DNA of 63,906 bases, the filler included, from Octopus bimaculoides (lineage: Eukaryota), in NCBI RefSeq assembly GCF_001194135.2. It is 8 parts of 7 records of this genome, joined end to end, with 100 filler letters (N's around TTAATTAATTAA, not from the genome) between each part and the next. Parts side by side here need not be neighbours in the genome. Positions count along the whole stretch, not along the records: positions 15,933 to 23,393 come from NC_068986.1; 7 more parts are not named here. The stretch is one strand, 5' to 3'. Shown here piece by piece: positions 1 through 63,906 of the stretch (positions are counted from its first letter, which is position 1; each line of letters starts with the position of its first letter). The position numbers were made by a program, and so were the translations under genes. The notes under the pieces are model-generated. The model had not been told where the DNA came from, made no database searches, and was given only the letters and a program-made list of their open reading frames with translations.

Positions 1-13184: not shown

Positions 13185-13425
13185 GAAGGCGCGTGGCAAA
13201 GTGGGGCACTCAAGATCGCTAGATCGTCGGTTTCGATTCCCAGACCGGTAAGCGTGTTATGTTCTTGAATTAAACGCTTCATTTCACGTTGCTCCAGTAC
13301 CCACTTGGATCAGAAAATGGGAAATGTTGGCCTTTCTCGCCTAGCCAGCGAAGGCTAAAATGATGCAAAGCGCATTGTCGCCAGCGATATGTAATAACAT
13401 CTGACAATCTGGTCGGCCACGTGAT
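13185..13425 (+). mobile_element. tRNA-derived CORE/V-like SINE (family starting gaaggcgcgtggc)
   Basis: The same head recurs at ~25470 and ~31300. B-box ggtttcgattccc, followed by ..tttcacgttgctcca. Confidence 0.75.
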
Positions 13426-13490
13426 ATATATATATATATATATATANNNNNNNNNNNNNNNNNNNNNNNNNNNNNNNNNNNNNNNNNNNN

Positions 13491-13502
13491 TTAATTAATT
13501 AA
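13491..13502. other. Assembly linker TTAATTAATTAA inside N gaps (also 15877, 23438, 38006, 43179, 58592, 62343)
   Basis: The identical 12-mer, with stop codons in all six frames, sits inside seven N runs. Confidence 0.95.
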
Positions 13503-13569
13503 NNNNNNNNNNNNNNNNNNNNNNNNNNNNNNNNNNNNNNNNNNNNCCCCCCCCCCCGCACGCACACAC

Positions 13570-13790
13570 ATACACATACATACTTTTCTTTGTACGACGG
13601 CCTGTCTTTGATTATGTTCTTATATGTCGCATTCACACTCTCACACAGACATACATCTTTAGCGCCATAATAAATATCTCTGTTATTCATCTAATACGGT
13701 TGTGGTCTTTCATTACTGGTCATCTATGTTATCGTCGCATAACATATCATGTATATCATCCATTGATATATATTTGTATGTTCGACCGTG
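13570..13790 (+). repeat. Dispersed repeat, second copy at ~51665-51860
   Basis: Near-identical text catacatacttttctt.gtacgacgg.ctgtctttgattatg...ggttgtggtctttcattactggtcatctatgttatcg. Confidence 0.85.
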
Positions 13791-15365
13791 TGACTCGTGT
13801 AAATAAAAGGAGTCCTCTGTTCTTCCATTCGTCACCATTTCTCCTTTTGAGTTCGCACGGTCGTCTCTTACATATATATATTCTTTTTTCTCCATTCTTC
13901 CTTCGTGCTTCATTCTCTAAGTCTCTGTTCCCCTTTCTCTCTCTCTCTCCCTCTCTCTCTCTCTCTCCCTCCCCCTCTCTTTTTTTACGTCCCTCTCCCT
14001 TTCTATCAACCTCCCTTTAACTATCACATTCACCTCTGCATTGTACCAATATTGGCAATCCAAATTAATTTTTATACTAAACTCTGTTGCAGTTAGTTCT
14101 CTCACGTCCCAGACAAATAGAGGATCTTTGGCACCCGCTTTTGGTACATTACTGAAATATGAATTCCGACTACATTTTACCGTTTTATTTTCGTTCCAAC
14201 TCCATCTAGACGTATAGAGGTATATCGGATGTAAACAAGTTACTAATAAAAGATTTCTACGCCCTCAACTGACAAAAGAGATATACTTGCTTCTGTTCCA
14301 ATACAGTTTATTATTTTTTAAAATAATTTTGTTATCGAGTATAACAAGTTTAGATTCAGCAATAAGAGGAGTGTAAAAAAAAAGAATGTATGCTTTGTTT
14401 TATTATTATATTTCTGAGATATCTACAACAGGTTCATTTTTACTGGTGTATCAATTGAACAAGCTTCCGACCGCTGGTGAAAAAGGCATCCTCGATATTG
14501 TTCTCTTGGGAATATAGTTCCAGGAAAAATATATCTTAAGCTAAATACCACGAAATCAATTTATTCTTTCTTTTAGTTCTTGAGATGTCAAACATCACTT
14601 CGAAATCTGAGCGCTTGTAGATGTGTGTGTGTGTGTCTGTGTGTATGTGAGTGTGTGAGTGTGTGTGCGTGTCTGTGTATGTGAAAGTTTTCAGTCATGA
14701 CTGGTCACACATATGCAAACACATAGACACACACAAAGACTTTCTGCTTATAGCAATTCATTGACAGGCATTTGAAATAATTCCTTTCTTTTCTATTCTC
14801 TGTCCTCTCCCTTATACACTCACACATCATTTATGAATCTCATGGGAGGACGGAAATCATCATTAGGTATCACGACAAGAAGAAGTTTCTTCTTTCACAT
14901 TTGTCGACTTACATTAAAACGTTACAAAACAGCTAATTCATTCAAAACATAAAAGCATACAGGACCAGTATCAGAGACGTTGATGGAGAGTTCAGATTGT
15001 CTTGGATGGAAAAATAATGTAGATAACATGTCCATGTCCAACATTGAGGAAAATGTGTTTGGCATATCTAACAATCTCTTTTTTTTTATACTTATTTTTT
15101 ACCAACTATTTTTCATCTTATTGCTATAATTTAACTATCTTCTCATTCTCCTGGAAACATTCCAGGACTTTTGGTCATCTACCAAAGAAAGCATTCAAAC
15201 ACTTTATATATCTCACGAATTTTACACATATACAAACGTTATCTGAAGACTAGTTATATGGTTTATCTCTTTACATACGAATTCTGATCGTTATCAGTGT
15301 TGGTAGTTTTAACAGAGAAAGTAGAGCGCTGGACTAAATGCCTTGCTGTGTGTGTGCATGTAATC

Positions 15366-15396
<31 letters not shown>

Positions 15397-15399
15397 CAA

Positions 15400-15565
15400 G
15401 GCACAGGCGTGACTGTGTGGTAAGAAGCTTGCTTCCCAACCACATGGCTTCAAGTTCAGTCCCACTGCGTGGCACCTTGCACAAGTGTCTTCTACTATAG
15501 CTTTGGGCTGACCAAAACATGTTAGTAGATTTGGTAGACAGAAACTGAAAGGAGCCGGTCAAGTA
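15400..15565 (+). mobile_element. CORE-type SINE (OR-like), near-complete head
   Basis: ggcacaggcgtgactgtgtggtaagaagcttgcttccc...gttcagtcccactgcgtggcaccttgcacaagtgtcttctactatag...gaaactgaaagga. Confidence 0.85.
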
Positions 15566-15596
15566 AGTTTATATATATATATATATATATGCGCGC

Positions 15597-15624
<28 letters not shown>

Positions 15625-15627
<3 letters not shown>

Positions 15628-15752
15628 AAATTAGATCAAATAGTAAAAGGTTGTCATACTACTTAGAGTTTCGAATGTCGGAGCGAAGAGCTACGACATT
15701 CGAAACTCCGAGCACTATAATGACAACCTTTTACTGTTTGTTCTAAATTATA
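15625..15752. repeat. Palindromic (fold-back) element
   Basis: Outer arms 33 bp with 3 mismatches. Inner arms 15666-15680 and 15694-15708 are a perfect 15 bp. Confidence 0.9.
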
Positions 15753-15932
15753 GCGTATATAAACAATCCTCTATTTATCTAATATCGAGGTCTTATTCTT
15801 TCGTTGTTACTTATTATTATTATTATTATTATNNNNNNNNNNNNNNNNNNNNNNNNNNNNNNNNNNNNNNNNNNNNTTAATTAATTAANNNNNNNNNNNN
15901 NNNNNNNNNNNNNNNNNNNNNNNNNNNNNNNN

Positions 15933-15970
<38 letters not shown>

Positions 15971-16082
15971 TGTATATATAAGTATGTATGTATGTATACT
16001 ATCTTTTGATATTGGAATTCCGTAGTAATTGAGAAGCGAATACATAGTTGCAACATAAACACTCACGCACACACACGCTCAT

Positions 16083-16135
<53 letters not shown>

Positions 16136-16261
16136 CCAGTTAAAGTAGCCATAAACAATACTTTTTGGCTCGTATACTGCTTCTATCTCGAACAGAGATT
16201 TTCTAACGTACTAGTTTCCTAGTTACAAAATCAGTGATTGCGTGACACTGTTTTCTATATA

Positions 16262-16391
16262 TTGCAAGCGAGGTGAGCTGCTGTCATGCCCAGCAACGAG
16301 TACCCACCACTGAGGAGATCCAATACAGATCGAAACCACATGGTCTGGTGGTCTTGAAGCTAGGGTGGCAGGAGTTATCTCTCGCTTGCAA
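16262..16391 (+). mobile_element. TA-flanked rod-like hairpin element (MITE- or retrozyme-like) with an internal hammerhead
   Basis: Termini ttgcaagcgag / ctcgcttgcaa, with TA on both sides. Interrupted pairing continues inward to the HHR. Confidence 0.6.
16297..16356 (+). ncRNA. Canonical type I hammerhead ribozyme with tertiary-contact elements
   Basis: CGAG-UAC-CCACCA-CUGAGGA-GAUC(CAAUACA)GAUC-GAAA-CC(ACAU)GGU-C-UGGUGG-U-CUUG. All core residues intact, GUC triplet (C17 = 16345), perfect 6-bp stem I and 4-bp stem II. Confidence 0.92.
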
Positions 16392-17109
16392 TAAATATCG
16401 AGTACGAGAAGCATACTGAATAAACCAGCTGGTGTTTTCCTAGAGATAAATGGCAGTATCGTCGTCTCTTAGAGGACAACCACATTAAAGTGGCCATAAT
16501 TATTACTTTATATCCATGTAATGTTAATGGTAACCTGAATTGTAAGTGACTCAGTTTAATAATGTTTTAAATGACCATGTAGTTTTATCCTAAGTTGCGG
16601 TACAGTGACAAGCCCCAAAATTTAGGGTGAAATAAATTTATCTGTATCTACTTGCAGCTACTAGGACAACTAATACACAAAAAGTAGAAGGAATTATATC
16701 TACTCACACANNNNNNNNNNNNNNNNNNNNNNNNNNNNNNNNNNNNNNNNNNNNNNNNNNNNNNNNNNNNNNNNNNNNNNNNNNNNNNNNNNNNNNNNNN
16801 NNNNNNNNNNNNNNNNNNNNNNNNNNNNNNNNNNNNNNNNNNNNNNNNNNNNNNNNNNNNNNNNNNNNNNNNNNNNNNNNNNNNNNNNNNNNNNNNNNNN
16901 NNAACCTCTCTCAGTGATTCTCTTCCCTTGAGGGAAGTTTCTCCCCCTCTTCAATTTCCTACCAAACCTTATTTCTCTTTGTCTCTGAGCTGAAACTACC
17001 ACAGATGGCGACAACAGCAACAATGGTGATCACCAGTCAAATTTCACACGTATATATATATATATAAAGACTATAGAACGGTATGTGTCTTGAACGCTTC
17101 AAGATAACA

Positions 17110-17320
17110 GTAATATTGGTTTCAAATTTTGCCACAAGACCAGCAATTTTTTTGAGGGGAGGGTGGAAGTCGATTACCTCAATCCCAGCTATCGACCTTG
17201 AAAGGATAAAAGGCAAAGTCGACCTCGGTGGCATTCGAGTTCTGAACGTAAAGGCGGACGAAATACCGGTAAGCATTTTACCCGACGGGCTAACGTTCCT
17301 GCTAGCTCGCCGCCTAATAC
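17110..17320 (-). mobile_element. SINE copy (family of 640-1275)
   Basis: Family motifs from the tail cacaagaccagcaatttt to the head gctagctcgccgcct. Confidence 0.85.
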
Positions 17321-17419
17321 TGACGACACTAATAGTGACGACGTGCAGTGTTACTTGGACTCACAACCGCTACTTCACAGCACACTGCGAAGGCTATGTG
17401 TTTGCAGGAGATTGCAACA

Positions 17420-18015
17420 AAATACCTAATATATAGAGCAGACAACGAAGCCCAGATTTAACAAAAACTGTTGATTATGTCACATTTCTGTGGAAGACAT
17501 CACACATGTGATCAGCAGATGCGCAAGGTGCTACCTCTCAAAGCGACATGACGTTGCTGCTAAAACAATATGCAATGCCATCCCAACATAAAGAAGAAAA
17601 AAAGACTGTCCTGGGATAAATTTAGAGAATTCTCTTGTTATCAAATATGTACATAAACATCAACTCAAGAAATATTAGTGGCACATTCCCTTCAAAATTT
17701 CTACCAAGTGAAAGTGTAACAGGCAAGATATAGTTGTTTGGGATAGACAAGAAAAAGTAGGTACCGTCAGCGGCCCTGTTGATGTGAATATCTCTTCGAA
17801 AATCAGAGGGGAAGAGGATAACTATGGGTATATACTTCGAAACCTTCATCTTCTATACCTAGGTTATATATTCCCATTTATAGCAGTAATAATTGGTGCG
17901 CTTGGTTTTGTTAGTAAATGCCTAAATAACAATCTGATAAAGCTGGGGTTTTCAGGAAAAGTAACCAACCAGCTAATTCGTACATCACAAATACGATCTG
18001 TAAGCAGAACAGTAT
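17420..18015 (+). mobile_element. RLE-type non-LTR retrotransposon (Dong/R4-like) C-terminal remnant
   Basis: Decayed translation gives the CCHC-type segment SVEDITHVISRC..RHDVAAKTI and the endonuclease-like DIVVWDRQEK..PVDVNISSKIRGEEDNYG..VIIGALGFVSKCL. Confidence 0.75.
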
Positions 18016-18243
18016 AAAAATTTCGAAGATGAGTTCAGCATGTAGCATTTTTTTTATCTACATTACAACAGTGGAGATGCATATCTTTGTTAGAAACCAA
18101 CTCGTTCCTTACAGGGAGAATTCAAACAATAAAAAAATAAAAGAAAACATAAATATATACACACACGCACTAACACATGCATATATATATGTATAAACAG
18201 CCATGCGCACACTCGCGCGCGCACACGCACACACACACACACA

Positions 18244-18294
<51 letters not shown>

Positions 18295-19009
18295 GGTGTC
18301 CCAAATTTAATAGATTCTTCAGATAGAATTAAAATTTTACGAACGCTTGTTTTCAAACAAACAATCATTCTAGACCAAGCATTACTGATAACACAAAACA
18401 GTGGAATCACTAAACTTCCAGAAACATTTCGTTCGGTATATGTGCGTATTCTCCTTCAATGGGTGTTCTCAATTCGTTAAATGTTACCGGTTTTGCACTG
18501 TAAACTTTATCTTTTTAGTATCTCGCCCAAAAGTATCTACTGGTGTGAGGTCCGGCACGAAGGGTATTCTACTGAACCTCTTTATCCAGTCCACTTGATT
18601 GGCAAAAATCTCAACATCGTAGGCCTTTATTTTATTATGGCAATGTTGTGGTGCCCCATCTTACTGGAAACAAAACATCACATCTTCAGGAGGATTGTGC
18701 TATAGAATCTCCTTCTTATGCTGTCCTTTTTATTTCATTGCTCTTTAATCCGAAATTTTTAAAACCGTGAAAGTAGGGATGTCTCAAATTATTATTATGG
18801 CCAACCGGAAGTTTAAATCTGCTATCATGTAGGGATGTCTCAGATGATTTATTATTAGAGGGTTTATTTTAACAAAAGCATGTACGTTATGCAAATCTAT
18901 ATTTTTTATATTATCGTTAGATTTATTACATTTTCTGTGAAAGATATGATTTTTAGAAATAGGTAGGCCGATATTAGTGCTAAATATTTATATTATCACA
19001 CGCAAAATT

Positions 19010-19420
19010 AAGTTTTACAGTTGTTTCATTACAGTTCTAGATGCAATTTCATTATTTATCTTACACCCCGTATTATTTCTAGGTTCATAACTATAGTAAT
19101 GCTTATTTAATTGATTATCCTCATATTCATCTGTCTTTGCCGGCAAATTGTATACGTCCGGGATAAATTGTATGTTTTCATTATATCCATCTCTACTAAG
19201 TGTCTCATCATAATAATACACATGTCAAAAATTTTCTCATTAGCAAGCAGTTTAGAGATTCTCTTCGAGACACTTTTAGATCTAGGGTGATTGGAATATT
19301 TATTTAGATAACTTAGATTTTCTTCTGGTTTGTGATGCGTAGAGAATTGCCCAGTACGATAAAAGCAAGCGTTAGATTGCAGTGCAAAAAGAAATTTGCA
19401 CCTCTTATCTCGCAAAGAAA
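19010..19420 (-). mobile_element. Penelope-like RT thumb/linker remnant
   Basis: TGQFSTHHKPEENLSYLNKYSNHPRSKSVSKRISKLLANEKIFD, then YYDETLSRDGYNENIQF, matching PLE YRKP..SNHP..RIS.LS. Confidence 0.8.
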
Positions 19421-19920
19421 GAAATACGCGGTACATGCGGACCTGCGATGGTTTATAAAGCCACATACAGGTTCATGGAACTTAAATCTAATGAGGAATC
19501 ATCTTCTACCGCGCGTGATTGTTAACGTGATTGTCTGCATGTATATAGATGTGTATATAATGTGTATATATATATGTGTGTGTGTGTGTGTGCATATATA
19601 TATATATATATTATTATAGATCAGGATTCTAGTGAATCGAGCACTTAAATGGTAAGACACCAGGACGGGTCGAAAAATACAATGTTTATACAACAAAAGT
19701 ACACGAATACATACACGAGTACCGAAGCACAGGCGGGAAAGATATGCAGGTTATGTATACGATTAGCTGTACCTAACTGAGTATACATAACCCCTAAGGC
19801 TTACTCTAGGAAACGCACATTGCACTAAATGTACGGTCCATAATATACTTCGGACCCACTCAAAGAGCAGATTCTGACTGAGGTGAATAATAAATAAACA
19901 AATAGCAACAAATGAGTAAC

Positions 19921-20225
19921 GTGTCAATCCACAACAGCTGTTTCCAACGAGTTTTGAATTGCTTAATGGAAAAAATACATCATCAGAATGAAACATTTTC
20001 ATCAGGTGAATACATGAATCACAACATTCAAAAACTCAAAAGCCACCAGTTTACCATAAAACCAGAACTGGTCATAGTATCATGAAGTTGCACAAACTAT
20101 AGTGGCTTTTGAGTTTTTGAATGTCGTAATTCCTGTATTCACCTGATGAAAACGGTTTTTTCTAATGTAGTTTTTCCATTAATCAATTAAGAACTCGTTG
20201 GAAACAGCCGTTGTGGATTGATACA
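19921..20225. repeat. ~305-bp palindromic MITE-like element
   Basis: Arms ~19921-20047 and ~20102-20225 are imperfect reverse complements around a ~55-bp spacer. Confidence 0.9.
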
Positions 20226-20613
20226 TTAGCCAACCATTGTTATTTGTTTATGGATATATATATATATATATATANNNNNNNNNNNNNNNNNNNNNNNNNN
20301 NNNNNNNNNNNNNNNNNNNNNNNNNNNNNNNNNNNNNNNNNNNNNNNNNNNNNNNNNNNNNNNNNNNNNNNNNNNNNNNNNNNNNNNNNNNNNNNNNNNN
20401 NNNNNNNNNNNNNNNNNNNNNNNNNNNNNNNNNNNNNNNNNNNNNNNNNNNNNNNNNNNNNNNNNNNNNNNNNNNNNNNNNNNNNNNNNNNNNNNNNNNN
20501 NNNNNNNNNNNNNNNNNNNNNNNNNNNNNNNNNNNNNNNNNNNNNNNNNNNNNNNNNNNNNNNNNNNNNNNNNNNNNNNNNNNNNNNNNNNNNNNNNNNN
20601 NNNNNNNNNNNNN

Positions 20614-20800
20614 NTAGCACGCCGGGCGAAATGCTTAGCGGTATTTCGTCTGTTTTTATGTTCTGAGTTCAAATTCAGCCGAGGTCGACTTTGCCTTTCA
20701 TCCTCTCGGGATCGATAAATTAAGTACCAGATGCGTATTGGAGTCGATCTAATCGACTGGTCCCCTCCCCCAAAATTTCGGGACTTGTGCCTAGAGTAGA
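20614..20800 (+). mobile_element. SINE copy (family of 640-1275)
   Basis: tagcacgccgggcgaaatgcttagcgg...gagttcaaattcagccgaggtcgactttgcctttcatcc. Confidence 0.85.
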
Positions 20801-21209
20801 AAAGAATATATATATATATATATATATACATGAATGCACGTATTTATCTAAACAAACACACACACACACACACACACACACCGCACATCCACCCCCGCGC
20901 ACACATACACGTCGCGCGCGCATACACATGTATATATGTGTGTATCTATGTATATATGTATATATATCTTTATATAAATTTGCGTTTGTCTGTGCGCGCG
21001 CGCGTGTTTCTCTCTCTCCCGTCTCTCTCTTTATATATCTGTGCGTGTGTGTCGTTGTGTTTGTGATTGACAACCACCGCCGCTTGACAACCGCTGTTGG
21101 CGTGTTTACGTCCCCATAACTTAGCGGTTCGGCAAAGTGGCGATTGAATAAGTACCAGGCTTAAATAAAAAGTACTGGAGTCGATTCGTTCGAGGTGATG
21201 CTCCAGCAG

Positions 21210-21883
21210 AATCTGATGGTGAACACACAAAAACAACTGCTGGCTTGCTGTGTCCCCAAAACATGTACCGAGAGTGATAAAAATCAACCATCCAGTCAAC
21301 ATCATGGTGTTTGGAGTAATCACTAGTGATGGCGACATTATGCCTCCATTCATCTTCTTACACGGTGTCAGACTCAACACAGTGGCCTACATCAAGTGTC
21401 TGGAGGAAGTAGTGCTGTCCTGGGTCAAGAGGGTGGCTGCTGGAAGTCCCTATATCTGGCAACAAGACACTTCACCATGCCACACAAGCAGGAGAACCCA
21501 GTCATGGCTGTCAGATAATTTCTACGACCACACCACACCTAACATCTGGCCACCTAACCTCCCAGACTGCAACTCCCTTGATTATCATGAGTGGTTTGCA
21601 GTTGAGCGAGAGACCAACAAAATCCCTTGTAACACCAAAGGCACTGATTATAGCAGCATTCACCAACTTAAACAAGGAGACCGTCGAGAAAAAGTGCAGG
21701 AGATTCCGAAGTTTGTCTGGAGGCCGTGGTTGAAGCCAATGGCGATTTTATTGAATAAATTTACTCTTTAGTATTTCAAGATATTTTAATGTCATTTTGG
21801 TAAATATATCTGTTAAAATGAGATGTCAGTGTTATTTTCATTTTTGCGTAATTTAGACGACAGTTTATTCACCGCACTCTCTA
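21210..21883 (+). mobile_element. Tc1/mariner maT-family (DD37D) transposase remnant with right TIR
   Basis: WQQDTSPCH...WPPNLPDCNSLDY with 37 residues counted between the second and third Asp. The first Asp lies in the deleted 5' part. Frameshift near the C terminus. TIR-like end tttattcaccgcactctcta. Confidence 0.88.
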
Positions 21884-21919
21884 TAAGTGTGTGTGTGTGT
21901 GTGTGTTGTGTATATATGA

Positions 21920-21971
<52 letters not shown>

Positions 21972-22538
21972 TCACATACATACATACATACATACATACA
22001 TACATACATACATACATACATACATGCATGCATACATACATGCACACACACATACAAATACACTTATATAATAATAATAATAATAATAATAATATCTATA
22101 TGAATATTCATGTGAAAATTTACTTATTTCTGTATATTATGCACTCAAATTGTTTTGAATTTGACGCGAGCCTGTTCAACGCTTAACGGACACAACAAGA
22201 CGAGTAGGATTTTTGACACTAGGTTTTTAGTAAGCCCTGCTGATGAGAATTAAGGGATAACCCAAAATCATGATACAGCTTTCAGCTGAGTTGATATGTT
22301 AAATTTTTTTGCGTGTTGCCCGATTTCTGTTGGTCCGTTATGTTTTTCAGTGAGACAGTGGCTTGTTTGAAGATTTTAACTCTTATTTCTAGCAAGCTGG
22401 TACTTCATGTACCCTCTATTATAATTATAAATTAATTATAGAATTTTATTTTATTATTTTGCCATTTAACGGCATTATTGCTTGCTGGCCACTAATATAT
22501 TATTGTTATTGCTATTATTAATTATACATTTACTACTG

Positions 22539-22609
<71 letters not shown>

Positions 22610-22726
22610 CACTTTCAATACAGTAACCATAAGAGCACCACAGCAAACCACAGTACATACCCAAGGCGCACAGAGCTGCGCTCGGTAGTGAAGTGAAAGC
22701 ACGTTATAAAAATAAAACTACTGAAC

Positions 22727-22797
<71 letters not shown>
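22610..22797 (+). mobile_element. 3' UTR and (AAT)n tail of an RLE LINE (second copy at 36568-36796)
   Basis: Near-identical to 36670-36796, where it follows the ORF end IQKIALLGTAHILRKKLSIR*. Confidence 0.8.
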
Positions 22798-22799
22798 GA

Positions 22800-23393
22800 T
22801 GATGATGATGAAGAGCTTGAAAGACTACTACATACTGTGAAAAGATTCAGTGATGATATCGGGATGGAGTTTGGCCTTCAAAAGTGTGTCAAAGCCACTT
22901 TTAAGAAAGGGAAACTGGTAAAGTCAAGTTCAAATCGAATTAGTTGTCGAAACAGTAATAAAGGAACTTGAGCAGGAACAAACCTATAAATACCTAGGAA
23001 TAAATGAAGGCTCTGCTATCCAGCATGCGAGCATGAAAGAGAAAGTTAAGAAGGAATGTTATAGAAGAGTTCGAGCAGTCCTGAAGTCTGAGCTGAATGC
23101 ATAAAATAAGGTGTTAGCCATAAATTCCTTAGCAGTCCCAGTTGTTCTTTATAGCTTCAATGTGCTTAACTGGAATGCCAGTGAAATAATGAAAATTGAT
23201 AGAAAAATCTGCAAGCTACTGACTTGTAATAAGATGCACCATCCAAAGGCAGATGTGGATCGTCTTTACCTTCCCAGAGCTCGGGGAGGTCGAGGCTTGT
23301 TCCAGCTTGAACTTACGTACAAAACCACCACAATCGGACTGGCCAAATACCTTGAAACAACCAACGATTGGATGCTAAAACTTGTTGAAAAAC
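22800..23393 (+). mobile_element. Non-LTR retrotransposon RT fragment (Dong/R4-like), truncated by a gap
   Basis: LLHTVKRFSDDIGMEFGLQKC..YKYLGINE..AINSLAVPVVLYSF..HHPKADVDRLYLPRARGGRGL are typical late-RT motifs of this group. Confidence 0.85.
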
Positions 23394-23493
23394 NNNNNNN
23401 NNNNNNNNNNNNNNNNNNNNNNNNNNNNNNNNNNNNNTTAATTAATTAANNNNNNNNNNNNNNNNNNNNNNNNNNNNNNNNNNNNNNNNNNNN

Positions 23494-23532
<39 letters not shown>

Positions 23533-23879
23533 CATACATACATATCTGTGTGTGTGTACGTGTGTATGTATGTATGTATATGTGTGTATATATAAGTATG
23601 TGTGTGTATGTGTATACATAATAATAGAAAAAAAATGTGGGGATATATAAAAGAATTCCTGTACGTCACAAATGTCAACCGGTGTGTATGTTAGGTGTAA
23701 TAATTTAATGAACTGGAACAAGGATTAATAGGATTTGTGCTATTAAAAATCACTGAGGCGACCGAAATTTAATTTTGTAGTTATGTAAATTTGCACGGTT
23801 TGAAAATACTGTGGTATAAGAATTAAAGTCNNNNNNNNNNACGTTCACCATGCTCTGGGATCTTCCACGTACTATCAAA

Positions 23880-25300
23880 ACAAGCGTTTTGTGCTTTTAA
23901 GTGCCAGATGTAAATTGACAAATTTATTGGTTGTTTTCACCATGGCTAAAAGACAAGCCTTGGTTAACGTAGCACTGTTTGAAGTTACTCTCTGATATTC
24001 CTATAAAGTGTTTTTGCTCTATAATTTGGTTAGGTTTGACACATTTTGCTTCATAGTTTATTACTTCGGAAATACATAGTTTATTAAGTGGACACATATT
24101 GATATTTCTTCCGTTCACCGTATCCAACATGATATTGTTGTTTTATGCGTAATAATACTTTTCGCTATTTACAGATGTAAATAATTTTTAAGCAGTTACA
24201 AAATTTCTTTCATGGAAGTCTACAACATTCAGATAAGAGTATATGATCATTTTAGGCCGCAAGATTTGAATTAATTAATGAGATATTTTCTAAAAGTATA
24301 CAATGTATCTTTGTTAATGTCATGAGAAACAAATAACTCGCCATCTCTATAATTACCTCGTTTGATGTAGCAAATTCGTTTAGTATATATACGCCGAAGT
24401 TACCTCATATATTTGTAATGGAAAACGAGCCCACACAGATTGAGAATGAATATGATATCTGACAGATATTTTCAACTAGGCTGAACGGTCATTGAAAAGC
24501 TGAGTCTTTCATGTGTTCAGATTATTTATATTCTATGTGAATATTTCTACTGTCGAAGTCTTCCACCCTAAAGCGTGGTAGTTGAGAGATAGAAAGTTGA
24601 AACTAAGAATACAAAATAGATGAACAAAGCTAAGGTATCTATTATAAATGATTAAACAAGATGACTATTGGGATCTGGTTGATTTTTAATCTTGTTATTA
24701 ATTGAACTCGATATCACTTTGCTGATTGGTCATATCTCTGCTTTGCTGTGTCAATTAACCTTCATTTTGGATTAGATATAAAATTTTCGTTCTAGGTTGT
24801 TTTTAGCTCCAGTATCTCTATATTTATATGTTTCAGCACAATTTTTTCTATAATTGTTAGATTTCTTTGTTAAATAGTTATGTATATGCGCTTTGTATGA
24901 TTTGTCGGTTTTATTGGAGAAAATATATATACTTCTGGATTTCTTGAAATTACTGATATCATAGTGAACAACATATGAAATGAGTATAGGCAGATAAAAA
25001 TTTGACTGTCAACTCTGAGGTATGAAAAACAATTTTTGGTGCTACAATGGCTAATCATGTGTAGTTGGTTATCCTTGGCATCCTTAGAAAGAAAGCTTGA
25101 CTTAAATATAGCTAATAGTACTCAACCTAACAATAGCTAAATTTCACGATATTATTTTAGATCTTATGAAAGAGGAAACCAGATGAAGAAGCTCTATAGA
25201 CTCACCCAAATTCCAATGTCTCATATCCAGTTACGATTAAGATGTTGTTAGTATAAGAAAGAAATTTTTCGATAAAGTATTTTTCTAATATAATGAAATA
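23880..25300 (-). mobile_element. Decayed Penelope-like element (RT remnants and GIY-YIG endonuclease)
   Basis: CPLNKLCISEVINYEAK...KHFIGISESNFKQCYVNQGLSF matches PLE C-P-L..C..IY.A..YIG.SE..FK.RY.NH..SF. Upstream RT remnants are weaker. Confidence 0.75.
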
Positions 25301-25469
25301 CTTGCCAAGAGCGGCTCTAGTGAGAAGCTAGATCTTTTTAGTCTATACTCTTATCAATCCGCTTCGGAAGAGTGTTAGGAACAGCAGAGTTACTTGGTTT
25401 CCAATCTTCCACATAACTAGACATCAATACGAATATATCCATAATTTTTCTATCTCTAGTAAAGCATTA

Positions 25470-39559: not shown

Positions 39560-40440
39560 CTATTAGAGAGATGCTAAACATAAACCTATGGTCCTGCACA
39601 GGTGATGTTATCAACTGGTTGTGCATTCTTCAAGACAAAAACTTCCTCATTCCTACAATTAGACATAAACAATTACTTCGCATGCATATCACCAATGCTC
39701 CTTAAAAAACGCCTTAACTTTAGCTACAAATCTAAACAACATAACCCCCTTACAAATTGATGCAACTCTATCAGCCAGGCGGACCTTTATATCCTTAAAT
39801 ACTACGCTTTGGTCCCGTCCTGTAGTAATCTCAATACTAACAGAAGCATCTTCTTTGAAATAACCATGTCACGAATCAAGACGGACTGCACTCAGGTCAC
39901 GAATCTAGACGGACTGTTCCTCCTTCAACAACTCACACACAGTTCCAACTTATCAACTGAAGTTTAAATAGAGATGATGCATTTTTATTTGCAACAGGCC
40001 TAACAGAATCTGCATTAAAACAAAACTAGTAAACTCTTACATAAAATCTTCGCCAACTTCAACCTATCTATTTCTTTTGAAAACTCTTAAAAGACAGCAG
40101 ATTTTATCGATGTTGCATTAGATTGAAACTCTTCACTCTACTTCCTATATCAAAAGATCCAATCAATACTTTAAGAACGTCAACTCTGAAACTAGCCACC
40201 ATAAATCTACTTTCGACAGTATACATAAAGGCATATACATCAGAATATCTAATCTATCCGCCACTGAAGAGACCATCAATAGTTATGCCAGCTACCACAA
40301 CAAAGCACTAGCTGCTAGTGGTTTCTACCAGCAGATTAGACTTAAAGAACACCTCTCTAAACTTAGCACTAGACAAACACGCACAAATATTGCATATCCA
40401 ACCCTCCCGTTATGGTTAGAACTGAAAGAAGTTATATTAT
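39560..40440 (+). mobile_element. Decayed Penelope-like RT fragment
   Basis: ADFIDVALD*NSSLYFLYQK.. at ~40095-40150 matches PLE VNFLDVTL.L....Y.PY.KP. DG-L motif near 39910. Confidence 0.6.
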
Positions 40441-40871
40441 AGTTCACGGTCGGTAACTGGATTTGCTGAGTTTGCTAATAAAAATCCAAAATTTAGGGAA
40501 TGTATTAGATAACATATAGTCTATATATGTTACATAGTTACAACCTTGGCAGTTGTAATAACCCAAATGATGGGCACTCGGCTAGCTACTAATCATGGGA
40601 TATCTTGACGATAATATAACGTTCATTTGATCATGGCATATTTGGCCTGATAAGTAACTGGATTATATACACTCCGTAGAATACACACATGCATCCATAT
40701 ATGTATGTATGGATGTATGTATCCACATCATTTTCTTTCCTCCCTTTTTCACATCCAGTGTTAGATTCAACTTATGACCAACATAAATAATATAAAAGTA
40801 ATTCGGATTTAGTACACACATCTTTTTGTAGAATACTGACATATTCCATAACCAATATGAACTTTGCTTAC

Positions 40872-40930
40872 TTGATATTTTCTTCGGCATTTCTTTTATC
40901 TGAGCGCATGTAACGTTCGGTGCGACGCTC
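40872..40930 (-). CDS. Candidate exon 3 of the unidentified spliced gene
   Basis: caacag|GAG...ATC AA|gtaagc, 59 nt, phase 0 to 2, ERRTERYMRSDKRNAEENI. Confidence 0.6.
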
Positions 40931-41010
40931 CTGTTGCAGTGTCGAACGTCATAATTTGATCCGTAACCAGTTGCGTGACAGTTTATTACTTTATTTGCTA
41001 ATACACTTAC

Positions 41011-41063
41011 CTGCTCAATTAAGACGCTACGAACAGCCAATTTTTCATTAAGCAGGTGTAACA
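41011..41063 (-). CDS. Candidate exon 2 of the unidentified spliced gene
   Basis: ctacag|TG...CAG|gtaagt, 53 nt, phase 1 to 0, only one open frame (V)LHLLNEKLAVRSVLIEQ. An 80-nt intron separates it from exon 3. Confidence 0.6.
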
Positions 41064-41148
41064 CTGTAGTTTGTTATTTGCAGCTCAGTATGGATGTCCG
41101 TCTTTTAAACTAGTAGACTGTACTGATTAACTTGCCTCATGATATTTA

Positions 41149-41188
<40 letters not shown>

Positions 41189-41492
41189 CATAAATATATA
41201 GGGGTCAGCATAAGTTGCTTCACCGACATATTGAACATTTACACAAACACATCTATATGTTTCTATGCATTCATCTGAAAGAAGGTATGTGGTTGCACAT
41301 GAAAATTAGGGTGCATCATCATGACCCGGCACATAGGCAAATATTTAATGCATAGTCGATGATTTGCATATCATAAGAAGTAGATCAAATATGCATGATA
41401 TTAAATAGAAAATTTAAATTCTTCGTGCACATGCATAAATTCATCGATATAAACACTGCTTAGTATCTGTCTCGCTGCCTCGCATTTTGTCC

Positions 41493-41517
41493 TTGACTCA
41501 AAATAATAAGAATAATG

Positions 41518-41594
<77 letters not shown>

Positions 41595-41722
41595 AAGAAG
41601 AAGAAGAAGAAGAAGAAGAAGAAGAAGAAGAAGAAGATGATGATGATGAAGATGATGATGATGATGATGATGATGACGATTCTGATGATGACAGTTACAT
41701 TGATACTAATAACATTCGTTTC

Positions 41723-41780
<58 letters not shown>

Positions 41781-41782
41781 AC
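41493..41782. repeat. Compound trinucleotide microsatellite (AAT)n(AAG)n(ATG)n...(ATT)n
   Basis: Direct reading. Confidence 0.95.
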
Positions 41783-42012
41783 TGATTTTTTTTATTATTT
41801 ACGTTCTGAGGTGCAGTAGAGTGTTGTTTTCTCTAATACGTCCGTATGTCTACTAAATCGAATACGTTACACAATTGTTTATAATGTGATATCGGGATAT
41901 ATAAAATGAATGTCAAATCTATATCTATATATGTGTGTGCGTGTGTATATATGTATGTATGTATGTATGAATGTATGTATGTATGTATGTATGTATGTAT
42001 GTATGTATGTAC

Positions 42013-42058
<46 letters not shown>

Positions 42059-42203
42059 NNNNNNNNNNNNNNNNNNNNNNNNNNNNNNNNNNNNNNNNNN
42101 NNNNNNNNNNNNNNNNNNNNNNNNNNNNNTAAAACCACAATAAATGTCCGCATGGCATGATTAGCGAAGACGAAGACCAAATGAACCAGTAAAAATAAGA
42201 TAA

Positions 42204-42263
42204 TTCCAAATCCTGGATTTCTGGCTTTGCATAAATAATAATGTTCTGCCTTCATCAGTGGAA
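42204..42263 (-). ncRNA. Type I hammerhead-like motif, one defect at the base of stem II
   Basis: UUCCA-CUGAUGA-A-GGC(long loop)GCC-A-GAAA-UCC(A)GGAU-U-UGGAA. Stem I 5 bp, stem III 4 bp with a 1-nt loop, triplet AUU. Confidence 0.55.
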
Positions 42264-43234
42264 TATACTCTAGTACATAAATACAAACACATGCATATGA
42301 ACAGTATACTTACATATACGGACGTATACATACATATATATGCACGTATGCACACGACTAGCTTAAATAGCCCGCCTAAACCACCTTTCGTGCGATCCGG
42401 ACAGAATATCAGCGCAGTAAATACACTGATAAAATTATATTTATATAAATAAGGATAAGATCGATATTTAAAATATTTAAAATATTGATCTTATCAAGTG
42501 GTCAACATGGGAATAAAAACCATCAAAGGTAATAATTATTTAAAATTATAATACAGGGTATCAAGAGATACCACCACGCTGAAAAAATAGCAATCAAATC
42601 CTGACTCTAACACCACTTCTATCTTAATGAATAAAAATTCTTCGGATAGAATAAATGGGTTAATAGAAACCAATGTAGCAAAGAACACAAAATAACTTTG
42701 GTGTAGTTCCTGTTTTTAAGGCAGGAACTCCTTGAAATTTTGGGTATTTGAGTATATTTAAAAATTTAAGGAATGGAGAAAACGCATGTTATAATTGCAT
42801 ACTTTATTCCTACATATGTTTCAAAGGATTACAACCTATGTGATCCATAGGGATCTGTGATATTAAAATTATGACCTTCTCTTCAGGGACAGTATGGGAA
42901 TCATCTTAAACGTAAGACATTATGATCGAGTATGAAAACAATAGATGGATAAGGTTATGACGTGATTCATTTGAAAAAAAAAACCGTTAGAGAGTTGGAC
43001 GCTACCGGATAGTGGATTGGACAACACATACATATAAATGTGTGAAAACATACATGCATACATAATTACATATACACATAGACACACATACATACATATA
43101 TATACACATATATATATACACATATGTATGTATANNNNNNNNNNNNNNNNNNNNNNNNNNNNNNNNNNNNNNNNNNNNTTAATTAATTAANNNNNNNNNN
43201 NNNNNNNNNNNNNNNNNNNNNNNNNNNNNNNNNN

Positions 43235-43275
<41 letters not shown>

Positions 43276-43404
43276 GCTAATATAGAAAAGGATGGGGGAA
43301 AGCGCTATAATACTACGGGATTTGAATTTCGAGAGTTGATGTAAATCATAGCTGTTTTAATCACATCAAATTGACAATACAATTGTGACGGTCAAAATTT
43401 GATA

Positions 43405-43575
43405 TTTATTATCGATAGAGGCATCTTGGGCAAGTGCCTTCTAGTAAGGCCTCGGCCAACCGAAGCCTTATAAGTTGATTTGGTAAACGGAAACTGAAAG
43501 AAGCCCGACGTATATATGTGTGTGTGGGGTGGGTGGGTCTTTGTATCTGTATTTACCCCCACCCCTCCACACACG

Positions 43576-43610
<35 letters not shown>

Positions 43611-43690
43611 CGCTTGACAACCGGTGCTGATTTGTTTACGAATCCGTAATTTAGCGGCAAAAATGACACCAATAGAATAAGTACCAAGCT
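43405..43690 (+). mobile_element. CORE-type SINE body and tail
   Basis: ggcatcttgggcaagtgccttctag...cggaaactgaaagaagcccgacg, then the tail ccgcttgacaaccggtg. Confidence 0.8.
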
Positions 43691-44350
43691 TAAAAAAAAA
43701 AAGGAACACGTAAAGAAACACTTTTTGGTCCATGAATTAGCTTTATTTAAATAAGTTTATATAAAACAGTTTGCGCTACGTGGAATTTTGCTTCTGTGAT
43801 CATAGTTGACGATCTTAATGTCAACACTAACAGTACCGACGACGTTGGAAGCATTATATTCAGATTTTATTTGTGTCTAAAGGTTATTCGATGTTACCAG
43901 AATATTCATGAAAATTCTTGTATTGTTTATATTAGTGGTTCGCATGATATTCGAGGGTCCATGTAAGATTTCGTCGTTAAAATTCATGCAATAAATTGGT
44001 TATACTTCCACAATACACGAACTATTATAACTATTTTTAAAAATACAATTTCTAATAATATTTAATTATAAAAATATAAGATTTTAAAACTTAAATAGTT
44101 ATGAGGGTCCACCCGAGTAAAATAGTAATCAAAGAGGTCCATAAGTAAAAAATGGTTGAAAAAACCCTAGTTTAGATGGATTGTACATGAATGAAATCCG
44201 TGCAAACCTAAACCACAAAACAGTTTCATCAATAGGTACCTTTCGTTACATGAAAAACAGTTGTCATAGGTAATAATTAGTATCACATTCGAGTTTTTCT
44301 AATGGCATTATCCACATCCGGAGAAAAAATTGTTGTTAATATACACAAAC

Positions 44351-44507
44351 CAGCAGCTTTATCGCTACCATCATCGTCAGCCAGGATCTCCAAAAGAAGT
44401 TTGGTCAGGTGAAACAAAACTCGTTTCTTTCTATTCATTGTGTCACGCAGTAGGGTGAAACTTGGAATCTTGTGGCTACAAAGCGAATTTGTTAACCAAT
44501 AGGCCAT
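44351..44507 (-). CDS. Candidate first coding exon of the unidentified spliced gene
   Basis: Polypyrimidine tract with AG acceptors (44520 or 44514). ATG in context agaATGG. MAYWLTNSLCSHKIPSFTLLRDTMNRKKRVLFHLTKLLLEILADDDGSDKAA, donor CTG|gtttgt in phase 1 matching exon 2. Confidence 0.5.
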
Positions 44508-46825
44508 TCTGCACCTACAACTGTATATGCACAACCAAAAGAAAAACAAAAACATCACAATCACAGTTTGAGTAGTATTTTTTCGTAAACCTTCGAAACA
44601 ATCTTTAAACAATCGACTGCTTCTTTTTTTTTTCTATGAGAGCTGGAAATGCCCAACTATTACGTAAATAGTTATCGATATTATCAATATAGATAATACT
44701 GTACTGGATAATCAATATCTCTCTGTATACTTGTATAGTCACTCAAAACAACATATAAGGGACACCTACTCCTGCAGCGCTTGTGGCAATGAAATAACCT
44801 AATGTAAAGATACTCAGGTCAATGATAAAACTAGAGGAAAATACCAACACCTAGTGTCGCAGAATCAGATATTTATACGTAATCACAGCACTGAATTAAC
44901 AATTAAGCAAAAGAAGCACGTGATTAGGATATCAAGGAAAGCGGGGCATCACAGAAACGGTAAATGGTTTACAAATGAAATCCTCTTAAACTTGCTAAAA
45001 TAATATTCGGGATGTCATATTTCTACTAAGGTGTTACGTATGTTTAATTTTGAGGATCTGATCCAGGACTTTGCCATTAAAAAACAGTAGGAGAAAATTT
45101 CTCAAATATAAATTAAGTGGAAGCAAACAAAACAAAAAAAAACATTACTTTCCAATTTACTGTAAGTTTTACTTCGTTTCGAAAGATAAAAAATTTATTT
45201 TGTGGTTTATTATTGTTTATACTCTGAATTACATATATATGTAGGCACCAAAAGTCTTTTGAGTGCTTAGGGCCTCTATGGGTCTTAATCCGACCCTGTG
45301 CAATCATATGGCCTAAATATAACGTAAGGTTTATGATGAACAATACATTCACCACTCACCAGCAAAATTTTATGAAAGAATCTGAAAATATACAGAGATT
45401 CTACACTCTTCTGAGAGAGATGTTAATGATAAGTTTAAGCATTAATTCAAGACATGCGAGTCATTTCATTATCGAATACGAACAGTCATTAAATAGAAGT
45501 TTGCTTCTAACCCATAAGCTGTAAACTAGAGGATAAAAAAAAATCCCTGTAAGAAAGAGCCCAGCTTCAGGAATTTCATAAATCGTTCTACGCTGAGTTT
45601 TGGAATGAAGGGGAAAATATAAACGATAATACGTCGTGGATGGATGCAATCAGGAAGGAATACTGGACCAGCATAAACATAAAAGCTTACACTGTTGATA
45701 CCGGGCACTAAAAATATTAATAAAAAGGAAGGCATCAGAAACGGATTTAATAATTATATCTTGGAATAAAATGTTGACGTTCTACGAACAACTGTCACGA
45801 TTTATGATTTAAAGAATTATATAAGACCAACTCTTGTAGTAAAGAATGAAACATCCTCTAAGCGGAGGCCTGTTACGTTCTGAAACATTATATATGAGCT
45901 TTATGCAGTTATACAATTCTAAGACTGTTATGAGTCCAACAAGTTAGGGACTGATGATCAGATAGGCGAAAAGAAAGTTGCAGGTGGGAATAGATCAAAC
46001 AACTTTTGATTAATATTTTTGATGTTCAGTATCTTCATACGAGGAATATTATTGGAGCGTCCCTCTCAAAACATTCTTTAAGAGCAAGTGCAAGCCGGTC
46101 TAATAAAGTTTTGGACAAAAACTGTGTACTGTGTACCAGCAGCTCGCGTGAACACTTAATTCACGACAGACTGACAACATCTACGGTCAACATCTCTACC
46201 CAGATTATAAATTGACTTTTCTATTCAGAATTTTCTAACATTTGTTCGTGCTCTTAATTATGTTACTAAGTGTCTAAGTTCGGATTTTGAAGGAAAAAAT
46301 GACTAAATAGGACATTATGCTTCAAATTTCATCTGTAAAAGTCTAGTAAAATTGTTTAAATTCCAACGTTTGAGCTTTGTTTCTATACTAGAAGCTTCAA
46401 ATTTAATGAAATAGTTAAGATAATTAAAAAAGGAGAATTATACATATAAACACACATACACACACACCACCATACAACACACTACCATACCACACCACTT
46501 CACACCACCCCGCACACATTAGCACTGACCACTTCCCAGCACCCACACCAGCGTACACACTAGCACACTTCCCGGCGCCCACACCATCATCCACACACCT
46601 ACACATGCACACCCGCACACGTCAAGGTCACCCCCCTTCCACACGCACACACACGCTCTCCCATACACACGCACGTGCATCTTCGTTTTGGGATCACCAC
46701 TACTTTATTATCTCCTCTTCTTCCTAGCTCTCCTGTGTGACCCCTCAGTCCGGCATTCGCCATGATTGATCGCTAGCCACTAAACCTTTTTTATTTTCTC
46801 TCGCTGTTAATTTATGTGTTCCTTC

Positions 46826-46858
46826 CTGTCGAAGAGCGTAGGCTCGAAACGTAAAAGA
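46826..46858 (+). ncRNA. Variant minimal hammerhead-like motif in a dispersed repeat
   Basis: CUGUCGA-A-GAGC(GUAG)GCUC-GAAAC-GU-A-AAAGA. A6 is replaced by U and stem I is imperfect in this copy. Confidence 0.35.
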
Positions 46859-46999
46859 CTTTCTCACTTCCCGAGCGTTAAACTAATACATCTGTTTGTT
46901 GTTAACACACTCGTCTTCGTTTTTTGTTTTTTTGTAAATTCTCACTATATGTAGGTATATACGTATATGTATGTATATATGTATATGTATGCATATATG

Positions 47000-47030
<31 letters not shown>

Positions 47031-47619
47031 TCATGTATGTATGTATGTATGTATGTATATACATACATATATATAGGTACGTATATAAACACACACACAC
47101 ATATACCATGTCACATCAACTAGGTTTGCTACATCCATCCAGACTTTGCAAGTTGTTCTTGTTTCAAAATAAATCAACAAAATCCGGGTGTCTGATGGGA
47201 AAAGAAAGGATGTTTTCGAAATCAGTTCAGCAAAGTTCACCAAATGAAGTAGTTTGGGTGAGGTGCGAAGAAAAGAAAATTTAAACGTTTCCAGTTTTAC
47301 GTGAAAGCCAACTTTAGTTGACCAAGCAGAATAATCACACCTGTTTATGAATAATCATTACAGTTTCAGCTGTAATTGTTCGGCCAGTTTTTATTTAATT
47401 AAGCATCTACTGACCATTTCAACAATTTCACAGAGATTAAAGTTCAAGCGACTTGATTGGGTCACAAGTTTTTCGGTTGTCACTTAGACATGACTTAATC
47501 AATAAGTGGTAACGTTTTCCTCATCTCTGCATCAATGGCGGTTCAATATATAACTCTCTCTCTCTCCCTCCCTCCCTCTCTCTCTCTCTCTTTTCTCTCT
47601 CTGTCACAATTTACAACGA

Positions 47620-47682
47620 TGCAGGGAAGGAGGAGGTGGAGGAGGAAGGAAGGAAGGAAGGAAGAAGGAGATGATGATGGTG

Positions 47683-47740
<58 letters not shown>

Positions 47741-48000
47741 GGATGAGGATGAGGAGAATGGAAGACGACGTCGACGACGACACCAGCCGCCGACATCACC
47801 GTCGCCGCCACGACGACGACGACCACCATTACTATCACCTTCATCACCACCAACAGCTCCAAAACCACCGCTGCTACCACAATCACCATTAGCAGCAAAA
47901 CCACCACCACCATCACCGGCAGCATCAAAACCACCGGCACCAGCACCATCGCAACCGCCACCACCACCGCAGCTACCATCAAGTAACCACTCAACTACGA
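47620..48000. repeat. (GAT)n/(ACC/GCC)-rich low-complexity tract
   Basis: Direct reading. All frames give homopolymer-like translations. Confidence 0.8.
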
Positions 48001-48444
48001 ATAATTCATTACGGAAAGCATTCTCACAGAGAATATTTACATTCACACAGACACCACACAGACGACACCCCACCACACACACACGCACGCACGCGCGCGC
48101 ATATATGATTGAATGCTGCATTGTTGATATTTAGCACAAGATATCCCTAATCGAACTGACAAGACAAAATATATTGTCACCTTGAGAATCCCTTCTTTAT
48201 CGTAGGCATAGTGTAACTAGAACTAATCTAACGCAAGGGAGATTTGTTTGCTATTTCTAACATATCGAGAGATCACTTTGTAGCTTGTCCCTTTGTCTGC
48301 TCATTTTGCATGCTAAATGAACAATAGCGTCGTTGCAGATATTTACATAACCACCTGTGTACGGACGTTTTGTTTTTTTTTATTCTTTCATTTATTTGTG
48401 ATTTTGGCTACATTGGATCATTATCACTATGTCGATGATGAACG

Positions 48445-48685
48445 AAGGCAACCTCTCTCTCTTTCTCTCTCTCTTTTTCTCACTCTCTCTCTTTTTCTCA
48501 CTCTCTCTCTTTTTCTCACTCTCTCTCTTTTTCTCACTCTCTCTCTTTTTCTCACTCTCTCTCTTTTTCTCACTCTCTCTCTTTTTCTCACTATCTCTCT
48601 TTCTCTCTCTCTCTTTTTCTCACTCTCTCTCTTTTTCTCACTATCTCTCTTTCTCTCACTCTCTCTCTTTTTCTCACTCTCTCTC
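48445..48685. repeat. 18-bp minisatellite (ctctctctctttttctca)n
   Basis: Direct reading. Confidence 0.9.
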
Positions 48686-49024
48686 ACTTCTCTTTGTTCC
48701 ACCTTCACTTCTTTAACAATTACATACATATTACATGTACACAATACAGAAATGTTCATATGTATTTACATACACGCGCATATATGCCTTACGCAACCAA
48801 TATATTTACTTATATATTTAGAATATTTAGCAAACCAGTTGGAATATTTAGCAAATTTTTATAAACCTCATCGTGATCAATTGTCTTTATAACTGTCTCA
48901 AAGTGCAAATTTCTTAAAACATCAAATAACGATATAATATTGCTTTGAATAATTGCCAATGCCTGATTCAGAGTTAACAATTATGAATACTTCAGTTTCT
49001 TCTATTATTGCTATTATGTCTAAA

Positions 49025-49920
49025 ACGACGACTGGCAGAATCGTTAGAACGTCGGACGCGAATTTCAGTGACATTTCTTTTAAGGCTGGCAGAATTGTTA
49101 GCAGGTCGGGCAAAGTGCTTAGCGGTAATTCGTCCGTCTTCATGTTCTGAGTTCAAATTCCACCGAGGTCGACTTCGCCTTTTATACTTTGGGGGTCGAT
49201 AAAATAAGTACCGGTTGAGCACTGGGGCCGATTTAAGCGACTAGCCCCTACCCCAAGATTGTAGGCCTTGTGTCTATAGTAGAAAGGATTATTATAATTA
49301 ACTCTAGGGTAGAGAGCTGGTAGAAGCGTTAACGACGAAATGCTTTGCAGTATTTCTTTTGGCTCTTTACGTTCTGAGTTCAAATTCCGCTGAGGTCAAT
49401 GATGATGATGATGATGAGGAGGAAGAGGAGGCCTTTCATCCTTCGGGGTCGATGTAATTGACTAACACGCTTCCTTCAAAAATGATGGCTGGACTTGTAC
49501 CAAAAATTTAAAGCAATTATTATCGTAATCAATTCTAGCGTGGAGAGTGGCGGAATCATTACCACGTTGGAAAAAATGTTCTGCTGCATTTCTTCCGGTT
49601 CATTAAGTTTCAAATTCCACCAGAGCCAACTTTGCATTTCATCCCTCCGAACGCGAAGAAACAGTACCAACCAAGTTCTGCAGGCGATGTAATCGAGTAA
49701 CTTCCCTTGAAAACTAGTGGCCTTGTTCCTGGATCAGAAACCATTATTACAACTAACCGAAGCGCGGCGAGCGAGAAGAATCTTTTCACTGTTTGTTTCG
49801 GTTCTCTGCGTTAAAATATAGCCAAAATCAATTTTATCTTTCATCCTCTTAGGGCTCGATAAAATAAGTATCAGTGAAGTCCTGGGTCGATTTAATCGAC
49901 TAAAACTCTCGTGTCTATGA
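49025..49920 (+). mobile_element. Cluster of 3-4 SINE copies (family of 640-1275)
   Basis: Repeated gagttcaaattcc...ttgcatttcatcc...gataaaataagta blocks. Confidence 0.8.
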
Positions 49921-50230
49921 TTGACACAATTATTGTTATTTCATCTTTACGTATTGAGTGTTTCTTCTTTATATTTGCATTCACAGAAGCATACGCACAC
50001 ATATAGATACAAACTAGCACATATGCAGGCGTATGGCATGTACACACACGCCCCAAAAAGTATGTATACACACATACCTGTAAACACACACAAACGCACA
50101 CACACAAACACACACACACACACGCACACACACATAAAGGTAGATAGATATGAATATATATAAATGTATGTATGTATATACACACACACACATATATTTA
50201 TATACATATCTATACATACATACTAACGTA

Positions 50231-50789
50231 CTTGTTGAGGAAAAAAGTTCGTGCGCCGTGTTAAAATAATGATTTTTTTATGCATGAATTTATTTAAAAA
50301 CAACAACAAATGTTCTTGAAAATAAAGACCATCATTTTCCACGACCTTCTGCCAACAATCTGCAGGCTTTCGGATTTGGTGAAAGTACCAATACTTCGGC
50401 TTTGAATCGAAAAATTCTTGACAAGCTTCTTCAACTTTATCAAATGACAGAAATTGGCGACCTTTCATAAAGTGTTGCATTGATCGGAAGAGACCGTAGT
50501 CAGATAGAGCAACGTCTGGACGATAGGGTGGATGCGGCAGAACTTCAACACTGTCTACAATTCTTCGATTTTGTTACTAGTCTTTCTGACGGTATGCGGC
50601 TTTGCATTGTCTTGTTGAAACAAAGCGCGTTTTCATAATAGTTACATTGTTATGAACACAACTCAATAGTAATCAAAAACACATACACAGTGAGTCACCA
50701 TTGAACATGACATGAACTGAACACACTCCACAAAATTATATAAAAAAGCATTATTTTAAAACGGCGCACGAACTTTTTCCTCAACCTAA
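50231..50789 (-). mobile_element. Internally deleted mariner with both TIRs and TA target duplication
   Basis: TIRs gttgaggaaaaaagttcgtgcgccg and cggcgcacgaactttttcctcaac, TA at 50229-30 and 50790-91. Encodes HPPYRPDVALSDYGLFRSMQHF..WQKVVENDGLYF. Confidence 0.9.
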
Positions 50790-50894
50790 TATATATGTAG
50801 TGAAACTACCTATCCCGATTAGATACAAAACTGCTATCGCCATTCTTCTCATTTAAATATAAATAAACGCGAGCGTAGCAGAGAACCCATTCCT

Positions 50895-51200
50895 TGTCAT
50901 CACGTGACTGATTATTATTCGAATCGGCAACTTCTTCGAACCGTTCCCGCCAGAACGCAAACTGACCAATCACAGCCCTTAATAAGGTCACGTGATAGTG
51001 TTTTTCTGCTACCGTCTTGGAGCCGATAATTCGCTATAAATAGATCAACTCATACCCAACAAATTTGTCTCGGTCCAGTTTCTCTTTGAGAACTGTTCCG
51101 TGTACCACACGACAGCAGCAGCAACAATCAACCAGCGACCACTTCAACAGCTTCGTCCAGCCAACGATGACCACCGCCGTCGCCACATCAGCAATACGAG
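50895..51200 (+). promoter_or_regulatory. Candidate Pol II promoter and 5' end
   Basis: TCACGTGAC at 50900, CCAAT at 50966, GTCACGTGA at 50987, TATAAAT at 51035, locally CpG-rich. ATG at 51167 has A at -3 (MTTAVATSAIR), then an N gap. Confidence 0.55.
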
Positions 51201-53504
51201 NNNNNNNNNNNNNNNNNNNNNNNNNNNNNNNNNNNNNNNNNNNNNNNNNNNNNNNNNNNNNNNNNNNNNNNNNNNNNNNNNNNNNNNNNNNNNNNNNNNN
51301 NNNNNNNNNNNNNNNNNNNNNNNNNNNNNNNNNNNNNNNNNNNNNNNNNNNNNNNNNNNNNNNNNNNNNNNNNNNNNNNNNNNNNNNNNNNNNNNNNNNN
51401 NNNNNNNNNNNNNNNNNNNNNNNNNNNNNNNNNNNNNNNNNNNNNNNNNNNNNNNNNNNNNNNNNNNNNNNNNNNNNNNNNNNNNNNNNNNNNNNNNNNN
51501 NNNNNNNNNNNNNNNNNNNNNNNNNCTGCCACACACAGCCTCAACTCACTTCTTTCACATACAGACTCATACTATTGTGTACTAAAGAACTGGTATAATT
51601 GCTCACGTGTTATTGACTCTCTTTCCATCTGCTGTAATAACTCACATACACATACATGTATCACTCACATACATACTTTTCTTGGTACGACGGTCTGTCT
51701 TTGATTATGTTATTATATGTCGCATTCACACTCACACACAGACATACATCTTTAACGCCATAATAAATATCTCTGTTATTCATCTCATACGGTTGTGGTC
51801 TTTCATTACTGGTCATCTATGTTATCGTAGTATAACATATCATGTATATCATCATTTGATNNNNNNNNNNNNNNNNNNNNNNNNNNNNNNNNNNNNNNNN
51901 NNNNNNNNNNNNNNNNNNNNNNNNNNNNNNNNNNNNNNNNNNNNNNNNNNNNNNNNNNNNNNNNNNNNNNNNNNNNNNNNNNNNNNNNNNNNNNNNNNNN
52001 NNNNNNNNNNNNNNNNNNNNNNNNNNNNNNNNNNNNNNNNNNNNNNNNNNNNNNNNNNNNNNNNNNNNNNNNNNNNNNNNNNNNNNNNNNNNNNNNNNNN
52101 NNNNNNNNNNNNNNNNNNNNNNNNNNNNNNNNNNNNNNNNNNNNNNNNNNNNNNNNNNNNNNNNNNNNNNNNNNNNNNNNNNNNNNNNNNNNNNNNNNNN
52201 NNNNNNNNNNNNNNNNNNNNNNNNNNNNNNNNNNNNNNNNNNNNNNNNNNNNNNNNNNNNNNNNNNNNNNNNNNNNNNNNNNNNNNNNNNNNNNNNNNNN
52301 NNNNNNNNNNNNNNNNNNNNNNNNNNNNNNNNNNNNNNNNNNNNNNNNNNNNNNNNNNNNNNNNNNNNNNNNNNNNNNNNNNNNNNNNNNNNNNNNNNNN
52401 NNNNNNNNNNNNNNNNNNNNNNNNNNNNNNNNNNNNNNNNNNNNNNNNNNNNNNNNNNNNNNNNNNNNNNNNNNNNNNNNNNNNNNNNNNNNNNNNNNNN
52501 GAGGTAAAAATCAACAAAGTGAAATTTCAAATGTATGTCTCGTTAGCTTCTTTTATTTATTCCTAATCAGAAAGCTGCCATCTTGTCACGTCTAGTCAAA
52601 CTAATATGATTCAGGGGAATTCGGCGACATTATAACCCTTTTGTCACTCTGGGGTGTAAAACTGGACACTGGAGATTCCAACATGTGATTACTGACCCAA
52701 TAGACCAATTCCTAATTTGAAGAAACGGTCAAATGAATGGAGAAAAGTATCGGTCATTTAGAAGGTTTAAGTTAATAGATTTGTCTGTGTGTACGTGTAA
52801 ATTGTCTGTGCGTACGTGTGTGCTGTGTAAATTTACTCTCAGCGTTGGCTTTTTGTGTGTATGAAAATAGAATGATGAGTGTATTTGTGTTTGGTTTTGT
52901 GTGTGGAGTAAGCAACATAACTGAATGTTAGGAAGCAGTGGGTATATGCATGCATGCATGTATGTATGTATGTATGTATGTATGTATGTATGTATGTATG
53001 TATGCGGGCAGGTTCGTGTAGAAGTGTGCATGTATGTATGAATGTATGCATGAATGTATGCATGTATACATGCATGTATGTATGTATGCGTGCGGAAGAT
53101 TGTATGAGTGTGCATGCATGTATGCACTTATGTATGTATGCATATCTCTAAGTATGCGTGTATGTACTTAAGTACGTATGCATATATGCATGCCTCTGTC
53201 TTTAAGTACGTACTCACGTATGTATGTATTATATATGTGTGTATGTATGTATGCATGCATGTATGTATGCATGTATGCATTATAAATGTGTTTGTGTGGG
53301 TGTGTGTGAATGTGTATGTGTACGTATGTATATATGTTTGATAGTAGGTATTCTGCGGGGCTCTGTGAATAGTTAGGATGTGACTAAAATTGTCTTCATA
53401 TGTATTTGTGCGCATGCGTATGTATGAGTTTGTGGTACGTGGGAAGACATTATTTGAAAAGAGAAGATGGGTACGTGTGTGTGTGCGTGTGTCTATATGT
53501 GAGT

Positions 53505-53539
<35 letters not shown>

Positions 53540-53775
53540 CGCATGCGTGTGTGTCAATATAAGCGTTCATGTGTATATGCATGTTGTGCTTAAGGTGAAC
53601 GTTTTTAATGAAGAGAGTTTGTGTATCCATACGCATATGCTTTTGAGTGTGTTAGGATATAACATGTGTTTATGTGCATGTGGGAATTTTTGAATGTACT
53701 CGTGTATGCCTCTATAATTTCGTATGCGTGCATGTATATTCCAGTTAATGTTTGTACGCGTAAGTCAACGTTCAT

Positions 53776-53871
<96 letters not shown>

Positions 53872-55789
53872 GTGTATTCGTTTGAGAAATATGTATAAGG
53901 GATTAGATTATATATGTGTATGAATATATATTTTAATTTGTCTGCGTGAATATCTGCGAATGCACATGCATATGTGGACCAGATAATCAGTCAAATAATA
54001 TGAGGCTTATATTTTGTAACAACCATTATAATTTGCCAATAGGTTCAGGTAATTAACCATTAAAATGGCCAGTGTATATAGCTGTGAATTGGAAGTGTAT
54101 GTTATGGATAATACCTATCTGTAAGCATTATTTCATTAGCTTGCCGTAAGTCTTATGTTAGATGCAGTACATAGCTTAGAGCGCGGTGGGTTCAGCTATG
54201 AAGGCTACCAAGCTCAGATTAACCTTTATCCAAAATAAACAATGGCTTAAGGCAACAAAAGAAAGTCGTCACGATAGAGCTTTTTTTTTTTTGCAATATT
54301 GGATTTACAGTATTACAAATGATAAAGTATAATACATAAAAATGAATGTTTAAAATTTATAATTTTTCGTCTTGTTTTAGTTGTGAGAAAATTATTTGTC
54401 TACATTGCGCATAACTATTTGGTGCTAAAGAAATAAAAAAAGAAAAGCAGGTTACGTTTAATACAGTTGTGGGTCTGACATGGGGGATAGTCTGGAAGAA
54501 TATTGAATTTTTAATCTATTATTTCCCATTCAGCAATTATTAGTCCTTAATGTGTTATCAATTAGAAAATGGAAGGCTCGAGTGATGATATTAAAGGTTT
54601 GGCTTCGTGATTCACTTGATATTCATTTGTTTAATATGACAGCCCTTCCATAAACTGCATTAACACAGTTTCCAGGCTGCCCTTCCAACCAAAGGATTAA
54701 GGTGGATATCATCCTATCACACAAACACACACACACGCATACATATGTGGGAATCTAACGAAATAAGGTATATTTATAAAACAAGAATTATTGTTTGTTA
54801 AATAAAAAATATTTCGAAGACTTTTGTATGGTAACTATTTATTTAAAGTTTAGTGCAACCACGAGCACCCCTTTTTATGAAGCGGGCTGCATGAGACATG
54901 GATCAACATCAGGCGGGCAACACTACCAAAACTGCAAGGCAGATTTTCGGTAGGCGTACCATTCAGCAAGTCACTCGGGGCGCAGTTTATTCATGATTGA
55001 TGAATAAAGAAAAAGTTGACTGATTTTAAGCAGCAGCCTTTGGTTGATCTTCTGTGTTTTCTCTTTTCCACCTTAGAAAGATCTTCTGTCCTTCATGTAG
55101 ATCGAATTTAAAAGAGTAAAATAAGATAAAATAGATAATAAAATTAATATTGCGAAACGGAATTGGTAAATTGGAAGGAACTTACGTTATATTGATGGCA
55201 TGGATTAAACAGCTTGTCGGTAGTTTGAAGGTGTGTGTTCTAAGCGACATTGAATTACAGAAATTATTAACAAATTAGAAAAATAAAAGGCATTTCTCAG
55301 TTCATCTGTGTTGGTTAATCTGCACATGATCTACTTAAATATAATAATAAAGTGCTAATAGTTTTAAAAGCAAAAACACGTTCACGAACATTACAAGTTC
55401 AATAGATGAAAGACCACAAAGACAACAACAACAACCCCAAAAATCGAAAACAAAAAACACTAACTCCACCATTACTTTATAACAGTATAAAAGTGTAGGA
55501 GCTAGACTACAAAATTACCACTAGGGACAAAAAAAAAAAAAAAAAAAAAAAAAAAGAAGTCATTGCATTTGAAAGAAGGAACACAACAACGATCACTATC
55601 ATCACAATCACTAAGAACAAGTAAAAAAAAAGATGAAAAATAATGAGAAATTATAACGTCTCAATCACCTGCATTTAAAAGGTGTTTACAGAGAAGGAGA
55701 ACATGAAATAATATGCCACTATGCCCATACCAAGCTTTGTAAAAGATATATAATAAACGGGCTGGTTATTCTCCACAAACTGCGCAGAG

Positions 55790-56190
55790 ATGCATGGAAG
55801 GTCTAACATGGAACACACTGAAAGATTCCGACATTCTGATCATCGATAAAGCAGACGTGTCTGAATGGCAGCTGCACGCACTCTCACATGAAGATATGTT
55901 GTATACCAGTTGTACTTATCGAAAGAAAAATATGGGATGGAGAACAAGCTGCAGCAGTCGAGTAGCAACTATCTTTTAAACTTGGCAATGCAGTTGATTT
56001 AGTTACAGTAAACACAAAGTTACATACATCAGCACATAGACACTGCTTGCAAAAATAATAAACTGGTCACTTCAGAAGCCCCGCTTCACCTCACTTCGAC
56101 AATACTGCTGCTAAATGTCAGAGTTTTGTAACAGTTTAGTGGTAAGCGTAAAATTCTTTACCTGGGTGACCTTACCATATGCAATCAAAC
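55790..56190 (+). mobile_element. Possible decayed Helitron/PIF1 helicase fragment
   Basis: TLKDSDILIIDKA (Walker-B-like LIIDEA) followed about 300 bp later by QFSGKRKILYLGDL (FGGK...GDF.Q-like). Heavily disrupted. Confidence 0.35.
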
Positions 56191-56444
56191 AATATACAAA
56201 GAACTTATAGAAACTTATCAACTGTCAAACATAACAGATATAGAAATACACATACCAAAGTATATTATCTTTCGAGGTGACAAAGAAAAAGAAGTCGTAG
56301 TGGAGTTGATACGTACATTCGTGAAGTTGTCACTTCTTTAGTTTTTGCTCCTTCTTCAGCACCACATCTAATAGCGTTACACTGCTATATCTGGTGGCTA
56401 TTTAAGCAATGAGTTCGTGGATGGTTAATGGGTTGGATATATTG

Positions 56445-56483
56445 CTGAAGAAGGAGTAATAGCTCCTGAAAATATACATATTC
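56445..56483 (+). ncRNA. Hammerhead core with intact stems II and III but defective stem I
   Basis: CUGAAGA-AGGAG(UAAUAG)CUCCU-GAAA-AUA(UACA)UAUU-C. Only 1 bp of proximal stem I forms. Confidence 0.45.
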
Positions 56484-58647
56484 CCCCATTATCTATTTTT
56501 CCATCTTCGATCACATTGCTTACATTAGACGTTAACAAATCAGTGCTGGCTATAATTTCTATAGAAAATTTGTAGAGATAACTTTAAAAAAAATCTTTAG
56601 TTCTGCTTTTTATACCGAAAAAAATTAGTTTCTGACTTATTTATAATACACATACGGCGACTTGTACTATGTATAACATATTGTACACAAGTTTCCTCAA
56701 ATAATATACAACTGAAGAGGGCTTCAGAAAGATAGAAGATACTTTAAACAAACTGGAACAAGATATCAATATATTTCTCGTGAGTTAATTCAATGTTACC
56801 GAGATCAAATGACGCGAGAGACCCATTCTCTCAGAAATGTCGCAATAATATTAGTTTCAAATTTTGGCACAAGGCCAGCAAATTTGGAGGAAGGGGTATG
56901 TCGGTTATATCGACCTCAGTGCTCAACTGGTACTTATTTTATCGACTTCGAAAGTGATACCTATAATTTTTTTTTTACCAAACACAGAAAGAACAAAATA
57001 TAGTCAAATAGCAACTGTCGTCTAGCAATTTAGGAGCGCCCAAACTCTGGCAGCCTGAATTTCTACAAAGCTCAAAGAAAATTATCTCAGTAAGAGGTCT
57101 TCAAATAAAACTGACCTCCAATTTTTTCTCCAGTCACCTCAAGTAAGGTCTATAAACTAGTTTTGGGTAAACAGGGGCATAATTAATATCACAGCAACAT
57201 ATACATGCATCTATATTAAAAATAACTAGTAAAATTGGCTATAAAATTGATAAAAAATTCATATGTAATATAATGATAGGGAAAGAAAGAAGCGATAACT
57301 GTAGAGGTGGCGATAAATTGCAGTAAATTAGATGTCAATAAAAGAGCTAATACAACGACCAAAAGGACCGATAAAGATATTGAAACGAAGGATACCTCCA
57401 ACATTAAGCAAGGTACATGTTAATTCTGAATTTAAAGAGATCAAAAACATATTCAGTAGGAAAACAATGGAGGAAGTTTATTCCACTATTCAAACTTTCG
57501 GGAAAAAAAAAAGAGCTTAGTGCATGGAACTTGCAGCGTGTTAATGAGAATACGAAAGCTTGAAACTGATTCGTTAAATTCAAGAGACTGAGATCTGATA
57601 GGAAATTCCTACACTGGTGGGACCAGGAAATGACGCTCATTTAAAAGCCTTCCATAGAAGTAAAAATAGAAACTGGTTAGGCTTGCAACATTCTGGTGAG
57701 GAGAGTTGGAGTAATGAAAAGAGCTCATCACCAACTAGACTACACGTTCGATCCTGCAATACTCTCTATCAAGAGTGGACAATGTATGCTTAGAGAAACT
57801 CCCCTAAATATGTAAGCAGTTGTCCATTTTTGGGTGGATCTGGCTCCTGTAAAAATGTGATAGTGTTTCAGGTGTTAAGGGCGGTATTAGAAGTCAGGAG
57901 CACTATTCTAACCACTATTCCTTCATAATGTAAGAGTTCCCTTCTGTTGTTAACTATTTCTGCTCTTGTCAGCCGGTTTAGTATTATCAATATTCCCATT
58001 GATCGGCTCATTTTTCTTGTCTAGTCTTCTCGCATTGTGTATTGCTATTACGGCTAGTGAAAAAAGAGAACCGGACATTGTGCGTACTGAACATTCTAAG
58101 GAATAGAAAGCGTTTCTCGATTGCAGTGTAAAACTGCTTCGGAAGGTTGGAAATTATTTGTTTCCCGAATCTAGCATTGTACCATAGAGTAGTCCTGGAA
58201 TTCCTATTACTTTGGGCATTATTATGTATTGTGTGGTTGTTAATGTTAGGGCTTTTCTTTTTCCCATGGTGGCTGCTCGGATATATGGGGCTCTTGCTAT
58301 CGTACTTTTTGTTGCATATTGTGCATGTGTACTCCGGGGTAGTTTACTTCACTTCTAAGGTTCAGTATACTATGGCTTCTGCCGTTATTTCCACTAGGTA
58401 ATTGCACCCAAGATTCCCTCCTGTTTGTATCTTTTTTTACTACTATCCGAACTGCATATTTTTGGGTTGTATCTTATGTATTTGTCCCTCTCTTTTATTG
58501 GGGGAGGGGGTTTATCTGGTTATCCCTCTAAACTCACATTAATTATANNNNNNNNNNNNNNNNNNNNNNNNNNNNNNNNNNNNNNNNNNNNTTAATTAAT
58601 TAANNNNNNNNNNNNNNNNNNNNNNNNNNNNNNNNNNNNNNNNNNNN

Positions 58648-58744
58648 TCCAGTGTACAAGCCGTGCCACAATGCCAGATATGCAAAAGTGATGAATTTGG
58701 AAAGTTCTTTATTGCCCAAAAATCGCAGTCTTTTCATTAGGTAC
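58648..58744 (-). CDS. LPCAT3: Lysophospholipid acyltransferase 5 (MBOAT family) exon with the catalytic His; runs into a gap
   Basis: tcatag|G TAC... gives (K)YLMKRLRFLGNKELSKFITFAYLALWHGLYTG, compared with recalled human LPCAT3 RYIFKRLKFLGNKELSQGLSLLFLALWHGLHSG. Confidence 0.92.
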
Positions 58745-59335
58745 CTATGAAAGAGAGAGAGAGAGAGAAATAATGTGTGAAAAAAAATTAAAACATAAGG
58801 AAAAAAATGCATTAAAAAAAAAAAGCACAGAAAAATCTGTAACAATTTGAAAGAAAAAAAATGGGAAACATTTTTAAAATTATTTCTTATAAATCCAATA
58901 TGACAAGTTGATTTAAATGTTAACTTAGAGCAAAGGGGGACAATTTTTTATCATTTACTTGTTCCAGTTATTGGACTGCAGCCATACTGGGGCACCACCT
59001 TGAAGGATTTTAGCCCATTGCTGAACTGCTAAGTTATAGGGATGTAAATGAAACAACACCAGTTGTCAAGCAGTACTGGAGGACAAACACACACATAGAT
59101 ATACATGTGTATGTGTGTGTAAATATATGTCTATATATATATATATATATATATGACGAGCTTCTTTCAGTTTCTGTCAACCAAATCCACTCACAAAGTT
59201 TTGGTCGACAAAAACATGAAGACACCTGACAGTTATTGAGTATGTCAACTAAAGAAAGAGAACGTGAGAAAGAACTAAAAGAATGACAGAGAGAGAGAGA
59301 GAGAGAGAGAAGACGAAGAAAGAGAAAATACTTAC

Positions 59336-59502
59336 TTAACCATCCAGGTACTGGTTTGTACATTGAAGGCCTTTGTGAGGCCGTACAGACTAAAAGAAGT
59401 TTCAAATTCATAGAGTTTGATGTTTTCCATGGAATTCCATGTGGGATTGCCTTTCTCGTCTTCTCCATTGTAAGGAAGACCAGTTAAAATACAGATCCCC
59501 TC
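59336..59502 (-). CDS. LPCAT3: LPCAT3/MBOAT5 internal exon
   Basis: ttgcag|GAG...GTT AA|gtaagt, 167 nt, phase 0 to 2, EGICILTGLPYNGEDEKGNPTWNSMENIKLYEFETSFSLYGLTKAFNVQTSTWMV. Confidence 0.92.
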
Positions 59503-59569
59503 CTGCAATAATAAAAATAACATTAAATATTTATAACATAATAAAACAATATGATACTTTCAAATTTTG

Positions 59570-60090
59570 ATACAAGGCCAGCAATTTGAGGGGAAGGGAT
59601 AAGTTGATTACATCAACCCCAAAAAGATGAAAGACAAAATCGACCTCAGCGGAATTTGAACTCAGAATGTAAAGACAGAGAAAATGCTGCTAAGTGTTTT
59701 GAATGGCATGCTAATGATTCTGCCACAAGGTTAAGAAGTTTGTTTCATAATCAGGAGGTTTAAGGTTCAATCCTATTGTGTGGCACATGGGTCAAGAATC
59801 TTAAACCATATTCTTGGGTTGATCCAAATTTTGAACAAAATTGGATGAACGGCAAAGTTGACCGCGGCGGAATTTGAACTCAGAACATAACGGCAGTCGA
59901 AATACCGCTAAGCATTTCGCCCGGCGTGCTAACGTTTCTGCCAGCTCGCACCTTTCAGTTTCTGTCGACCAAATCCACTGACAAGGTTTTGGCCAGCCTG
60001 AGGTTATAGAAGACACTTATGCAAGGTGCCATGCAGAGGGACTGAACCTGAAACCATGGGGTTACGAAACAAACTTCTTACCACACATCT
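59570..60090 (-). mobile_element. Intronic SINE cluster (both major families)
   Basis: Family motifs as above. Confidence 0.8.
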
Positions 60091-60430
60091 TGTGCAATAT
60101 TAACAAAATGGTTCACACAAACCAATATTTAGTTTGGAACAAAACAGGCCTTTAGACCAATGTAACAAGACTGATTCAAGATTCTCTTTATTATCTCTCA
60201 GTGTAGTCAATTAACAGGAGGAAAACACTGCTGGCAAGCTGAACAAGAAAAGAATCTCAACATTTGTTTGTGGGGTGGGTAAAACCCTGTTGTAGGCTGG
60301 ATTTGGCTCACAAGCCGTAAGTGCCCCACTTCTTCCCTAAAACTATATTCAGTTCTTCATCCTCCTGTTACATACATTCAAAGAAACTTTTGGACTTAAA
60401 GGAAAAATAACAGTGATAAATTCTACTTAC

Positions 60431-60517
60431 TGAGATGTGCCAGCAAGCTATATACCTGGATAACACATAGCGCCCCCACACGATGATATAGAGACACTTT
60501 ATAGGTAAGAATAAATC
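60431..60517 (-). CDS. LPCAT3: LPCAT3/MBOAT5 internal exon
   Basis: tttttag|GAT...TCA|gtaagt, 87 nt, phase 0 to 0, DLFLPIKCLYIIVWGRYVLSRYIACWHIS (recalled human: FRCMYMLIWGKFVLYKYVTCWLVT). Confidence 0.9.
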
Positions 60518-60760
60518 CTAAAAAAAATAATTGTAACTCATTAATTCACAGGTAAGTTTATTCATAAGGTATAAAGCAAAAACTGAATATTATAAAGCAT
60601 GTATGTATAAATATATATATATCAATTCCCTAAGGAATTATTGAAGACCCCATTGCTATCGCTCTCCTGTGAATGTCTATTAGATTAATTTGTTTATTTA
60701 TTGATTCATTTATTAATTTTATTAATTTATTTATTAATTTATTTTAGTGATTATCCCGGA

Positions 60761-60991
60761 TGGGTAGATTATTTTTGTTGCTCCTGGGAGGTTATCATTG
60801 CTATTATTTTATTTTATATTATTACTGTGTCTTATTATTGGGCTTGCTCATCAGTGAAGGAGCTTGAAAAGATTCCTAGGAGCAAGCATTTCTGAAGGGA
60901 GTTCCCTTAGCCCAATAATAAGACACAGTAATAATATAAAATAAAATAATAACAATGATAACCTCCCAGGAGCAACAAAAATAATCTACCC
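60761..60991. repeat. ~83-bp near-perfect inverted repeat abutting a gap
   Basis: 60761-60843 and 60909-60991 differ at one position. Part of the spacer (atcagtgaaggagcttgaaaagattc) recurs at ~62273-62298, also next to a gap. Confidence 0.85.
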
Positions 60992-61415
60992 NNNNNNNNN
61001 NNNNNNNNNNNNNNNNNNNNNNNNNNNNNNNNNNNNNNNNNNNNNNNNNNNNNNNNNNNNNNNNNNNNNNNNNNNNNNNNNNNNNNNNNNNNNNNNNNNN
61101 NNNNNNNNNNNNNNNNNNNNNNNNNNNNNNNNNNNNNNNNNNNNNNNNNNNNNNNNNNNNNNNNNNNNNNNNNNNNNNNNNNNNNNNNNNNNNNNNNNNN
61201 NNNNNNNNNNNNNNNNNNNNNNNNNNNNNNNNNNNNNNNNNNNNNNNNNNNNNNNNNNNNNNNNNNNNNNNNNNNNNNNNNNNNNNNNNNNNNNNNNNNN
61301 NNNNNNNNNNNNNNNNNNNNNNNNNNNNNNNNNNNNNNNNNNNNNNNNNNNNNNNNNNNNNNNNNNNNNNNNNNNNNNNNNNNNNNNNNNNNNNNNNNNN
61401 NNNNNNNNNNNNNNN

Positions 61416-61450
<35 letters not shown>

Positions 61451-62943
61451 GGGGGGGTGCATATGTGTATATGTATGTGAGGGTGTGTAAGTATACATAA
61501 ATACATGATAAATTATAAGACAAAGTTAAGTCATTTAATTTGGTGGAATGATGCGTAGAATACTAGTAGAAATGTGGAGATGCACCTGAACCTTAGTGGA
61601 ATTAGAAAATTAAGTTAAACTACAATGGATACCTGGCTATAACTAGAAAGACACCGTACCTATAATTTAAGGAAAAAAATCACTGTAGTTAATGGGTCAG
61701 TTAAAAATAATCTCACTTAGAACCCCAAATTATCCATTAATAGGAGGTAACCACTAATAGTGCAAACCAACCCTAGGTTGCGACAATATAGTCTGTGCAG
61801 CCTATAAGTGTAGATTGTATAAGTGCCAATATATGATTGTTACTAATAATAATAATAAGAAGAAGAACAACAATAATAACAAAAAATAATAGTAGGAGAA
61901 GAGTTTGTGAGCACACACAGTTGTAAGGATGGAAGCAGAGCATATAGATAGAATTGTAATAGAGATGTAAGCGGCAGCTGGGAATCTGCCACCTAGACCT
62001 AGGAACAATCCAGTATAGATTGGATGAATAAGAGAAACGGAACGGGTAATATAGTACAGTACAATACAGCCAATTGTTAGATCTCTAAACAGGATATAAG
62101 TGCATGACTCTACCATAATAAGGATAGATATGAAATTAAAATAGGAACTGGGAATAAGATAACAAACTGAGGAGTTTAGTAAGAAGAGATGAGGTTCAAA
62201 TCTTAGTATAAAACCCATAGAAGATAATGATAATAGCAAATAATGATAATATATTGAAATATTACTGAATATATCAGTGAAGGAGCTTGAAAAGATTCNN
62301 NNNNNNNNNNNNNNNNNNNNNNNNNNNNNNNNNNNNNNNNNNTTAATTAATTAANNNNNNNNNNNNNNNNNNNNNNNNNNNNNNNNNNNNNNNNNNNNTG
62401 ACATCCAAACTTCTGTTCTTGTTGAAAGCCTTTCAGATTTCATCACTTCATCTCTTCTCTCGTGAGTTCCTGATTCACCGTCGTCATAGGTTTAAATACC
62501 ACCATTTATAGTGCCATTATTTCTTTTCAATAAATAAATAAATAAATAAATAAAAAGGAAAAAAATGGCAGACTGCTGCTGGAAGACTGGATCACACTTG
62601 TGTCGCGCATTCCCCATTAAAAGCCACAGATGCAACAACTTTGTAGCGGATTTAAAGTCAGAAACCGTGGAAGAATTCACAAAATATCCTTCAACAACAT
62701 TCAATTGATTAACTAAAAAGAATTTCGCGGAAAATCCGAGACTTTCGAAGAAAAAAAAAAGAAAAAAAAGAGTGACATCCATCTTTTTTATTTGACTTTC
62801 AGACAAATGCTTCAAACGCCTTAATTAGCATATTTATTCTTTTAATCTCAATTATTACCTCTTTTGGCAAATTTCAAGCAATTCTGTATCATAGTAATTC
62901 ACAGGAACTCATTAGGGTGGTGGTAGTAGTGGTGGTGGTGGTT

Positions 62944-62976
<33 letters not shown>

Positions 62977-63194
62977 TCTTGGAGACACAGGTACCAATTT
63001 TTGCACTTGATATTTTACAAAACTGTTACACTTTATAAAGAGTGAACCATATTAGTAGTAGTAGTAGTAGCAGCAGCAGCAGTAGCAGTATTAGTAGTGG
63101 TGGTGGTGGTGATGGTGGAATGTCTTTGGGATTCACGCATCAACTTTTGTAGTTCATATTTTTCAAAATTGTATGCTATACAGGCTGCTTAATG

Positions 63195-63228
<34 letters not shown>

Positions 63229-63906
63229 TTTATGTGTGTATGCATGAGTATAAGTATGTATGCCTATATGTATTTATGTATGTATGGATGTAGGTATGCA
63301 AAAGAAAGATTTAAATTCATACATATATGAATACATATATACAAATATACATAAATACATATGTATATATATACATACACATATATACACAAATACGCAC
63401 ACATGCATGTACACATACATACACATGCATACATATACATGCATTCATATATACAAACATAAAAACACATACATACATACGTCTTTGGCAGAATGACCAA
63501 TGCAACTGAAATTTATTCTTCGACAAATAAGAGCGAACTTGTTTCGCCAGTAATTTAACACAAACACACACATACACACGCATAAAAAGAGAGAAAAGGC
63601 GTGATTGAGAGAGGAAGAGAAAAGTGTTTGATGACAAGATGCGTGGTGAAGGAGAATATTAAGGATAGCAATGGTAAAACAATGGCGGGGGAATCGTGAG
63701 ATAGAAGCATCGAAAAAGCAGCGTTCTGTTAATATAACTCAAGGTAGTCCTTGTTGCTTAAGTTGGTCGGAAGAAGTGGGTGAAGATAACTGGCTGCAGA
63801 TCAAATATGGCGTGTTAGTTATTGTGTAAAGAGAAGAAAGAGAGATGAAAAAGAGAAGAAAAGAACGAACTGTGTGAGAGAGAAACAGAGTCAGTGGATG
63901 ATAGAT

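What the first reader, a model, noticed from the sequence alone, without database searches (positions are those of the whole stretch)
16260..16393. Canonical, tertiary-stabilised hammerhead ribozyme at the tip of a 130-bp TA-flanked rod-shaped element
Seen: every core residue is present (CUGAGGA 16310-16, GAAA 16332-35, GUC with C17 = 16345). Stem I is CCACCA/UGGUGG, stem II is GAUC/GAUC with loop CAAUACA, and stem III is closed by an ACAU loop. Beyond 6 bp of stem I there is a UAC bulge and a further helix CGAG/CUUG. Pairing then continues outward (agc/gct, gccc/gggt, ctgtca/tggcag) to perfect terminal arms ttgcaagcgag/ctcgcttgcaa with TA on both sides. Established: a 6-bp stem I with a UAC bulge docking on a CAAA-type loop II is the geometry of the fast-cleaving Schistosoma Sm-alpha HHR. 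PLE HHRs are usually minimal, and retrozymes carry HHRs in direct repeats. Inference: this is a monomer-competent self-cleaving RNA inside an inverted-repeat, MITE-like and viroid-like rod. It could be an undescribed non-autonomous element family in cephalopods, or a host-retained ribozyme. Novelty was not checked.
Basis: partly seen in the sequence, partly recalled or inferred. Interest (0 to 1): 0.9.

Follow-up and report, generated by a model that had tools for sequence, protein, structure and literature searches.

The report
Hammerhead ribozyme capping a 130-bp hairpin
A complete, textbook self-cutting RNA motif (a hammerhead ribozyme of the kind common in animal repeat DNA) really does sit at the tip of a 130-base hairpin, but with the databases available I could not tell whether the hairpin is a new jumping-element family or a one-off.

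Summary
Window 16304-16351 (+) is a complete type-I hammerhead ribozyme (HHR). Every core base is present. Helix I has 6 bp, helix II 4 bp and helix III 3 bp, and the cut site is C16345/U16346. It matches Rfam HH9 at 31.7 bits, below the gathering score of 52. The lowest-energy fold of 16258-16395 is exactly this ribozyme on top of 34 further base pairs, ending in perfect 11-nt arms (z = -6.3).

The ribozyme is ordinary: it has the canonical architecture of repeat-associated animal type-I HHRs. The unusual part is its packaging as a sharply bounded inverted-repeat hairpin with TA on both sides. I could not test mobility, because no tool reaches cephalopod genomes. I found no second copy in the piece, in 266 kb of sampled invertebrate contigs, or in the protein and DNA collections.

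The TA flanks are not diagnostic. TA is its own reverse complement, and the site is TA-rich. The arms do not match the mariner family in the piece. All four wobble pairs favour the ribozyme strand.

My preferred reading (confidence 0.4) is a solo, minimal retrozyme-like unit. A ribozyme-bearing MITE and a host-retained ribozyme both remain open.

The parts
16262..16391 (+). The 130-bp hairpin element. Its 5' arm, the ribozyme at the tip and its 3' arm form one continuous structure.
   Evidence: MFE fold at -59.9 kcal/mol, z = -6.3. Pairing stops at these boundaries: the flanks 16165-16259 and 16394-16475 pair no better than shuffles.
16262..16272 (+). Left terminal arm, TTGCAAGCGAG.
   Evidence: It pairs 11 of 11 with 16381-16391. 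These two arms are the only matches in the window, even allowing 2 mismatches.
16381..16391 (+). Right terminal arm, CTCGCTTGCAA.
   Evidence: It is the reverse complement of 16262-16272.
16260..16261 (.). TA on the left flank. It may be a target-site duplication or simply two more bases of the inverted repeat.
   Evidence: Read directly from the sequence. The MFE pairs it with 16392-16393.
16392..16393 (.). TA on the right flank.
   Evidence: Read directly from the sequence.
16304..16351 (+). Catalytic domain of the type-I hammerhead. It comprises helix I (16304-09 / 16346-51), core C3-A9 (16310-16), helix II with loop 2 (16317-31), G12-A15.1 (16332-35), and helix III with its loop (16335-44). 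C17 is 16345 and the predicted cut is between 16345 and 16346.
   Evidence: Rfam HH9 alignment, my own descriptor scan, MFE fold and pair list.
16301..16303 (+). UAC internal loop of helix I, the candidate docking partner of loop 2.
   Evidence: It aligns to the conserved UUAC of the HH9 consensus.
16321..16327 (+). Loop 2, CAAUACA.
   Evidence: It aligns to the CAAAA.A of the HH9 consensus with a one-base insertion. The Rfam Hammerhead_1 consensus has CAAAUA here.
16273..16300 (+). 5' strand of the imperfect outer helices, which continue helix I outward.
   Evidence: Pair list. The arms beyond helix I (16262-16300 / 16353-16391) hold 34 bp, of which 4 are G.U on this strand and none would be G.U on the other strand.
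16353..16380 (+). 3' strand of the imperfect outer helices.
   Evidence: Pair list.
16131..16164 (+). Left copy of a 34-nt direct repeat. Whether it belongs to the element is uncertain. It could be a long target-site duplication, or the terminal redundancy of a unit of about 311-345 bp that contains the hairpin.
   Evidence: Local alignment score of 31 against 17.5 +/- 2.3 (maximum 26) in 300 shuffles.
16476..16509 (+). Right copy of the 34-nt direct repeat, about 80% identical to the left copy and 345 bp downstream of it.

Best explanation
This is a genuine canonical type-I hammerhead ribozyme, of the kind carried by repeat elements in animal genomes. It sits at the closed end of a discrete 130-nt hairpin whose arms are simply helix I continued outward.

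How it works on a + strand transcript:
1. The long arms zip up and hold helix I in register.
2. The three-way junction forms.
3. The UAC internal loop of helix I docks on loop 2.
4. The RNA cuts itself between C16345 and U16346, leaving a 2',3'-cyclic phosphate and a 5'-OH. The two products stay held together by about 40 bp.

Shown: the motif, the fold and the sharp boundaries. Inferred: cleavage activity, and everything about origin.

The origin I favour is a solo, unusually small unit of the HHR-carrying non-autonomous retroelement class (non-LTR retrozyme-like). Such a unit would be propagated as RNA and copied into a TA-rich site by a Penelope-like or LINE-type machinery, rather than cut and pasted as DNA. 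With only one ribozyme at this locus it can sever a host transcript once, but it cannot release a circle.
For: **The ribozyme is real.**
- All core bases and all three helices are present.
- HH9 scores 31.7 bits with E = 5.8e-5. Rescaled to one family in a 2.7-Gb genome, that is about 0.005.
- The MFE is the active fold.
- A score below the gathering cut-off is normal for repeat-borne HHRs. An abundant tandem HHR family found in sampled contigs scores 26.5 bits against a cut-off of 34.

**The arms act as a clamp.**
- The isolated 62-nt ribozyme does not give the hammerhead fold as its MFE. The 138-nt hairpin does.

**The constraint looks RNA-level.**
- All 4 transition-type imperfections in the arms are G.U on the ribozyme strand and none are A.C (binomial p about 0.06).
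- The + strand folds at -59.9 kcal/mol and the - strand at -51.6.

**It fits the retrozyme class.**
- In a type-I HHR the rest of the RNA must emerge from helix I, which is the architecture seen here.
- Retrozyme RNAs are highly self-paired, their units are 150-450 bp, their invertebrate HHRs are canonical, and solo monomers are common (PMC7229834, PMC7761336, bioRxiv 10.64898/2026.07.22.740005).
- PLE-type endonucleases prefer (TA)n and (CA)n targets (PMC8557442). The hairpin sits in tctatata|..|taaata, 125 bp from a (CA)n tract.

**The arms do not look like a transposon's.**
- They do not match the only Tc1/mariner family in the piece, whose end is ...CACCCTG|TA.
Against: - There is only one HHR in 7.4 kb. 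The defining tandem arrangement of retrozymes is therefore absent here.
- At 130 nt it is below the published 150-450 bp range.
- A unit copied from a circle would not be expected to begin and end exactly on the symmetry axis of the rod. Perfect 11-nt terminal arms plus TA on each side are what a cut-and-paste MITE looks like.
- No second copy was found anywhere I could search.
- The G.U bias rests on four pairs.
- Helix III is marginal, with pair probability about 0.4. Loop 2 has one extra base relative to the consensus, so activity is not assured.
Confidence: 0.4

Rival explanations
1. This is a ribozyme-bearing MITE: a non-autonomous DNA transposon moved by a TA-targeting (Tc1/mariner/pogo-type) transposase that recognises the 11-bp terminal inverted repeats. 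The hammerhead is internal cargo, either captured by the element or part of its origin.
For: - The terminal arms are a perfect 11 of 11, TA lies on both sides, and the 130-bp size is typical of such elements.
- Pairing stops abruptly at the ends.
- Tc1/mariner remnants are present in the piece.
- Another foldback element lies at 19894-20251.
Against: - TA is palindromic, so TA on both sides is equally a 13-bp inverted repeat. The site is also TA-rich.
- The arms do not resemble the end of the mariner family in the piece (CAGGGTG...). From memory, they also lack the usual CAG start.
- All four wobble pairs favour the ribozyme strand. A DNA-level repeat would not predict that.
- No second copy was found in anything I could search.
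- Two full-text searches found no paper describing an HHR inside a MITE.
Confidence: 0.25
2. This is a host-retained (exapted) single-copy ribozyme, like the intronic HH9 and HH10 of amniotes. It would descend from a repeat-borne hammerhead and would now be kept for cutting or regulating one host transcript. The long helix I would then be a selected clamp.
For: - The best Rfam match is HH9 itself, with the same two-part helix I and the same loop motifs.
- The core, all three helices and the outermost 13 bp are flawless, while the middle of the arms carries mismatches.
- No other copy was found.
- The domestication scenario is established for HH9 and HH10 (PMC3088659).
Against: - No exon or gene context is visible. 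The surroundings are microsatellites and transposon debris, and no Pfam domain was found in any ORF tested.
- Absence of other copies is uninformative here, because no cephalopod genome could be searched.
Confidence: 0.2
3. The mobile unit is larger than the hairpin. It would be a 311-345-bp insert bounded by the 34-nt direct repeats at 16131-16164 and 16476-16509. These could be a long target-site duplication, or a 1.1-unit copy of a circular template. The hairpin would be only the insert's structured core.
For: - The direct repeat scores 31 against a maximum of 26 in 300 shuffles.
- The 345-bp spacing matches mollusc retrozyme units of 350-390 bp (PMC7229834).
- The left repeat abuts a (CA)n tract.
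- PLEs leave 30-40-bp tails (PMC8557442).
Against: - The repeat copies are only about 80% identical.
- The inner flanks do not pair with each other beyond chance.
- Nothing else in the flanks is repeated in the piece or in the sampled loci.
Confidence: 0.15

Closest known systems
Canonical metazoan type-I hammerhead ribozymes (Schistosoma Sm-alpha, newt satellite 2, cave-cricket pDo500; Rfam RF00163, and HH9 RF02275)
   Same: - The core is identical.
- Helix I has 6 bp, helix II has 4 bp starting with G10.1-C11.1, the cleavage triplet is GUC, and helix III is short.
- A UAC internal loop lies 5' of helix I.
- Loop 2 begins CAA and ends A (PMC4209133).
   Different: - Loop 2 has 7 nt instead of 6.
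- Only one unpaired base (U16352) lies opposite UAC, where HH9 has three.
- Position 7 is G.
- The score is below both Rfam gathering cut-offs.
Non-LTR retrozymes of animals (Cervera and de la Pena 2020)
   Same: - It carries a canonical type-I HHR.
- It has no coding capacity, and its RNA is highly self-paired and grows out of helix I.
- Solo monomers of retrozymes are known.
- An abundant 323-bp unit of this kind, with two HHRs, turned up in a sampled contig that shares the mariner family (L005).
   Different: - Here there is one HHR and no tandem repeat.
- At 130 nt it is smaller than the published 150-450 bp units.
- The unit is bounded by perfect inverted ends plus TA.
MITEs with TA duplications (Stowaway/Tc1-mariner-derived)
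   Same: It has terminal inverted repeats, TA on both sides, a size of about 130 bp, and it folds as a hairpin.
   Different: - It carries a complete ribozyme at its centre.
- Its arms do not match the local mariner family.
- Neither copy number nor empty sites has been shown.
Minimal hammerheads of Penelope-like elements
   Same: Both are type-I hammerheads associated with retroelements that prefer microsatellite and (TA)n targets.
   Different: - PLE hammerheads lack helix III and the loop-loop contacts, and they act as dimers (PMC4209133; PMC7761336). This one has both features.
- No PLE ORF was seen in the piece.
Hammerhead viroids and viroid-like circular RNAs
   Same: A hammerhead is embedded in a long, imperfectly paired RNA.
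   Different: - This is an open hairpin encoded in DNA, not a closed circle.
- The ribozyme is present in one polarity only.
- In this element the paired state and the active ribozyme fold coexist rather than compete.

Membership tests
Hammerhead ribozyme, type I | Conserved core: C3 U4 G5 A6 N7 G8 A9, G12 A13 A14, A15.1-U16.1, and C17 (any base but G) | tested here: met
   The core bases lie at 16310-16316, 16332-16335, 16344 and 16345.
Hammerhead ribozyme, type I | Three helices around the core, with helix I open and helices II and III capped | tested here: met
   The MFE of 16258-16395 gives exactly this arrangement. The pairs are listed.
Hammerhead ribozyme, type I | Score at or above Rfam's curated gathering cut-off | tested here: not met
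   HH9 scores 31.7 bits against a cut-off of 52, and Hammerhead_1 scores lower still. A bona fide tandem repeat HHR also falls short, at 26.5 against 34.
Hammerhead ribozyme, type I | Loop-loop tertiary contact motif of canonical metazoan HHRs | tested here: inconclusive
   UAC and CAA..A align to the conserved HH9 positions. However, loop 2 has an extra base and the 3' side of the internal loop is shorter. Docking cannot be computed with these tools.
Hammerhead ribozyme, type I | Self-cleavage 3' of C17 | not testable with these tools
   This needs in vitro transcription. Helix III pair probability is only about 0.4.
Non-LTR retrozyme | Two or more type-I HHRs in direct tandem units of 150-450 bp | tested here: not met
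   There is a single HHR in the 7.4-kb piece. No HHR lies 345 bp downstream.
Non-LTR retrozyme | Highly self-paired unit RNA | tested here: met
   The 130-nt hairpin has z = -6.3. A 132-nt circle keeps the fold at -51.2 kcal/mol. The candidate 345-nt unit adds no pairing beyond chance.
Non-LTR retrozyme | Multi-copy in the genome and expressed as circular RNA | not testable with these tools
   No cephalopod genome or transcriptome can be searched by DNA. The indirect searches were empty.
MITE (TA-targeting DNA transposon derivative) | Terminal inverted repeats | tested here: met
   The arms pair 11 of 11.
MITE (TA-targeting DNA transposon derivative) | Target-site duplication (TA) | tested here: inconclusive
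   TA is present on both sides. But TA is self-complementary, so it also reads as a 13-bp inverted repeat. Blast extends the repeat to 16 of 17 in a TA-rich context.
MITE (TA-targeting DNA transposon derivative) | Ends shared with an autonomous transposon | tested here: not met
   This was tested only against the mariner family present in the piece and in 5 sampled copies. That family's end is ...CACCCTG|TA, which is unlike TTGCAAGCGAG.
MITE (TA-targeting DNA transposon derivative) | Many dispersed copies, with empty sites | not testable with these tools
   There is no copy in the piece and none in 266 kb of sampled contigs. The source genome itself cannot be searched.
Penelope-like element hammerhead | Minimal HHR without helix III or loop contacts, located in a pseudo-LTR next to an RT/GIY-YIG ORF | tested here: not met
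   Helix III and the loop motifs are present. No Pfam domain was found in the ten ORFs and ORF fragments (74-173 aa) scanned from the piece.

The most novel reading that the evidence does not exclude
The hairpin is the founding example of a family of ribozyme-bearing hairpin elements in cephalopods. It could take one of two forms. One is the first MITE known to carry an active self-cleaving ribozyme. The other is a minimal retrozyme of about 130-132 nt, whose tandem copies elsewhere would release the smallest known ribozyme-processed circular RNA. In that form, TA microhomology at the rod's far tip would guide one-unit reverse transcription into (TA)n sites.
Probability: 0.25. Interest if true: 0.75.

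Novelty: new member of a known kind. Interest (0 to 1): 0.45.

Why it matters
Type-I hammerheads are widespread in animal repeat DNA. How they spread, and what they do for their carriers, is still debated. The open questions include circular RNA intermediates, dependence on Penelope-like elements, and occasional domestication.

A hammerhead packaged in a 130-nt hairpin with sharply defined inverted ends would be a very small test object for those questions, provided it turns out to be a family. It could show whether ribozymes also ride on DNA transposons, or how small a retrozyme can be. If instead it is a lone copy, it is one more ordinary repeat-derived hammerhead.

It also shows that annotation at Rfam's gathering cut-offs misses such ribozymes. 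The 235 reported for the giant squid are those above the cut-off (PMC6962438). Both this ribozyme and the abundant family found in sampled contigs fall below it.

Tried and rejected
1. **Copy search through spurious ORFs.**
   - The element is open in two frames.
   - The minus-frame 63-aa ORF found no candidate in the 5.8-billion-protein index.
   - The plus-frame translation found nothing among 1.84 billion representatives.
   - This is uninformative, because even the locus itself is not in those collections.

2. **DNA pattern scans.**
   - The pattern of the two arms plus a gap, and ribozyme-specific patterns, gave 0 hits in viral contigs and 0 in prokaryotic genomes.
   - The metagenome scan gave 3 hits, all unrelated long palindromes without a ribozyme.

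3. **Sampling related genomes with transposon proteins as bait.**
   - I used all 12 look-ups; the first, with the window's own mariner ORF, found nothing on record. The other 11 returned 13 loci, 266 kb in all.
   - One 20-kb locus is from Octopus bimaculoides; the rest are from ENA assemblies whose hosts I could not identify.
   - No copy of the hairpin or of its flanks turned up.
   - The sample is far too small to exclude anything below tens of thousands of copies.

4. **Rod beyond the hairpin.** Rejected. The flanks pair no better than shuffles: ddG -9.5 against -8.1 +/- 3.9.

5. **Ribozyme on the minus strand.** None found.

6. **tRNA-like or promoter/terminator signals next to the hairpin.** None found. 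The promoter scan is bacterial-type and so hardly relevant.

7. **Arms derived from the local mariner.** Rejected.

8. **Rfam microRNA and snoRNA hits in the piece.** These are microsatellite artefacts, all far below gathering scores.

9. **Literature.** No paper in the held library links a hammerhead to a MITE or to terminal inverted repeats. None describes cephalopod hammerheads beyond a count.

Full report
**What is there.**
- The core CUGAGGA is at 16310-16316, GAAA at 16332-16335, and GUC ends at C16345.
- Helix I is CCACCA/UGGUGG (6 bp).
- Helix II is GAUC/GAUC (4 bp, opening with the usual G10.1-C11.1) and is closed by CAAUACA.
- Helix III is A-U, C-G, C-G, closed by ACAU.
- Outside helix I there is a UAC internal loop with a single U opposite, then CGAG/CUUG. 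Pairing continues outward to perfect 11-nt arms, TTGCAAGCGAG/CTCGCTTGCAA, with TA on both sides.
- The minimum-free-energy fold of 16258-16395 is exactly this drawing: -59.9 kcal/mol against -37.8 +/- 3.5 for shuffles, z = -6.3.
- The complementary strand folds less well, at -51.6 kcal/mol and z = -4.2, and contains no ribozyme.

**Is it more than chance?** Infernal aligns 16296-16364 to Rfam Hammerhead_HH9 over the full model, with 31.7 bits and E = 5.8e-5 for the piece against all families.
- The score is below HH9's gathering score of 52. That cut-off is tuned to a narrow amniote family.
- A clearly genuine, abundant, tandemly arranged hammerhead found in sampled contigs also falls short, at 26.5 against 34 on Hammerhead_1.
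- In 390 Mb of simulated sequence with the piece's composition, a descriptor as strict as the observed motif hit three times. That is about 1e-4 expected for this piece and about 40 for a 2.7-Gb genome.
- Core plus helices alone would therefore not be decisive genome-wide. Three further features make homology, not chance, the explanation: the UAC loop, the CAA..A loop 2 shared with the HH9 consensus, and the 34 additional base pairs.

**How ordinary is the ribozyme?**
- Cervera and de la Pena describe the usual metazoan type-I hammerhead as having a 6-bp helix I and a 4-bp helix II that interact through conserved loop bases, plus a short helix III with a 2-4-nt loop (PMC4209133). That is what this one is.
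- Reviews from the same group state that invertebrate type-I hammerheads usually have a helix III stable enough for monomeric cleavage. They also say these ribozymes sit in non-LTR retrozymes of 150-300 bp (PMC7761336; PMC7229834).
- The giant squid genome paper reports 235 Rfam hammerhead-1 hits (PMC6962438).
- The canonical, tertiary-stabilised geometry is therefore the expected kind, not a surprise.
- Activity as a monomer is plausible but not assured. Helix III pairs have a probability of about 0.4 and are missing from the centroid. Loop 2 has one base more than the consensus.
- The isolated 62-nt ribozyme does not give the hammerhead as its best fold, whereas the full hairpin does. The arms look like a clamp that sets helix I in register.

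**The packaging.** This is the interesting part.
- The hairpin is sharply bounded. The sequences just outside it (16165-16259 and 16394-16475) pair no better than shuffles.
- The arms beyond helix I hold 34 bp. Four are G.U on the ribozyme strand, and none would be G.U on the other strand. Random decay of a DNA-level inverted repeat would give both kinds equally. With four of four, p is about 0.06. That points to constraint on the + strand RNA, but it is weak evidence.
- The TA on each side cannot be read as a target-site duplication with any confidence. TA is its own reverse complement, so it equally extends the inverted repeat to 13 bp. The site itself is TA-rich (tctatata|...|taaata).
- TA-rich and microsatellite targets are also the preference of Penelope-like endonucleases (PMC8557442), so TA does not single out a Tc1/mariner transposase.
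- I aligned the 3' ends of the mariner family in the piece and of four sampled relatives. They end ...CACCCTG|TA, so the terminal repeat starts CAGGGTG. That is unlike TTGCAAGCGAG.

**A possible larger unit.** A 34-nt direct repeat at 16131-16164 and 16476-16509 brackets the hairpin at a spacing of 345 bp. It is about 80% identical and scores 31 against a maximum of 26 in 300 shuffles.
- It could be a long target-site duplication.
- It could also be the terminal redundancy of a copy slightly longer than one unit. The size would fit mollusc retrozymes.
- Nothing else supports this reading, and the inner flanks are unstructured.

**Search for other copies.** This is the test that would settle the interpretation, and I could not do it properly. 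No tool searches eukaryotic genomes by DNA.
- The piece holds no second copy.
- Translations of the two open frames of the element found nothing in either protein collection.
- DNA patterns found nothing relevant in viral, metagenome or prokaryotic collections.
- Using the mariner and reverse-transcriptase remnants of the piece as bait, I fetched 266 kb. This comprised one Octopus bimaculoides locus and several ENA long-read assemblies. Neither the hairpin nor its flanks occur there.
- The best protein match of the mariner remnant is an O. bimaculoides protein at 64% identity.
- The sample excludes only very high copy numbers, and only in genomes of uncertain relation to the source.

**Interpretation.** I am confident (about 0.9) that this is a hammerhead by descent. 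I am fairly confident (about 0.75) that it would cleave in vitro. For the origin of the hairpin I weigh three readings.
- *Retrozyme-like unit propagated as RNA (preferred, 0.4).* The ribozyme is of the retrozyme kind. A type-I hammerhead necessarily has the rest of its RNA growing out of helix I, as here. The wobble bias favours the RNA strand. The insertion site suits PLE-type machinery. The arms match no transposon seen. Against it are the missing tandem partner, the small size and the suspiciously exact symmetry of the ends.
- *Ribozyme-bearing MITE (0.25).* This explains those ends best, but it has no precedent in the literature I could search.
- *Host-retained ribozyme of the HH9/HH10 type (0.2).* This fits the flawless core and outermost stem, but no gene context is visible.

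Whichever reading holds, a single ribozyme at this locus can only cut a passing transcript once. The two halves would stay held together by about 40 bp.

**Verdict.** This is a real and well-observed feature, and a new member of a well-known ribozyme class. Its packaging may or may not define something new. The genome-wide copy search listed under next steps would decide this quickly.

Noticed in passing
L005 10880-11320; also L016 9004-9401, L014 1125-1217, L015 12291-12411, L006 2955-3219: The ENA assembly ERZ21867824 carries an abundant unit of about 323 bp. The unit has tRNA-like A/B-box sequence (ggtggctgagtgg ... gggtttcgatcccgg) followed by a type-I hammerhead (CCACA CUGAAGAG UUCUGAUAGAAC GAAAC AGUCUGU C UGUGG). 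In L005 two ribozymes lie 323 bp apart, which is a retrozyme-like or Sm-alpha-like arrangement. Copies occur in 5 of the 7 sampled 20-kb loci from that assembly. The ribozyme scores 26.5 bits, below the Rfam cut-off of 34.
   Followed up: partly
window 19894-20251: A near-palindromic foldback element of about 360 bp. Its arms are 87 nt and 74 nt long and 84-85% complementary. Its ends (ATAAACAAATAGCAAC...) are unrelated to those of the ribozyme hairpin.
   Followed up: no
window 17190-17292 and 20615-20717 (inverted), partial third copy about 21100-21190: Three copies of a SINE-like repeat, two of them in opposite orientation and 80% identical over 103 nt. A possible truncated tail (ccccaaaatttaggg) lies at 16613-16627, downstream of the hairpin.
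   Followed up: no
window 21207-21880: A remnant of a Tc1/mariner-type transposon. It holds a 173-aa ORF with no Pfam hit. Its best protein match is Octopus bimaculoides LOC128250757 at 64% identity. Its 3' end is ...CACCCTG followed by TA.
   Followed up: partly
window 22826-23393: A fragment of a non-LTR retrotransposon ORF interrupted by stop codons (...HHPKADVDRLYLPRARGGRGL...). It runs into the edge of the piece. Relatives at 60-77% identity occur in several ENA assemblies.
   Followed up: partly
window 16131-16164 and 16476-16509: A 34-nt direct repeat (about 80% identical, 345 bp apart) that brackets the hairpin. The left copy abuts a (CA)n microsatellite.
   Followed up: partly
window 15933-16136, 18150-18294, 19551-19622, 20805-21000, 21884-22069: Every Rfam microRNA, snoRNA and scaRNA hit in the piece falls on (CA)n, (TA)n or (CATA)n microsatellites and is far below its gathering score. 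These are artefacts of low-complexity sequence.
   Followed up: yes
L009, L010, L011 1-9000: Three ENA assemblies share a dense run of co-oriented ORFs. The run includes a weak Pox_A32-like packaging-ATPase hit and a 678-aa ORF, and it lies next to the reverse-transcriptase bait. It may be a Polinton/Maverick-like or endogenous viral insertion.
   Followed up: no
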